Positions 1 through 46,324 of a DNA stretch of 46,324 nucleotides are shown one piece after another. The notes beneath the pieces are model-generated. The model was not told where the DNA came from. It worked only from the letters and a program-made list of their open reading frames with translations, and did not search any database. Position 1 is the first letter of the stretch. Each line of letters starts with the position of its first letter. The position numbers and the translations under genes were made by a program. This DNA comes from an uncultured Candidatus Saccharibacteria bacterium. GTDB lineage: Bacteria; Patescibacteriota; Minisyncoccia; Phycocordibacterales; PALSA-1337. The stretch is taken from the NCBI GenBank assembly GCA_964484315.1, contig CAZAEF010000001.1, positions 1 through 46,324 on the forward strand. The letters are read 5' to 3'.

Positions 1-30
1 AAATTATATAAAGCATATAATGTGCGCCAT

Positions 31-1083
31 ATGTCGAAGGTAAGGCCTCTGGAGAGAATAGATATTGTTCTAACGGTTTTTAATCAAGAAGAGATTATTG
101 AACGCGTCCTGCATGGTATTTTCCGTAATACTACCACACCTTTTAACCTTATCCTTATTTTTGATGGTTGTAACGATCACTCCAAAGAGAGATCCCTCGT
201 GTATATAAAGAAGGTCAAGCCTTACCTCATGGAAAAGCTAATTTCCCATGATACTCCCAATCTCTTCGAGCTTAGAGCAAATAACTTCGGTTTCAGGTTG
301 GCAGAGACTGCCCATATCATTACGCTCCAGGACGATATGATCATACAGGAATACGGCTGGGAACGCCGATTGACATATCCGCTACGGAGATATGATGACA
401 TACTGGCAGTATCTGGACGAGCCTCCCAAGATGTCAAACATATGGGCAATGGAATAGAGAATTATTCCAATATTTTTGCAATGGAAACTGACATTTTTTC
501 TGATCAAAGAAACGTATTTGCTATACGCGATGTATGCATACGTGGACCTGTTGCTCTGCGCAATGATTATCTGAAACAACTCGGATACCTCAATGATCGA
601 TATGCTCCAGGAGCGTTGGACGATGCAGAGATCTCGCTTCGCGCATGGCTGGACAGATCTTGGAAGGTCGGAGCATTCTGGGTAAAGTATCTCTCTAAGA
701 AGGAATGGAGTAAGGTTAATGCGCCGGATTCAACCATGAAGGCATGGGAATCATGCAGTCGGAATCGAATCCGTCTCTATGAGGATTTCAAGGAATATCT
801 TGACTCTGGCATAAAGCACGATGAAGATATAAGAATTGGAAAAGATGAGATAGACTATATAAATGGACGGAATGATTTTCTCATCAAGTCCTTTTGGATG
901 CTAAGATACCCGATCAGATTTGACAAACGCAGGATAAAGACGTTATGGAATATATCAAGAAGAATGGTGATGATAGCGATCAAATTCCCGATTATTCATT
1001 TTTTAGGCCTGTTCCTTGGAAAAAAATGGACAAAGGAGGCTTCAGAATCGGGGTTTAAAGATGCGATAAAAAACATGCTGTAA
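31..1083 (+). CDS. Glycosyltransferase, GT-A fold / family 2-like (paralog A)
   Basis: ORF 22..1083 (GTG 22, first ATG 31). IDIVLTVFNQEEIIERVL..NLILIFDGCNDHS and ITLQDDMI (DxD-like) fit GT2-type enzymes. It aligns over most of its length with the convergent ORF 1042..1929. Confidence 0.7.
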   Translation: MSKVRPLERIDIVLTVFNQEEIIERVLHGIFRNTTTPFNLILIFDGCNDHSKERSLVYIKKVKPYLMEKLISHDTPNLFELRANNFGFRLAETAHIITLQDDMIIQEYGWERRLTYPLRRYDDILAVSGRASQDVKHMGNGIENYSNIFAMETDIFSDQRNVFAIRDVCIRGPVALRNDYLKQLGYLNDRYAPGALDDAEISLRAWLDRSWKVGAFWVKYLSKKEWSKVNAPDSTMKAWESCSRNRIRLYEDFKEYLDSGIKHDEDIRIGKDEIDYINGRNDFLIKSFWMLRYPIRFDKRRIKTLWNISRRMVMIAIKFPIIHFLGLFLGKKWTKEASESGFKDAIKNML

Positions 1084-1929
1084 TATCGAAGCAATCTTCC
1101 TTTGCGGAATGTAATCAATTTCTGATTCAGGAATCACAATATCCTGATCATGATTTTTTCCAGAAATAATGTATTTTTCGTGCCTTTTCTTTAGTAGGGT
1201 GGCATTCTTGGGAATATGATTTTCTCTATACATGTCCGAATCCTTTGATCGAGCTTTTCCCCATTCTCTGCGTGAGATATAGTCTATCCAGTATGCCCCA
1301 CAACGAAGTTTATTTTTTTCCCATGCACGCAAGCACAGATCGGCATCATCCAGATCCGAAGGAGCGTAAGCCTCGTCTAGGTAGTTCATATCTCTGAGAT
1401 ATTTCATATTAAAGGCGACGGGACCGCGATTTATGCTATCTCTTACGGCAAATACATTGCGCGGTAAGTTTTTCAATTCCCTGGAGACTTGATTTATGAA
1501 GTACTCCTGGTTGCTTGGATTATCGATAAGGCCGACATCTTGGGCCGTCCTTCCAGTAACCGCAATTACATCACTAAACTTCCGCAATGGGTAAGTGAGC
1601 CTTCTTTCCCAACCGTACTCATTGATGACCATGTCATCCTGTAAAGTTATCATAAAGTCTGTTAAAGCATTTTTGAAACCGATATTGTTTGCTTTTGTCT
1701 CATACACATTGGCTGCATGCTTGACGATCGTCTGTATAAGGAGCTTAGGCTTCTTTTTGTAAATGTATTTCATCGCCTTTTTTTCCGTATTATCAGTACA
1801 TCCGTCGAATACCAGGATGAGATTAAAGGGGGTAGTGGTATTCCTGAATACCCCTCGTAGGACACGATCAATCAGGTTTTCCTGATTGTATATCGTGAGG
1901 ACAATATCAAATATAGGTAAGGATTTCAT
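1042..1929 (-). CDS. Glycosyltransferase, GT-A fold / family 2-like (paralog B)
   Basis: ATG at 1929. FDIVLTIYNQENLIDRVL..NLILVFDGCTDNT and ITLQDDMVINEYGWERRLTYPLR mirror paralog A. Its 3' end overlaps paralog A by 42 nt (1042-1083). Confidence 0.7.
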   Translation of the reverse strand: MKSLPIFDIVLTIYNQENLIDRVLRGVFRNTTTPFNLILVFDGCTDNTEKKAMKYIYKKKPKLLIQTIVKHAANVYETKANNIGFKNALTDFMITLQDDMVINEYGWERRLTYPLRKFSDVIAVTGRTAQDVGLIDNPSNQEYFINQVSRELKNLPRNVFAVRDSINRGPVAFNMKYLRDMNYLDEAYAPSDLDDADLCLRAWEKNKLRCGAYWIDYISRREWGKARSKDSDMYRENHIPKNATLLKKRHEKYIISGKNHDQDIVIPESEIDYIPQRKIASILQHVFYRIFKPRF

Positions 1930-1941
1930 ACGGCTTCATTT

Positions 1942-2955
1942 TCAAATTCCGGCTTTTATCCTGCAGGCATCCAGAAGTTTCATGCCAGCCAATGCTTCAT
2001 CTCCATTGCATGGAACTATGGAATTTTTTTTATTTCCATACAACAGGGTATCTATTTCTTTTTCAAATACATCCCCGCCGTCTGTCTCCGAGACGATAGT
2101 CTCCGTTTCTTTTTGGGATTGTCCAGACATCCATCCCCATTTTTTTCCTCTGGTATAACGTTGTTTGCCGTAGCTTCGACCTCGACCTTCCACGATACCA
2201 TAACCTTCGTCACCGTTTATTTCAATCCTAAAGGTGCTTCGCCATTTGACTATGGAGGCCTGGAGGTTAATAATGCTCTGTGCACTCTGCATCAGGACGT
2301 GGGCTTCCTCCTCTATTCCCGTCTTCCACGATCCACTCCATGTCATAGCGTCTTTAACAACGATATCATTACCAAACATGCAACCGCAGAGATCCAGCAG
2401 ATGAATTCCCGGATCTATGAGCACTCCTCCTCCGGCTTTCTCCGGATTTAGTTTCCAGCCGTCCTTGTCCTTTGGGCTTCCGCCGTGGCCAAGCGTCATG
2501 CTGACAGAAATTATATTGCCGAAGATTTTTTTATGCATATCTTCAAGCGCCATATTTATACCCTCATAAAAGCGGTAGTTAAAGCCGATATATAGCTGTC
2601 TAGGCCTAACCTGAGCAGATACAATGTTTTTTGCTTCAGTCATATCTCTGCCAAGAGGTTTTTCCATAAGGACGTTGAACCCTTCTGACAATGCCCTTCT
2701 TGCGAGCTCAGCGGAAGCATCATGCGGTGTTGAAATAAATACCCAGTCCGGTTTTATGGCAATAATCTCCTTCATGGAATCCGTCAGATGGAGGTCGTGT
2801 TTATATAGTAGATCAGACTTTTCCTTCAAGTATGGGTCATATACCGCACAGAGGTTTATTTTCCTTCCAGACATGGCAAGGTTCATCACCGCTGAAATTC
2901 TTTCTTGACCGATCAATCCGGCCCCTACCTGGCATATTTTTATTACCTTGCTCAT
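1942..2955 (-). CDS. Gfo/Idh/MocA family NAD(P)-dependent sugar oxidoreductase
   Basis: N-terminal Rossmann motif ICQVGAGLIGQER and the family-typical LMEKPL motif. ATGA start/stop overlap with the upstream gene at 2952-2955. Confidence 0.75.
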   Translation of the reverse strand: MSKVIKICQVGAGLIGQERISAVMNLAMSGRKINLCAVYDPYLKEKSDLLYKHDLHLTDSMKEIIAIKPDWVFISTPHDASAELARRALSEGFNVLMEKPLGRDMTEAKNIVSAQVRPRQLYIGFNYRFYEGINMALEDMHKKIFGNIISVSMTLGHGGSPKDKDGWKLNPEKAGGGVLIDPGIHLLDLCGCMFGNDIVVKDAMTWSGSWKTGIEEEAHVLMQSAQSIINLQASIVKWRSTFRIEINGDEGYGIVEGRGRSYGKQRYTRGKKWGWMSGQSQKETETIVSETDGGDVFEKEIDTLLYGNKKNSIVPCNGDEALAGMKLLDACRIKAGI

Positions 2956-3836
2956 ATTCTCTCTAGTTTTTTTGATAAGTCTTTCCTCAAAAAGATATAG
3001 CTGGCGCCCGTGATCTTATTCCTGTCTTTTATTTTCTCAAGAGAAGCGGTATCGGTTATTTCGTATCCATCATAGCCATATTTGTCCATGAGTGCAAAAG
3101 TTTCCAGGAACCGTGGATTTTCCCCACCGCTCCAATATTTAATTATCTCTATGATAAAGCCGATTGGGCGGACCCGTTTTATAAATTGGTCAGCACCTTC
3201 CAGTGCAAAATACTCATTTCCTTCCACGTCGATTTTTATAAAGACAGATGCATTGGTCGGAATCTCATTCGTATAATTATCCAATCTGTCAATATTCACA
3301 GTTATTTTTTCTATGGGAATTTCGTTGTAAGTCCCTCTAACTATTGATCCGCCAGCGTCATTTCCATAGAGGGTCAATGTTTCCTTCTTTATTCCCAAGC
3401 CGACAGGATGGATGACGGTTTTTTTTGCATCGTTTATTCTTAGATTTTTTTCCAGGGATCTTACATTATCTCGTGAAGGTTCAAAGGCGATAATGTTCAT
3501 GTCAGGACGCATCTTGTTCATGAGGCATGAATAATATCCTATATGGGCACCTATATCTATAAAGCAGTCGAAATATGGCATGAGTTTTTTTACGATTGCC
3601 ACCTCGTCAGATTCAAAAGGGCTTTCTACGAACTTTTTCCACGTCCTATGCTTGCGGTATTCATAGCATCCGAGGAGATAGCCCCCGTCCATTTTGACCG
3701 CCATGAACTTATCTGTCTTGAGTTCATCTTTCCTGATCTCATATATCCAATAGAACAATCTGCTGAATGTAGGCTTGGTGTCCAGATAACGTAATAGAGA
3801 TATGAGTCTTTTTTTATTGTAAGAAATAATTCCCAT
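2952..3836 (-). CDS. FkbM family methyltransferase
   Basis: FIDIGAHIGYYS (SAM motif I) and IIAFEPSRDNVRSLEKNL are typical of FkbM-type methyltransferases. Confidence 0.7.
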   Translation of the reverse strand: MGIISYNKKRLISLLRYLDTKPTFSRLFYWIYEIRKDELKTDKFMAVKMDGGYLLGCYEYRKHRTWKKFVESPFESDEVAIVKKLMPYFDCFIDIGAHIGYYSCLMNKMRPDMNIIAFEPSRDNVRSLEKNLRINDAKKTVIHPVGLGIKKETLTLYGNDAGGSIVRGTYNEIPIEKITVNIDRLDNYTNEIPTNASVFIKIDVEGNEYFALEGADQFIKRVRPIGFIIEIIKYWSGGENPRFLETFALMDKYGYDGYEITDTASLEKIKDRNKITGASYIFLRKDLSKKLERI

Positions 3837-3937
3837 ACGTCAGGATGTTATGTGTGAAATCTAGCATATTATATCATTCCTCACAATCAAGTTTTTTCCT
3901 AGACTTCCATAATTTTATGATATAGACTGTATTGGCA

Positions 3938-4756
3938 ATGAAGATAAGACTTCCAAAGATTATAAAGACGCCCACGATTTTTCTTCTCGAGAAGATGGGC
4001 TTCAAGGAGGTCTCCACTGAGGGCATAATTACGACGCTTCAGAATGCCATCTTTACAAAGGTCGGCAGAGAAAATGGACCATCAAGAGAGCTTTGGATCG
4101 AAGAGACCCTTAAAAAGATACCCGCAGGGAAGAGCATATTGGACGCTGGAGCAGGGGAGTTGAAGTATAAAGTATTTTGCAGTCACTTGGATTATACGAG
4201 TCAAGATTTCGGCAAGTATGATGGACATGGCACAGGGGAGGGTATACAAGTCGGAGCCTGGGATAATTCAAAGCTGGATATCGTGTCCGACATCATTAGC
4301 ATTCCGGTTCCGAATAAATCCTTCGATGCAATTCTCTGCATCGAAGTCTTCGAACATATCCCGGAACCCGCTCTCGCCGTAAAGGAGTTCTCGAGAATAG
4401 TCCGTCCAGGAGGAAAGGTTATCATCACGTCGCCATTCTGCTCATTGACCCATTTCGCACCGTTTTATTTTGCAAACGGCTACAGCAAATATTGGTATGA
4501 AAAAGTCCTGACAGAACACGGATTTGAGATCGAAGAAATATTTTTTAACGGAAATTTCTTTAAATATCTCGGTCAGGAGATAAGAAATATCAGAGCAATG
4601 GCGTCGCGCTATTCAGGAACAAATACTAAATGGTGGATCTGTTTCAGGGTAGCCGAGATTGTCATGTTGCAGGCATTATCACGCCTTTCAAAAAAGGACA
4701 AAAGGTCGCAGGAATTATTATGTTTCGGCCTTCATGTCGTCGCGAGAAAAAAATAA
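3938..4756 (+). CDS. Class I SAM-dependent methyltransferase (tandem copy 1)
   Basis: ORF 3932..4756 (TTG 3932, ATG 3938). ILDAGAGELKY (motif I), ILCIEVFEHIPEP and IVRPGGKVIIT. Confidence 0.7.
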   Translation: MKIRLPKIIKTPTIFLLEKMGFKEVSTEGIITTLQNAIFTKVGRENGPSRELWIEETLKKIPAGKSILDAGAGELKYKVFCSHLDYTSQDFGKYDGHGTGEGIQVGAWDNSKLDIVSDIISIPVPNKSFDAILCIEVFEHIPEPALAVKEFSRIVRPGGKVIITSPFCSLTHFAPFYFANGYSKYWYEKVLTEHGFEIEEIFFNGNFFKYLGQEIRNIRAMASRYSGTNTKWWICFRVAEIVMLQALSRLSKKDKRSQELLCFGLHVVARKK

Positions 4757-4778
4757 TAATAATATTATTACATACAAG

Positions 4779-5624
4779 ATGTCATCAAAGATCATACGAG
4801 GAATAAAAAATATCATCATCTTTATTCTCCATGTAATTCTCCCAAAGGATTCATTGGAGGTATTGGATAGGCAGGGAATTGTATCCAGTCTGCGTCACTT
4901 CCGCGACAAAATAACCCTTGCAAATTGGGTAGGACTTCTAAATTACAGGACGAGAGACTTATGGGTGCAAGAAAAACTCAGAGATATACCGAGAGGATTG
5001 TCCGTGCTGGACGCTGGCGCGGGAATACAGATGTATAAAAACTCCTGCAAACATCTCAAATACACCAGTCAGGATTTTGGCGAGTTTACCGGGGCTATGA
5101 CAGAAAGGGACAAGATGACTACTGACGTGCAATACAATACGAAGACGTGCGACATAATCTCTAACATTACAAAGATACCAGTTGCCGATGGATCTTTTGA
5201 TGTAATACTATGCACCGAGGTTTTCGAGCATATTCCTGAACCCGCTCTGGCCGTAAAGGAGTTCTCGAGAATAGTCCGTCCTGGAGGAAAGGTCATCATA
5301 ACGGCGCCATTCTGCTCACTCACGCACCAGTCACCATTTTATTTTGCAAACGGTTACAGTAAGTACTGGTATGAGAAAATCCTCACCGACCACGGATTCA
5401 AGATTCAGGAGATATCCTACAATGGAAATTTTTTCGAATATATGGCGCAAGAGATAAGACGTATTCCCAACGTCAGCAAGCAATATCTCATGAAAAATAC
5501 CGGCATACTGACGAAACTACAGATTTATTTTTTACTTAGAAAGCTTCACAAGTTGTCGGTTAAAGACAAGGAATCCCAGGAACTGCTTTGCTTCGGCCTC
5601 CAGGTAGTAGCAGTAAAGACATAA
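4779..5624 (+). CDS. Class I SAM-dependent methyltransferase (tandem copy 2)
   Basis: ORF 4659..5624. ATG 4779 (MSSKII..) avoids overlap with copy 1. VLDAGAGIQMY, ILCTEVFEHIPEP. The C-terminal half is near-identical to copy 1. Confidence 0.7.
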   Translation: MSSKIIRGIKNIIIFILHVILPKDSLEVLDRQGIVSSLRHFRDKITLANWVGLLNYRTRDLWVQEKLRDIPRGLSVLDAGAGIQMYKNSCKHLKYTSQDFGEFTGAMTERDKMTTDVQYNTKTCDIISNITKIPVADGSFDVILCTEVFEHIPEPALAVKEFSRIVRPGGKVIITAPFCSLTHQSPFYFANGYSKYWYEKILTDHGFKIQEISYNGNFFEYMAQEIRRIPNVSKQYLMKNTGILTKLQIYFLLRKLHKLSVKDKESQELLCFGLQVVAVKT

Positions 5625-6892
5625 TGAAGGACTATATAAAAAAAACAAAGGCCTTTGCCCTATATAAAAAATTTAGGATTCTATATAATAATGCCAAGTA
5701 CGAAATATTTGAGAGTAGGCTGGTATTCAGTTTGTCTTACTTTTATTATAGCATTTCGAACGTTGTCCAAAATACCCTGTATTATGATCGCATAAAATAT
5801 ATTTCGCATAAAGTCAGCCTCAAGGACATAAAGAGTGTAATAATTGTCTATTCTAAACTGCACTTCGATCCGGAAAATGATACACCGGAAAGACCCTTGT
5901 ATTACACAGGTACGGCCAGCGTCACTAGGCAGATATGGAACCTTTTTGAAGGAAAGGAACGTCATTATGTCGATATAAAGACATCGAGTCCTGATACCAT
6001 CCCGAAGGCTGATATTATCATAGGGCTTATGTCAGAAAATTTTAGGACCTGCGCTGAGAAAAATCCCCAGGCAAAAAAAATACTCCTTCTGGTAAATTGC
6101 CATCCATTGTATAGGGCGAGGGTACTCCTGGAGGAATCGAAAAGTCTGAATAAGCGTTTACCTCCGACCGAATGGGTGTCTCCAAAATTATTCTTTAGGG
6201 TAAGAAAATATGCCAATTCCATTGCACTGACCGGAAATGAAGTAATAAAGAACACCTATCTTGATTTCGGCGTCAGGGAAGTCCCGATACATTTATGGAA
6301 TACTGGCATCAATACCGACAGAATTGTGCCAAACCCGGGACTTCGCCCGAAGGACAAGATCAGGTTTGTATACCCGGCAAGTCACAAGGCCATCCGCAAA
6401 GGACTTTTTAGAATGATCAATTCGTGGAAAAAACTAAATACCCTTGTTCCGTCGGAAAGTATAGAATTATATCTGGTGGGCGGTGATGAGCCGTCATTTT
6501 CCAGGGATGTTAGCTCCTTCATTAAGGAATATCCGAATGCATTCAATCTTCCATGGGTTGATACAGACACTCAACTGAAATACTTCCAATCCAGTCACGC
6601 GGTGATAGGTCCCGCAATAGAGGAGGGTCAGGTTACGACCGTACTTGAGGTAATGGCCTGCGGTGCCGTTCCCATTATTACGCCACAGTGCGGCATCAAC
6701 ATCGAGGACGGTACGGAGGGATTCATTATAAAGGATTACAAGGATGCTGATGAAATTGCCATGTATATGGAGAGAATTGTAAAGGACAAAACTCTTCGGG
6801 AGAGAATATCTCTCTTGGCGATATCTAATGTCGTTAGAAATAACGGCTGGGAGGGTTTCCGAGATAATTTCAAGAAGATTATTGAGGAATGA
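5624..6892 (+). CDS. Glycosyltransferase family 1 / GT4-like
   Basis: ATG 5624 overlaps the TAA of the upstream gene (TAATG). C-terminal EEGQVTTVLEVMACGAVPIITPQCG..EDGTEGFII is the GT-B E-x7-E type motif. Confidence 0.7.
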   Translation: MKDYIKKTKAFALYKKFRILYNNAKYEIFESRLVFSLSYFYYSISNVVQNTLYYDRIKYISHKVSLKDIKSVIIVYSKLHFDPENDTPERPLYYTGTASVTRQIWNLFEGKERHYVDIKTSSPDTIPKADIIIGLMSENFRTCAEKNPQAKKILLLVNCHPLYRARVLLEESKSLNKRLPPTEWVSPKLFFRVRKYANSIALTGNEVIKNTYLDFGVREVPIHLWNTGINTDRIVPNPGLRPKDKIRFVYPASHKAIRKGLFRMINSWKKLNTLVPSESIELYLVGGDEPSFSRDVSSFIKEYPNAFNLPWVDTDTQLKYFQSSHAVIGPAIEEGQVTTVLEVMACGAVPIITPQCGINIEDGTEGFIIKDYKDADEIAMYMERIVKDKTLRERISLLAISNVVRNNGWEGFRDNFKKIIEE

Positions 6893-6901
6893 TCGGTAAG
6901 A

Positions 6902-8698
6902 TTATTGTTTTACTGAAAGGATTTTATGAAAGTAAGAATCCTGAGACGAACCAAGTTCTTGTGGCGATCCTGTTTCAGTGACATGGCCATCCTTTAGGAC
7001 AATTAGTCTGTCTGAATTCATTACAGTACTTGGTTTATGAGCAATTATGATTATAGTAACCTTGCCTTTCAGTTCTTCTATATCCTTCTGAATCAAGGTT
7101 TCGGACTCGTTGTCTAGGGCGCTTGTTGCCTCGTCTAGGATAATAATCTTCGGCTTCCTGGCTAGTACCCTGGCAAGGGCGATGCGTTGGCGTTGCCCAC
7201 CGGATATTTCCATTCCTCGTTCTCCGACCTGGGTTTTGAATCCATTCGATTGTGAGATAGCAAAATCATATATATTTGCTATCTTTGCCGCTCCGATCAT
7301 GTCATCATCAGATATTTCTGGATTGTGAAGCTTGATGTTATTTTCAATAGTGTCATTAATGAGAAAGACGTCTTGCGATACATAACCTATGTGATTCCTC
7401 CAAGCACTTTTATCAATAAGACTTACATCTGTACTTCCAATAGAGATATTTCCCTTTGTAGGGTTTATAAGCCGGAGAAGGAGGTCTACTACAGTAGTCT
7501 TTCCAGCTCCTGAAGGGCCTATGATACCCGTGACTGTTCCTGGGGCAATACTGAAAGTCACACCGGAAAGAGTCTTTTTTCCCTCTGAATAGTTGAAATA
7601 CACTTCTTTAAATTCAATAGGTTCATTCCATCTGATATCTTTGGTGCCATCAATTTTCTCTCGATTTTCTTCCGCTTGTTTTTCGTATTCCACTGCTGTG
7701 CGAAGGAAAGGATAAAGGGCATTTATGTTCTGTATGCGCGCTTGGCCATCCTGAACATATGAGAAGAGTTTATTTATTGCGTAGACTATAACGGCAAAGG
7801 AAGCGAAATTAAAAGTTGTCAGTTTGTATGAAAAGGCAAATAATCCTAGGATTAGGAGGACACTCATGGGTTGAGTCACTACATATGTCAAGCTTGAGAG
7901 AACAGAAAGTCTCATGTCTATGCTACGGAGATCCTCAAAGTAAGACTGAACACGATTGGTCACAGCATGTTCTAGGTTCATTGCTTTGATTGTTTTGATA
8001 CCAATCATACTTTCGTTGATGTGCTGAGCTATGCGTTTCAAGATGTCGGCGCTCTGATTAGAGACTATTCGCACCCTATATACCAACGGTTTGAATGTAA
8101 GGAAAAAAATAAGACCTACAGCAATGGTGATGAGGGTGACTTGGGATGAGATAGAAAAGGCGATTGTGGCGTAAATACCAGCATTTATGACGAGTATTAC
8201 ACTACTTGAGATGTAAGAGAGTAGAGCGCTATAAGTGTTGATGTCAGTCATTACCACTTTCTCAAGGTGACCTATTTTCTGTTTTGATAAATATGGCCAA
8301 CTACTCTCAATAGTCATTTTGAAGAGGTGGTCGCGAGTTTTTCGCACATAGTCAGTGCGAATCCTGTCTGTCATATAGTTTGTACAGAATGTCATTATCG
8401 CTTTTCCGATAAATAGAATGGCTATAATTATGAGCAAGTATTTAAGATGGTAGGGTATATGAAGAAATGTAAAGATACTCTGAGTGAATTTAGAGATGGT
8501 ATCAGTAGCCTGGTTCTGGTCTTTCACGACAAAGGAAAAAAGGGGAATGATACTATTGATTCCGATACCTTCGAATATTCCACCAAGAAAGCTAATACCG
8601 ATAAGAGCTATTATTTTATAACGATAAGATCCGAAGGCTTTCCAGAAGACCTTCAGGGTAAATCCTATGCGACTTTCTTTGAATTCTTGTAGTATCAT
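6902..8698 (-). CDS. ABC transporter, fused permease/ATPase (MsbA/PglK-like exporter)
   Basis: Hydrophobic N-terminal half. Walker A GPSGAGKTT, signature ISGGQRQRIALAR, Walker B IIILDEATSALD. Confidence 0.85.
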   Translation of the reverse strand: MILQEFKESRIGFTLKVFWKAFGSYRYKIIALIGISFLGGIFEGIGINSIIPLFSFVVKDQNQATDTISKFTQSIFTFLHIPYHLKYLLIIIAILFIGKAIMTFCTNYMTDRIRTDYVRKTRDHLFKMTIESSWPYLSKQKIGHLEKVVMTDINTYSALLSYISSSVILVINAGIYATIAFSISSQVTLITIAVGLIFFLTFKPLVYRVRIVSNQSADILKRIAQHINESMIGIKTIKAMNLEHAVTNRVQSYFEDLRSIDMRLSVLSSLTYVVTQPMSVLLILGLFAFSYKLTTFNFASFAVIVYAINKLFSYVQDGQARIQNINALYPFLRTAVEYEKQAEENREKIDGTKDIRWNEPIEFKEVYFNYSEGKKTLSGVTFSIAPGTVTGIIGPSGAGKTTVVDLLLRLINPTKGNISIGSTDVSLIDKSAWRNHIGYVSQDVFLINDTIENNIKLHNPEISDDDMIGAAKIANIYDFAISQSNGFKTQVGERGMEISGGQRQRIALARVLARKPKIIILDEATSALDNESETLIQKDIEELKGKVTIIIIAHKPSTVMNSDRLIVLKDGHVTETGSPQELGSSQDSYFHKILSVKQ

Positions 8699-9666
8699 TT
8701 ATAGTTAAAAGTCACCAGAAGATCACGAACAGTCTTTTCCACAGCTGTTTTAGAGGTATATTTTTCTTTCCAACCTACTTGGCGGATTTTAGAACTGTCT
8801 ATACGTACGATTGCAACATCCCCAGGCCAGCCTATTCTTCCTTCGGTATGAGAAATAAGCACTTTATTTAGTGCCATTTCTTTTATAATTATTTCGGCTA
8901 TCTCATTGACAGTAATAAAAGTTGTTGAAGCCAGATTAAAAATATTGATGTTCTCTTTTGTCTTGTTGACAATGATCGAAACCGCCCTTAATACATCAGA
9001 AATATGCACATAGGATTTGCTCTGCAAGCCGTCTCCGAGGATGACGAGCTCATTTGGATTTCTCCTAAGCCGACCTATGAAATCAAAGATCACTCCATGT
9101 GTGGCTCTGTCTCCGATGATGTTTGCTGGTCGCAGGATCCATGATTGTATTCCAAAGAGGTGAGAAAAAGCAGAGATGAGTCCTTCTGCAGAAAGTTTTG
9201 ACGCTCCATACATTGAAATTGGAAAAAGAGGACCAAGGTCTTCTCGAGAGTATGTATTACCAAGATCGCCATAGACTCCACTACCAGAAAAGTATACCAG
9301 ACTTTTAACCTCTTTTGCCTTCATTATCTGGAGAAGGTTGAAAGTTGCGATGATAGTTTGGTTGAAATCGAGGGTTGGATCTTTGATTCCTTTTGAAATA
9401 TCTGGGTTAGCTGCGAGATGGATGACGAGATCTGTATTTTTCGGCAATGCTCCAGCGATACTATTTTTATCAAGCAAGTCTCCTTTTATCAGTTTTAGAT
9501 TCTTGCTGGACAATGATTTTTTTAAGAATAACTTCTCTCCAGATGAGAGATTATCGAACACCACTACCATCCTTCCATCGGCAATAAGTTCATCAACTAT
9601 ATGACTTCCGATAAAACCGGCTCCTCCCGTAACGAATATTTTACGGTATTCTTTAGGTATGAACAT
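8695..9666 (-). CDS. NAD-dependent epimerase/dehydratase (extended SDR)
   Basis: VTGGAGFIGSHIVDEL and YGASK catalytic motif. The ORF is open to TTG 9702, but ATG 9666 (MFIPKEY..) or ATG 9690 avoids a divergent overlap with the next gene. Stop overlaps the ABC start (ATGA). Confidence 0.8.
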   Translation of the reverse strand: MFIPKEYRKIFVTGGAGFIGSHIVDELIADGRMVVVFDNLSSGEKLFLKKSLSSKNLKLIKGDLLDKNSIAGALPKNTDLVIHLAANPDISKGIKDPTLDFNQTIIATFNLLQIMKAKEVKSLVYFSGSGVYGDLGNTYSREDLGPLFPISMYGASKLSAEGLISAFSHLFGIQSWILRPANIIGDRATHGVIFDFIGRLRRNPNELVILGDGLQSKSYVHISDVLRAVSIIVNKTKENINIFNLASTTFITVNEIAEIIIKEMALNKVLISHTEGRIGWPGDVAIVRIDSSKIRQVGWKEKYTSKTAVEKTVRDLLVTFNYK

Positions 9667-9719
9667 AAGTTTATTTTTATCACCTATCATGACTATTGTC
9701 AAACTTTTTTAAAAAGAGT

Positions 9720-10763
9720 ATGATGCTCTGCATGGGCAAAAATATTGAAGAAAAAAAATCACACTCCTTACGTGAAAGAGCTGTTATAATCACCCAGACT
9801 CCAATGAGAATTGCCTTGGCTGGTGGAGGAACCGATGTAAGTTGGTATAGTAATAAAAGAGGCGGGGCATGGGTAAGTGCTTGCATAAACCGTTATCTAA
9901 TAGTCACCTTAACAATGACTGAAGATCCTGATTTTATAGGGTACTCATACGGAGAGGAGGCATATCAGGGAAATTCCCACAAATTAATTCCACCTTATAT
10001 AAAGGCATGTCTTGAACATGCAGGTGTTCTCAAGGGTGTTAGTGTATGCATCACTTCGGAAGTATCAGGAAAGTCTGGTCTAGGTGGATCTGCTGCTCTG
10101 GAGGTAGGTCTTCTAAATGCCCTCTATTGCTACAAAAAGGAGTCTGTCTCGAGACTTCTTCTGGCCAAGAAGGCTTTCAAGATCGAGAGTGTAAAATTGA
10201 AGCGCGATTATATAGGGCCTCATGATCAGTATATCGTCTCTCTTGGGGGGATAAATTATTTTGAACGAGATATAAAAGGAAATGTCACTGTAGAACCACT
10301 ACCCCTTTCTTTGCATACGATTTCCGAATTGGAATCAAACCTCCTTTATTTTAGGACAGGCATATACAGGGATGCTGGTGTAGCCTTGGCTGATCAAAAG
10401 AATAAGATGAGCAAAAATCATTTCAAGGCCCTCGATGATATAAAAAGGTTGGGTCAGAAGGCAAAGAAGTACCTACTCGAAGGAGATGTCGATAGATTTG
10501 GCGCCACATTCCATGAACACTGGAAGATAAAAAAGACACTATCGGATAAAGTATCGAATCCTCAAATAGACGCATGGTATGATGAAGCCATGAAGATGGG
10601 GGCTTCCGGCGGTAAAATAATGGGGGCCGGCGGAGGAGGATGGTTTGTCTTCTATGTCAAGAATGACAAACTTGCCTTCAGAAAGAGGATGAAGGAGATA
10701 GGTCTTGAGGAAAAAAAAGTCAAGTTCGATTTTGAAGGGACAAAGACGCTTATTAATTTTTAA
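9720..10763 (+). CDS. hddA: GHMP-family sugar kinase, D-glycero-D-manno-heptose 7-phosphate kinase-like
   Basis: PMRIALAGGGTDVSWY and GHMP motif SGKSGLGGSAALEV. ORF open from TTG 9696; ATGs at 9720/9723/9732. Adjacent to gmhA. Confidence 0.65.
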   Translation: MMLCMGKNIEEKKSHSLRERAVIITQTPMRIALAGGGTDVSWYSNKRGGAWVSACINRYLIVTLTMTEDPDFIGYSYGEEAYQGNSHKLIPPYIKACLEHAGVLKGVSVCITSEVSGKSGLGGSAALEVGLLNALYCYKKESVSRLLLAKKAFKIESVKLKRDYIGPHDQYIVSLGGINYFERDIKGNVTVEPLPLSLHTISELESNLLYFRTGIYRDAGVALADQKNKMSKNHFKALDDIKRLGQKAKKYLLEGDVDRFGATFHEHWKIKKTLSDKVSNPQIDAWYDEAMKMGASGGKIMGAGGGGWFVFYVKNDKLAFRKRMKEIGLEEKKVKFDFEGTKTLINF

Positions 10764-10766
10764 AAT

Positions 10767-11357
10767 ATGAAAAAAGAAACTATAAACTATACAGATACAT
10801 ACCTTACAGCCTCGAGAGAGCTGATGACAAAGATAGACCGAAGAGAGATAGAATCAGTGCTCAATCTCTTTATCAAACTCAAGAAAAACGGAGGACGACT
10901 TTTTCTCTTGGGTATCGGTGGTTCGGCCGCAAACTGTTCCCATGCCGTCAATGATTTCCGTAAGATTTGTGGCATAGAGACGTATGCACCTACCGATAAT
11001 GTATCAGAGCTTACGGCCCGTGCCAATGATGACGGCTGGGATACCATATTTGAAAAATGGCTTGAGGTCAGTAGGCTTGCAAAAAATGATATGATTATGG
11101 TTTTTTCTGTCGGTGGTGGAAATGTGGAAAAAAATATAAGCACCAACATAGTCAAGGCTCTAGATTTTGCAAAAAAGACTAAAAGTCCTATAGTCGGAAT
11201 TGTCAGTAGAGACGGTGGACATACTAGGAAAGTTGCGACAGCATCGATCATCCTCCCTATTTCCAATCCAGATCTTATAACCCCCTTAGCCGAGAGTTTT
11301 CAAGCTGTTCTCTGGCACCTCATTGCCACGCATCCTAAACTAAAAAAAGAATATTAA
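10767..11357 (+). CDS. gmhA: SIS-domain phosphoheptose (sedoheptulose-7-phosphate) isomerase
   Basis: LLGIGGSAANCSHAVNDF and VFSVGGG SIS-domain signatures. Size of 196 aa is typical for GmhA. Confidence 0.75.
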   Translation: MKKETINYTDTYLTASRELMTKIDRREIESVLNLFIKLKKNGGRLFLLGIGGSAANCSHAVNDFRKICGIETYAPTDNVSELTARANDDGWDTIFEKWLEVSRLAKNDMIMVFSVGGGNVEKNISTNIVKALDFAKKTKSPIVGIVSRDGGHTRKVATASIILPISNPDLITPLAESFQAVLWHLIATHPKLKKEY

Positions 11358-12086
11358 TCAGCCAATTCTTTTTATTTTTTTGAATTCCATTCTAGCTTTA
11401 TCTAAGTTTTCGTTCGTACCTATATCGATGAAATATCCATCAAAAGGAAAGACCATAACTTTTTTATTAGCTTTTATCATCGAAGGGAATACATGACGTG
11501 CAAAATCTATCTGGCCCGATAGAGAGATAAAATCAAATACTTCTGGTTCGAGTATGTAGAATGATCCATTTGACCATTGGAAGCAATCTTCTAGTTTTTG
11601 GGATTTTTCCAATTCAGTGAATTTTTTTATAATATTTTTATCATCAAATTCCAAAACACTCTTGAAATTATTTCCAGTATGTCTGTAGGCATTAATCGTC
11701 GCTATTGCTCCAGCACTTATATGTCTATCAATCATTGTTGTAATATCCAATTCTCGAAGGATGTCAGCGTATGTTACGATGAATGTATTGTCTATATACT
11801 TGCGTGCATGGAGGATTGCTCCGGCTGTGCCAAGGGGATTAGAAGAATCTTCGAATGTGTAGGTAATGTGTACGCCGAATTTTGTTCCATCTCCGAAATA
11901 GTCTTGTATAACCTCTGGAAGATAACATAGAGCCAGAATAATATCCTTTATTCCGTGATGTCTGAACATTTCTATTGTATGTTCAAGAAGAGACTTACCA
12001 GCTACTTCTATCATTGGTTTAGGAATTGTATCTGTGATAGGACGGAGACGCTCTCCTCGACCACCCGCTATTATAATAGCTTTCAT
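11358..12086 (-). CDS. hddC: Sugar-1-phosphate nucleotidyltransferase, heptose-1-phosphate guanylyl/adenylyltransferase-like
   Basis: MKAIIIAGGRGERLRPITDTIPKPM N-terminal NTP-transferase motif. Coupled (ATGA) to gmhB. Its stop abuts the gmhA stop with 0 nt spacer. Confidence 0.65.
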   Translation of the reverse strand: MKAIIIAGGRGERLRPITDTIPKPMIEVAGKSLLEHTIEMFRHHGIKDIILALCYLPEVIQDYFGDGTKFGVHITYTFEDSSNPLGTAGAILHARKYIDNTFIVTYADILRELDITTMIDRHISAGAIATINAYRHTGNNFKSVLEFDDKNIIKKFTELEKSQKLEDCFQWSNGSFYILEPEVFDFISLSGQIDFARHVFPSMIKANKKVMVFPFDGYFIDIGTNENLDKARMEFKKIKRIG

Positions 12087-12655
12087 AAGAATAACTTGAT
12101 TAATACAGGAATGACTTCATGGTGATTGTACACCCTAAAATCGGCTTTATATTTCCGGTTTAATTCGACCTTGTAGGAGACATCATTTTCATGGAAGTAA
12201 TGAATAGTTTTTACTCCAACTTTCATTCCCGCTTCCATATCACTTGTGTTGTCACCTAGGATTGCACTATTTAATAAATCAATATCTAGATCTTCAACTG
12301 CTTGAAGTAATAGTCCGGGATTAGGTTTTCTACAGTAGCAGTTTTCCTTAGAATCATGGAAACATCTGTAGGTTTTATCAATGCAGACTTTTTTTTCTTT
12401 GAGTAGATCGTGGACTCTTTTTTCTATGGCTTCAAGTGTCTCCATATTCATTTTTCCCTTTGCAACTCCAGGTTGGTTGGAAATCTCTATGACAGATATT
12501 TTATTTTTATTAAGCCAGCCAATCACTTCAGATATTCCAGGGACTAATTCTACCTCACGAGTATTCTGTGGCGAGTCGAAGACACCTGACTTTTGAAGGA
12601 CCATCTTGTTGATTATTCCATCGCGATCCAAAAATAAAACTTTCTTGCCAATCAT
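12083..12655 (-). CDS. gmhB: D,D-heptose 1,7-bisphosphate phosphatase (HAD-IIIA)
   Basis: FLDRDGIIN (DxD nucleophile) plus the Zn-finger-like C-x-H-x6-C-x-C-RKP string (YRCFHDSKENCYCRKPNPG) characteristic of GmhB. Confidence 0.8.
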   Translation of the reverse strand: MIGKKVLFLDRDGIINKMVLQKSGVFDSPQNTREVELVPGISEVIGWLNKNKISVIEISNQPGVAKGKMNMETLEAIEKRVHDLLKEKKVCIDKTYRCFHDSKENCYCRKPNPGLLLQAVEDLDIDLLNSAILGDNTSDMEAGMKVGVKTIHYFHENDVSYKVELNRKYKADFRVYNHHEVIPVLIKLFL

Positions 12656-12701
12656 ATGATAAAGGTATACTATATCATTCTAACATCATTAGCAAAATCC
12701 C

Positions 12702-13487
12702 ATGAAAAAACCCAATTTTAACCGAAGTATATTCTTGGATTCATCGAGTATAAAAGAGATAGAAAAATGGAATGCCATAGGAATCATTGATGGAGTTACT
12801 ACTAACCAAAGTATTATGCTCAAAGATGGGTTGACACTCAATCAACTGGAACCAACCATTAAATCTATATGTAAGATTATGCAGGGAAGACCAGTCTCAA
12901 TCGAGCTTACTGATAGTTCTGCAACAGTAGAGGCGATGATTAGTGAAGCCAAAAAATTCAGAAAACTTGCCACTAACATAGTAGTTAAGGTACCTATTAT
13001 TCCAGGGGATACAAAAAGTCTCATCGTCATAAAGAAGCTCGGAGATCTAAATATACCAGTCAATGTTACAGCGATGATGACATATGAACAGCTCTTAATA
13101 GCATCTCTTGCTATTAGAAATCATCCGACACCTTCTTTCGTGAGTTTGTTCTGGGCACGAAGTATTGAAGACCATGAGAAATACAGGATGAATCCTGAAT
13201 TTGTAAAAGCTCATTCTGCTGTTGGTCCTGAAGCTGATGTAAATTCACATCCGTCTATGATTACCAAAAAACTTGATGAATTCCTTAAAACAGGAGGATA
13301 TTATGTGCCAAAAATAATCGTTGGAAGTATACGCAATGCTTCACAAGTCGGAGAGGCTTTTGCTTCCGGTGCGCATATTGTGACCATACAACCACACATC
13401 CTAGAAGCGATGCTTTTTAGTCAAAGGACCATAGAAACCAATACAGATTTTGACAAGTCTTGGATAACCCTTAAACAAAAATCATAA
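12702..13487 (+). CDS. Transaldolase / fructose-6-phosphate aldolase family
   Basis: FLDSSSIKEIEKW..GVTTNQS and VVKVPI (Schiff-base Lys context) match the small transaldolase family. Confidence 0.7.
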   Translation: MKKPNFNRSIFLDSSSIKEIEKWNAIGIIDGVTTNQSIMLKDGLTLNQLEPTIKSICKIMQGRPVSIELTDSSATVEAMISEAKKFRKLATNIVVKVPIIPGDTKSLIVIKKLGDLNIPVNVTAMMTYEQLLIASLAIRNHPTPSFVSLFWARSIEDHEKYRMNPEFVKAHSAVGPEADVNSHPSMITKKLDEFLKTGGYYVPKIIVGSIRNASQVGEAFASGAHIVTIQPHILEAMLFSQRTIETNTDFDKSWITLKQKS

Positions 13488-13490
13488 CGC

Positions 13491-14348
13491 ATGAATAGTT
13501 TCAGTGGGAAGAGTATTATTGTCACTGGTGGGTCGCGAGGAATCGGAAAGGCGATTGCTCTTGAGTTTTTTCGTCAAGGAGCTTCCGTTATTATCTGTTC
13601 TAGGAACAGAAAAGAATTAGATAAAACTTGCATAAAAGTTGATCCAAGTATGAATAGATTCATAGGTATGACAGCAGATGTCTCTAAGGAATCTGATTGT
13701 AAAAAGCTTGTCAGACTTGCCATAAAGAATTTCGGTAAGATAGATGTGCTAATCAATAATGCTGGCATAATAGGTGAGGTGGGGGAGTTTGAAAAAAATA
13801 ATATCAAGAGATGGCCATCAGCCTTTTTAGTAAATGTCTTGGGCACTGTTTTTATGTCAAAATATGTTTTGCCACTTATGAAAAAAAATGGCGGAGGAAA
13901 GATCATAAATTTTGCCGGAGGTGGGGTTGGGGGTAAGACGCCTCTTCCACATTTTTCTGCTTACTATACCTCAAAGATGGCAGTCGTCGGTTTTACGGAG
14001 ACTTTGGCTGTTGAGGTGAAAAGAGACAACATACAGGTAAATTCGATAGCTCCTGGCGCTATTAATACAAGTATTACAGACTATACTATTGGACAAGGGT
14101 TAGATAAAGTAGGAGAAGAAATGTATAGACGTCTGCTTACACAAAAGAAACAAGGAGGAGACTCACTTCAATCTGTTCTTGATCTTGTGATATTCCTTTC
14201 TTCCGAAAAGTCATCGCATATTACTGGAAGACTCCTCTCGGCAAAATGGGACAAGATTGATATGTTAGAAAAACAAAAAGGAGAAGATAATGATCTTTTC
14301 AAGTTACGAAGAATTGATGATAATTTGTTCTTTAGAAAGAGACTTTAA
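13491..14348 (+). CDS. Short-chain dehydrogenase/reductase (classical SDR)
   Basis: TGGSRGIGKAIA, NNAG, YYTSK catalytic motif. Confidence 0.8.
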   Translation: MNSFSGKSIIVTGGSRGIGKAIALEFFRQGASVIICSRNRKELDKTCIKVDPSMNRFIGMTADVSKESDCKKLVRLAIKNFGKIDVLINNAGIIGEVGEFEKNNIKRWPSAFLVNVLGTVFMSKYVLPLMKKNGGGKIINFAGGGVGGKTPLPHFSAYYTSKMAVVGFTETLAVEVKRDNIQVNSIAPGAINTSITDYTIGQGLDKVGEEMYRRLLTQKKQGGDSLQSVLDLVIFLSSEKSSHITGRLLSAKWDKIDMLEKQKGEDNDLFKLRRIDDNLFFRKRL

Positions 14349-14382
14349 TTCTTTCAGATTTTCTCAGGGAATGGGGGGAATT

Positions 14383-14410
14383 TTGCAAGCTGAAACAATA
14401 GTGTTAATAT
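14383..14410 (+). promoter_or_regulatory. Sigma70-type promoter TTGCAA-16-TAATAT
   Basis: -35 at 14383-88, -10 at 14405-10. ATG 14418 follows after 7 nt, so the mRNA would be leaderless or nearly so. Confidence 0.5.
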
Positions 14411-14417
14411 AGCTTCC

Positions 14418-16640
14418 ATGATCACCAAAACCCTGCGCAACATCAGCCTGGCCCTTATTTTCATTATTCCTTTTATTCCTCTCTATGTTTCGAATGATCT
14501 ATTCTTCCTATTCATCACGGGCAAAGGTTTTGTCTTCAGGATTGTAGTCGAGCTCATATTTGCTCTATGGCTCGTCCTCATTCTCCATGACAAGAAATAC
14601 GCTCCACGCTTTTCTTGGTTATCTTTCACCATCACAGCATTCACTATAGCTGTTCTTGTAGCCGATCTTCTCGGTATGAATCCTCTCCGTAGCCTCTGGT
14701 CAAATTTTGAGCGTATGGAGGGGTGGGTGACTATAGTCCATCTCTGGGCATACTTCCTCGCGGTGACTAGCATATTCGGCGTCGGTGAAAGTTGGAATGG
14801 AGATGGAAAACGCATGTGGCATACTTATTTCAAGATCTCTCTTCTCGCCGCTTTTTTTGTTGGCATATATGGTCTATGGCAAGTCTTCGGTTGGGCAGCG
14901 ATTCATCAAGGATCATCTCGTATCGATGCCTCACTAGGTAACTCTATATACATGGCCGTCTATATGCTCGTACATTTTTTCATTGCTCTCTATCTGAGCG
15001 CAGTCGAGTATAGGAAAAATAATAGTCATACATCATGGATATATATCGTCCTCGCTCTTCTATTCTCATATCTTCTCTTTGAAACTGCCACTCGAGGTAC
15101 TATCCTCGCTCTCATCGGTGGTGGAATGCTCTCCTTAGGAATATACGCAGTATATGGCAGAGAACAGTCAATGAAATCCCGCTCGATCTCTATCGGGGTT
15201 ATTGGTGGAATCATTCTCTTGGGTGTTCTATTTTATTTCAATAGGGATGCAGGATTTATTCAGAAAAATGAAACTCTACGCCGTCTAGCATCTATATCTA
15301 TCAGTGATACGAAGACTCAGGCTCGAGGATTCATCTGGCCTATGGCTGTGAAAGGTGTTTTCGAAACTCCAAAAACGACACTTATCGGTATAGGACAAGA
15401 GAACTTCAATTATATTTTCAATGCTAATTACAATCCACAAATGTGGAAGCATGAGCAGTGGTTCGATCGTGTCCACAATGTCTATCTTGACTGGTTGGTC
15501 GCTGGAGGTGTTATATCTCTCGCTCTCTATCTCGCTCTCTATGTTTTCTCTCTTGCATTCGTATGGAAGAGCACTCTAAGTTTTATCGAAAAGTCTATAT
15601 TGACAGGACTCATAGTCGGCTACGCCATACACAATATATTCGTATTCGACAACCTCATCAGCTATATATTATTCTTTACGATCCTCGGCTTTGTACACGC
15701 GGAGAATGGTGGTCGCGCTATAGCGCTTCTTGAAAGATCAGATGATCAAAGTGAGGACAGTATTGTTATGCGTGACTATGTATTTGCACCAGTCATCATC
15801 ATTGCAATATTCGTTGTTATCTATATGGTCAATGTCCGTGTCATCCAAGTCAACAAACTTCTCATTGCAGGGATGGTGTCGTGTAATAGTAATACTCCAA
15901 CGACTAAGTCATTTGTGGATGCATTGAATCTAGATCAGCGTGTTGCCAATCAGGAAATAAGAGAACAGCTAGTCGTATGTGCTAGCAATATTGTCCGTGG
16001 TCAGGCTCGCTCTGATTCCAAGAATGAATTTTTCGGAGTTACTGTGAAGGAGATACAAGCACAAATAAAAGAGACACCGCTCGATGCCAGAGCATATGTA
16101 TTCGCTGGCAATTTCTATAATTCCGTAGGGGATTGGAAGGGAGGACAACCTATTCTCGAAAAGGCACTCGAACTTTCTCCTCGCAAGCAGTCAATCGTCT
16201 TCGAACTTGCTGTGAACTATATGAATTCTGGAAAAACAAAAGAAGCGCTTGCCCTGATAGAGCAAGCATACAATGATGCACCTGATAACGATACATCAAG
16301 AGTAGGTTATGCTTCTATACTTATCCTCAACGGCCAAGAGCCGAAGGCTCGCGAGATATTCGGCAATGACGATACGATCTTCACGGATCAACGCATCATC
16401 AATGTATATATGAAGCTCAAGCAGTATTCTAAGATCATCGATATTTACAAGAAACTCATTGCCAAGGATCCAGAGAATATTCAGAACTATGGTTCTCTCG
16501 CGGCTACATATTTGCAGAATAATGATAAATATAATGCTATATCGATCTTAAAGACACTCGGTGCGAAATTTCCAGCGACGAAGGCTCAATCAGATGAGTT
16601 GATCAAACAAATAGAAGCTGGTAAAAATGTACTGCAATAA
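14418..16640 (+). CDS. O-antigen ligase/polymerase-like (Wzy_C) polytopic membrane protein with C-terminal TPR domain
   Basis: About 12 hydrophobic segments. ETATRGTILALIGG and RVHNVYLDWLVAGG resemble Wzy_C/WaaL/PglL signatures. The C-terminal ~250 aa has TPR-like repeats (LELSPRKQSIVFELAVNYMNSGKTKEAL..). Confidence 0.7.
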   Translation: MITKTLRNISLALIFIIPFIPLYVSNDLFFLFITGKGFVFRIVVELIFALWLVLILHDKKYAPRFSWLSFTITAFTIAVLVADLLGMNPLRSLWSNFERMEGWVTIVHLWAYFLAVTSIFGVGESWNGDGKRMWHTYFKISLLAAFFVGIYGLWQVFGWAAIHQGSSRIDASLGNSIYMAVYMLVHFFIALYLSAVEYRKNNSHTSWIYIVLALLFSYLLFETATRGTILALIGGGMLSLGIYAVYGREQSMKSRSISIGVIGGIILLGVLFYFNRDAGFIQKNETLRRLASISISDTKTQARGFIWPMAVKGVFETPKTTLIGIGQENFNYIFNANYNPQMWKHEQWFDRVHNVYLDWLVAGGVISLALYLALYVFSLAFVWKSTLSFIEKSILTGLIVGYAIHNIFVFDNLISYILFFTILGFVHAENGGRAIALLERSDDQSEDSIVMRDYVFAPVIIIAIFVVIYMVNVRVIQVNKLLIAGMVSCNSNTPTTKSFVDALNLDQRVANQEIREQLVVCASNIVRGQARSDSKNEFFGVTVKEIQAQIKETPLDARAYVFAGNFYNSVGDWKGGQPILEKALELSPRKQSIVFELAVNYMNSGKTKEALALIEQAYNDAPDNDTSRVGYASILILNGQEPKAREIFGNDDTIFTDQRIINVYMKLKQYSKIIDIYKKLIAKDPENIQNYGSLAATYLQNNDKYNAISILKTLGAKFPATKAQSDELIKQIEAGKNVLQ

Positions 16641-16658
16641 CTGAATATTTTGTTAAAC

Positions 16659-16760
16659 AATAATTAAGTGTCATCTAAAGCTCTTGTTAGATAATAATTA
16701 AATGTTACTGAAAGCTCTTGTTAGATAATAATTAAGTGTTACCAAAAGATCTCGGTAGTA
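16659..16760. repeat. Three tandem 34-bp direct repeats
   Basis: Units are 16659-92, 16693-726 and 16727-60, consensus AATAATTAARTGTYAYYDAAAGCTCTTGTTAGAT. Unit 1 and unit 2 differ at 5 of 34 positions; unit 3 is more diverged. Confidence 0.85.
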
Positions 16761-16770
16761 ATAATAAGCT

Positions 16771-16799
16771 TTGCAGTATACAAGGTGTAGGTGTATAAT
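16771..16799 (+). promoter_or_regulatory. Sigma70-type promoter TTGCAG-17-TATAAT
   Basis: -35 at 16771-76, 17-nt spacer, perfect -10 at 16794-99. Confidence 0.55.
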
Positions 16800-16805
16800 G
16801 TGGTG

Positions 16806-16890
16806 GTGAGTACGACGGCCCAGCCGGCTGTTAGTGCCAAATTCCAAATAAAATGTTTACGTAAGGTCCTGTCTCGGCAGGATTTTGCGT
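16806..16890 (+). ncRNA. Short GC-rich terminated transcript (sRNA, or attenuated leader of murB)
   Basis: Starts just downstream of the 16771-99 promoter. Contains the palindrome CAGCCGGCTG (16821-30). Ends in hairpin 16865-71/16878-84 (5 Watson-Crick plus 2 G-U pairs) whose 3' arm runs into the T-tract TTTTGCGTTT (16883-92). Confidence 0.3.
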
Positions 16891-16896
16891 TTATGC

Positions 16897-16952
16897 TTCA
16901 CTGTTCATACTCCGTTGTTTATACTTCGCTGTTTATATTTCGCATGATATAA
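16897..16952 (+). repeat. Three full and one degenerate tandem 14-bp direct repeats overlapping a promoter
   Basis: TTCACTGTTCATAC (16897-910), TCCGTTGTTTATAC (16911-24), TTCGCTGTTTATAT (16925-38), then TTCGCATGATATAA (16939-52). The core TGTTYATAYT recurs at exactly 14-bp spacing. Confidence 0.8.
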
Positions 16953-16953
16953 T
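16945..16953 (+). promoter_or_regulatory. Extended -10 promoter TGaTATAAT
   Basis: TG at 16945-46 and TATAAT at 16948-53. Weak -35 (TTCGCT 16925-30). About 140 nt upstream of the murB ATG. Confidence 0.5.
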
Positions 16954-16995
16954 TGTTACAGGGTTGATAGCGAAGTTAGAATATATTTGAAATAG

Positions 16996-17082
16996 ATGAA
17001 AAGATTGTTTCAAGTATTGGCGGTGGCTGTACTCACATTTAAATTAAACATTATATTTGGAGCTAACACCCATCGCCAATAG
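16996..17082 (+). CDS. Possible 28-aa hydrophobic upstream ORF (MKRLFQVLAVAVLTFKLNIIFGANTHRQ)
   Basis: ATG 16996 to TAG 17080-82, read by hand. Signal-peptide-like N-terminus. Ends 11 nt before the murB ATG. No homology evidence. Confidence 0.25.
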   Translation: MKRLFQVLAVAVLTFKLNIIFGANTHRQ

Positions 17083-17093
17083 TTGGCGCAATC

Positions 17094-18113
17094 ATGACAA
17101 TAGAAGAGAATAAAAGCATGAAAGAATATACGACATTTAGAATCGGAGGACCTGCCCGATTTTTTTGTACTGTACGCCACGAAGATGAGTTTATGCAAGC
17201 GCTAGAATACGCGCTAGAAAAAGGCGTCCCAATTTTCATTCTCGGAGGAGGATCAAACATTCTAGTTTCAGACACAGGTTTTGCAGGACTTGTCATAAAG
17301 ATGGAAATAAAAGGAATTCGATTCACTGACGATACGCATGGCAACGCGCGCGTGACCGCACATGCTGGAGATGATTGGGATCATCTTGTAGATGAGACTG
17401 TCAGAAGCGGACTCTATGGTCTGGAAAACCTCTCACTCATTCCAGGGTCTGTCGGCGCCGCGCCAGTACAGAATATTGGAGCGTATGGTAGTGAGGTGAA
17501 GGATACTATCGATCATGTCCGGGTCTATGATAGAGAAAAGAAAGAATTTATCACAATCCTCAACTATGATTGTCATTTTGGATATAGGACAAGCGCATTC
17601 AAGGATAATCCATATCGCTATATTATTATTTCCGTTACATTTATTTTGAAAAAATTAGGAAAAGTGAATATAGAATATAGAGATCTCAGAGAGTATTTTG
17701 TAAAGATAGGACAATTGCAACCGACCATTGCCGAAGTTCGCAAGGCGGTGATCAGCATACGCACAGCCAAACTTCCAGATATTGCAAAGATAGGTACAGC
17801 AGGATCATTTTTCAAGAATCCCGTCATTTCCCATTCGCAAGCTCATGAGCTCAAAGTGAAATACACAGATATACCTCTCTATCCAATCAATGAAGAGTAT
17901 GTAAAAGTTTCTCTAGCCTGGATAATAGACAAAGTCTGTGGATATAGGGGGGTGACGCGAGGTGAAGTGGGAACATACAGGAACCAAGCGCTTGTTATTG
18001 TAAATAACGGAAATGCCACTGCGCGTGAAGTGATCGCTTTCGCAGAAGAATTAAAAAATAGTATAAAAGAAAAAACAAATATCGTCGCGGAGTTTGAAGT
18101 GCAGATAATTTAG
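17094..18113 (+). CDS. murB: UDP-N-acetylenolpyruvoylglucosamine reductase
   Basis: FAD-binding TFRIGGPARFF, GGGSNIL and C-terminal AGSFFKNP motifs. Confidence 0.9.
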   Translation: MTIEENKSMKEYTTFRIGGPARFFCTVRHEDEFMQALEYALEKGVPIFILGGGSNILVSDTGFAGLVIKMEIKGIRFTDDTHGNARVTAHAGDDWDHLVDETVRSGLYGLENLSLIPGSVGAAPVQNIGAYGSEVKDTIDHVRVYDREKKEFITILNYDCHFGYRTSAFKDNPYRYIIISVTFILKKLGKVNIEYRDLREYFVKIGQLQPTIAEVRKAVISIRTAKLPDIAKIGTAGSFFKNPVISHSQAHELKVKYTDIPLYPINEEYVKVSLAWIIDKVCGYRGVTRGEVGTYRNQALVIVNNGNATAREVIAFAEELKNSIKEKTNIVAEFEVQII

Positions 18114-18217
18114 TGAGAGGTTATCCACTTATTTTCTAAAAAATCATTGTAATAAATTTTATTTGCTTCATAATGATGAATAAGTAGTGTGAGTAAAGTC
18201 GTAACTTACATGCTTCG

Positions 18218-18245
18218 TTAGAAGCAAGTCAAAAAAGTATATACT
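18218..18245 (+). promoter_or_regulatory. Promoter TTAGAA-16-TATACT
   Basis: -35 at 18218-23, -10 at 18240-45, and 7 nt to ATG 18253. Confidence 0.4.
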
Positions 18246-18252
18246 CAATCAT

Positions 18253-18327
18253 ATGGCAGCAAAAAAAAGAAAGGTAGCAAAGAAGACTACAAAGAAATCA
18301 AAGAAGAGCAAGAAGTCTCGCAAATAG
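18253..18327 (+). CDS. 24-aa lysine-rich micro-ORF (MAAKKRKVAKKTTKKSKKSKKSRK)
   Basis: Hand-translated ATG 18253 to TAG 18325-27. It has its own -10 box 7 nt upstream and a long hairpin plus T-run downstream. Too short for the supplied ORF track. Confidence 0.4.
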   Translation: MAAKKRKVAKKTTKKSKKSKKSRK

Positions 18328-18335
18328 TCTTTCGA

Positions 18336-18375
18336 AAAACAGCGATATCTAGAAGAAGATAAGCTGTTTTTCTTT
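18336..18375 (+). terminator. Intrinsic terminator
   Basis: AAAACAGC (18336-43) pairs with GCTGTTTT (18363-70). An inner helix ATATCT/AGATA-like adds 5 bp. Followed by a T-run. Confidence 0.6.
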
Positions 18376-18425
18376 GTCTGATTTTTATTTCAATTATCCT
18401 TGAAATATGATAAAGTAGGTCAATT

Positions 18426-20927
18426 ATGGCGTTTATATTGAAGAATATCTTCGGAGATCCCAACAAGAAAGCCCTCAAGACCTATGCGCCTATCGTAGCG
18501 AAGGTCAACGCTTTCGAATCTGCTATTTCTGCATTGTCAGACGAAGCTCTCAAAGCGAAGACCCCTGAGTTCCGAGCTCGTCTAGCAAAAGGCGAGACTA
18601 TCGATGCTATCCTGCCCGAAGCTTTTGCTGTTGTGCGTGAAGCTTCTAGGAGAACTCTCGGACAGAGACATTTCGATGTACAGCTCATCGGAGGAGCGAT
18701 CTTACATAATGGAAATATTGCCGAGATGCGTACAGGTGAAGGTAAGACTCTCGTGGCAACACTTCCTGCATATCTCAATGCTCTTGGCGAACAAGGAGTA
18801 GGAAAAGGGGTGCATATAATCACGGTGAATGACTATCTCTCACGTCGTGATGCAGTATGGATGGGTCAGATCTACTCAGCTCTGGGACTGTCAGTAGGGG
18901 TGATCAATTATGAGTCTTCATTTATATACGATCCTGCTCATACGGACAAAGACAAGGAGCTTGATAAGAAGCGTGATGACACTGGAGCTTTCCATGTCGT
19001 CCACGAATTCCTCCGACCAGTCTCTCGTCGTGAAGCATATGCAACAGATATTACCTATGGTACGAACAATGAATTCGGTTTCGATTATCTCCGTGACAAT
19101 CTCGAATACGAAGAAAGCAATCTTCGTCAGAGAGAGTTCAATTATGCCATCGTGGATGAGATCGATTCTATCCTCATAGATGAAGCTCGCACACCACTCA
19201 TTATTTCTTCACCGACTACAGATTCGGAGAATCTCTATCAAGTATTTTCTAGTATTGCAAATGACTTATCTGAGACAGTCGACTATACCAAGGATGAGAA
19301 ACATAAGTCCATTGCCCTCACGCCAGCAGGAATAGAAAAAGTGGAGAAAAAACTTGGCATTGGAAATATCTATACAGAAAAAGGAATAAAATATGTGCAT
19401 CACCTCGAGACGGCTGTGCGAGCCAAGGCACTTTTCCATCTCAATAAAGAATATGTGGTCAAGGAGGATCAGATCGTCATTGTCGATGAATTTACCGGAC
19501 GACTCCAACCAGGACGCCGTTGGTCAGAAGGTCTTCATCAGGCTATCGAAGCCAAGGAAGGTGTGACAGTGCAGAAAGAATCTCGCACATTTGCCTCGAT
19601 CACATTTCAGAATTATTTCCGTCTCTACAAGAAACTTTCTGGTATGACTGGTACAGCCGCCACATCGAGTGAGGAATTCTACAAAGTCTATGGTCTAGAC
19701 ACTATCATCGTTCCTACGAATAAAAATATCACTCGCAAGGATCATAACGACTTCATCTTTCAGACAGAGCTTGGAAAATTCAAGGCTATTGCTCGCAAGG
19801 TCAAGGAACTCAATCAGAAAGGTCAGCCAGTGCTTGTTGGTACAGTATCGATAGAGAAGAACGAAGTGCTTTCACAATTCCTAAAGGCTGAAGGCGTTCC
19901 ACATGAAGTCCTCAATGCAAAGAATCATGAAAGAGAAGGAGAAATAATCGCGCAAGCGGGTAAAAAGGGAGGTGTTACTATAGCTACGAACATGGCTGGT
20001 CGCGGAGTGGATATCAAGCTCGGAGGAAATCCTGGGAGCGTGGGTATGTACGAAGAAGTGAAATCTGTCGGTGGTCTCTTCGTCCTCGGTACAGAGAGAC
20101 ATGAAGCGAGACGCATCGACAATCAGCTCCGTGGACGATCTGGAAGACAGGGCGATCCGGGAGAGACACAGTTCTTCATCTCACTAGAAGATTCTCTCAT
20201 GCGAGTATTCGCAAGTGATACCGTGAAGAATCTCATGGGCAAGCTCGGCGTGCGTGATGATGAGGCGATCGAGAATCGTATTATTACGAAATCTCTCGAG
20301 AGTGCACAGTCGAAAATCGAGGGGTTCAATTTTGACTCTCGCAAGCATATCCTCGAATATGATGATATTCTCAATCATCAGCGCAAGACTATATATGAGC
20401 GTCGCAGAGCTATTCTCATAGGGGATTATGATATGGTTGAAACGCGGTTCATGGAAGTTGTCGGTGACAATACTGATCTCAAGAAAGTAATAGAAGAGAA
20501 GATCACTCTCATGGGTCGTGAGCGATTCCTCCAGACTGCGCGTCAGCTCATGCTCCAAGCTATCGATATGTTCTGGGTTGAACATCTCGAGGTCATGGAC
20601 TATACGCGTTCGAGTGTGAATCTCCGTGCATATGGTCAGCGCGATCCTCTAGTCGAGTACAAGAGAGAGGGACTAAGACTTTTCAAGGAAATGCAATCCG
20701 CCATCGATACTCAGATTATAAATCTCATACCTCATATGGGTGCAGGTATGGCCAATCCAGAAGCGGTGCAATTGCAAGAAGTGCATGATCAAGCTCAAGA
20801 AATAGGTAGTGGGGATGGCAATGCAAATATTCAAAATCAATCCGTATTGAAAAAATCAGAAGTTGGAAGAAATGAACTTTGTCCATGCGGAAGTGGCAAG
20901 AAGTATAAGAAATGTCATGGGAAGTAG
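18426..20927 (+). CDS. secA: Preprotein translocase ATPase SecA
   Basis: MRTGEGKTLVATLPAYLNAL, DEIDSILIDEARTPLIIS, TNMAGRGVDIKLGG and the C-terminal zinc motif CPCGSGKKYKKCHG. Confidence 0.95.
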   Translation: MAFILKNIFGDPNKKALKTYAPIVAKVNAFESAISALSDEALKAKTPEFRARLAKGETIDAILPEAFAVVREASRRTLGQRHFDVQLIGGAILHNGNIAEMRTGEGKTLVATLPAYLNALGEQGVGKGVHIITVNDYLSRRDAVWMGQIYSALGLSVGVINYESSFIYDPAHTDKDKELDKKRDDTGAFHVVHEFLRPVSRREAYATDITYGTNNEFGFDYLRDNLEYEESNLRQREFNYAIVDEIDSILIDEARTPLIISSPTTDSENLYQVFSSIANDLSETVDYTKDEKHKSIALTPAGIEKVEKKLGIGNIYTEKGIKYVHHLETAVRAKALFHLNKEYVVKEDQIVIVDEFTGRLQPGRRWSEGLHQAIEAKEGVTVQKESRTFASITFQNYFRLYKKLSGMTGTAATSSEEFYKVYGLDTIIVPTNKNITRKDHNDFIFQTELGKFKAIARKVKELNQKGQPVLVGTVSIEKNEVLSQFLKAEGVPHEVLNAKNHEREGEIIAQAGKKGGVTIATNMAGRGVDIKLGGNPGSVGMYEEVKSVGGLFVLGTERHEARRIDNQLRGRSGRQGDPGETQFFISLEDSLMRVFASDTVKNLMGKLGVRDDEAIENRIITKSLESAQSKIEGFNFDSRKHILEYDDILNHQRKTIYERRRAILIGDYDMVETRFMEVVGDNTDLKKVIEEKITLMGRERFLQTARQLMLQAIDMFWVEHLEVMDYTRSSVNLRAYGQRDPLVEYKREGLRLFKEMQSAIDTQIINLIPHMGAGMANPEAVQLQEVHDQAQEIGSGDGNANIQNQSVLKKSEVGRNELCPCGSGKKYKKCHGK

Positions 20928-20951
20928 GATATCAGTATACACATATTCAAT

Positions 20952-22346
20952 ATGAGCCCTACCATATTTATCATCTTCGGAATCACAGGTGACCTTTCTC
21001 TCCGCAAGCTTCTTCCGTCTCTCCTTAACCTCTATGTGAACAAGCGTCTTCCAGAAAAATTCGCTATTGTCGGTTTTTCTCGTCGTACATTCACCCGCGA
21101 GGAATTTCGTGAATACATCCGCGAACACATGAAGGTAAGATCTGGTGAATATCACGAAGAAGATATAAAGCACTTCATTGATCATATGTATTATGAACAA
21201 GGATTCTTCGACATAGGAGCTTCGTATGCGAACCTTGCCATGAGACTGAAGATTATCGACGATGGTTTCCATCAATGTTCGAACAAACTCTTTCATCTAG
21301 CCGTCGCCCCATCATTCTATGAGACAATACTCGAACATCTCTCTAATTCTGGATTGACCATACCTTGTGGAGGAAATGAAGGCTGGACTCGTGTACTCGT
21401 GGAGAAACCTTTCGGTCATGATATAGAGACAGCGCGCAAGCTCGATAAGAGACTGGGACAACTCTTCGATGAAGAGCAGATATTCCGCATCGATCATTAT
21501 CTCGCAAAGGAAGCTTTGCAGAATATCATGGCGTTTCGATTTACCAATACAATATTCGAACCGCTATGGAGTGGAGAACATATAGAAGCTGTTCATATCA
21601 AGCTTCTAGAAAAGAATGGTATAGAAGGTCGTGGTGGATTCTATGATGATATAGGAGCTTTGAAGGATGTCGGACAGAATCATATACTTCAGATGCTTGC
21701 TCTTGTAGCTATGGAACCACCAGAAAGTTTCGATGCTATATCTATAAGAAAGCAACGGGCCAAACTCATCAGCAAATTAAAACTTATGACGGCGAAAAAT
21801 GTCGGTGATTATGTCATACGAGGACAATATGAAGGATATGCGAATGAAAAGGGGGTCAAGAGGAATAGCAGAACAGAAACATACTTCCGTGTTGAAGCGC
21901 ATATTGATTCTCCTCGTTGGAAGAATGTACCTTTCTATCTAGAAAGTGGCAAGGCTCTTTCTGAATCGAAATCAGAAATTGATGTATATTTTAAAAATGA
22001 AAAATCAAAGATTCACGGGGGGATGCCGGATCTTTCGCAGAATATTCTCACATTTCGCATACAGCCAGACGAGGGTATCAAGATTCGCTTCTTCGTGAAG
22101 ACTCCTGGTTTCGATATGAAAGTGGCGCCGAAAACGCTCAAGTTCAAGTACAGCGACAGTCCAACATTTCAGGAATTACCTGATGCTTATGAGAGAGTCC
22201 TCTACGACGCTATCATGGGGGATCAAACTCTCTTCACGAGTACAGAGGAAGTTCTCCAAGCATGGAAATATATAACTTCAATTGTGCAATCTTGGAGTTC
22301 ATTGCCACTCATGACTTATAAAAAGGGTTCGGATACTGTGATATAA
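20952..22346 (+). CDS. zwf: Glucose-6-phosphate 1-dehydrogenase
   Basis: IFGITGDLSLRKLLPSL, EKPFGHD, RIDHYLAKE. Confidence 0.9.
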   Translation: MSPTIFIIFGITGDLSLRKLLPSLLNLYVNKRLPEKFAIVGFSRRTFTREEFREYIREHMKVRSGEYHEEDIKHFIDHMYYEQGFFDIGASYANLAMRLKIIDDGFHQCSNKLFHLAVAPSFYETILEHLSNSGLTIPCGGNEGWTRVLVEKPFGHDIETARKLDKRLGQLFDEEQIFRIDHYLAKEALQNIMAFRFTNTIFEPLWSGEHIEAVHIKLLEKNGIEGRGGFYDDIGALKDVGQNHILQMLALVAMEPPESFDAISIRKQRAKLISKLKLMTAKNVGDYVIRGQYEGYANEKGVKRNSRTETYFRVEAHIDSPRWKNVPFYLESGKALSESKSEIDVYFKNEKSKIHGGMPDLSQNILTFRIQPDEGIKIRFFVKTPGFDMKVAPKTLKFKYSDSPTFQELPDAYERVLYDAIMGDQTLFTSTEEVLQAWKYITSIVQSWSSLPLMTYKKGSDTVI

Positions 22347-22363
22347 TTGCAATATTACATAAG

Positions 22364-23086
22364 ATGTATAAGTTTTTCATACTAGTATTTTTTCTAGCAG
22401 GATCTGGATTGACTGCATATGCCCAGTCTACTCCTATTCTGAATGCTGGTCTTGTATCAGATATATGGTATTCATCTTCTTCTGTTACAGAGGGAGATAT
22501 AATAAAGATATATAGCGGGGTCTACAATAGTTCACAGAGTAAGGTCACTGGTATGGTTACGTACTTTGTTGATGCCATAGAAGTTGGCAAAACGACATTT
22601 TCTTCTGAGCCTAAGAGTCTCATACAGATAGAGACTGGATGGACTGCCACTGCTGGCGATCATAAGGTCAAGGTGAAGATCAGCACTTCTACAGCTAACC
22701 TTGCTCAAATAGAGAGCAATGAAGAATGGTTATCTGTCCAAAAGAAGATTACAAAAGAGAGTGTGCAGAAAGATGTACAATCTGTGGTGAAGAAGGCTGT
22801 GGCTACGATTGATCCCATAGCAGAAAAGATTGCAGATAATATAGATGGTCTGAAGGATAAGCTCGGCGTGGATACTGTAGTGGGGAATTCGACAAGCACC
22901 GATAGAGATAAGAGAAAAATAACAGATTCAGATTTATCAAAAGTAAACAAAATAAAGAATAAAGTTCTGGGAGGACTCATCGATGGGTCTAGCTATATTG
23001 TCAGACATTGGATATGGAGTATTCCTGTGATTATCCTTCTCTACTTTATTATTAGGAGAAGGAGAGAAAAGAAAAGTTGGTGGTAG
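22364..23086 (+). CDS. Hypothetical secreted / C-terminally anchored protein
   Basis: Signal-like MYKFFILVFFLAGSGLTAYA. C-terminal hydrophobic WIWSIPVIILLYFII followed by RRRREKKSWW. No family recognised. Confidence 0.6.
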   Translation: MYKFFILVFFLAGSGLTAYAQSTPILNAGLVSDIWYSSSSVTEGDIIKIYSGVYNSSQSKVTGMVTYFVDAIEVGKTTFSSEPKSLIQIETGWTATAGDHKVKVKISTSTANLAQIESNEEWLSVQKKITKESVQKDVQSVVKKAVATIDPIAEKIADNIDGLKDKLGVDTVVGNSTSTDRDKRKITDSDLSKVNKIKNKVLGGLIDGSSYIVRHWIWSIPVIILLYFIIRRRREKKSWW

Positions 23087-23135
23087 GGAATAAGCGGGAG
23101 GTTTTATAAATTATATACATAAGGTCAGATACATA

Positions 23136-23164
23136 TTGCATTATTTACTTCATCATGATAATCT
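23136..23164 (+). promoter_or_regulatory. Promoter TTGCAT-17-TAATCT with TG extension
   Basis: -35 at 23136-41, TG at 23156-57, -10 at 23159-64. Confidence 0.5.
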
Positions 23165-23170
23165 ATTGCA

Positions 23171-23455
23171 CAGACCATGAAAAATATGGATCCTCTGCAA
23201 CGCTTCAAAGCGTGTTGGTATGTAGAAGTCACATTCCTTGGCGCCACAGTGTCCTATGAATTCATCAAGGAAGTAGCGGAGGTTCTCAGCTTTGCAGTAC
23301 ATCAGGTGGTGTCTCGGTGCAATCGAAAGTTTGATACCGCCCCCTGCAACAGGACGTACACAGGCCTTAAGGACCTGTGAGAACCTTGTTTCCCCGATTA
23401 ACTAAACTCAAAAGTGAAGACCGTCGCGTGTACGCGTGGCGGTCTTTCTATTTTA
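23171..23455 (+). ncRNA. Candidate structured RNA, unit A (family not recognised; overlaps a 67-aa ORF 23177..23380)
   Basis: Bounded by a promoter and a terminator. Nested helices 23281-88/23378-85, 23292-97/23344-49, 23305-13/23333-41 and 23361-66/23371-77, plus two 5' hairpins. Confidence 0.45.
23418..23454 (+). terminator. Intrinsic terminator of unit A
   Basis: AGACCG/CGGTCT outer stem and CGCG-TGTA-CGCG inner stem (23418-45), then TTTCTATTTT. Confidence 0.65.
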
Positions 23456-23483
23456 GGTATTTTATAAGGGGATACGAGTGGTA

Positions 23484-23544
23484 TTGACAGACTTATACGA
23501 GTGTGCTAGCTTGTTTGACAGATAGCAATCTGTATTGTTATTTA
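23484..23544 (+). promoter_or_regulatory. Two tandem TTGACA promoters
   Basis: TTGACA 23484-89 -17- TAGCTT 23507-12. TTGACA 23515-20 -18- TATTTA 23539-44 with TG at 23536-37. ATACGAGTG (23472-80, 23495-503) and TTGACAGA (23484-91, 23515-22) are each duplicated. Confidence 0.45.
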
Positions 23545-23550
23545 GCCATA

Positions 23551-24085
23551 ACATAAATAAAATGGCTCTTTGTAATAAATAAACCAAACAGGTATAAACG
23601 CCTTGGGGAAACCCTAAAGACGAAGGATACGTACAATGAAACTGTTACGATTCACCCTGGTCGCGCTTTCGCCTGGCCTTCTCTTGAACCCTGCGACTCC
23701 GGAACTCCTGGATACGTTGCGGACCAAGAAGCCGGTGCAAAAACGTACCGATTGGACCGTTGAAGCCGAAGCTGGCACGAGGCTCTACCGTTCGGAAGAA
23801 GGCAAAATGGGCCTCCTGGCAAGTCCCGTCCGCTACCGTCGGGTAGAGTCTGGAGCAACAAGAATTTTTCTTGTCGCTATACTATCAGGCCCAGTGTTGT
23901 CCCGCAGTCTAGCGTCCGTCAGTGTAAACTAATGCCAAGTCTTGTCCGTCACACCGTTCCAATGAGCGTGAGGTATTTATCTTTCGCTTTCTCAATTGCC
24001 GTGCCGCAGCGTGCCGTTCAGTGCTCTGTAGTAAAGCGTGGTTCGGAGCGGTTGATCGTAATAGATCAACCGCTTCTTCTTTTTA
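23551..24085 (+). ncRNA. Candidate large structured RNA, unit B (family not recognised; overlaps a 98-aa ORF 23636..23932). The 5' end is approximate
   Basis: GC-rich core of 55-60% G+C by hand count in 23641-23820, against 25% just upstream. Multiple nested helices. Strong terminator at the 3' end. Confidence 0.45.
24047..24085 (+). terminator. Intrinsic terminator of unit B
   Basis: An 11-bp stem AGCGGTTGATC / GATCAACCGCT (24047-57 / 24064-74), loop GTAATA, then TCTTCTTTTTATTT. Confidence 0.8.
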
Positions 24086-24093
24086 TTTCCACA

Positions 24094-24102
24094 TGATAGA
24101 CT
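24094..24102 (+). promoter_or_regulatory. Extended -10 TGaTAGACT
   Basis: TG at 24094-95, TAGACT at 24097-102, and 6 nt to the ychF ATG at 24109. Confidence 0.4.
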
Positions 24103-24108
24103 CATTCC

Positions 24109-25206
24109 ATGTCCCTATCCATCGGCATCGTCGGTCTCCCAAACGTCGGTAAATCGACACTTTTCAACGCTCTTACGAAAAAGAGTGTGCTAGCCGCCAA
24201 CTATCCTTTTGCAACTATTGATCCATCTGTAGGAGTCGTTGCTGTTCCGGATGATCGTCTATACAAGCTTGCAGATTTTTCTAAGACACAGAAGATTGTT
24301 CCTGCAGTTGTGGAATTTGTCGATATTGCCGGTCTTGTAAAAGGCGCTTCAGAAGGTGAAGGACTCGGCAATCAATTCCTCACCAATATCCGCGAGACAG
24401 ATGCTATCGCTGAAGTTGTACGTATTTTCGACGATGAAAATATTATTCATGTTGATGGCAAAATAAATCCTATCAGTGATATCGAAGTTATTAATCTCGA
24501 ACTCATTCTTGCAGACATGCAGACGGTTTCGAAGCGACTCAAGAACCTTATTCCAAATGTAAAGAAGGGAGACAAGATTGCAATCATAGAGAATGAGGCG
24601 CTTGCGCGTCTTGATAAAGCATTTCAAGAAGGACGAATGGCACGCACAGTCGTGCTGAATGAGTTCGAGGCACCACTTGTGAAGCAACTCAATCTACTCA
24701 CAATGAAACCTATACTCTATGTTCTCAATAAGAAAGCAGGTGGACGCAATCTCGATGAGATGAAAGATGAGAGATTCACGGCACTTATAGAATTTATGAA
24801 AAAGACGAATTCGAATTATGTCATTGTCGATGCAAAAATAGAGGAAGATCTAAAGGATATGGTCGGAGAAGAAAAAGACATGTTTCGAACAGAGCTCGGA
24901 GGTAAGGACGATGGTATCAATGATTTAATTAAAGAAGGTTACAAGATGTTGAACCTCATCACTTATTTTACAACTGGAGAAAAAGAGACACGGGCATGGA
25001 CAATTATAAATGGTTGGACAGCGCCACTTGCAGGAACGGCTATACATACAGATTTCAAGGATAAATTTATTCGTGCAGAAGTCATAGAATGGGACAAACT
25101 TATCGAGGCAGGGTCATTCGGTGTGGCTCGTGAGAAAGGATTGCTACGCACAGAAGGGAAGGAATATGTGGTGAAGGATGGGGATGTGATGGAGTTTAGG
25201 ATTTAG
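24109..25206 (+). CDS. ychF: Ribosome-binding ATPase YchF
   Basis: [19 protein letters not shown]-loop and C-terminal TGS-like [17 protein letters not shown]. Confidence 0.9.
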
Positions 25207-25459
25207 CTACTCCCACCAACCCATATTGCCTCTACTTGTGAAAAATGGTAACCTAATCCCGTATGCGTTTTCGACAGCACTGTAATCATTACCAAACCTC
25301 TCATAACGGAGGTCGCCAGTACAGGGCTTGTTCATTCTTCCACAGATTGGCACATTTCTTTTGGTGGAATCGAATATAGCCTTCCATCAGTCTTACCAGA
25401 CAAAATCAGAAGAACGATAGTTCAACAGAAGCCTGCGTCTCACGACAGCGGGTTTTTTT
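25207..25459 (+). other. Gene-free 250-nt ychF 3' region with long-range pairings, ending in a terminator (possible structured RNA)
   Basis: CCACCAA 25213-19 pairs with TTGGTGG 25361-67. TGGTAA 25246-51 pairs with TTACCA 25289-94. Hairpin 25296-300/25309-13. No ORF of 60 aa or more on the plus strand. Confidence 0.3.
25432..25459 (+). terminator. Intrinsic terminator
   Basis: CCTGCGTC / GAC(A)GCGGG stem, loop TCAC, followed by T7 (25453-59). Confidence 0.7.
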
Positions 25460-25545
25460 ATTATTCGACTATTACTCTCCGTATTACTGTATTATCCTTT
25501 CAAAATCTAGCACCTTTCAATCATTTATTGTATGATGTGAGCATT

Positions 25546-27858
25546 ATGAAACCTTATAATCATGAGGAGATAGAGAAGAAGTGGCAGAAATATTGGGAAT
25601 CGAAGAAGATATATCGAGCAAAGGACCAGAACAAGACTGAAGAGGGCATGAAGAAATTCTTCGGTCTGATTGAATTCCCATTTCCTTCTGGAGATGGTCT
25701 GCATGTAGGACATATACGTAGCAATACAGCGATGGATGTCATCTCTCGCAAGCGAAGAATGGAAGGCTACAATGTTCTATATCCTATAGGTTGGGATGCT
25801 TTCGGACTTCCTACAGAGAACTATGCTATCAAGACTGGCTTACAACCAGCTATTGTGACGAAACAGAATAGTGATACATTTCGCCGTCAGCTCAAAGCCC
25901 TCGGTTTCTCATTTGACTGGTCTCGCGAAATCAATACCAGCGATCCAAAATACTACAAGTGGACACAATGGATCTTTCTTCAACTTCTTAAGAATGGTCT
26001 GGCATACAAAAAGAAAATGGCAATCAATTGGTGCCCGAAGGATCTCATCGGTCTTGCAAATGAGGAAGTTGTAGATGGCAAGTGTGAACGCTGTGGAACT
26101 CCTGTTGAGAAAAAAGAAAAAGAACAATGGATGCTCGCTATTACAAAGTATGCAGAGCGTCTCGACAAAGACCTCGATGATGTTGACTATCTCGAGCGAA
26201 TAAAAATCCAGCAGAGGAATTGGATAGGGAAGAGCGAGGGAGCAGAAATCGATTTCTATATCGATACTCACAAGGTCACCGTCTTCACCACACGACCTGA
26301 TACCATATATGGAGCAACATATTTAGTCCTTTCTCCAGAGCATCCATTAGTCAATACTTTCGATATAGAAAACAAGATTGAAGTAGAAAAATATAAAGCA
26401 GAGGTCAAGAAGAAGACAGATATAGAACGAACTGCGGTAGATAAAGAAAAGACAGGAGTGCAATTGAAGGGGGTATATGCTGTGAATCCTGCAAATAAAG
26501 AAAAGATCTCTGTATGGATTGCAGACTATGTCCTCATGGACTATGGAACAGGATCTATCATGGCTGTTCCTGCGCATGATGAGAGGGATAGACAGTTTGC
26601 AGAGAAATATTCATTACCCATCAAAGAGATTGTTCTTGAAGATAAAAAAGAGATGATAGAAAAGTATGGAAGGCCAATAACAAAATTCAAACTCCGCGAC
26701 TGGGTCTTTTCTCGTCAGCGTTATTGGGGGGAACCAATACCTGTGGTGCATTGTGATGCTTGCGGTATCGTGCCACTTCCAGAAAAAGATCTTCCACTCA
26801 AACTGCCAAAGGTAAAGAATTATAAGCCTACAGAAACAGGGGAATCGCCTCTTGCAAGTATTACAAAATGGGTCAATACGAAGTGTCCGAAGTGTAAAGG
26901 CAAAGCTCGTCGAGAGACGGATACCATGCCGAACTGGGCAGGTTCGAGTTGGTACTACCTCCGCTATGTCGATCCTACGAATAAAAAGACTTTTGCTGAT
27001 GCGAAAAATCTAGCATATTGGACTCCTGTGGATTGGTACAATGGAGGAATGGAGCATACGACGCTTCATCTACTCTACTCACGTTTTTGGCATAAATTCC
27101 TATATGATCAAGGTCTCGTACCGACCAAAGAACCATATATGAAGCGCACATCGCACGGCCTTATCCTCGCAGGAGGTGGTGAGAAAATGTCTAAATCGGT
27201 AGGGAATGTGGTTAATCCAGATTCTATTATTGCAACCGTTGGGGCGGATGCCCTTCGTGTGTATGAGATGTTCATGGGACCATTCGATCAAGCAATAGCA
27301 TGGGATGAGAATGGTATTGTAGGTACGCGTCGTTTCATAGAGAAGGTCTGGAAATTACAAGATAAAGTTTCTAAAATCACAGATCAAACAGACAGTATCG
27401 ATATAGAAAATATCTTGCACAAGACAATAAAGAAAGTTTATCAGGATATAGAAGAAATGAAGTTCAATACTGCAATTAGCGCACTTATGATCGTTACCAA
27501 TGAACTAGAGAAACAAGAGAAGATTTCAAAAAATAATTACGAAATAATCTTGAAACTTGTCGCACCATTTGCTCCACATGTGGCGGACGAGCTATGGAGT
27601 ATCATGGGGAATAAGACATCGATACACACTGCAGAATGGCCAGTATTCGATCCTGCGAAGATCGTCGCAAAAAGTGTTCGTATCAGTGTGCAGGTTAATG
27701 GAAAATCTCGCGCAAGTTTCGAAATCGATCCAGATGCAAGCGATGAGACGCTTAAAAATATGGCTCTATCTATACCTGAAATCAAGAAATGGGTAGATGG
27801 AAAGGAGTTGAAAAAAGTCATTATTATCAAAGGAAAGCTCGTTAGTCTAGTAGTATAA
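25546..27858 (+). CDS. leuS: Leucyl-tRNA synthetase
   Basis: ORF from TTG 25528; ATG 25546 gives MKPYNHEEIEKKWQKYW. HVGH (HIGH) motif and KMSKS present. Confidence 0.95.
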   Translation: MKPYNHEEIEKKWQKYWESKKIYRAKDQNKTEEGMKKFFGLIEFPFPSGDGLHVGHIRSNTAMDVISRKRRMEGYNVLYPIGWDAFGLPTENYAIKTGLQPAIVTKQNSDTFRRQLKALGFSFDWSREINTSDPKYYKWTQWIFLQLLKNGLAYKKKMAINWCPKDLIGLANEEVVDGKCERCGTPVEKKEKEQWMLAITKYAERLDKDLDDVDYLERIKIQQRNWIGKSEGAEIDFYIDTHKVTVFTTRPDTIYGATYLVLSPEHPLVNTFDIENKIEVEKYKAEVKKKTDIERTAVDKEKTGVQLKGVYAVNPANKEKISVWIADYVLMDYGTGSIMAVPAHDERDRQFAEKYSLPIKEIVLEDKKEMIEKYGRPITKFKLRDWVFSRQRYWGEPIPVVHCDACGIVPLPEKDLPLKLPKVKNYKPTETGESPLASITKWVNTKCPKCKGKARRETDTMPNWAGSSWYYLRYVDPTNKKTFADAKNLAYWTPVDWYNGGMEHTTLHLLYSRFWHKFLYDQGLVPTKEPYMKRTSHGLILAGGGEKMSKSVGNVVNPDSIIATVGADALRVYEMFMGPFDQAIAWDENGIVGTRRFIEKVWKLQDKVSKITDQTDSIDIENILHKTIKKVYQDIEEMKFNTAISALMIVTNELEKQEKISKNNYEIILKLVAPFAPHVADELWSIMGNKTSIHTAEWPVFDPAKIVAKSVRISVQVNGKSRASFEIDPDASDETLKNMALSIPEIKKWVDGKELKKVIIIKGKLVSLVV

Positions 27859-27941
27859 AATGATCTATATAGGATAGAAACTTGCAATAGAGTTGACTTA
27901 TATTCAATAAGGTGATAAAACTTACTTATACAAATAAACAC

Positions 27942-28976
27942 ATGTCAACAATAACTTTCAAGCCAAAGCAGTCGACAAAGAAATTGCTCGCAGTCCTTCC
28001 GGATCGAGCTCGCGATGTTCTCATCAGCAGGTATGGTCTCGGCAAGAATACACAGAAGATGACTCTCGACGCTATCGGTAAGAATTATGGTATCACTCGT
28101 GAACGTGTACGTCAGATTGAGAATTATGCTATTACCAATATCCGAAAGTCAGATGCGTATAAATCTGAAAAGATTGTATTTTCAGAAGTGGAGAATCTCA
28201 TTCATTCTCTCGGAGGTATCGTGGTAGAAGATGATTTCCTTGGTTCCGTTTCAAAAGATACTTCTCTTCAGAATCATATTAACTTCCTTCTCGTCATCGG
28301 AGATACATTCAAGAAGCGAAAAGAAGATGATGATTTCAAACATCGATGGCATGTGAATGAAGCTCTGGCAAAACAGGTTGAAGAATCACTCCGCAAGCTC
28401 TATGCTAGTCTCAGTATGAATGACCTTCTTCCGGAATCAGAAATGGTTGAGAAATTTCTTTCTCATCTAGAGGGTGTATCCGAGAAGTATAAGAATCAAG
28501 AGATTATGCGTCGATGGCTTTCACTATCTAAAGCTGTAGGAAAGAACGCTATCGGTGAATGGGGTGTTGCGCATTCTCCAAATGTGAAAACAAAAGGAAT
28601 GAGAGACTACGCTTTTCTAGTTATTCGTAAGCATGGATCACCTATACACTTCAAGGAAGTTGCAAAGCAGATAGGTATCATATTCAAACGCAAAGCTCAT
28701 GTTGCCACAACACACAATGAACTCATCAAAGATCCACGATTTGTACTCGTCGGTCGAGGACTCTACGCACTTGCAGAATGGGGATATATGTCTGGTGTTG
28801 TAAAGGATGTTATCAAGAAAGTACTTGATAAGAGCGGACCACTCTCAAAGGAAGAGATAATAGAGAAAGTTTTGAAGGAGCGTTATGTAAAAGAAAACAC
28901 CATAATGGTCAATCTTCAGAATCAAAAGTATTTCAAGAAAGATAAAGAAGGAAGATATACACCGGTATCTCTCTAA
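27942..28976 (+). CDS. Sigma-70 region-4-like HTH plus HARE-HTH domain protein
   Basis: ORF from GTG 27912; ATG 27942. RARDVLISRYGL..MTLDAIGKNYGITRERVRQIENYAI resembles sigma70 region 4. The C-terminal FLVIRKHGSPIHFKEVAKQI..DPRFVLVGRGLYALAEWGY resembles HARE-HTH. Confidence 0.6.
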   Translation: MSTITFKPKQSTKKLLAVLPDRARDVLISRYGLGKNTQKMTLDAIGKNYGITRERVRQIENYAITNIRKSDAYKSEKIVFSEVENLIHSLGGIVVEDDFLGSVSKDTSLQNHINFLLVIGDTFKKRKEDDDFKHRWHVNEALAKQVEESLRKLYASLSMNDLLPESEMVEKFLSHLEGVSEKYKNQEIMRRWLSLSKAVGKNAIGEWGVAHSPNVKTKGMRDYAFLVIRKHGSPIHFKEVAKQIGIIFKRKAHVATTHNELIKDPRFVLVGRGLYALAEWGYMSGVVKDVIKKVLDKSGPLSKEEIIEKVLKERYVKENTIMVNLQNQKYFKKDKEGRYTPVSL

Positions 28977-28985
28977 TCCCTCCTT

Positions 28986-29013
28986 TTGTTATAGGCGTTA
29001 TCTGAGTTATAAT
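28986..29013 (+). promoter_or_regulatory. Promoter TTGTTA-16-TATAAT
   Basis: -35 at 28986-91, -10 at 29008-13, and 10 nt to ATG 29024. Confidence 0.5.
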
Positions 29014-29023
29014 AATAGGTAAT

Positions 29024-30292
29024 ATGATCCGCTTCAGCGATTATCTACCTCTACTCATTTCACAATTCAATACCATGGTATTGCCACAGGTCTACAATAC
29101 ACTTGTGGTTATATCTATGCCTGCGCTAGTTGGCATACTCTTTCTTATATTCTGGCCAATGTGGGTAAACTATGTGAGATCGTATAAGATATCAAAGACT
29201 AAATATGTGGTGTTCGAAATCAGACTTCCAAAAGAGACTATAAAATCTCCAAAAGCGATGGATCTTCTTCTCCATGCTCTACACAATACTTCAGATGGAT
29301 CGAATCTAAAGCAGTACTGGTATGGTGAGACGCGTCCATGGTATTCCCTCGAGATTATTTCTATTGAAGGACAGGTAAAGTTCATGATGTGGGGAGAGGC
29401 CGCACGAAAAGTGGGTATGATGTCTGCGCTCTATGCTCAGTTTCCTGGGATTGAGGTAAAGGAAATCGAAGACTATACCAAGGGCGTGCATTATGATGCA
29501 AAGACGATGAAGGTTTGGGCCGCAGAGTTCGAACTTACAAAGTCTGATCCATATCCCATAAAGACATATATAGACTATGGCCTCGACAAAGATCCAAAGG
29601 AAGAATTCAAGGTTGATCCACTTGTGCCAGGAATAGAGTTCCTGGGTAATATTGGCGCGAATCAACAAGTATGGATACAGTTTCTCATTCGTGCACACAA
29701 AGCTGAGCAGACAAAGAAAGGGACATGGTTCCAGAAGACAGATGATTGGAAAGATGCAGCACAAGCAGAAATGGATAAGATCATGAATCGTGATCCGAAG
29801 ACGAAGAGTGTCAAGGTAAAAGAAGAAGAGAAAGCCGCGCCGGTGATGTTGAATGATTATGAAGATGAAGCTGTGAAAGCAATCAGTCGCAGTATATCGA
29901 AACTCCCATTCGATACCATCATTCGCACACTATATATAGCAAAGAAAGAAGACTTCGATACGCCATTTGGTATGGGGGGCATCATTTCGTTTTTCAAAAA
30001 CTTTAGCAGTGAGAGTCTCAATGGATTCAAGCCGAAGAAGAAATGGACACCGACACTAGACGCTCCGTGGAAGGATTATAAGGACAAGAAGAGAAACATC
30101 TATGCAGAGATCGGAATCATGGCGTATAAGATGCGATCAGGATTCTATCCACCATTTGAGAGTTCTTGCAATGTATTCAATACTGAAGAATTAGCAACAA
30201 TGTATCATTTCCCTGGTTCTGTATCTACGACACCTACACTCGATCGTGTACCATCGAAGAAAGGGGAAGCTCCTGCAAATCTTCCTGTATAA
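29024..30292 (+). CDS. Hypothetical membrane protein (N-terminal TM segments, large soluble domain)
   Basis: Hydrophobic N-terminus (VVISMPALVGILFLIFWPMW). The motifs VFEIRLPKE..SPKAMDLLLHALH, WYSLEIISIEG and EELATMYHFPG recall, from memory only, N-terminal modules of TraD/VirD4-like proteins. No P-loop is present. Confidence 0.55.
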   Translation: MIRFSDYLPLLISQFNTMVLPQVYNTLVVISMPALVGILFLIFWPMWVNYVRSYKISKTKYVVFEIRLPKETIKSPKAMDLLLHALHNTSDGSNLKQYWYGETRPWYSLEIISIEGQVKFMMWGEAARKVGMMSALYAQFPGIEVKEIEDYTKGVHYDAKTMKVWAAEFELTKSDPYPIKTYIDYGLDKDPKEEFKVDPLVPGIEFLGNIGANQQVWIQFLIRAHKAEQTKKGTWFQKTDDWKDAAQAEMDKIMNRDPKTKSVKVKEEEKAAPVMLNDYEDEAVKAISRSISKLPFDTIIRTLYIAKKEDFDTPFGMGGIISFFKNFSSESLNGFKPKKKWTPTLDAPWKDYKDKKRNIYAEIGIMAYKMRSGFYPPFESSCNVFNTEELATMYHFPGSVSTTPTLDRVPSKKGEAPANLPV

Positions 30293-30301
30293 TATTTCCC
30301 T

Positions 30302-31261
30302 ATGTCTATTACACCGAAACGATTATTCATAAGATCAATATCAATAGTTATTGCTGTAATGGTAGTAGTTATTGCCTATAATATTCAACCACCGAGCAAT
30401 TTTCCTGCAGATATAAAAATCCATGTTGGAAAAGATGAGACTCTCATGTCTGTCGCCAATAATCTTGAAAAGAAAGATGTTATCAGATCTCCATTGTTAT
30501 TCAAGATTGCGGTCATTACGTTAAATGGTACAAAGAGTAAGTATAGAAGCGTTACAGAGGGTGTGTACCTATTCCATAATCCTGTAAGTGTTTGGAATGT
30601 GGCTTATAGAATAGTGAAAGGTGATCAGGGATTGCAGAAAATAAGAGTGACAATACCCGAAGGTTCTACGGCGAGAGATATAGCGTGGATTATGCTCAAA
30701 AGTATTCCTGATTTCAGCGCTCCATATTTTTTGAGAATAGCAGAACCACATGAGGGATATCTTTTTCCTAGCACCTATTATTTTTATACCGATACATCTG
30801 CAGACGAGGTGCTCAATACTCTGCTCAAGACTTTCGATAAGATGTTGAAGTCTAATTCTCTATTTGATGGATTATCCGAGAAAAAGAAAAGAGATATAGT
30901 CATTATGGCTTCTATTGTAGAAGAAGAGGCTACGGCCAGTATCGACCGTGCTCTCATAGCGGGAGTGCTTTGGAAACGTATCGAGATCGGTATGCCCCTT
31001 CAGGTAGATCCTCCACTGGCATATATAACTGCAAATACTACTGGTTATATCACGATAAAGGATACTCAGATAGATTCACCATACAATACATATAAATTCA
31101 AAGGACTACCAAAAGCGCCAATATCGAATCCTGGAATAGATGCATTGAAAGCGACATTGAATCCTACAAAAAGTCCGTATTTATTTTATTTGTCAGATAA
31201 AAAAGGAATGATGCATTATGCCGAGACATATGAGAAGCATTTAATAAACAAATATAAATGA
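30302..31261 (+). CDS. mltG: Endolytic murein transglycosylase MltG (YceG-like)
   Basis: N-terminal TM segment, PEGYLFPSTYYF and ASIVEEEA motifs. Confidence 0.85.
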   Translation: MSITPKRLFIRSISIVIAVMVVVIAYNIQPPSNFPADIKIHVGKDETLMSVANNLEKKDVIRSPLLFKIAVITLNGTKSKYRSVTEGVYLFHNPVSVWNVAYRIVKGDQGLQKIRVTIPEGSTARDIAWIMLKSIPDFSAPYFLRIAEPHEGYLFPSTYYFYTDTSADEVLNTLLKTFDKMLKSNSLFDGLSEKKKRDIVIMASIVEEEATASIDRALIAGVLWKRIEIGMPLQVDPPLAYITANTTGYITIKDTQIDSPYNTYKFKGLPKAPISNPGIDALKATLNPTKSPYLFYLSDKKGMMHYAETYEKHLINKYK

Positions 31262-32307
31262 AAGTCTTCGTCGGAATGTCAGGAGGAGTAGATAGTTCAG
31301 TCTCTACGGCTTTACTAAAGAAAGCTGGTCATGAAGTGACGGGGGTCTTCATAAAAGTCTGGCAACCAGAGTGGCTTGCAGACATGTCTATATGCACATG
31401 GCGTGAAGATCGTCTCGACGCTATGAGAGTAGCTGCAAAATTGGAAATTCCATTTATCACTCTCGATCTCGAGAAAGAATATAAAGAAGAAGTGGTTGAT
31501 TATATGATTCGCGAGTATCGCGCTGGAAGAACTCCAAATCCAGATATGATGTGCAATCGCTATGTAAAGTTCGGAGGTTTCTACACTTGGGCTATGGGAC
31601 AGGGCGCTGATTCCATCGCCACAGGGCATTATTGCAAGAGTGATAATGGAAAACTGATCATGGGAGATGATCAGAATAAAGATCAATCATATTTTCTTTG
31701 GACACTGACGAAAGAACAGATAGAAAAAACACTTTTTCCTGTAGGATCAATAGAAAAATCGGAAGTGCGAAAACTCGCAAAGAAATTTGATCTACCGACT
31801 GCTGACAAAAAGGATAGTCAAGGACTTTGTTTTATAGGAAAGATCGATGTGAAGGAATTTCTCAAACATTATATAGATACGAAACCAGGTGAAGTACTCG
31901 ATAGCTCAGGAAAAGTCATCGGACATCATGATGGCGCTTTCTTCTATACCATAGGTGAGCGTCATGGATTCATCATTACCGAGAAGACTCCAAATGATGA
32001 ACCATATTATGTTATTTCGAAAGATATAGAAAATAATACTATTACTGTTGCTCATAGGATTGAGACCGAATCATATGGAAAGAAAAAAGTTATATTAGAA
32101 CAAGTCAATTGGATATCAGGGATTGATCCATCAGCAGGAACACTTTTGAAAGCTCGATCAAGATATCGCGAACAGCTACAGGATGTCAAAATCATCGACT
32201 CGAAGACTGTTGAATTTGGTGAACCTCAGATGACACTTTCATCTGGACAATCTCTGGTTGTATACGATGGCGTTATATGTCTCGGCGGTGGTATAATCTC
32301 GGCATGA
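31258..32307 (+). CDS. mnmA: tRNA 2-thiouridine(34) synthase
   Basis: VGMSGGVDSSV PP-loop and GHYC.. motifs. ATGA overlap with mltG. Confidence 0.9.
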   Translation: MKVFVGMSGGVDSSVSTALLKKAGHEVTGVFIKVWQPEWLADMSICTWREDRLDAMRVAAKLEIPFITLDLEKEYKEEVVDYMIREYRAGRTPNPDMMCNRYVKFGGFYTWAMGQGADSIATGHYCKSDNGKLIMGDDQNKDQSYFLWTLTKEQIEKTLFPVGSIEKSEVRKLAKKFDLPTADKKDSQGLCFIGKIDVKEFLKHYIDTKPGEVLDSSGKVIGHHDGAFFYTIGERHGFIITEKTPNDEPYYVISKDIENNTITVAHRIETESYGKKKVILEQVNWISGIDPSAGTLLKARSRYREQLQDVKIIDSKTVEFGEPQMTLSSGQSLVVYDGVICLGGGIISA

Positions 32308-33143
32308 ATAAGATAATTACAATTCTCAAAGCGGATGGAACACGAGAAGTATTCGATGAAGCGAAGCTTGCCGACTCTCTTCGTAATTCTGGTGGAGATG
32401 AAGCTCTCATAGAGCGTATTGTCCATTATGTAGAGAAGGAAATACGCGATGGCATGCCGACAAGTGAAATATACAAACATGCTTTCACACTTCTCCGTGA
32501 ACATTCGATGCCTATCGCTATGAAGTATTCGCTTCGCAGGGCGCTTTCGGAGTTCGGTCCCGATGGTTTTCCTTTCGAGAAGTTTATCGCACGAATATTC
32601 CAAGCGTGGGGATATGAGACATTGACTGATCAGACAGTATTCGGTGGGTGTGTGGCTCATGAGATGGATATAGTGGCATGGAATAAAGATGAGCTTCATA
32701 TGGTCGAAGCAAAATTCCATAATGAATTTGGTCTGAAGTCCGACCTCAAGGTTGCTCTCTATGTGAAAGCCCGTTTCGATGATATAAGTGAAAATAAATA
32801 CAATTATGGAGGTACTATCCGCACTATGAAGCAGGGTTGGCTCATTACCAATACCAAGTTCACTGATCAAGCTGTGAAGTACGGTGAGTGCAAAGGGCTC
32901 AAGATGATAGGGTGGAATTATCCGAAGAAAGGAAACTTGCAGGATATAATAGAAGAGCTCGGAATACATCCATTCACTTGTCTAGCTTCACTATCGAATG
33001 TACACAAGAAAGCGCTCTTGGAGAAGGGGGTAGTGCTATGCAAAGATATTTCCAATCATCTCGAATATCTAAAGGAGATTCATCTTACAGATGAGCAACA
33101 GTCGAAAGTGGTGGAGGAAATAGCGAGGGTTTGCGGGGTGTGA
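32304..33143 (+). CDS. ATP-cone domain fused to PD-(D/E)xK (Mrr-like) nuclease domain
   Basis: ATG 32304 overlaps the mnmA TGA (ATGA). ILKADGTREVFDEAKLADSL.. is an ATP-cone. FEKFIARIFQAWGYE..EMDIVAW..LHMVEAKFH carries a D..E-x-K nuclease motif. Confidence 0.65.
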   Translation: MNKIITILKADGTREVFDEAKLADSLRNSGGDEALIERIVHYVEKEIRDGMPTSEIYKHAFTLLREHSMPIAMKYSLRRALSEFGPDGFPFEKFIARIFQAWGYETLTDQTVFGGCVAHEMDIVAWNKDELHMVEAKFHNEFGLKSDLKVALYVKARFDDISENKYNYGGTIRTMKQGWLITNTKFTDQAVKYGECKGLKMIGWNYPKKGNLQDIIEELGIHPFTCLASLSNVHKKALLEKGVVLCKDISNHLEYLKEIHLTDEQQSKVVEEIARVCGV

Positions 33144-33193
33144 TTGTTGAAGGGGAAATAGAAAATAAATCAGCAATATGCTAAACTCTCCTC

Positions 33194-34978
33194 ATGAAAT
33201 CATCAGAAATACGTAAGCGATTTCTCGCATTTTTCGAGAAGCGTGGACATACTATTATTCCCTCAGCTTCTCTTGTGCCAGAGAATGATCCTACAGTACT
33301 TTTCAATACCGCAGGCATGCAACCACTAGTACCATATCTCATGGGCAAGCCACATCCATTAGGAGATAAACTTGCAGATATACAAAAGTGCGTACGCACG
33401 ACAGATATAGAAGATGTTGGTGACAATACGCACCTGACTTTTTTCGAAATGATGGGGAACTGGTCTCTAGGTAGTTATTTCAAGGAAGAGGCAATCAAAT
33501 GGAGCTATGAACTTCTCACTTCGAAGACTGAAGGATTCGGTCTAGATCCAGAGAGGCTCTATGTTACAGTTTTCAAAGGGGATGATACTACACCGAAGGA
33601 TGGAGAGACGGCGAAGATATGGCAGTCGGTCGGCATACCAACTCACAGGATATATTTCAAAGATGCCAGTGCCAATTGGTGGCCAGCGGTGAAAGGGAAA
33701 GATACATGGACTGGTCCTACAGGTCCGTGTAGTGAGATGTTCTATGATCTCACTTACGATGGTCTGGGAGACATGACTATCGATGAATATAATAAGGCAG
33801 ATGATGAACAGAGAGTTGTAGAGATCTGGAATGATGTATTCATGGAATATGAAAAAAAAGACGGTAAGATAGTATCAAAACTCAGTAAGAAAAATGTTGA
33901 TACCGGCGCGGGTTTCGAACGTATCACTGCTGTGTTACAGGGCAAATCAAATGTTTTCGAGACAGATCTATTCGAAGAGATAATGATAGAAGCGGAGAAG
34001 ATTACGAACAATATACATTCTCAAAGAATCATCTCTGACCATATGCGTTCATCTGTATTTCTCATTTCAGATGGAGTAAATCCATCGAATACTGATCAAG
34101 GATATATATTGAGACGACTTATTCGTAGAGCTGTATTTGCTACTAGCGAGAAGAAACTTTCTAGAGAATCAATCGTAAGATTTGTCGATATTATTGCGAA
34201 TAAATATGGCGACACATATCCTAGAATAAAATCAGAAAAAGGAAATATTATTACTGAAATTAGTGATGAGTGTCAGAAATTCGAAAAGACTTTAGAAATC
34301 GGTGTGAAGGAATACAGGAAAATTGCACAAAATATCGAGATGATATCGGGCACGATCGCACTCAGTCTATATACATCATTCGGTCTACCGATCGATCTTA
34401 TCAAAGATCTTGCAAGAGAAGATGGGAAGATCGTAGATATTCAGGGTTTCGAGGAAGAATTTGCTAGACACCAATCCCTTTCTCGATCTGGTGCTGAGAA
34501 GAAGTTCAGGGGAGGTCTCGCTGATACGAGCGAAATGTCGATCAAGTATCACACAGCTACACACCTCCTTCATCAAGCCCTTCATGATGTTCTCGGTGAT
34601 GGTGTTATGCAGAAAGGTTCAAACATTACACCAGAGCGTCTCCGTTTCGATTTCACACACTCCATGAAGATGACTGATGAAGAAAAGAAGAAAGTTGAAG
34701 ATATAGTCAATCAAAAAATCAGGGAAAAATTACCAGTGCAAAACATAGAAATGTCGAAACAGGATGCAGAGAAAACTGGCGCGAGACATTTCTTCGGAGA
34801 TAAGTATGGAGAGAATGTATCTATTTACTATATAGGTAATGACATGGAACATGCATATTCAAAGGAATTTTGCGGAGGACCACATGTGGATAATATAGGA
34901 ACACTAGGTCATTTCAAAATCCAAAAAGAAGAAGCTATTTCTCAGGGTGTACGCAGGATAAAAGCTATTCTAGAGTAG
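33194..34978 (+). CDS. alaS: Alanyl-tRNA synthetase, short form (no C-Ala domain)
   Basis: FLAFFEKRGH..LFNTAGMQP catalytic N-terminus. Editing-domain HTATHLLHQALHDVLG and FCGGPHV. The protein ends about 30 aa later, at 594 aa. Confidence 0.9.
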   Translation: MKSSEIRKRFLAFFEKRGHTIIPSASLVPENDPTVLFNTAGMQPLVPYLMGKPHPLGDKLADIQKCVRTTDIEDVGDNTHLTFFEMMGNWSLGSYFKEEAIKWSYELLTSKTEGFGLDPERLYVTVFKGDDTTPKDGETAKIWQSVGIPTHRIYFKDASANWWPAVKGKDTWTGPTGPCSEMFYDLTYDGLGDMTIDEYNKADDEQRVVEIWNDVFMEYEKKDGKIVSKLSKKNVDTGAGFERITAVLQGKSNVFETDLFEEIMIEAEKITNNIHSQRIISDHMRSSVFLISDGVNPSNTDQGYILRRLIRRAVFATSEKKLSRESIVRFVDIIANKYGDTYPRIKSEKGNIITEISDECQKFEKTLEIGVKEYRKIAQNIEMISGTIALSLYTSFGLPIDLIKDLAREDGKIVDIQGFEEEFARHQSLSRSGAEKKFRGGLADTSEMSIKYHTATHLLHQALHDVLGDGVMQKGSNITPERLRFDFTHSMKMTDEEKKKVEDIVNQKIREKLPVQNIEMSKQDAEKTGARHFFGDKYGENVSIYYIGNDMEHAYSKEFCGGPHVDNIGTLGHFKIQKEEAISQGVRRIKAILE

Positions 34979-34986
34979 AGTATTCG

Positions 34987-34995
34987 TGTTATAAT
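34987..34995 (+). promoter_or_regulatory. Extended -10 TGtTATAAT
   Basis: TG at 34987-88, TATAAT at 34990-95, and 6 nt to ATG 35002. Confidence 0.5.
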
Positions 34996-35001
34996 TGACA
35001 T

Positions 35002-36135
35002 ATGATTTTCTCAAAAAAAGAAGAGAAAAAAAGAGAAGTAAATAAACTTTCTCTACTCATTGATATTCAAAGCGGTTTGGTTCGAGTTGCTGTTCTCAGA
35101 CCTAGTGCTGATTTTCCTGCAGAGATCGTGCATAGTGTCTCGCGTCCTGTTGAGGGTGAGATCGAAAAGAGTGGAGATCTGATTATCAAGACGAAGACTA
35201 TGCTCACCGAGCTTGAGCGTGCTCTCAAGGATTGTATCGATCATGTCAAAATACCTCATGATTCCATCGACACTGTGCATTATGTATTCTCTACACCTTG
35301 GATTGTTACACAATCAAGGATTATAAAAAAACAATTCGATACTGATACAGAGGTTACAGAGAAGATGATTCAGGATATTCTCGATAGTGAACGCGTATCG
35401 CTTCTCGAGACTTTTAAAAAAGAAAAATTGGACGATACTTATGATTTCGATCTAGTCATCATAGAACAGAAAATATTCGATATGCGTCTCAATGGTTACT
35501 CTGTAGAATCTTCTCATGGGAAAAAAGCGCGTACATTTGAGATATCTTTTGCGGTTTCTATGTGTTCGGAAAAAATTATTAAAAAAATACATTCTGTGGT
35601 TGCTTCATCCTTGCATGTAAAGAAGGAAGTGCATCATTCAGGTCTATTACTACAATACATTGCATTGAGATCTCTCGTATCCCATGGCGAATATGCTTCG
35701 ATACATGTCCATGGTGAAATCACCGATTGTATAGTAGTACGAAGAGGCTTGAGTTCTTCAGTCACATCATTTCCATACGGTATTGATACTCTCACGAGGA
35801 AACTTTCTAAAATATTGAAAAATACAAAAGAAGCAAGCAATTCACTCATTACTCTCTATGAAGGTAATAAACTCGAAACAAAAGTACAAGAAAAAGTTGG
35901 GAAAGCAGTATCCACACTGATCACAGACTGGTACTCTGGTCTCGTGAAGAGTCCAGCTATAACCGGAGCGAACGGCATGCCCCATTGTATATATCTTTCT
36001 GTATGTTCATATTCTATACATCATCTTCCTATTTTCAAGAAATTTCTGGAAGAATCTGGTTACGAAGTTCGTATTTTTGAAAAGCATATTAGTGAAGTAT
36101 ATGTCTCCGCACTCTATGATACTTGTAAGTTGTGA
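35002..36135 (+). CDS. Divergent actin-fold (FtsA/PilM-like) protein
   Basis: The LLIDIQSGLVRVAVL and SIHVHGEITDCIVVRRG..FPYGIDTLTRKL segments align by eye with the phosphate-1/phosphate-2 regions of FtsA/PilM, but the canonical DxG/GGG residues are degenerate. Confidence 0.4.
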   Translation: MIFSKKEEKKREVNKLSLLIDIQSGLVRVAVLRPSADFPAEIVHSVSRPVEGEIEKSGDLIIKTKTMLTELERALKDCIDHVKIPHDSIDTVHYVFSTPWIVTQSRIIKKQFDTDTEVTEKMIQDILDSERVSLLETFKKEKLDDTYDFDLVIIEQKIFDMRLNGYSVESSHGKKARTFEISFAVSMCSEKIIKKIHSVVASSLHVKKEVHHSGLLLQYIALRSLVSHGEYASIHVHGEITDCIVVRRGLSSSVTSFPYGIDTLTRKLSKILKNTKEASNSLITLYEGNKLETKVQEKVGKAVSTLITDWYSGLVKSPAITGANGMPHCIYLSVCSYSIHHLPIFKKFLEESGYEVRIFEKHISEVYVSALYDTCKL

Positions 36136-36141
36136 TATAAT
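36133..36141 (+). promoter_or_regulatory. Extended -10 TGaTATAAT
   Basis: TG at 36133-34, TATAAT at 36136-41, overlapping the upstream stop codon. 7 nt to ATG 36149. Confidence 0.45.
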
Positions 36142-36148
36142 AAAATAA

Positions 36149-37492
36149 ATGGATAAGAAATTTGTACAAGATATTATTCCGACGAAACGGAGATCGAGAC
36201 CGGCGCCCGTATCTCGACATCTCGATGTGGAAGAGGATGAACCTATAGAGAGAGTTCCTATGAAGAGGATACATCGAGGAGACCTACCTCAATCATCTAC
36301 ACGAAGCAAAATACGATTGCCGTGGAAATTTTCTGGAATACTGGTTACATTTTGCGTGATATTCATAGGTGTGGGTATCATCATGGCTGCATTATCACTC
36401 CTATATTCGAAAGCTTCTGTTACTATTACACCGAAGAAGGCTATCTTCAGCATTACGGATACTACATTTACCGCAAAGAAAGATATGGCTGCATCAGGTA
36501 CAACATCTGCTTCGAGCATAACGACAGGACTTATGTATGAGGTATTGACTGTCAATGCCTCAGACAGTCAGACTGCTTCTGCTACAGACGGTCCTCTCAT
36601 ACAGACAAAAGCAAAGGGGATTGTCACCCTCTACAATGAGCAGAAAGTACCACAGAAGATTATTGCAGGGACTCGTCTGTCTAATAATGATGGACTTGTA
36701 TACCGCACTGCCACTACTGTGACTATTCCAGCCGGCAAGACTACGGGGGCTGGCAATATTACGGTGGGGGTTATAGCAGATCAATCAGGTGCGAACTACA
36801 ATATGTCTTTTGATAAAGATGAAGTATTCAAAGTAATTGCTTATAAAGGTCAATCAAAATACACAACAGTATATGGAAAGATGAAAGCTATAATCGATGG
36901 TGGATATTCTGGTTCAAAAAAGATAATATCACCACAGGTTCAGGCTGATGCTATAAAGACGTTGAAGAATAATGTGAAGGCAAAACTCACTGAACAGTTG
37001 GAGCCACTCATTCCAAAAGGATATGTGATGTATGATGGCGCATATACTATAGAATACGAAACCCTCGATCCTGTGTCGAGTGATACAGGTGACGCCATTA
37101 TCACTGTGAAAGGAGCTCTGTATGGAGTTATTTTTAGAAAAGACACTCTCCTAAAGTCTGTAGCGAAGAGAGAACTAGACAAGGTAACTTCTCCGACATA
37201 CGATGTTCGTGGTGTGGAAGATCTCACATTCACTATACTTAATTCAAAGGAATTTTCAGCAAAAAAAGGCAATTCTCTCGTTTTCACTCTCAAGGGCCCA
37301 GTCACTGTTGTGAGTACTCTGTCTCATGACGCGCTCAAAGCGGAGCTCAAAGGTACTTATCTCAAGGATAGTAATGCGGTATTTGCTCATTATCCTGCCA
37401 TAGCAAATGCCTATGCCCTCATTACACCATTCTGGATGAGATCATTCCCAAATGACCCTAATAAAATCATCATTGAGATAAAAGAGCCTTAG
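36149..37492 (+). CDS. Hypothetical single-pass membrane protein with large extracytoplasmic domain
   Basis: Basic N-terminus (DIIPTKRRSRP), one TM segment (ILVTFCVIFIGVGIIMAALSLL), then a T/S/G-rich, beta-strand-like remainder. Confidence 0.55.
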   Translation: MDKKFVQDIIPTKRRSRPAPVSRHLDVEEDEPIERVPMKRIHRGDLPQSSTRSKIRLPWKFSGILVTFCVIFIGVGIIMAALSLLYSKASVTITPKKAIFSITDTTFTAKKDMAASGTTSASSITTGLMYEVLTVNASDSQTASATDGPLIQTKAKGIVTLYNEQKVPQKIIAGTRLSNNDGLVYRTATTVTIPAGKTTGAGNITVGVIADQSGANYNMSFDKDEVFKVIAYKGQSKYTTVYGKMKAIIDGGYSGSKKIISPQVQADAIKTLKNNVKAKLTEQLEPLIPKGYVMYDGAYTIEYETLDPVSSDTGDAIITVKGALYGVIFRKDTLLKSVAKRELDKVTSPTYDVRGVEDLTFTILNSKEFSAKKGNSLVFTLKGPVTVVSTLSHDALKAELKGTYLKDSNAVFAHYPAIANAYALITPFWMRSFPNDPNKIIIEIKEP

Positions 37493-37515
37493 CCAGACAT
37501 GGCATGTTGTATTGA

Positions 37516-37544
37516 TTGACTTTTTTAAGCCCTTTTGTTATCAT
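37516..37544 (+). promoter_or_regulatory. Promoter TTGACT-17-TATCAT
   Basis: -35 at 37516-21, -10 at 37539-44, and 8 nt to the infA GTG at 37553. Confidence 0.5.
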
Positions 37545-37552
37545 AATTAAAC

Positions 37553-37768
37553 GTGCAAAAATCAGCAACGGACATAGTATATGGAGTCGTGACCGAAGCG
37601 TTACCGAATACGCTTTTTCGGGTAAGACTCGATGGTAAGGAAGATGTCGTTATGGCTTATTTAGCAGGAAAAATGAGGATGCATCGAATAAAGGTTCTCA
37701 TTGGAGACAAGGTTGAGCTCACACTTGACTCCTATGGTGGACGAGCCCGTATTACTAAAAGACTGTAG
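37553..37768 (+). CDS. infA: Translation initiation factor IF-1
   Basis: [39 protein letters not shown]1-like fold sequence. GTG start. Confidence 0.9.
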
Positions 37769-37782
37769 AAAAGATTTATATA

Positions 37783-37899
37783 ATGAAAGTAAAAGCATCT
37801 GTCAAAGCAATTTGTCCAAAGTGTAGTACGGTACGTAGAAAAGGCTACGTATACGTTATTTGTACTGCGAATCCTCGCCACAAGCAGAGACAAGGTTAA
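37783..37899 (+). CDS. rpmJ: 50S ribosomal protein L36
   Basis: Hand translation gives [38 protein letters not shown] (38 aa). It lies in the canonical infA-rpmJ-rpsM position and is below the ORF-track size cutoff. Confidence 0.9.
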
Positions 37900-37911
37900 T
37901 CATATTTATTT

Positions 37912-38292
37912 ATGCGTATACTCGGTATAACAATTCCTGATACAAAGCGTCTAGAAATCTCACTCACCTCACTCTATGGAGTAGGTCGTTCACGTGCTCT
38001 CCATATTTTAAATACTGCAAAAGTTGATCCTTCAGTAAAAGCAAAAGACCTCACTGTTGAACAGGAGAATGAGATCCGCAAGATTGTCGAAACATATCGT
38101 ATCGAGGGAGACTTGAAGAGAGAGGTAGCGTCGAACATCAAGCGTCTCAAAGATATCAAGACTTACAGAGGAAGTCGCCATGTAAAGCGTCTACCAGTAC
38201 GTGGACAAAGAACGAAGACCAATTCTCGCACTCTTCGCGGTAATGTTCGTAAGACTATGGGATCTGGACGAAAGAAAGAAGAGAAGAAATAA
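37912..38292 (+). CDS. rpsM: 30S ribosomal protein S13
   Basis: MRILGITIPDTKRLEISLTSLYGVGRSRA. Confidence 0.95.
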   Translation: MRILGITIPDTKRLEISLTSLYGVGRSRALHILNTAKVDPSVKAKDLTVEQENEIRKIVETYRIEGDLKREVASNIKRLKDIKTYRGSRHVKRLPVRGQRTKTNSRTLRGNVRKTMGSGRKKEEKK

Positions 38293-38313
38293 TAACTGAA
38301 ACTACTTACATTT

Positions 38314-38742
38314 ATGGCAAAGAAAATAATCACAAAGACAGAAGAGAAGAAAAAAGATGGAACGCCTAGCGCGCCAAAGGCTTCTTCTCGCAAACGTCTA
38401 GATGCGGGTATACTTCATGTACAGTCTACCTATAATAATACAAAAGTAATTCTTACTGATAAGGATGGTAATGCTGTGATGTGGTCTTCGAGTGGTTCTC
38501 TCGGTTTCAAAGGGGCAAAGAAGGGTACTCCATTCGCTGCCGCAAAGGTGGGCGAGACTCTAGCTCTCAAGGCCGCTAACCTCGGTCTCAAGGAGATCGA
38601 TGTTGTAGTGAAAGGTGTAGGCTCTGGTCGTGAAAGCGCGATCAGAGGTTTTATTTCTAAAGGGGTCAATATTTCATCGATCAAGGACGCTACACCTGTT
38701 CCCCATAATGGACCTCAGGCGAAGAAGCCACGTCGAGTATAG
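38314..38742 (+). CDS. rpsK: 30S ribosomal protein S11
   Basis: GILHVQSTYNNTKVILTD..GSLGFKGAKKGTPFAA. Confidence 0.95.
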   Translation: MAKKIITKTEEKKKDGTPSAPKASSRKRLDAGILHVQSTYNNTKVILTDKDGNAVMWSSSGSLGFKGAKKGTPFAAAKVGETLALKAANLGLKEIDVVVKGVGSGRESAIRGFISKGVNISSIKDATPVPHNGPQAKKPRRV

Positions 38743-38780
38743 TCCTACTATATATAGAATACATTAATTAATAAACTCTT

Positions 38781-39386
38781 ATGATTATCGGACCAAAATA
38801 CAAAATAGCGCGAAGACTCGGAGCACCTGTGTTTGAAAAAACACAGACTCAGAAATATGCTATCCGTCTCGGTGAACGCGCTCAGAAACAGGGTCGTCCA
38901 AAGGCAAAGAGTGATTTTGGTCTCGGTATGCTCGAGAAGCAGAAAGCTAGATACAGCTACGGCATCACCTCGAAGCAGTTCACAAAGTATGTGAAACAGG
39001 CTATAGAGAAGAAAGGTAACTCCGGAGAAATACTGGTCAGAACACTAGAAGGACGTCTCGACAATGTCGCTCTTCGTTCAGGATTTGCTCCTACTCGACA
39101 AGCTGCTCGCCAGATGACATCTCATGGACATCTCACAGTCAATGGTAAGATCGTTACCATTCCTTCATACCAAGTCTCTGTTGGAGATGTTATCGGTATC
39201 AGAGAGGGAAGCAAGAAAAAGGCTCTCTTTGCAAACCTAGACGAGAAGTTGAAGGTTGTGAAGATTCCTGGATGGTTGAAGTTGAATTTTGATAAGAAGG
39301 AAATTACCGTCGATGGCTTGCCACATGCGAACCAGAGTGAGCTCCTATTCAGCGTCGGAGCAGTGCTTGAATTCTTCAGCCGTTAG
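38781..39386 (+). CDS. rpsD: 30S ribosomal protein S4
   Basis: GPKYKIARRLG.. N-terminus and S4 RNA-binding domain (RLDNVALRSGFAPTRQAARQMTSHGH). Confidence 0.95.
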   Translation: MIIGPKYKIARRLGAPVFEKTQTQKYAIRLGERAQKQGRPKAKSDFGLGMLEKQKARYSYGITSKQFTKYVKQAIEKKGNSGEILVRTLEGRLDNVALRSGFAPTRQAARQMTSHGHLTVNGKIVTIPSYQVSVGDVIGIREGSKKKALFANLDEKLKVVKIPGWLKLNFDKKEITVDGLPHANQSELLFSVGAVLEFFSR

Positions 39387-39444
39387 TACTGGCGAAGGTT
39401 CACTTATACATATCACCAATTATTAATAATTTAAAAAAAATATT

Positions 39445-40410
39445 ATGTCTGCACACACAATAATCGTTCCATCAAAGCCTAAGATCATCCGAGAGGATGG
39501 GTCTAATGGTATTTATGAAATTGACGGTTTCTATCCTGGATATGGACACACTATCGGTAACTCTCTTCGACGCATTATCCTCTCTTCTCTTCCAGGTGCA
39601 GCTGTTACTCAAGTGAAGATCAAGGGGGTTGAACATGAATTCTCTTCTGTGAGCGGGGTGAAGGAAGATGTTATCGCTCTTATCCTAAATCTGAAACGAC
39701 TTCGTATCAAGCTTCTCACAGACGAACCGCAAGTCATTACTCTCAAGGCAAAAGGGATAAAAACATTGACAGCAGGAGACATAGATGTCCCTGGTCAGGT
39801 TGAGATTCTCAATCCAGAACTCGTGATTGCAACACTCACTGATAAAGGAAGTGATATCGATATGGAAATTACAGTGGAGAAGGGTCTCGGCTATGTTGCA
39901 AAAGAAGTTCTGATGAAAGATCGTGTCGATATTGGGACAATATCAATCGATGCTACATTTACCCCTATTCGTAAGGTTAATTATGAGGTGGAAAATATGC
40001 GTATTGGTGATCGTACCGATTTCAATCGACTTCGTATTTCTATAGAAACAGACGGCACTCTCACTCCACAGGAAGCTCTCGAGAGTTCTATTCTCCTCAT
40101 GATCAGTCAGTTGAAGTCCATCGTAGGATTCAAGGAAGAAGAAGTCGTTGCTCCAGTCAAAGAAGAAGAGAAAGAAGTTTCTACTAGCGCAGGAAAGGGT
40201 GAACTAGATGTAGAGTTCATGAAGACTCGCATAGATGCTATTGGACTATCTCCTAGAACAGTGAAGTCTCTCGCCAATGCCAATATCCGAACTATTGGTG
40301 GACTTGCTCGAAAGAAGGAAGTTGATATACTCGATATTGAGGGACTAGGAAGCAAGGGAATACAGGAGATAAAGAAAGTGCTTGCTCAATATAATATAAC
40401 CCTCAAATAA
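39445..40410 (+). CDS. rpoA: DNA-directed RNA polymerase alpha subunit
   Basis: GYGHTIGNSLRRIILSSLPGAAV and C-terminal HhH-like LSPRTVKSLANANIRTIGGL. Confidence 0.95.
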   Translation: MSAHTIIVPSKPKIIREDGSNGIYEIDGFYPGYGHTIGNSLRRIILSSLPGAAVTQVKIKGVEHEFSSVSGVKEDVIALILNLKRLRIKLLTDEPQVITLKAKGIKTLTAGDIDVPGQVEILNPELVIATLTDKGSDIDMEITVEKGLGYVAKEVLMKDRVDIGTISIDATFTPIRKVNYEVENMRIGDRTDFNRLRISIETDGTLTPQEALESSILLMISQLKSIVGFKEEEVVAPVKEEEKEVSTSAGKGELDVEFMKTRIDAIGLSPRTVKSLANANIRTIGGLARKKEVDILDIEGLGSKGIQEIKKVLAQYNITLK

Positions 40411-40428
40411 TACTGAATAATTACTCCA

Positions 40429-40779
40429 ATGAGACATCATTCATCAAAAAGAAAATTCGGCCGAGAAATGACACAGAGAGACGCGCTCATGCGTTCCCTC
40501 GCACGCAATCTCGTGAATGAAGGTCGCATCACGACCACTCTCGCGAAGGCGAAGTCACTGCGACCATTCGTTGAAAAACTAGTGACGAAAGCGAAGACTG
40601 GCACACTAGCATCACGACGCATTGTATTATCAAGAGTGCATGGAGAGCCAGAGACCAAGGCGCTTTTTGATACTATTGCAAAGAAATACACGGATCGTTC
40701 TGGTGGTTATCTCCGTATAGTGAAGCTTCCTCGTCGAGAGCTTGACGCAGCCCCTATGGCTATGATTGAATTCGTATAA
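40429..40779 (+). CDS. rplQ: 50S ribosomal protein L17
   Basis: MRHHSSKRKFGREMTQRDALMRSLARNLV. Confidence 0.95.
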   Translation: MRHHSSKRKFGREMTQRDALMRSLARNLVNEGRITTTLAKAKSLRPFVEKLVTKAKTGTLASRRIVLSRVHGEPETKALFDTIAKKYTDRSGGYLRIVKLPRRELDAAPMAMIEFV

Positions 40780-40811
40780 GGGCACACTTATCTTAAGATA
40801 ATACATTTCAT

Positions 40812-41162
40812 ATGAATAAAACTTACATTATCGACGCGCAGGGAAAGAAGATGGGAAGAGTAGCGAGCCAAGCTGCTGTATATCTCATGGGTAAAAATTC
40901 AGTGAAATTTGCTCGCAATATCGCTCCAGAGGTAAAAGTTTCTATAGTGAACTGCTCGAAAGCGAATATTGATTCAAAAAAGAAAGATAATAAAGAATAT
41001 GTCACATTCACTGGATTCCGCGGAGGTATCAATACAGAGAAGCTTGGAGCGTTGATCGAACGCAAGGGTGTGACCGAAGTATTCAAGCGTGCGGTTACTC
41101 GTATGCTTCCATCTAATAGTCTTCGCAAGGCCATGCTCAAGAATTTAACTATCACTGAATAA
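40812..41162 (+). CDS. rplM: 50S ribosomal protein L13 (short, 116 aa)
   Basis: IIDAQGKKMGRVASQAAVYLMGK.. and MLPSNSLRKAMLKNL. Confidence 0.9.
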   Translation: MNKTYIIDAQGKKMGRVASQAAVYLMGKNSVKFARNIAPEVKVSIVNCSKANIDSKKKDNKEYVTFTGFRGGINTEKLGALIERKGVTEVFKRAVTRMLPSNSLRKAMLKNLTITE

Positions 41163-41167
41163 TTTTT

Positions 41168-41587
41168 ATGACACCTATCAAACCTACAACATCAGATCGA
41201 TATATAGAGACTGTCGGACGTCGCAAGACTTCCATTGCTCGTGTGCGCATCACACCAGCTACGAAGACTACTTATGAGATCAATGGTAAGACTCTAGAAG
41301 AATATTTTCCAACTCGACAGCTACAGATCACAGCACAGGAAGCTTTTGCCTCTTCGAAACTCACGACAACCAAGTTCAAGCTCACAGCATTGCTCAAGGG
41401 TGGAGGTATCAGCTCTCAAGCAGACGCTCTAAGACATGGTATAGCTAGAGGGCTTATAGAATATGATATAGAACTCCGAGGTAAGCTCAAGAAAGCAGGA
41501 TTCCTCAAACGAGATCCTAGAGCAAAAGAACGCCGAAAGTTCGGTCTCAAGAAAGCTCGCAAGGCTCCACAGTGGAGTAAGAGATAA
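41168..41587 (+). CDS. rpsI: 30S ribosomal protein S9
   Basis: GRRKTSIARVRI.., GGGISSQADALRHGIARGL, and a C-terminal ..KKARKAPQWSKR. Confidence 0.95.
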   Translation: MTPIKPTTSDRYIETVGRRKTSIARVRITPATKTTYEINGKTLEEYFPTRQLQITAQEAFASSKLTTTKFKLTALLKGGGISSQADALRHGIARGLIEYDIELRGKLKKAGFLKRDPRAKERRKFGLKKARKAPQWSKR

Positions 41588-41601
41588 ATTTATAAAAAAA
41601 G

Positions 41602-41623
41602 AAACCGCATTTGCGGTTTTTTT
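41602..41623 (+). terminator. Intrinsic terminator after rpsI
   Basis: AAACCGC-ATTT-GCGGTTT followed by further Ts. Confidence 0.8.
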
Positions 41624-41624
41624 A

Positions 41625-41652
41625 TTGCAAATTTTTATTTTATACGTATACT
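41625..41652 (+). promoter_or_regulatory. Promoter TTGCAA-16-TATACT
   Basis: -35 at 41625-30, -10 at 41647-52, and 8 nt to the grpE ATG at 41661. Confidence 0.55.
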
Positions 41653-41660
41653 GATTCTAT

Positions 41661-42203
41661 ATGAATGAAGATGAAATAAAAGTAGAAGCTGACGAAAATC
41701 TCGATGATTCTGTGGTCGCCGAAGAGTCTCTCCAAGATACGATAAAGAACCTTCGCGAGAAGCTCAAAAAAGCTATTGCTGAAAAACAAGAGTACCTAAC
41801 TAACTGGCAGAAGGACAAGGCTGAGTTTATCAATGCTCGTAAGCGAGATGAACAATCACAGAAGGAGTTTATAAAATACTCAAACGAGGGATTGATCTCC
41901 GAGCTTTTCCCTGTGCTCGACAGTTTTAATATGGCAATGGGGAATAAGGAGGTATGGGAGAAGGTGGATAAGAATTGGCGTAATGGTGTAGAGTATATTG
42001 CAAGCCAGCTCAAGAAAGTTCTCGAAGATCATGGACTTACGGAGATTGATCCTATTGGTCAGAAATTTGACCCTATGCGTGACGAGGCTATAGAGGATGG
42101 AAAAGAGAGTGATATTATCACAACTGTCATACAGAAAGGATATTCTCTCAATGGAAAGATTGTGAAGGCGCCGAAGGTGAAGATTGGAGAGGTGCAGAAA
42201 TAA
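41661..42203 (+). CDS. grpE: Nucleotide exchange factor GrpE
   Basis: Coiled-coil N-terminus and C-terminal IDPIGQKFDPMRDEAI..GYSLNGKIVKAPKV. Confidence 0.9.
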   Translation: MNEDEIKVEADENLDDSVVAEESLQDTIKNLREKLKKAIAEKQEYLTNWQKDKAEFINARKRDEQSQKEFIKYSNEGLISELFPVLDSFNMAMGNKEVWEKVDKNWRNGVEYIASQLKKVLEDHGLTEIDPIGQKFDPMRDEAIEDGKESDIITTVIQKGYSLNGKIVKAPKVKIGEVQK

Positions 42204-42205
42204 GA

Positions 42206-42233
42206 TTGACTTTTTAGATAACCGGTATATACT
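42206..42233 (+). promoter_or_regulatory. Promoter-like TTGACT-16-TATACT immediately after the grpE stop
   Basis: -35 at 42206-11 and -10 at 42228-33. Confidence 0.4.
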
Positions 42234-42239
42234 TTCAGT

Positions 42240-42320
42240 ATGATACACGTGAGGATAACTTCCTCCTTCGACATTGTAGTCGATAGCGCGTGTCCATCAA
42301 AAGCCCTTCGGGGCTTTTGT
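42240..42320 (+). ncRNA. Possible ~80-nt sRNA (or simply the grpE 3' UTR)
   Basis: Three hairpins: GAGGA-TAACT-TCCTC (42251-65), CGAC-ATTGTA-GTCG (42269-82), and the terminator AAAAGCCC-TTCG-GGGCTTTT (42299-318). Confidence 0.3.
42299..42318. terminator. Bidirectional intrinsic terminator
   Basis: An 8-bp stem with a TTCG loop, A-run on one side and T-run on the other. It sits between the grpE stop and the stop of the minus-strand ORF at 42323. Confidence 0.75.
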
Positions 42321-42322
42321 TG

Positions 42323-42706
42323 TTAATGAGACTCGGAGCGGTGCATGATGCTATAAAAATGTTTAGGTCCTTTATTTATCTGTCTAACAACTACACGAAT
42401 TTTTCTATCAACCGCAAGAGCATAGGTAAGACCCCAGTACTTGATCTCATCGCCATTACTTTTTTCGCTCCTAAGGTCACAGACCGAATTTTTGGAGGAG
42501 ATGACTTCCGTAGCAAGAGGTAGCAAGGTAAGACGATCGAGTACTTCTTTTCTTGGACGCATCCTTCCCTTGCGTTCAAAATGGTTGAATCCATGTCTGT
42601 TGAACACAATGACCTCATTTTCCAAATGAGGACATTTGACCGGCAAGTATTTTAGGTATCTTTCATGAGCTTTCCTTACTTTTATATGATATTCTTCGTC
42701 ATTCAT
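42323..42706 (-). CDS. Hypothetical basic 127-aa protein (orphan)
   Basis: ATG 42706. By hand count 25 K+R against 16 D+E, plus 8 His. Motifs FNRHGFNHFERKGR and IRVVVRQINKGPKHFYSIM. No family recognised with confidence. Confidence 0.6.
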   Translation of the reverse strand: MNDEEYHIKVRKAHERYLKYLPVKCPHLENEVIVFNRHGFNHFERKGRMRPRKEVLDRLTLLPLATEVISSKNSVCDLRSEKSNGDEIKYWGLTYALAVDRKIRVVVRQINKGPKHFYSIMHRSESH

Positions 42707-42727
42707 TCCACAAGCATACAGAAGCGA

Positions 42728-42771
42728 GATAAAATTCTGATAAAATAAACATAAAATTTAGATAAAATTTC
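42728..42771. repeat. Four tandem 11-bp direct repeats (GATAAAATTCT / GATAAAATAAA / CATAAAATTTA / GATAAAATTTC)
   Basis: The core SATAAAAT starts at 42728, 42739, 42750 and 42761, an exact 11-bp phase. The array lies 22-65 nt upstream of the minus-strand ATG at 42706. Confidence 0.85.
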
Positions 42772-42849
42772 AATTACACGATAGAAAATGATGTTGCTGG
42801 AAGTGGCACTTGTGTTTTCAAATGATGAAAATAGATCTGGACAACTTCG

Positions 42850-43131
42850 TCAAAACAGATATAATACAACCATGTTAACCCCGTATTCTCGCTCACAATT
42901 TGTCACGAAAATACTGACCTCTCCATCCGGTGAGAAGTTCTCAGTTGTCTTTCTCGTTGCTCTCGTAAATGGAGAAGTGAAGGCACAGATGGTTTCTGCG
43001 ACGCTAGTATCCGTCGAAAAGCCTGCTTCAGTATGCCTCCCTATTTCTTCTACGAAATCTCCTACGACTTTTACATATACCCCTTCTTCTACACAAAAGA
43101 TTTCACTCTTTGATTCTCTTTTCTTTTTCAA
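42850..43131 (-). CDS. Hypothetical mildly acidic 93-aa protein (TTG start); mutually exclusive with plus-strand ORF 42788/42872..43192
   Basis: First-codon positions are purine-rich (RNY-like), and the K/E-rich N-terminus resembles other proteins in this window. The overlapping plus-strand frame is T-rich at position 1 and S/T/P/F-rich, which is shadow-like. There is no ATG start. Confidence 0.35.
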   Translation of the reverse strand: MKKKRESKSEIFCVEEGVYVKVVGDFVEEIGRHTEAGFSTDTSVAETICAFTSPFTRATRKTTENFSPDGEVSIFVTNCEREYGVNMVVLYLF

Positions 43132-43176
43132 TAGCCAACCGACCCGCGCGCCGTCTCTTCAGATATGTTTTCTATC

Positions 43177-43196
43177 CACTTTAGTTAACTAAAGTG
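43177..43196. promoter_or_regulatory. 20-bp perfect palindrome CACTTTAGTTAACTAAAGTG (operator-like)
   Basis: Each half is the exact reverse complement of the other, centred on GTTAAC. It lies 46-65 nt upstream of the TTG start at 43131 on the minus strand. Confidence 0.5.
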
Positions 43197-43244
43197 TCGA
43201 GAAAAGAAGTAGTGAGAAAAGAGTTCATTAAAAATTGACAAATA

Positions 43245-43275
43245 GATAAAAGAAAACAGCACCGATCGGGGTGCC
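43245..43275 (-). terminator. Intrinsic terminator of the small membrane-protein gene
   Basis: GCACC-CCGATC-GGTGC on the minus strand, followed by TGTTTTCTTTTATC. Confidence 0.6.
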
Positions 43276-43315
43276 ATCTGTAAGTTTTAACAAGGCTTAC
43301 AACTTGGGTAGAATA

Positions 43316-43633
43316 CTACCATTTGGCTCTCTTGAATTTATCCCAAAAGATGTCATCCAAGATGCGGAATGCCAAGAAGCCTAAGGCTACAAGGAATGAT
43401 TGAGCAGGAGTCCTGCCCCAACTTTGCAATGCGACACTAAGGATTGTCGCGAAACAAAGAGCTTGAAGGATCTTCACGAATGTGTTTTTTGATAGGTACT
43501 TGAAACTCAGACTACCCACAAGTAAGAGAGCCACGGCAATCCACTGATTTGTACTAAGTATATTCATGTTGAATTGTGGTTTGAAAGGATACAAAGCGTG
43601 AGTGCCTTGCGATTCCTTACTGCCACAATCCAA
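43316..43633 (-). CDS. Small membrane protein, three predicted TM segments (105 aa from TTG 43633, or 83 aa from ATG 43567)
   Basis: Hydrophobic stretches WIAVALLLVGSLSF, ILQALCFATILSVAL and SFLVALGFLAFRIL. Own promoter and terminator. Confidence 0.55.
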   Translation of the reverse strand: MDCGSKESQGTHALYPFKPQFNMNILSTNQWIAVALLLVGSLSFKYLSKNTFVKILQALCFATILSVALQSWGRTPAQSFLVALGFLAFRILDDIFWDKFKRAKW

Positions 43634-43659
43634 CTTTTCGAAGAACTAAAATTATTGGT

Positions 43660-43689
43660 ATTGTAGCACGCTTATTACCTATTTGTCAA
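43660..43689 (-). promoter_or_regulatory. Minus-strand promoter TTGACA-18-TACAAT
   Basis: The reverse complement of 43684-89 is TTGACA and that of 43660-65 is TACAAT. The promoter faces away from dnaK. Confidence 0.55.
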
Positions 43690-43759
43690 GTTACCAAAAA
43701 TTCTCATTAAATTAGCCCCGAATTACCCTAAATTAACAACCCAAAATAACAAAAAAAAC

Positions 43760-45676
43760 ATGAGTAAAATTATCGGAATCGATCTCGGTACCACCAACTC
43801 TGCCATCGCAGTGATGGAAGGAGGAGTACCAAAAATACTTGAGAACGCTGAAGGTGCTCGCACAACTCCTTCCATCATTGCTCAGTCAAAGACTGGCGAT
43901 CGAATGGTAGGTCTACTCGCGAAGCGACAAGGTGTTACCAATCCAAAAAATACAATTTATCAGATCAAGCGCTTTATCGGCCACAACTTCGACGATCCAG
44001 CAGTACAGAAAGACCGCGCGTCTGTGCCTTTCGATATGCAGAAGTCAGCAACCGGAGGCATCGAAGTAAAGATGGGAGAAAAATGGTACAGACCAGAAGA
44101 AATCTCTGCAATGATACTTACAAAGCTTAAGAATGACGCAGAAGCTCGTATAGGAGAAAAGATCACAGAAGCAGTCATCACAGTTCCTGCGTATTTCAAC
44201 GATGCTCAGCGACAGGCTACAAAGGACGCCGGTCAGATCGCTGGTCTCGATGTCAAGCGCATTATCAATGAGCCGACTGCAGCCGCGCTCGCCTACGGGT
44301 TCAACAAAAAGAAAGATGAGAAGATAGCAGTCTTCGACTTCGGTGGAGGAACATTCGATGTGTCAGTACTCGAAGTGGGTGATGATGTTGTGGAGGTAAA
44401 ATCTACAGACGGAGATGCTCACCTAGGAGGAAAAGATATTGATCAGAAGATTATTCATTGGCTTGCAGAAGAATTCAAGAAGACTTCTGGCGTTGATGTT
44501 CGAAAGGATACACTCGCTCTACAGCGACTAGATGAAGCTGCAGAAAAGGCAAAAATTGAGCTTTCTACAGCTATGCAGACGGATGTGAATATACCATTCA
44601 TTACTTCTGGTGCAGATGGACCACAGCATCTTCTCATTACCATGACTCGTGCCAAACTCGAGGAATTGACCAAGGAGTTCATCGATCGAGCAATGGAGAT
44701 TACAAAGCGTGCCATGGCCGCTTCTCCGTTCAAGGTGGGTGACCTTCATGAAGTCATCCTTGTTGGAGGCCAGACACGTATGCCCGCTATGCAAAAAGCG
44801 GTGAAGGAGTTCTTCGGTAAGGAACCACACATGGGTGTGAATCCTGACGAAGTGGTTGCGGTAGGCGCTGCTATTCAAGGAGGAATTCTTGGTGGAGATG
44901 TAAAGGATGTCCTTCTCTTGGACGTCATTCCACTCTCACTTGGTATAGAGACAATGGGAGGAGTTGCTACGAAACTCATTGAAAAGAATACAACAATTCC
45001 AACTCAAAGATCACAAGTATTCTCTACAGCAGCGGATAATCAGACATCAGTAGAAATTCATATTAGTCAGGGAGAGCGCGCAATGGCTTCTGACAACAAA
45101 TCGCTCGGAAGATTTATCCTAGATGGTATTCCACCAGCACCAAGAGGTATGCCACAGGTAGAAGTTTCATTTGACATCGATGCAAATGGAATATTGAATG
45201 TGACTGCAAAAGATAAAGCCACAGGCAAGGCGAACTCTATAAAGATCACAGCTTCATCAGGACTTTCAAAAGAGGAAGTAGAGAAGATGAAGAAGGATGC
45301 AGAGGCAAATGCTACAGAAGATGCAAAGAAAAAAGAAATGATAGAGGCCAAGAACATAGCTGAGCAACTCATCTATACTTCAGAAAAATCTCTCAAGGAC
45401 GCAGGAGAAAAAGTGCCAGCAGAACTTCGCAAAGCAATCGAAGACAAGATAGCGGATGTGAAGACTCGTAAAGAGGGAACAGATGGATCGGCTTTGAAAA
45501 CTGCGACAGAGGCGCTTTCGACCGAACTTCAGAAGATAGGTCAATATATGCAACAGACACCACCAGCAGGAGGTCAGACAGGAGGACAACAAGGTGGTCA
45601 AGAAGGTAATCCAGGAGGAGAGCAGAAACCGCCAGAGGGGGATGTGAAGGATGCGGAGTTCAAGGAGAAGAAATAG
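43760..45676 (+). CDS. dnaK: Molecular chaperone DnaK (Hsp70)
   Basis: [32 protein letters not shown]. Gly/Gln-rich C-terminal tail. Confidence 0.97.
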
Positions 45677-45701
45677 TGAACAATAAGTTAATTAAAATAG
45701 A

Positions 45702-45729
45702 AAAAGTGGCTAAAAAGTAGCCACTTTTT
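45702..45729 (+). terminator. Intrinsic terminator after dnaK
   Basis: AAAAGTGGCTA-AAAAG-TAGCCACTTTT followed by T. Confidence 0.8.
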
Positions 45730-45775
45730 CGTTGGCAGAAGATAGATATCAAAGTAAAAGTATTTCGAGAGGATA

Positions 45776-45812
45776 ATAAAAAAGCGCCCGCGAGTCGTGA
45801 GACAGGCGGGGC
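45776..45812 (-). terminator. Probable intrinsic terminator of the minus-strand 85-aa gene
   Basis: GC-rich interrupted hairpin (GCCC(G)CG..GTC-GTGA-GAC..CGGGGC), followed on the minus strand by a T-run (A-run 45775-83 on the plus strand). Confidence 0.5.
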
Positions 45813-45821
45813 ACTTATAAA

Positions 45822-46079
45822 TTATTCTTGCGTGTCTGTATGATCGAAGTAGTCGAGATCGAACCATCTGGTAATTCCTTCGATATGGATTGTGTTTCTC
45901 GTGTTCCCTTCGTTCAGACTGTCCACAATTACATCTTCATCAGCATTGAAAAATCTGCTAGAGTCGAGGGTTTTGAGTTTGATGGGGGGAGCAATGTTCC
46001 AGATCGTACGTCCATAGTCGTCAATCTTAGACACAGTGAGTCTCCCTGTCATTTTCAACTGTTCCAGTGTTACTGGCAT
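45822..46079 (-). CDS. Hypothetical 85-aa protein (orphan)
   Basis: ATG 46079. Purine-rich first-codon positions favour this frame over the overlapping plus-strand ORF 45828..46169. No family recognised. Confidence 0.5.
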   Translation of the reverse strand: MPVTLEQLKMTGRLTVSKIDDYGRTIWNIAPPIKLKTLDSSRFFNADEDVIVDSLNEGNTRNTIHIEGITRWFDLDYFDHTDTQE

Positions 46080-46104
46080 GATTGGCCTTTTGTTAATGTT
46101 CAGT

Positions 46105-46124
46105 GCAAGACTTCCAAGTCTTGC
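46105..46124. other. 8-bp stem hairpin GCAAGACT-TCCA-AGTCTTGC
   Basis: A perfect inverted repeat. On the plus strand it is followed by CGATTTATTTTT (terminator-like). On the minus strand it lies in the 5' leader of the 85-aa gene. Confidence 0.5.
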
Positions 46125-46324
46125 CGATTTATTTTTACATTACTATTCTATATACTTCATGTCAAGTAGTTAGAATGATAATGACAGAGTATAATTAACC
46201 CATCACAAATTCGCGTACTCTAGACAACAGCCAAAAAACAAATCAGCGACTGAATCAAAATTTATAGTTACATCTCAACACATCGCTCTATATATCACAT
46301 AGTACCAATGAATTTCTGATAATT

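Follow-up and report, generated by a model that had tools for sequence, protein, structure and literature searches.

A putative orphan gene cassette beside a decayed VIPR locus in a lineage-specific insertion upstream of ychF in a Patescibacteria genome

Analysis of a 46,324-nt stretch of DNA from an uncultured Candidatus Saccharibacteria bacterium (the window, by which we mean the whole of this stretch) revealed that its largest gap without an open reading frame (ORF), 1,022 bp at positions 23087-24108, is bounded by a gene for a 240-aa membrane protein (22364-23086) and by ychF (24109-25206); all features described below lie on the plus strand unless stated otherwise. The GC content of the gap amounts to 0.46, whereas the window as a whole has 0.41 and its other long gaps range from 0.30 to 0.41. 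Two relatives of the 240-aa protein were found (L088 and L089), and at both of these loci the order G6PD gene, membrane-protein gene, ychF is kept. There, the distance from the stop codon of the membrane-protein gene to ychF is 54 bp (L088) or 40 bp (L089), in contrast to the 1,022 bp of the window, and the YchF of L089 is 72% identical to that of the window. At other related loci, the interval from the G6PD gene to ychF varies in content and holds different small genes. The distance of 40-54 bp in two relatives shows, at the level of sequence comparison, that the whole 1,022-bp gap is an insertion specific to this Patescibacteria lineage. Together with the differing small genes of other relatives, it indicates that the two units which occupy the gap, unit A on the left and unit B on the right, are lineage-specific DNA at a variable spot. 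A possible target-site duplication, CATGATAATCT and CATGATAGACT, flanks the block; its two copies resemble each other only weakly (p about 0.016) and coincide with the usual -10 motif of the clade.

The initial annotation had described unit A as a transcript of about 285 nt that runs from a promoter to a terminator and folds into a nested three-way junction, preferably an orphan structured RNA. On direct reading, the positions given for its promoter elements, ORF, helices and terminator were all correct, and the sequence can fairly be read as a discrete unit extending from promoter to terminator. The promoter-like site (23136-23164) consists of TTGCAT (23136-41), a 17-nt spacer and the extended -10 element TGATAATCT (23156-64), in which TG occupies 23156-57 and TAATCT 23159-64, and transcription is predicted to start near 23171. 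Each hexamer agrees with the sigma-70 consensus at three of six positions, and the site is absent from the list obtained with a consensus promoter scan. An extended -10 element of the form TGnTAnnnT starts 15-25 nt before the ATG in seven other genes of the window, while that of unit A starts at -21, and Shine-Dalgarno sites are almost lacking among the genes of the window. The placement of this motif points to leaderless or short-leader mRNAs as the probable rule in this genome. The extended -10 element of ychF, TGATAGACT (24094-24102), lies 6 nt before the ATG in a leaderless arrangement; the -10 region of ychF resembles that of unit A, and in relatives this position before ychF is occupied by TGCTAAACT or TGTTAAACT. 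We infer that the site in unit A may function as a promoter and that unit A would be transcribed.

A 67-codon ORF (23177-23380) starts with an ATG at nt 7 of the predicted transcript, that is, after a predicted leader of about 6 nt and without a Shine-Dalgarno sequence, and extends to 35 nt before the terminator; its TGA is located inside the closing helix of a predicted junction in the 3' part of unit A. The terminator (23416-23457), detected by a terminator scan, comprises a GC-rich stem of 14 bp (23416-47), after which comes CTATTTTAGG; seven G-C pairs, a 4-nt loop and the subsequent CTATTTT characterize it as an intrinsic terminator. It is one of three hairpins with at least 13 pairs and a T tract in the 46 kb, and, when 9,242 scan windows are ordered by GC-adjusted stability, those that include it come 2nd, making it the sole statistically striking feature of unit A. 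The 240-aa gene (22364-23086) lacks a terminator of its own, and the first one encountered downstream of it is this same hairpin at 23416.

The right part of the gap, unit B (23484-24088), carries elements of a VIPR system. VIPR (Viral Interference Programmable Repeat) systems consist of the RAMP protein Vipr and of guide RNAs (vrRNAs) of about 100 nt on which Vipr polymerises; each vrRNA is composed of 9-16 tandem pentamers with a conserved GGY or related motif (YNNGG, NNNGG, YNNNG or NNNNG) and a subsequent structured tail, and it binds Vipr and directs it to DNA. The vrRNA genes sit in the long intergenic stretches next to vipr, and a single small accessory gene, vap, is usually present as well and recurs beside vipr within a clade (bioRxiv 10.64898/2026.04.26.720920, 10.64898/2026.04.26.720927). 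The vrRNAs of one locus have a conserved structured 3' tail in common, a DNA-binding (WH/HTH), nuclease or helicase fold is predicted for Vap, phage SUSP1 encodes one vrRNA upstream of its genes, and hammerhead ribozymes are interspersed in some VIPR arrays (10.64898/2026.04.26.720920). In the window, direct reading revealed a promoter (23484-23512) with TTGACA (23484-89) and the extended -10 element TGCTAGCTT (23504-12), resembling the promoter before the intact vipr of L090. It is followed by the Shine-Dalgarno sequence AAGGA (23623-27) and by a truncated vipr gene (23636-23815) that, according to its homology to relatives, retains codons 1-60 of about 226. The ORF called at this place (98 aa, 23636-23932) runs past the vipr remnant into the vrRNA array; it is 91% identical to P0005 over the first 53-57 residues and then diverges, and the P0005 cluster also contains the full-length P0008 (226 aa). 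The amino-acid identity between the remnant and P0008 is 87% for residues 1-60, and the homology stops at 23816. Similarly, contigs encoding P0008 are 86% identical in DNA sequence to the window from the 5' UTR (23558) to 23816 and no further. The intact vipr of L090 encodes a Vipr relative of 227 aa. Full-length relatives match phrog_4652 (E = 1.5e-16) and, in the glycine-rich loop region, PDB entry 36pp_D, 'SUSP1 Vipr protein' (E = 1e-5 to 3e-5), and they have distant kin in Felixounavirus phages. In P0008, the G-loop region GLCDWRP..GRFGRF can be aligned with SUSP1 Vipr; it is deleted in the window, where an intact Vipr of the RAMP type (thumb, glycine-rich loop) is therefore no longer encoded and only a remnant is left. 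Since vipr is cut after codon 60, the VIPR locus is presumably dead.

Three vrRNA units follow the truncation point. Pentamer register and fold define a partial vrRNA-1' (23819-23878) with seven pentamers (23819-53) and the hairpin tail AGCAACAAGAATTTTTCTTGTCGCT (23854-78), as well as vrRNA-2 (23885-23988) with 16 pentamers (23885-23964), ten of them fitting YNNNG, and a hairpin tail at 23965-88. In vrRNA-3 (23997-24088), nine of ten pentamers (23997-24046) fit YNNNG, and the hairpin tail (24047-74) is followed by a T tract; according to the terminator scan this hairpin and T tract are also the terminator before ychF. When we determined how many of nine consecutive pentamers fit YNNNG, values of at least 7/9 occurred in the 46-kb window only at 23997-24046, directly before the hairpin 24047-74, and the positive controls (L091, and window positions 23819-24046) gave 6-9/9. 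In L091, the 1.3 kb downstream of vipr holds 13 tracts at 6-9/9, with a hairpin after each, and this region folds with z = -5.5. The tails of the three vrRNAs of the window and of the vrRNAs of L091 display a common AGC...GCT frame. Guide RNAs with the pentamer code are thus present beside the vipr remnant. As read from its sequence, unit B is shown by these features to be a decayed VIPR locus, made up of a vipr promoter and 5' UTR, 60 vipr codons, a deletion and three predicted guide RNAs.

The composition of both units is foreign to the host, with a GC content at third codon positions (GC3) of 0.56 for the 67-codon ORF and 0.61 for the vipr remnant, compared with 0.31-0.43 for host genes, and the GC content of the body of unit A is at the 95th percentile of windows. 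Most likely, a foreign block of phage type, about 0.93-1.0 kb in size, has unit A as its orphan left part and the decayed VIPR locus as its right part.

Relatives of unit A were searched for at the RNA, DNA and protein levels. The initial annotation had recognised no known RNA family and had proposed Rfam, as well as nhmmer and blastn searches of related Patescibacteria, as checks. No covariance model of Rfam 15, which covers RNase P, tmRNA, SRP, 6S, ribozymes and riboswitches among others, gave a match at the gathering threshold anywhere in the window; at E<=10, the sole match within unit A in a search of 22900-24300 was ctRNA_pGA1 on the terminator hairpin, with 18.5 bits versus a cut-off of 45, and no tRNA or tmRNA was found by ARAGORN, in agreement with the earlier assessment. 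Searches of 80 ychF loci of related Patescibacteria with units A and B, using blastn and nhmmer, yielded no relative. With blastn, nothing was obtained from a phage collection, and a plasmid collection gave one chance match of 37 nt to a Bacillus plasmid, while a tblastn search of phages and plasmids with the 67-aa ORF produced only chance-level matches. A word-indexed search of 5.8e9 clustered proteins with the 67-aa ORF retrieved only the ORF itself, and phmmer against 1.84e9 representatives retrieved itself and two others, which were rejected as spurious, being translations of tandem-repeat DNA. All scans of IMG/VR, made with the 67-aa ORF, Vipr proteins and their alignments, the back-translated GRFGRFVIEKVE motif, the conserved vipr 5' UTR and a 22-mer of unit A, were empty. 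Five independent contigs (from ENA, Logan and NCBI) carry the region, and as all are 100% identical to the window, they offer zero variation to analyse. Homologs showing purifying selection on the 67-codon frame were not among the sequences retrieved, and since no search gave a relative, RNA and protein readings are not separable by a comparison of compensatory with 3-periodic changes.

Within unit A, the case for the ORF is no weaker than that for a structured RNA. In dinucleotide shuffles of unit A, an ORF of at least 67 codons occurred in 2.0% of cases, such an ORF with an ATG start in 0.7%, and one with the ATG within the first 12 nt in 0.2%. The GC contents at codon positions 1, 2 and 3 of the 67-codon ORF are 0.51, 0.37 and 0.56, respectively; the first two positions are host-like and GC3 is closer to that of the vipr remnant. 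The frame-specific codon score (frame log-likelihood ratio) of the ORF amounts to 10.2 nats, compared with 11.7 nats for the vipr remnant, 18.5 ± 7.0 nats for windows of true host genes and -1.1 ± 10.4 nats for spurious ORFs; 11% of spurious ORFs reach this score and 14% of true-gene windows fall below it. The shifted frames of the ORF each score best under their own shifted model. The period-3 power of unit A is not significant (p = 0.33; 16th percentile of tiles). The antisense frame in register with the ORF is also open and was counted toward coding, as this is the typical shadow of a coding frame. A gene on the minus strand was rejected, given that the open 86-codon frame there scores -4.1 to +2.0 nats. 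For the 67-aa product, no domain match was obtained in Pfam, PHROG, PADLOC or NCBIfam, and a single-sequence AlphaFold prediction of low confidence (pLDDT 60.8), too low to warrant a fold search, has a single helix at residues 27-51. The protein that the initial annotation had kept as an alternative to an RNA was thus worth keeping, in view of the length of the ORF (0.2-2% of shuffles), the leaderless-type layout and a codon score near that of the vipr remnant.

A small orphan gene is favoured by the start codon, which lies 6 nt behind the predicted transcription start in a genome with leaderless genes, and by the extent of the ORF, which fills unit A; we see about an even chance that unit A is a small stand-alone orphan gene cassette carried on the VIPR-containing foreign block. 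Transcription would start near 23171 from the extended -10 promoter TGATAATCT, and the first AUG, located about 6 nt into the transcript in the manner of the host's leaderless genes, would open the 67-codon ORF, which has no known relatives. The strong intrinsic terminator 35 nt after the stop codon would end the transcript; in addition, it might block read-through from the upstream 240-aa gene and insulate the vipr promoter. The helices within unit A would then represent ordinary mRNA folding. From the layout and the codon statistics we infer that the ORF may be translated and that its 67-aa product might have some role, although the cassette may be dead too, because the adjacent vipr is broken. 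The predicted leader measures 5-6 nt and is not strictly leaderless, an observation that counts against a gene cassette, as do the ambiguous codon score, the non-significant period-3 power, the weak AlphaFold model, the failure of the searches to reveal a homolog of the product and the lack of such an ORF upstream of the intact vipr of L090.

Alternatively, unit A might be a non-functional relic of a decaying mobile block, in which the hairpin at 23416 is merely the terminator, and so the 3' UTR end, of the 240-aa gene, and in which ORF and helices have no function. The truncation of the neighbouring vipr after codon 60 indicates that the block is decaying and agrees with such an explanation, as do the variable content between the G6PD gene and ychF in relatives, the lack of a terminator for the 240-aa gene before 23416, the coding and folding statistics of unit A, which are all marginal, and the failure of all searches made to reveal conservation of unit A. 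However, chance seldom (0.2-2%) produces an ORF that begins with ATG and fills the unit without interruption, and promoter-like site, ORF and terminator are all intact. Moreover, the five independent contigs are 100% identical, so that no decay in progress is visible. We consider it unlikely, but worth serious attention, that unit A is such a relic.

The reading preferred in the initial annotation, an independent structured small RNA of about 285 nt with a multi-branch junction in its 3' domain that acts as RNA, was weighed by folding. All helices listed there can be formed, namely 23234-40/23266-72 (7 bp), 23281-88/23378-85 (8 bp), 23292-97/23344-49 (6 bp) and 23305-13/23333-41 (9 bp including 2 G-U), and the hairpin 23361-66/23371-77 contains one bulge. 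Minimum free energy (MFE) and centroid folds predict a multi-branch junction domain at 23278-23387 with a closing helix (23278-88/23378-87), the helix 23305-13/23333-41 and the hairpin 23361-77. The nested three-way junction proposed earlier is therefore only partly reproduced: the MFE fold keeps the closing helix, the 9-bp helix and the 23361-77 hairpin, but replaces the 6-bp helix by other pairs, which leads to a multi-branch junction. Whole unit A has a folding energy of -87.7 kcal/mol (z = -2.21). Once the terminator is removed (23171-23410), however, the fold becomes unremarkable, with z = -0.72 and 47 of 200 shuffles folding as well, and the preference for a structured RNA is not upheld. 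Among all 118-nt windows, the 5' half ranks at the 16th-53rd percentile for stability, its first 100 nt being ordinary. Only the 118-nt junction domain (23275-23392), whose boundaries were chosen post hoc, stands out, with z = -2.35 (2 of 200 shuffles) and a position at the 2nd percentile of windows. Thus, the earlier statement that structure is much denser here than in coding DNA holds weakly for the junction domain and fails for the body and the 5' half; about 2% of all windows, mostly coding, are as stable as this domain. A structured RNA would also be in accordance with a plus strand that folds somewhat better than the minus strand, with the raised GC content in an AT-rich genome, with a strong terminator directly after a short unit and with the usual presence of non-coding RNA genes on the flanks of VIPR loci. 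On the other hand, the ORF fills unit A, Rfam offered at E<=10 nothing beyond the sub-threshold ctRNA_pGA1 match on the terminator, and a single-sequence covariance model of the junction domain recovered from 597 kb of related loci no second copy but only the domain itself; without homologs, not one compensatory change can be demonstrated. That unit A acts as a structured RNA is accordingly judged improbable.

Unit A might finally be a component of the VIPR system, either an atypical or eroded upstream vrRNA or a small accessory, Vap-like protein. It is located directly upstream of vipr on the same strand, as would befit the upstream vrRNA of SUSP1 or the accessory gene that VIPR loci usually carry, and in composition it resembles the vipr remnant. 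In addition, three short YNNNG runs occur on its minus strand, where about 0.26 would be expected. These runs are mutually out of phase and have no tail. Canonical vrRNA identity was rejected, and is largely refuted, because the best window of nine pentamers in unit A reaches 4/9 (plus strand) or 5/9 (minus strand) for YNNNG, which is background, and 1/9 for YNNGG, a period-5 signal in G or Y was not found, the hairpin GAAGACCG...CGGTCTTT lacks the AGC...GCT frame of the tails, and 285 nt is about three times too long for a vrRNA of about 100 nt. Against a Vap stand the promoter-like site and terminator that unit A has of its own although it adjoins vipr, and the absence of any homolog of the 67-aa product from the searches; in addition, no DNA-binding or nuclease domain was detected in it with Pfam, PADLOC, NCBIfam or the low-confidence AlphaFold model (pLDDT 60.8). 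At the intact L090 locus, on which the upstream comparison rests since the contigs of the closest relatives (L091 and L092) end 68-93 bp upstream of vipr, the 575-bp gap upstream of vipr contains no comparable ORF and nothing similar to unit A, local alignment being at the level of shuffles. The product of unit A is hence not a conserved VIPR partner. A VIPR component of either kind is very improbable, and there is equally little to be said for a variant of it in which unit A belongs to Patescibacteria-type VIPR modules as an undescribed non-repeat part, such as an upstream micro-protein or structured RNA that regulates or counteracts the system. If it were such a part, its orphan status would reflect only the thin sampling of the clade (three or four relatives).

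As a small orphan gene cassette on mobile DNA, the reading we favour, unit A alone would be an ordinary kind of object and not a new structured RNA. With the small orphan genes of phages and mobile elements that are leaderless or have short leaders, it has in common the promoter, the nearly immediate ATG, the short ORF and the close terminator, as well as the foreign composition and the lack of database relatives, in a host that is itself leaderless. It differs from them in a predicted leader of 5-6 nt instead of 0 and in its weak periodicity, and its translation is putative. Bacterial small RNAs that end in a terminator are likewise short intergenic units that extend from a promoter-like site to a strong intrinsic terminator and have some internal helices. 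In contrast to them, unit A is filled by an ORF, displays no excess stability outside the terminator and lacks conservation, covariation and a family match. Hammerhead ribozymes, interspersed in some VIPR arrays, resemble unit A in their three-way-junction topology, and unit A lies beside a VIPR locus. A hammerhead was rejected on direct reading, as the core CUGANGA...GAAA is absent in the right order from both strands; the minus strand alone contains CUGAUG, in an unsuitable context, and Rfam gave no hammerhead match at E<=10.

The main value of the analysis resides in the context of unit A, that is, in the VIPR remnant. Like the VIPR systems described (10.64898/2026.04.26.720920, 10.64898/2026.04.26.720927), the locus at 23484-24088 has a vipr homolog with a promoter of its own and, downstream of it, guide RNAs of about 100 nt that are built from tandem pentamers of the listed YNNNG variant and a hairpin tail, and it forms a small, mobile block of phage type. 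Unlike in those systems, vipr is truncated after codon 60 in the window, and the adjoining unit A, which differs from vrRNAs in repeats, tail and length, is without a counterpart at the intact L090 locus. The YNNNG count over nine consecutive pentamers provides a simple way to tell true vrRNAs from intergenic units that look like them. A Patescibacteria chromosome thus carries a decayed VIPR locus with guide RNAs of the YNNNG type, and in the related metagenomic contig L091 an intact vipr is followed by at least 13 guides, which shows that VIPR modules enter ultra-small bacteria and erode there. In summary, the VIPR remnant with its YNNNG guide RNAs is a new, degenerate case of a kind of system that has already been described.

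The VIPR locus at 23484-24088 of the window, which belongs to an RNA-guided system, is in a decayed state. It retains the promoter and the 5' untranslated region of the protein gene vipr, followed by vipr codons 1-60 (23636-23815) and then a deletion, 3' of which lie three guide RNAs (vrRNAs) of the YNNNG type with hairpin tails framed by AGC...GCT. The tail of the third and last of these vrRNAs plays a dual role, as it is also the terminator upstream of ychF. A second truncated vipr, encoding 82 amino acids (P0005), was encountered on an 8,918-bp contig of JGI 3300071358, where it is overlapped by a minus-strand gene for 178 amino acids and where a ResIII/Helicase_C_2 helicase is encoded about 2 kb away. 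Decay of vipr seems to be recurrent within this clade.

The inserted block is flanked by CATGATAATCT (23154-23164) and CATGATAGACT (24092-24102), with a local similarity of p ~0.016. This pair could be a target duplication or merely the usual ychF -10 motif of the clade, the counterparts in two relatives with the same gene order being TGCTAAACT (L089) and TGTTAAACT (L088). The intergenic spot that separates the G6PD gene from ychF is a hot spot of insertion, with small and variable inserts. In related genomes a conserved ORF of about 75 amino acids (MFQNFL[LV]K...) is found there (L012, ~3140-3365; L013, ~3263-3490; L014, ~3719-3945), and L013 has in addition a GC-rich ORF for 103 amino acids on the minus strand (3578-3889).

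Within unit A, the promoter-to-terminator stretch left of the decayed locus, the minus strand at 23207-23304 carries three short YNNNG runs of 4, 3 and 3 pentamers, mutually out of phase, versus ~0.26 runs expected. Neither a tail hairpin nor a period-5 signal was present at these runs, which may be due to chance or may be the final trace of an eroded vrRNA. When the 67-aa ORF of unit A was compared to a library of 1.84 billion proteins, the only non-self matches were P0006 and P0007, composed of near-identical tandem units of ~50-70 amino acids each. Both were rejected as relatives and considered translated satellite-like DNA, their E-values being inflated because of the tandem repetition.

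Shine-Dalgarno sites are nearly absent window-wide, and in many genes an extended -10 (TGnTAnnnT) starts 15-18 nt 5' of the ATG (for example at starts 14418, 18426, 24109, 33194, 35002 and 36149). On sequence grounds, this combination implies that leaderless mRNAs would be common throughout this genome. A second long gap spans 16641-17093 and measures 453 bp, with a GC of 0.35. A site resembling a promoter, TTTGCA-18-TATAAT, lies at 16770-99 and is followed by a 14-bp hairpin at 16859-90; nothing in Rfam matched this gap. Also in this gap, the fold at 16981-17118 (plus strand), immediately 5' of the gene starting at 17094, is among the most stable in the window.

In two metagenomic contigs, L091 (ENA ERZ27309396 k141_45772) and L092, vrRNA arrays lie 3' of an intact vipr. 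The L091 array (750-2027), 3' of a vipr of 226 amino acids, comprises at least 13 vrRNAs and folds with z = -5.5; no Rfam family matched this region. Its vrRNAs consist of YNNNG tracts, and their tails alternate between an AT-rich hairpin, GGAGCA...TGCTA, and a GC-rich hairpin with a TTAATTCAT-like loop.

Follow-up and report, generated by a model that had tools for sequence, protein, structure and literature searches.

A GC-rich intergenic unit in a Patescibacteria contig, probably a decayed VIPR locus

What is the GC-rich, helix-rich unit at positions 23484-24085 of this 46,324-nt stretch of DNA (hereafter, the window)? The initial annotation took it for a single structured orphan non-coding RNA (ncRNA) of ~0.5 kb, with three-way junctions and twin promoters. 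Its GC counts are right (35, 33 and 36 G+C per 60 nt in 23641-23820 and 15 in 23521-23580), and the 300-nt bin 23701-24000 is the GC maximum of the window (0.527 versus a mean of 0.41). It also stands as a single discrete unit: the promoter upstream of it is real and conserved in relatives, and a real terminator hairpin closes it. Nevertheless, the unit is a relic of an already known system, not a new large RNA. On the homology, truncation, module architecture and conserved promoter and leader that we observe, it is very probably a decayed VIPR locus belonging to a Patescibacteria-specific clade. The surviving VIPR parts are the promoter, a structured leader, the first 60 vipr codons and three guide-RNA modules:

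23484..23512, forward strand: promoter P1 (TGCTAGCTT), TTGACA, 17 nt, TAGCTT, with TG two bases 5' of the -10 box; conserved upstream of vipr, presumably active
23513..23635, forward strand: conserved structured 5' leader of vipr (alignment A4, RNAalifold, model R2)
23636..23815, forward strand: vipr pseudogene remnant, codons 1-60 of Vipr, a Cas7-like RAMP (phmmer, tblastn, hmmsearch)
23822..23880, forward strand: vrRNA module 1, 5'-truncated, six 5-nt repeats plus tail hairpin (model R1, 36.4 bits, E 1.9e-11, model positions 28-89 of 89)
23886..23988, forward strand: vrRNA module 2, degenerate (R1, 9.8 bits, E 0.059, tract only, tail unaligned)
23988..24085, forward strand: vrRNA module 3, intact, ~10 G-Y-N-N-N repeats, tail and T-run (R1, 48.2 bits, E 1.2e-15, full model 1-89)

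According to two preprints, VIPR (Viral Interference Programmable Repeat) is a recently described CRISPR-like RNA-guided DNA-silencing system made up of a Vipr protein and a vrRNA, with seven types; the characterised examples, of type II, come from Escherichia phage SUSP1 and from a prophage of Pseudomonas fulva (bioRxiv 10.64898/2026.04.26.720920, 10.64898/2026.04.26.720927). They describe Vipr protomers of type II that polymerise along the repeats, holding the conserved bases and presenting the variable ones, which read double-stranded DNA in a gapped code; the system silences competing mobile elements or, with an enzyme (vap), attacks them. The repeats are given there as YNNGG or the variants NNNGG, YNNNG and NNNNG, with a threshold of at least four and typically 9-16. 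As the system was described in these 2026 preprints, the novelty of the unit is undercut.

We found 25 related loci, hosted by Patescibacteria MAGs; a single locus can hold as many as ~20 modules, and ~100 modules were collected in all. The intact cassettes run in the order promoter (TTGACA and an extended -10 box), leader, vipr, ~94-nt vrRNA modules, DinG-like helicase (vap), more modules and a 221-aa protein. A module is a run of about eleven 5-nt repeats, in each of which G-Y is conserved and three bases vary, and it ends in a GGAGC-stem-loop-stem-GCU tail.

The vipr remnant

The GC island had been read as structured RNA, but 23636-23815 is protein-coding sequence that matches positions 19-80 of 267 of the family profile (E 1.6e-17), the sole match in the six-frame window. 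The vipr genes of relatives have 0.52-0.60 GC and their flanks 0.41-0.50, so the gene explains the island. A profile of 94 family members matches PDB 36pp_D, "SUSP1 Vipr protein" (E 2e-14, 160 residues), placing both in a homologous family with a Cas7-like RAMP fold. Full-length members match phrog_4652 (E 1e-9 to 1e-20), and the AF2 model of the full-length relative P0002 (pLDDT 90.8) matches Csm3/Cas7 folds. The predicted assignment to VIPR draws on this sequence and fold homology to SUSP1 Vipr and on the repeat architecture.

What the window carries is a remnant of a vipr gene rather than a vipr gene, since the RRM core, thumb and glycine-rich loop are not all encoded. About 75% of the gene is missing (the family measures ~200-260 aa, ~230 aa in intact cassettes), and none of the window's six frames encodes the thumb or the C-terminal GLGDFRPxxxGxFGRF loop. 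We rejected a frameshift: the rest of vipr lies in no other frame of the window, and the gene has therefore been deleted. A weak tblastn match of the query P0018 at 6164-6502 was also discarded, being unconfirmed by the profile search. Pfam and PADLOC searches of the ORFs returned nothing for the RAMP, phage records had no DNA similarity to the unit, and the viral-contig search with the relative P0001 gave no match.

The open frame continues through vrRNA sequence to 23932, producing the 98-aa ORF (23636-23932, AAGGA 8 nt upstream) that the initial annotation had listed and doubted. The ORF exists and the doubt was justified, and its GC3 is indeed deviant (0.56 versus 0.36-0.43 in neighbouring genes), but codons 1-60 have clear protein homologs, which the annotation itself had named as evidence against an RNA; the gene behind them is a truncated remnant, not a secreted protein. 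Could the ORF nevertheless be a functional small protein, acquired horizontally, for example with the N-terminal part of Vipr serving as a dominant-negative or an anti-VIPR decoy? The good SD, the open frame and the conservation of residues 1-60 (91% identical to P0001 and 72% to P0002) would suit such a role. However, the coding sequence of residues 61-98, which have no homolog, consists of vrRNA repeats and the module 1 tail, no gene caller reports the product in any assembly, and by the AF2 model of P0002 the fragment would lack most of the RRM core. Other vipr copies are broken too, at different points (P0001, which ends at 82 aa, P0003 and L022), which looks like random decay. We therefore consider a functional small protein very improbable, and return to a decayed VIPR locus.

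The vrRNA modules

The 3' half of the unit (about 23820-24076) is non-coding RNA, as had been proposed, and both a PWM and the covariance model R1, trained on relatives only, identify it as guide-type. R1 found nothing in the window besides the three modules, which are spaced by 111 and 82 nt (82-128 nt in relatives) and carry six, ~12 and ~10 pentanucleotide repeats with conserved and hypervariable positions. Module 1 has the repeats caaGT cccGT ccgCT accGT cggGT agaGT from 23820, followed by an intact tail, GGAGCAACAAGAA-uuu-UUCUUGUCGCUAU (23852-23880). In module 2, ~12 repeats run in register (23886-23947) before the last three fall out of it, and the tail is mutated (UGAGCGUGAGG-uauuuau-CUUUCGCU, 23963-23988; GGAG to UGAG); its repeat-tract PWM scores 18.1 bits at anchor 23948 and -0.3 at the tail anchor 23963. 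Module 3 (to 24076 in a narrower delimitation) reaches 27.8 bits by PWM, close to the training median of 30.1 and against a window 99.9th percentile of -4.7, and is 80% identical to the terminal module of locus L017. Its tail, GGAGCGGUUGAUC-guaaua-GAUCAACCGCU (24045-24074), doubles as the intrinsic terminator. The 11-bp stem of the initial annotation is perfect (24047-57/24064-74, plus the T-run), and was found by the terminator scan; ychF starts 32 nt downstream of the hairpin. The GGAGC-stem-loop-stem-GCU structure is thus intact in modules 1 and 3 and mutated in module 2.

The 5-nt periodic G-Y logo was obtained from 67 filtered units and again from 47 unfiltered hairpin-anchored units in independent GTDB loci, 46 of which are on the vipr strand. 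What recurs as an element is the hairpin, with a stem sequence that differs between units: the AGC/GCU base is invariant in relatives, and compensatory changes occur at 7/7 variable pairs, in units that were selected for the hairpin. The motifs GGATACGT, GTCCGTCA, AGCGTG and GTGC all recur where they had been reported, although it is the 5-nt tandem repeat that generates both their recurrence and the 10-nt period of GTGC. Likewise, all the helices listed earlier are complementary, and 23855-64/23868-77 and 24047-74 are the vrRNA tail and the tail/terminator, respectively, but the comparison with relatives lends no support to the three-way junctions.

One large helix-rich orphan ncRNA would fit the folding z-score of -3.0, the real promoter and terminator and the lack of any assigned Rfam family, both at gathering threshold and in permissive mode. 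With Rfam 15 at gathering threshold there were no matches in the window or in 17 related loci, only sub-threshold ones (e.g., Xoo2, 24-30 bits versus 45), and the tRNA/tmRNA scan found none. However, folding is just as favourable on the opposite strand (z -3.3), so that folding energy alone decides neither strand nor reading. The GC-rich 180 nt, the vipr N-terminus, are homologous to a protein N-terminus in more than 100 diverged sequences with the same Met start, the remainder consists of independent ~90-nt modules of variable copy number in relatives, and the long-range helices have no counterpart, the corresponding sequence in relatives being the full gene. We give the large-RNA model almost no credence.

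Like SUSP1 VIPR, then, the clade has a gene flanked by ~90-100-nt RNA arrays of 9-16 pentanucleotide repeats with an invariant structured tail, and a DNA-acting accessory gene adjoins vipr in relatives. Here, in contrast, vipr is cut to 60 codons and there is no accessory gene: the DinG-like helicases and 221-aa proteins of relatives, used as tblastn queries, found nothing in the window. The SUSP1 repeat is GGY-NN and this one G-Y-N-N-N (the "YNNNG" alternative of the preprint); the SUSP1 tail is a pseudoknot and that of the clade just a simple GGAGC...GCU hairpin, whose stem varies; SUSP1 has vrRNA upstream of vipr where the clade has a conserved structured leader; and the host is a phage in one case and Patescibacteria chromosomes in the other. 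Class 1 CRISPR-Cas, including type IV-A, is also comparable in that a RAMP bearing a G-rich loop would form polymers along a hairpin-capped guide RNA. The Vipr fold matches Csm3, type VII Cas7 and Csf2, and the best PADLOC match of the relatives' helicase is type IV DinG (typeIV_DinG, E 1e-37 to 1e-39), DinG being the helicase (Csf4) of type IV-A. Unlike these systems, the loci of this clade lack identical direct repeats with unique spacers, Cas1/Cas2 and Cas5/Cas8/Cas6, and the RAMP has no PADLOC match. A CRISPR guide is a contiguous spacer, whereas the vrRNA information is interleaved in 5-nt units. No array of 23-50-nt near-identical repeats with unique spacers of similar length appeared in the repeat search, which gave only 8-17-nt matches in two copies.

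By analogy with SUSP1, the modules would bind Vipr and recognise DNA through their variable bases. The G-Y-N-N-N repeat is not the GGY/NN one that has been characterised, and any reading rule for it is putative. With an NNx code, target prediction for module 3 gave no matches with 20 specified bases and 18 with 16, in unrelated ORFs, i.e., these searches were negative or at chance level; the TFTA[D/E]ALA motif common to the 16-base matches was imposed by the search pattern itself.

Promoter and structured leader

Both TTGACA boxes of the proposed twin promoters are present (23484-89, 17 nt, TAGCTT; 23515-20, 18 nt, TATTTA), and a generic sigma-70 scan listed neither because their -10 boxes are weak. 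The first, P1, is conserved: a TTGACA-N17-TG(C/T)TA(A/G/T)(C/G/T)TT box is found at an equal distance 5' of vipr in L007-L013 and L019-L023, and its position and sequence are kept in at least 12 related loci. The second falls within the leader, where it belongs to a conserved hairpin region; as a promoter it lacks conservation. The partial duplication noticed around them is real, with ATACGAGTG and TTGACAGA in two copies each here and none elsewhere in the window.

The leader (~125 nt here, ~125-150 nt in intact relatives) contains the hairpins P1 (23524-29/23535-40), P3 (AGGU/GCCU, 23591-94/23601-04) and P4 (GGGG/CCCU region, ~23606-16), as well as an invariant block, AACCAnAnAGGnAnAAnGCCU, which is followed by CUAAAG and by the SD AAGGA (23623-27). 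In alignment A4 (RNAalifold and pair counts), 97.9% of the cells are paired, with compensatory changes at 7/14 pairs; none of 500 shuffles was as high, and slid controls gave 32-54%. With model R2, each locus, non-training ones included, yields exactly one copy, immediately 5' of vipr; the window leader scores 82.3 bits. The leader matches no Rfam family in the window or related loci, nor is it mentioned in the text of the VIPR discovery preprint. Two candidate features were rejected: a riboswitch-like CUCUUUG/CAAAGAG pairing, which had no compensatory support (by eye, A4), and a leader peptide from the AUG in GAUGGCAAC, which is not conserved (AUA in the window).

This leader RNA is the most interesting by-product of the analysis, a testable regulatory element upstream of vipr. 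Vipr dosage could be under its control, with Vipr itself or the helicase as a conceivable autoregulator. We tentatively keep in view, as possible but doubtful, that it represents a new class of cis-regulatory RNA, or that the locus has been kept as a source of trans-acting orphan vrRNA or as a decoy versus incoming VIPR-bearing elements.

Decay of the locus and its relatives

An internal deletion joined vipr codon 60 to the middle of a tract of vrRNA repeats; the RRM core was largely lost with it, as were the thumb and the G-loop. The conserved promoter probably still drives transcription of the remnant, giving an RNA that comprises the leader, the 98-codon junk ORF and the three modules and would end at the module 3 hairpin and T-run. 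The arrangement is identical in four independent assemblies and is therefore no assembly artefact. The unit does not differ between four strain contigs, and in a fifth comparison 79/79 SNPs fall in secA/zwf; as the absence of SNPs extends over 6 kb of flanks too, it carries no information on selection. The preceding unit A (23087-23483) was rejected as part of the cassette, having no similarity to any VIPR locus; its ORF67 has no homolog.

As no Vipr is encoded at the locus, the relic is most likely non-functional. An intact vipr may exist elsewhere in the genome, of which only 46 kb are visible, and modules 1 and 3 might then be expressed and loaded by a Vipr supplied from there or by an infecting element, as orphan CRISPR arrays are in trans. 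The intact promoter, leader and SD agree with such an active orphan guide array, as do module 3, scoring at the family median, and module 1, with its intact tail and six repeats (four being the detection threshold in the preprint). The SNP-free strain contigs could be cited as well, were they not silent on selection, and so could the P0001 contig, from a different sample, where a DinG-like gene adjoins a 91%-identical vipr N-terminus. However, that copy is itself truncated (82 aa), in module 2 the tail is mutated and the register broken, there is no vipr or helicase within 46 kb, and the target searches found none. We regard an active array as unlikely, and a decayed VIPR locus as the better description. 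The unit resembles orphan or degenerate CRISPR arrays with cas pseudogenes in having a guide-RNA array beside a broken effector gene and a degenerate terminal unit, but it belongs to VIPR.

As a stand-alone finding, the direct importance of this relic is modest. It also serves as a practical warning for annotation: what looks in a CPR/Patescibacteria genome like an intergenic RNA island, rich in GC and helices, can be a VIPR cassette or what is left of one. Decay of vipr with persistence of the arrays has happened repeatedly (this window, L022, P0001 and P0003), and orphan CRISPR arrays show a similar pattern of an array outlasting its effector. The clade extends VIPR, so far characterised in phages of Proteobacteria, to the chromosomes of Patescibacteria, with a DinG-like helicase, G-Y-N-N-N vrRNAs and simple hairpin tails as its traits, and the mechanism described for SUSP1 would presumably apply to it.

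A truncated vipr gene in the GC island

At 300-nt bins, the GC maximum of the 46-kb window is located at 23701-24000 (0.527, versus a mean of 0.41), within the putative transcription unit at 23484-24085 on the forward strand. The initial annotation had described this unit as a candidate large orphan ncRNA, and its primary observations were reproduced: 35, 33 and 36 G+C per 60 nt in 23641-23820 versus 15 in 23521-23580, the spacers of two TTGACA boxes, a partial duplication with two copies each of ATACGAGTG and TTGACAGA, the complementarity of all the hairpins, the recurrence of short motifs (GTGC at 24001, 24011 and 24021), a terminator with a perfect 11-bp stem and T-run at 24047-74, and a 98-aa ORF with AAGGA 8 nt 5' of its start and a GC3 of 0.56 (0.36-0.43 in neighbouring genes). 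Rfam gave no match at the gathering threshold in any part of the window, and permissive mode added no credible one. Scans for tRNA and tmRNA genes came back empty, and a generic promoter scan listed neither TTGACA promoter. Predicted folding was ca. 3 SD better than that of shuffles on both strands and thus does not discriminate.

The claim of an orphan ncRNA did not hold, since the GC island is a fragment of vipr, the gene of a Cas7-like RAMP protein of the CRISPR-like VIPR systems, and the 3' half consists of three modules of its guide RNA (vrRNA). Searched against 5.8 billion proteins, the 98-aa product had one match, P0001 (82 aa, in another gene neighbourhood), whose 91% identity is confined to the query's first 54%. 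An exhaustive HMMER search with P0001 retrieved 103 cluster representatives, nearly all of 190-300 aa, which matched it by their N-termini. In the alignment, the start Met is common to the window ORF and full-length members (MKLLRFT... versus MKLIRFT... in P0002), and conserved residues are kept through Gly56-Met-Gly-Leu, beyond which similarity is wholly lost. By tblastn with all family members, homology to close relatives ends at 23815, and no trace of the other ca. 170 codons was found in any frame of the window. The ORF, set aside previously in favour of an RNA, thus has protein homologs for its N-terminal part, and across all six translated frames of the window the profile HMM matched this one alone (E 1.6e-17, over positions 19-80 of its 267). 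With the missing codons absent from every frame and the match stopping at position 80, vipr was truncated by a deletion and not by a frameshift. Codon 60 joins the repeat tract at 23816-23819. The identical arrangement in four independent metagenome assemblies rules out an assembly chimera.

Neither Pfam nor PADLOC recognised the family, and PHROGs places full-length members in phrog_4652, with function unassigned there. The sequence evidence identifies it as Vipr: a 94-member profile has a single PDB match, 36pp "SUSP1 Vipr protein" (E 2e-14, ca. 160 residues). The AlphaFold2 model of P0002 (mean pLDDT 90.8) matches Csm3, Cas7 and Csf2 of type III, VII and IV CRISPR complexes. According to this model, the surviving peptide would retain of the RAMP fold only beta1, alpha1, alpha2 and the beginning of beta2, without the thumb and the G-loop, given in the published accounts as the guide-RNA-binding parts of RAMPs, so that this locus cannot yield a Vipr. 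Among all relatives, G+C is 0.52-0.60 in vipr, 0.45-0.53 in the arrays and 0.41-0.50 in flanking genes. Since vipr is GC-rich there too, the island represents the native composition of the cassette, which accounts for the GC3-rich ORF that had seemed odd.

Strain contigs had no SNPs within the unit, which is uninformative on selection. One of them, L004 (ENA ERZ27247837), differs from the window at 79 positions, all of which (window 18473-21017) fall within secA or the initial 66 bases of zwf; the next 6 kb have none. Such a pattern would fit either a recombination tract or an assembly of mixed strains. The region just before the unit, 23087-23483 (presumably "Unit A" of the initial annotation; GC 0.44-0.52), contains a 67-aa ORF (23177-23380) that gene callers predict in every assembly, followed by a strong 14-bp terminator (23416-23447). 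We found no homolog of this ORF besides itself, and no similarity of the region to VIPR loci at the DNA or protein level.

vrRNA modules and the intact cassette of relatives

VIPR systems were defined in two 2026 preprints (bioRxiv 10.64898/2026.04.26.720920 and 10.64898/2026.04.26.720927). As described there, a locus combines Vipr, a minimal RAMP protein, with an accessory gene (vap; nuclease or helicase in types III-V) and vrRNAs of ca. 100 nt, with 9-16 pentanucleotide repeats (conserved GGY and hypervariable NN; other consensus forms are NNNGG, YNNNG and NNNNG) followed by an invariant structured tail. As it polymerises along the repeats, Vipr exposes the NN bases; these read dsDNA with every third base skipped, and competing phages are silenced.

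We compared 17 loci from metagenomes and 9 from GTDB genomes (Ca. Taylorbacteria, Doudnabacteria, "Saccharibacteria"-labelled and other Patescibacteria MAGs). Their full-length vipr sits in ordinary chromosomal neighbourhoods (gyrB, mnmA, yceG, sigma factor) and has 3' of it a helicase of ca. 610-640 aa that matches PADLOC type IV-A DinG end to end (E 1e-37 to 1e-39), often together with a conserved 221-aa protein. Module arrays fill the long "intergenic" stretches that separate these genes. Anchored on the hairpin start GGAGC, 67/75 periodicity-filtered units have one register in common, and 46/47 hairpin-anchored units of the nine GTDB loci, taken without that filter, are on the vipr strand. 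Upstream of the anchor, the GTDB units have G at -4, -9, ... -49 (frequency 0.66-0.91) and a pyrimidine at -3, -8, ... -48 (0.94-1.0), with three unconstrained bases between, which indicates a module of ca. eleven G-Y-N-N-N repeats followed by GGAGC-stem-loop-stem-GCU. In the tail stem, the AGC/GCU base is invariant and 7/7 inner pairs covary, in units pre-selected for having the hairpin. Median module spacing is 94 nt, and the array-final module has a GC-rich stem and T-run, so it serves as terminator. The clade (chromosomal in Patescibacteria, DinG-like vap, G-Y-N-N-N repeats, hairpin tails) agrees with what the preprints say of helicase-bearing types that have the alternative YNNNG repeats.

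Locus L009 has a very large vrRNA set (2971-5063, 7092-7643 and 8508-8595; ca. 19 modules passing selection) and L029 ca. 11 (6704-12440), in both cases before and after the helicase and 221-aa gene and all on the vipr strand. L017 carries two tandem vipr paralogues (90-796 and 1670-2236). Each of these has a separate vrRNA array after it; the second has a TTGACA promoter of its own and is without the long leader. PemK/MazF-type toxin genes are found beside vipr in L019 (9025-9408 and 10958-11189) and L021 (10958-11368), in the latter between vipr and the helicase. The giant proteins P0028 (2272 aa), P0080 (1423 aa) and P0100 (1239 aa), with 4-6 separate Vipr-like stretches each, are concatenated RAMP-like domains. 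The first post-vipr module has a distinct tail (UGAGCGGCGGGUG...CCGCCGCU and T-run), and in five loci it matches Rfam Xoo2 (RF02241) below threshold, at 24-30 bits where the gathering score is 45; the tail/terminator hairpin accounts for the match.

Xoo2-like first modules
L007, 1005-1072
L011, 3162-3247
L013, 1198-1268
L015, 814-898
L017, 811-932

A weight matrix of the repeat tract was scanned on both strands of the whole window (background mean -44 bits, 99.9th percentile -4.7). The best site is anchored at 24045 (27.8 bits; training median, 30.1), a second cluster lies at 23928-23948, and nothing outside the unit exceeds 5.2 bits. The covariance model R1, built from 89 modules of relatives only and searched with filters off, recovered three modules and no other site in the window, save the palindromic reverse strands of these same hairpins.

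R1 matches in the window (forward strand)
Module 1, 23822-23880: 36.4 bits, E 1.9e-11, model positions 28-89; first ca. five repeats absent
Module 2, 23891-23948: 9.8 bits, E 0.059, repeat tract only; tail unrecognised
Module 3, 23988-24076: 48.2 bits, E 1.2e-15, full model

Read in register, module 1 is caaGT cccGT ccgCT accGT cggGT agaGT ct, then GGAGC.... Module 2 has twelve repeats, then three out of register, and the GGAG of its tail is mutated to UGAG. In module 3, ca. ten clean repeats precede GGAGCGGUUGAUC...GAUCAACCGCU, and the T-run follows. The recurring motifs noticed initially (GTCCGTCA 30 nt apart, AGCGTG, GTGC every 10 nt) are real but by-products of the 5-nt repeat, and helix 23855-64/23868-77 is the tail hairpin of module 1. 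No DinG-like or 221-aa gene is present in the window, and ychF starts 32 nt 3' of the terminator hairpin.

Promoter and leader RNA

Sequences upstream of vipr in relatives can be aligned to the window all the way from the -35 box through the start codon, and at least 12 loci have TTGACA-N17-TG(C/T)TAnnnT in the same position. This backs the first of the two proposed promoters (TTGACA 23484-89). The second is matched in the alignment by non-promoter leader sequence (TTAGCAGAUGGCAAC...) and shows no conservation as a promoter. The leader between promoter and start codon (125-155 nt; 23513-23635 in the window) has a nucleotide identity of 81-88%, versus 67-72% for the coding sequence. It contains a covarying hairpin P1, an invariant block AACCAnAnAGGnAnAAnGCCU folding as hairpin P3 and a strongly covarying hairpin P4, then CUAAAG and the SD. 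Its pairing holds in 97.9% of cells, with compensatory changes in 7/14 pairs; 0/500 shuffles scored as high, and slid controls gave 32-54%. The leader model R2 locates a single copy in each locus, immediately 5' of vipr, also in loci outside its training (L028, L029, L031, L026, L024), and scores the window copy at 82.3 bits. We infer that the leader regulates vipr expression. No Rfam family matches it and the text of the discovery preprint says nothing of a leader or UTR element for vipr, which makes this RNA the sole element for which these two sources gave no prior description. A weak extra R2 match in L031 (3414-3555; 21.8 bits, E 0.006) overlaps the start of the DinG-like helicase ORF (3462-5309) and hints at a possible related leader for the accessory gene.

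Present state of the unit

The unit descends from a VIPR locus and resembles one in working. Of the defining features, it retains the vrRNA repeat architecture and structured tail and, as it stands, has neither an intact Vipr nor an adjacent vap; it is a decayed member of the kind described in 2026, not a new RNA class. Since its promoter, leader, SD and module 3 seem to be intact, transcription of the unit probably continues. With lower probability, module 3 may serve in trans as a guide for a Vipr whose gene lies beyond the 46-kb window. In target searches by the published NN-skip logic, the 20-base pattern of module 3 had 0 matches in a viral collection, and the 16-base pattern had 18, in unrelated ORFs, nothing beyond chance. 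Most likely, the unit is a non-functional relic, because module 2 is degenerate, module 1 is truncated, the helicase is absent and in some other relatives vipr has been truncated independently. In L022, a vipr copy (2567-2881) is broken after residue ca. 91; P0001 ends at 82 aa, and 2 kb downstream of it lies a DinG-like gene; and P0003 is a Vipr N-terminus fused to an ABC-ATPase-like C-terminus. Decay or rearrangement of vipr thus seems to be frequent in this clade.

What the first reader, a model, noticed from the sequence alone, without database searches (positions are those of the whole stretch)
42204..43759. The grpE-dnaK pair is split by a 1.5-kb opposite-strand cassette of three small orphan genes with its own promoter, terminators and operator-like repeats
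grpE and dnaK are normally adjacent or co-transcribed (established knowledge). Here a self-contained minus-strand module separates them. It starts with promoter TTGACA-18-TACAAT (43689-43660). Next is an 83-105-aa three-TM protein (43316..43633) with terminator 43245-75. A 20-bp perfect palindrome follows (43177-96), then a mildly acidic 93-aa ORF (42850..43131). Four phased 11-bp repeats follow (42728-71), then a basic, His-rich 127-aa ORF (42323..42706; 25 K+R against 16 D+E by hand count). A bidirectional terminator (42299-318) ends the module. None of the three proteins matches a family I can name, and no integrase or transposase is present. A small membrane protein, an acidic protein and a basic protein with autoregulatory-looking DNA motifs, inserted into a stress operon, suggests a toxin-antitoxin, abortive-infection or other conflict module. 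That is inference only.
Basis: partly seen in the sequence, partly recalled or inferred. Interest (0 to 1): 0.65.

Follow-up and report, generated by a model that had tools for sequence, protein, structure and literature searches.

The report
Three separate units, including protein–sRNA pair
The DNA between grpE and dnaK is not one three-gene cassette: it holds an inserted gene for a predicted RNA-cutting protein paired with a previously undescribed small structured RNA (a possible toxin–antitoxin pair), a small chaperone-operon gene conserved across the lineage, and a variable slot with an orphan membrane gene.

Summary
The 1.56-kb grpE–dnaK spacer holds three independent units.

(A) 42204–~42835 is an insertion that the closest relative lacks. 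It carries the 127-aa basic protein on the minus strand. This is a distant LPD3/PBECR-like protein with a BECR-type His/Ser layout. That RNA lies convergent to all 9 family members that could be tested with a covariance model, in unrelated contexts. It shows strong covariation and matches no Rfam family. I read it as a candidate RNA-antitoxin TA pair; this is inference.

(B) The "93-aa acidic ORF" is the antisense shadow of a plus-strand 106-aa gene (42872–43192). That gene lies between grpE and dnaK in about 80 Paceibacteria-type species. It matches no known family.

(C) 43223–43692 is a minus-strand unit: promoter, conserved 67-nt leader hairpin, orphan 83-aa membrane ORF and terminator. It occupies a slot that carries unrelated small ORFs in other species.

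No toxicity or expression data exist.

The parts
41661..42203 (+). grpE (left anchor)
   Evidence: Pfam GrpE E=5.5e-34.
42206..42233 (+). Promoter of the sRNA, TTGACT-16-TATACT
   Evidence: Consensus scan gives 10/12. The -35 and -10 are invariant in window, L001 and L004. Equivalent TTGACT/TTGAAG/TTGCAA-N16-18-TAnnnT sites precede the RNA in L003, L095, L099, L100, L103 and L104. Function is inferred.
42238..42324 (+). About 87-nt structured sRNA: an outer helix enclosing two hairpins, then a terminator hairpin (42298-42319) plus a U-tract. It is convergent with the 127-aa gene and abuts its stop codon.
   Evidence: Fold z=-5.5. About 90% identical in L001 and L004, where the proteins are only 63-72% identical. 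CM R2 hits at the same relative position in 9 of 9 family loci, E 7e-23 to 3e-4, and none in about 80 loci without the protein. 96.8% of cells are paired, 18 of 28 pairs show double changes, and 0 of 500 shuffles reach this. Conserved G-U pairs fix the strand. No Rfam hit.
42323..42706 (-). 127-aa basic protein, a solo LPD3/PBECR-like domain (predicted BECR-type RNase)
   Evidence: Orthologues at 57-72% identity. The family has 909 representatives. AF2 pLDDT is 95.6, with helices followed by a 4-stranded sheet. H42 is invariant and S119 is conserved in >=90% of sequences. 31 of 79 members hit PF18798, one above the gathering score over the full length. One member hits PBECR3 at E=2.9e-4.
42728..42771 (.). 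Four phased 11-bp GATAAAAT repeats upstream of the 127-aa gene, in the divergent promoter region
   Evidence: Partly conserved in L001 and L004. Single ATTTTAT(C) copies lie upstream of family members in L003 and L095. Their role (UP-element-like bend or operator) is inferred.
42838..42865 (+). Promoter of the small conserved gene, TGGACA-16-TATAAT, ending 6 nt before the ATG (probably a leaderless mRNA)
   Evidence: 11/12 in the scan. Conserved in L001, L004, L005 and L011 at the same distance from the ATG.
42872..43192 (+). 106-aa lineage-conserved small protein: N-terminal 3-stranded beta sheet, disordered tail, invariant C-terminal ...LFFFNSQPTRAPS motif. The window copy has a 10-aa extension.
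   Evidence: 78 homologues. 80 genome loci show the order grpE - small gene - dnaK on one strand. Codon-position test. AF2 model. No Pfam or PDB match.
43177..43196 (.). Perfect 20-bp palindrome CACTTTAGTTAACTAAAGTG across the stop codon of the small gene
   Evidence: Lies in a window-specific segment absent from L001 and L004. Only one unrelated 14-mer match in 98 loci. Function unknown.
43223..43256 (.). Conserved left border GTTCATTAAAAATTGACAAATAGATAAAAGAAAA. It contains the inverted copy of the promoter's TTGACAAATAGR and the U-tract of the minus-strand terminator.
   Evidence: Inverted repeat I4, 18 nt, 89% complementary. The motif lies at this place in many species.
43254..43279 (-). 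Intrinsic terminator of the minus-strand cassette
   Evidence: Equivalent hairpins plus UUUUCUUUUA occur in L001, L005, L011, L029, L052 and L053.
43316..43567 (-). Orphan 83-aa hydrophobic ORF (cargo of the variable slot)
   Evidence: ORF listed. Hydrophobic segments. No homologue among 5.8 billion proteins. Expression is inferred from the promoter, leader and terminator.
43568..43634 (-). Conserved 67-nt leader hairpin (three stacked helices) ending directly at the AUG
   Evidence: Fold z=-5.6, -3.6 and -6.9 on the minus strand and weaker on the plus strand. CM R1 hits only in window, L052, L053 and L029, always at this place and on this strand, each in front of a different ORF. 96.8% paired, 4 compensatory pairs, invariant G-U pairs. 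No Rfam hit.
43660..43689 (-). Promoter TTGACA-18-TACAAT of the minus-strand cassette, back to back with the dnaK upstream region
   Evidence: The -35 and spacer (TTGACAAATAGG...) are conserved in L001, L005, L011, L029 and L053.
43760..45676 (+). dnaK (right anchor)
   Evidence: ORF. 92-94% identical to the HSP70-annotated genes of L001 and L004.

Best explanation
The grpE-dnaK spacer is a mosaic of three independent transcription units.

Unit A (42204-~42835) is an inserted accessory two-component module. It has a minus-strand gene for a 127-aa basic LPD3/PBECR-like protein, which I read as a metal-independent BECR-type endoRNase. It also has a convergent plus-strand gene for an ~87-nt structured sRNA with its own promoter. 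The sRNA's terminator hairpin abuts or overlaps the protein's stop codon. I propose that the sRNA is the antidote or regulator of the protein. It could act by binding the protein (type III-like). It could instead pair with the shared 3' terminator region of the mRNA (type I-like, as in par or txpA/RatA). Either way the pair would behave as an addictive or defensive toxin-antitoxin module that has landed in a gap which collects such genes.

Unit B (42838-43192) is not foreign. It is a small plus-strand gene, probably leaderless, kept directly upstream of dnaK throughout this Patescibacteria lineage. Its tail motif LFFFNSQPTRAPS is invariant. I take it to be a lineage-specific DnaK partner or regulator.

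Unit C (43223-43692) is a minus-strand promoter-leader-ORF-terminator unit. It sits in a second variable slot whose borders are conserved while its small ORF differs between species. Here the ORF is an orphan membrane protein.

Shown: the anatomy, the conservation, the synteny, the RNA structures and the protein-RNA co-occurrence. Inferred: RNase activity, toxicity, the antidote role of the sRNA, DnaK binding and expression.
For: Mosaic and strands:
- ORFs and alignments.
- The codon-position test puts the middle gene on the plus strand.
- 80 species loci show the order rpsI-grpE-small gene-dnaK on one strand, with variable gaps on both sides of the small gene.

Unit A is an insertion:
- L011 has grpE 89% and dnaK 94% identical to the window but only 42 nt between grpE and the small gene.
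- L001 and L004 carry the pair.
- Relatives of the protein sit in unrelated contexts.

sRNA:
- The promoter and a fold with z=-5.5.
- CM hits lie convergent to 9 of 9 family members. Two of these were picked afterwards as a test.
- There are no hits in loci without the protein.
- 18 of 28 pairs covary, and 0 of 500 shuffles reach the observed values.
- No Rfam family matches.

Protein:
- The AF2 model is confident.
- His42 lies in a helix and Ser119 in the last strand. This matches the BECR active-site layout described in PMC5512222, section 19.
- There are LPD3 and PBECR3 hits among family members.

Hotspot: MNT+HepT, MazF, YtxH-like and MFS genes occupy the same gap in other species.

Unit C:
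- The leader hairpin is conserved in 4 species in front of 4 different ORFs.
- 43 loci have a minus-strand small ORF in this slot, almost all unrelated to one another, and 16 have TM-like segments.
Against: - There is no experimental or expression evidence for any unit.
- The window's own protein does not reach any Pfam threshold.
- Foldseek finds no significant PDB or BFVD match for it, so the BECR assignment rests on topology, two residues and sub-threshold HMM hits.
- PADLOC has no match.
- The sRNA body has no complementarity to the mRNA's translation start. It is not a tandem-repeat RNA. It therefore fits neither type I nor type III TA definitions cleanly.
- Co-occurrence was tested on only 9-10 of about 900 family representatives.
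- The DnaK-partner role of the small protein rests only on gene position and on a motif resemblance recalled from memory.
- The membrane ORF has no homologue and could be untranslated.
Confidence: 0.6

Rival explanations
1. One reading: one self-contained minus-strand cassette of three small orphan proteins (membrane, acidic, basic) acts together as a TA, abortive-infection or conflict module.
For: All the listed ORFs, the promoter, the terminators and the repeats exist. The site does collect TA genes in other species.
Against: - The acidic ORF is a shadow of a conserved plus-strand gene.
- The three units occur independently. L011 has the small gene and a different slot-C ORF but no 127-aa gene. 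L004 has the 127-aa gene and no slot-C unit. L003, L095 and other loci have the 127-aa gene elsewhere.
- PADLOC finds nothing.
Confidence: 0.03
2. The protein-sRNA pair is real but is not a toxin-antitoxin system. The 127-aa protein would be a non-toxic RNA-binding or RNA-processing factor whose partner or substrate is the sRNA (a small RNP). Alternatively, the sRNA only tunes the protein's expression through the shared terminator.
For: - The conserved three-way-junction fold has an invariant loop and junction bases (CAUUGUAG, GAURGC), as expected for a protein-binding RNA.
- The protein is basic.
- There is no TIR complementarity and no PADLOC hit.
- The Mu MuF PBECR domain is predicted to be an inactive RNA binder (PMC5512222).
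Against: - The His/Ser active-site layout is conserved.
- The gene is patchy among close relatives and sits in different contexts, as accessory or selfish genes do.
- The superfamily is conflict-associated (PMC5512222).
Confidence: 0.3
3. Unit C is a type I toxin-antitoxin-like locus: a small membrane-damaging peptide whose translation is held off by a stable 5' leader hairpin, with an unidentified antisense RNA.
For: - There is a small hydrophobic ORF in the window, L053 and L029.
- A very stable hairpin ends at the AUG.
- A plus-strand promoter-like site at 43287-43314 points antisense into the ORF.
Against: - The same leader precedes a soluble 73-aa ORF in L052.
- ORFs in the slot are unrelated, and only 16 of 43 are hydrophobic.
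- The antisense promoter is not conserved in L053.
- Relatives L005 and L011 use the same promoter without the leader.
Confidence: 0.12
4. Unit C is mainly regulatory. Strong transcription diverging from dnaK, together with its conserved leader RNA, would modulate dnaK expression. It could do so by promoter competition at the shared TTGACA/TGTCAA site, or by antisense interference with read-through from the small gene. On this reading the downstream ORFs are incidental.
For: - The borders, promoter and leader are conserved while the interior is not.
- The -35 hexamer reads TTGACA on one strand and TTGTCA on the other, just upstream of dnaK.
- The orphan ORF has no homologue.
Against: - The AUG is kept 0-7 nt after the hairpin in all four species.
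- At least one slot-C ORF family is conserved across three species, ending ...TWCRVDEL. The slot can therefore hold real genes.
Confidence: 0.15

Closest known systems
Type I TA systems with convergent, 3'-overlapping RNA antitoxins (par Fst/RNA II of pAD1; txpA/RatA and bsrG/SR4 of Bacillus subtilis). Cited from PMC7472228 and PMC6563280 (search listing) and my own knowledge.
   Same: The protein gene and the sRNA gene are convergent. Each has its own promoter. They share or overlap at a terminator hairpin, so the two RNAs are complementary at their 3' ends.
   Different: The protein is a 127-aa soluble basic predicted RNase, not a <60-aa membrane peptide. The sRNA has a conserved three-way-junction body with no complementarity to the mRNA's 5' region.
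Type III TA systems (ToxIN, TenpIN, AvcID). Cited from PMC12283969 and PMC10511110 (abstracts).
   Same: An enzyme toxin, usually an endoRNase, is paired with a structured non-coding RNA thought to neutralise the protein directly.
   Different: Here the RNA is single-copy, on the opposite strand and downstream of the gene. It is not a tandem-repeat array upstream in the same operon. The protein has no similarity to ToxN/AbiEii-type toxins, and PADLOC is negative.
SymE/SymR and RalR/RalA (type I TA with nuclease-type toxins; my own knowledge, not tested)
   Same: A soluble nuclease-like toxin is controlled by a cis-encoded antisense RNA.
   Different: Those antisense RNAs overlap the 5' end or the coding region. 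The proteins have unrelated folds.
LPD3 (PF18798) and PBECR (PF18812 and related) domains of phage and conjugative-element polyvalent proteins (Iyer et al. 2017, PMC5512222)
   Same: Family members give full-length LPD3 matches and one PBECR3 match. The topology is helices followed by a 4-stranded sheet. A His lies in the helix and a Ser in the last strand.
   Different: The protein is a solo domain in Patescibacteria chromosomes, not part of a polyvalent protein. The window protein itself is below every Pfam threshold. No phage or IMG/VR relatives were found. An RNA partner has not been described for these domains.
DafA of Thermus thermophilus, a small protein encoded in the dnaK operon that assembles DnaK-DnaJ (my own knowledge; an analogy for Unit B only)
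   Same: A small lineage-specific protein is encoded inside the dnaK operon.
   Different: There is no sequence similarity. The position is different (between grpE and dnaK). The function here is untested.

Membership tests
Pfam LPD3 (PF18798) | HMM score at or above the gathering threshold (27 bits) | tested here: inconclusive
   The window protein has no hit at E<=1. 31 of 79 family members hit at E<0.1. P0088 scores 28.2 bits over profile positions 8-113 of 114.
BECR-fold endoRNases (incl. PBECR) | [quoted passage not shown] | tested here: inconclusive
   The AF2 model (pLDDT 95.6) has helices followed by strands 75-83, 86-98, 101-110 and 116-123. Foldseek gives no match with E<0.02 in PDB or BFVD; BrnT and CdiA-CT appear only as weak hits. 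PBECR3 scores E=2.9e-4 for one member, below the gathering score.
BECR-fold endoRNases (incl. PBECR) | Active site: His in the helix and Ser/Thr in strand 4 | tested here: met
   H42 is invariant and lies in helix 37-44. S119 is conserved in >=90% of sequences and lies in the last strand, 116-123. The layout is as described in PMC5512222, section 19. Catalysis was not tested.
Type I toxin-antitoxin | Toxin is a small (<60 aa) hydrophobic peptide | tested here: not met
   The protein is 127 aa, soluble and basic.
Type I toxin-antitoxin | Antitoxin is an antisense RNA complementary to the toxin mRNA | tested here: inconclusive
   The sRNA end runs from 4 nt short of the protein's stop codon to 28 nt inside the coding sequence. 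It shares the terminator hairpin in 7 loci. There is no further complementarity (TIR duplex z between -1.5 and +1.4).
Type III toxin-antitoxin | RNA antitoxin made of tandem repeats upstream of the toxin in one operon, processed by the toxin | tested here: not met
   The RNA is single-copy, on the opposite strand, downstream of the gene and has its own promoter.
Any toxin-antitoxin system | The toxin arrests growth and the cognate antitoxin rescues it | not testable with these tools
   Requires expression experiments.
Known anti-phage defence systems (PADLOC-DB 2.0) | HMM match to a component protein | tested here: not met
   No hit at E<=1 for any of the four ORFs.
Rfam RNA families | Covariance-model match | tested here: not met
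   Only chance-level hits at E<=1 in window 41000-46324 and in L003, L094, L099 and L100. None falls on either RNA.
grpE-dnaK-dnaJ chaperone operon (core membership of the small gene) | Conserved position and strand across the lineage, under purifying selection | tested here: met
   80 species loci have the gene on the dnaK strand directly upstream of dnaK, with grpE upstream on the same strand wherever the locus holds it. Third-position bias is seen, and Arg codon switches CGC/AGG preserve QPTRAPS. Co-transcription was not tested.

The most novel reading that the evidence does not exclude
The LPD3/PBECR-like family has at least 909 cluster representatives. Together with its convergent three-way-junction sRNA it would be an undescribed class of RNA-antidote toxin system or small RNP. 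In it a single-copy structured RNA with its own promoter, sharing the toxin's terminator, neutralises a BECR RNase. Independently, the small protein between grpE and dnaK would be a lineage-specific DnaK partner or regulator of Paceibacteria-type Patescibacteria.
Probability: 0.35. Interest if true: 0.75.

Novelty: new variant of a known kind. Interest (0 to 1): 0.6.

Why it matters
If the protein-sRNA pair is a toxin-antidote system, it adds a new architecture to the RNA-antitoxin systems: a solo BECR-type RNase with a convergent, terminator-sharing, three-way-junction RNA. It would also give a function to the LPD3 domain, which so far has none. It supplies a covariance model for an RNA that is absent from Rfam.

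The work also shows that Paceibacteria-type CPR bacteria keep an uncharacterised small protein inside the grpE-dnaK arrangement. In these reduced genomes chaperone regulation is unknown, which makes this protein a concrete candidate for a DnaK partner or regulator.

Finally, both spacers flanking that gene act as collecting sites for accessory genes, including TA modules and orphan membrane ORFs. This is useful when annotating CPR genomes, where shadow ORFs and leaderless genes mislead gene callers.

Tried and rejected
- Foldseek of the 127-aa model against PDB and BFVD, and of the small-protein model against PDB, gave no significant match. PDB sequence-profile searches gave only noise.
- tblastn of the 127-aa protein against 50,697 phage records found no match.
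- The IMG/VR scan gave one spurious 42-residue match in a high-GC phage. The IMG/VR scan with the sRNA pattern found nothing.
- The metagenome scan for the leader hairpin only re-found the organism of L053.
- The 83-aa membrane ORF had no homologue at all.
- I considered that the inverted repeat TTGACAAATAGR (43235-49 / 43675-89) marks a MITE or an invertible element. I did not adopt this. The interior differs between species while the arms are conserved. The right arm is the promoter and the left arm lies next to the terminator's U-tract. There is no second copy in the window. Its role remains unexplained.
- I considered that the small-gene region is a non-coding RNA. I rejected this because of the codon-position bias and the synonymous Arg codon switches.
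- I looked for base-pairing between the sRNA body and the toxin mRNA. None exceeded shuffled controls.
- The literature searches found no description of an RNA partner for LPD3/PBECR, nor of a small gene between grpE and dnaK in Patescibacteria.
- The resemblance of LFFFN to the sigma-32 'RpoH box' LFFNLR is from memory only and was not tested.
Full report
**What is in the sequence**

grpE (41661..42203; Pfam GrpE E=5.5e-34) and dnaK (43760..45676) are separated by 1,556 bp.
- the promoter TTGACA-18-TACAAT at 43689-43660 (11/12 matches, with TG);
- a minus-strand terminator at 43279-43254;
- a perfect 20-bp palindrome at 43177-43196;
- four GATAAAAT units 11 bp apart at 42728-42771;
- a hairpin at 42298-42319;
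- three minus-strand ORFs of 127, 93 and 105/83 aa.

The hand count for the 127-aa ORF (25 K+R, 16 D+E) is exact. G+C content shows no sharp break.

**The middle 'gene' is on the other strand**

Homologues of the 127-aa protein led to two relatives, L001 (GCA_943349555.1) and L004. In both, the protein also lies between grpE and dnaK. The gene called next to it there is on the dnaK strand.

The three regions were aligned and nine orthologues were put through a codon test. In the plus-strand frame starting at ATG 42872 there are 46-60 third-position changes against 13-24 second-position changes. Arg is kept through CGC/AGG switches in the invariant QPTRAPS motif. The 93-aa acidic ORF is therefore a shadow ORF.

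The real gene (42872..43192, 106 aa) has 78 homologues, all unannotated and with no Pfam domain. A genome scan returned 80 species-level loci from Paceibacteria/Taylorbacteria-type Patescibacteria. tblastn showed the small gene directly upstream of dnaK on the same strand. grpE and rpsI lie further upstream on that strand wherever the locus holds them. In Taylorbacteria the spacers are only 51 and 91 bp.

Its promoter TGGACA-16-TATAAT (42838-42865) ends 6 nt before the ATG. The promoter is conserved at that spacing in relatives. This suggests a leaderless mRNA, which is inference.

AlphaFold gives a confident three-stranded sheet for residues 9-45 and a disordered tail. There is no fold or sequence match in the PDB. 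The tail ends in an invariant ...LFFFNSQPTRAPS motif.

I take it to be a lineage-specific partner or regulator of the DnaK system. That rests on position only.

**The 127-aa gene is half of a protein-RNA pair**

The closest relative is L011, with grpE 89% and dnaK 94% identical to the window. It has only 42 nt between grpE and the small gene. So 42204-~42835 is an insertion.

A profile search shows a large family of about 125-aa solo proteins: 909 representatives at E<=1e-3. The AlphaFold model is confident (pLDDT 95.6). It has helices followed by a four-stranded antiparallel sheet. Foldseek finds nothing significant in PDB or BFVD.

The window protein itself matches no Pfam model. Among family members:
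- 31 of 79 match LPD3 (PF18798);
- one of these is above the gathering score over the full profile;
- one matches PBECR3 at E=2.9e-4.

Iyer et al. 2017 (PMC5512222) define the BECR endoRNase core as an N-terminal helix plus 4-5 strands, with a His in the helix and Ser/Thr in strand 4. Here H42 is invariant in helix 37-44, and S119 is conserved in >=90% of sequences in the last strand. I therefore read the protein as a BECR-type RNase. This is inference.

The 95 nt between the grpE stop and the stop of this gene are about 90% identical in window, L001 and L004. The proteins in those loci are only 63-72% identical. This stretch contains a plus-strand promoter TTGACT-16-TATACT (42206-42233). After it comes a structured RNA with fold z=-5.5.

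The same arrangement follows family members in unrelated contexts: L003, L095, L094, L099 and L100. In each case it consists of a promoter, an outer helix enclosing two hairpins, and a terminator abutting the protein's stop codon.

A covariance model built from five copies gave these results:
- It found the RNA convergent to the protein in 7 loci.
- It found none in about 80 grpE-dnaK loci that lack the protein.
- Two further family members were chosen afterwards as a test. Both had the RNA, at E=2e-7 and 2e-5 in that search.

On the nine sequences, 96.8% of cells pair. 18 of 28 pairs show changes on both sides. 0 of 500 shuffles reach the observed values, and slid controls pair at only 38-50%. 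Recurrent G-U pairs fix the strand. No Rfam family matches.

The RNA body has no complementarity to the mRNA's start region. The only antisense overlap is at the shared 3' hairpin.

The anatomy resembles convergent type I systems in gene layout. It resembles type III systems in pairing a structured RNA with an enzyme. It meets the formal definition of neither.

In other species the same gap holds MNT+HepT, MazF/PemK, YtxH-like and MFS genes. It is thus a collecting site for accessory and TA genes.

**The third unit**

The right-hand part (43223-43692) is a minus-strand unit made of a promoter, a 67-nt hairpin ending exactly at the AUG (43568-43634), the 83-aa hydrophobic ORF (43567..43316) and a terminator.

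The hairpin folds much better on the minus strand: z=-5.6 against -2.6 on the plus strand. A second covariance model finds it in only four species: window, L052, L053 and L029. It is always at this position and on this strand. Each time it precedes a different ORF: 83-aa hydrophobic, 73-aa soluble, 59-aa TM and 51-aa TM. There are four compensatory pairs and invariant G-U pairs.

The membrane ORF has no homologue among 5.8 billion proteins.

Across the lineage, 43 loci have a minus-strand ORF of 42-179 aa in this slot. Almost all are unrelated to each other, and 16 have TM-like segments. The borders are conserved: GTTCATTAAAA...TAAAAGAAAA plus a hairpin on the left, and TTGACAAATAGG on the right. 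L004 lacks the unit altogether. Whether this unit is a real small-protein gene, a type I-like toxin or a regulator of dnaK cannot be decided here.

**Verdict**

There is no three-protein cassette. One of the three ORFs belongs to a genuinely interesting accessory module whose second component is an RNA, not a protein. Another 'ORF' hides a conserved, uncharacterised member of the chaperone gene cluster.

Nothing here has been shown experimentally. RNase activity, toxicity, the antidote role of the RNA and DnaK binding are all inference.

Noticed in passing
window 43235-43249 and 43675-43689: The inverted repeat TTGACAAATAGR brackets the minus-strand cassette. The right copy is the promoter's -35 and spacer. 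The left copy lies just beyond the terminator's U-tract. Both arms are conserved in L001, L005, L016, L089 and L090, while the interior differs. Its role is unexplained; it could be an operator pair, a recombination site or a relic.
   Followed up: partly
window 43177-43196: A perfect 20-bp palindrome with a central GTTAAC lies across the stop codon of the small gene. It sits inside a window-specific segment that adds 10 residues to the protein and is absent from relatives.
   Followed up: partly
window 42872, 42706, 43760, 41661: None of the four start codons has a Shine-Dalgarno sequence. The small gene's promoter ends 6 nt from its ATG. The 127-aa gene has a -10-like TGTATGCT about 7 nt from its ATG. 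Slot-C genes of L005 and L011 show the same spacing. Leaderless or SD-independent initiation seems common in this organism.
   Followed up: no
window 43287-43314 (+): A promoter-like site, TTAACA-16-TAGAAT (10/12), points antisense into the 3' end of the membrane ORF and towards dnaK. It is not conserved in L053.
   Followed up: no
L035, L036, L037, L040, L049, L053, L078, L080 (just after the small gene): In eight species a DUF167/YggU-family gene (Pfam E=9.5e-13) follows the small gene on the same strand, before dnaK.
   Followed up: partly
L035, L036, L051, L060, L066, L068, L075, L083, L089 (gap grpE to small gene): A recurrent minus-strand pair occupies the grpE-proximal gap in several species. 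It consists of a YtxH-like protein and a ~95-aa membrane protein beginning M(Q/E)(T/S)(L/I)IHADIFFF.
   Followed up: partly
L020, L074, L083, L018, L060 (gap grpE to small gene): Nucleotidyltransferase + HepT pairs and PemK/MazF toxins are inserted at the same site in other species (Pfam E=1.6e-20 and 1.7e-15).
   Followed up: yes
window 45822-46079 (-); L005 8004-8216 (-): Downstream of dnaK, where dnaJ follows directly in L001 and L008, the window has an 85-aa minus-strand orphan ORF and L005 has a 70-aa one. The dnaK-dnaJ spacer may be a third variable slot. The window ends before dnaJ.
   Followed up: no
L001 11106-12398: In the relative GCA_943349555.1 a gene with a weak Baseplate_J match sits immediately upstream of the rpsM-rpsK-rpsD ribosomal cluster.
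   Followed up: no
L009/L010 3026-4135: In another relative an Mrr_cat/NA-iREase1 restriction-type gene and two unknown genes are inserted between rpsI and grpE. An rve integrase follows dnaK.
   Followed up: no
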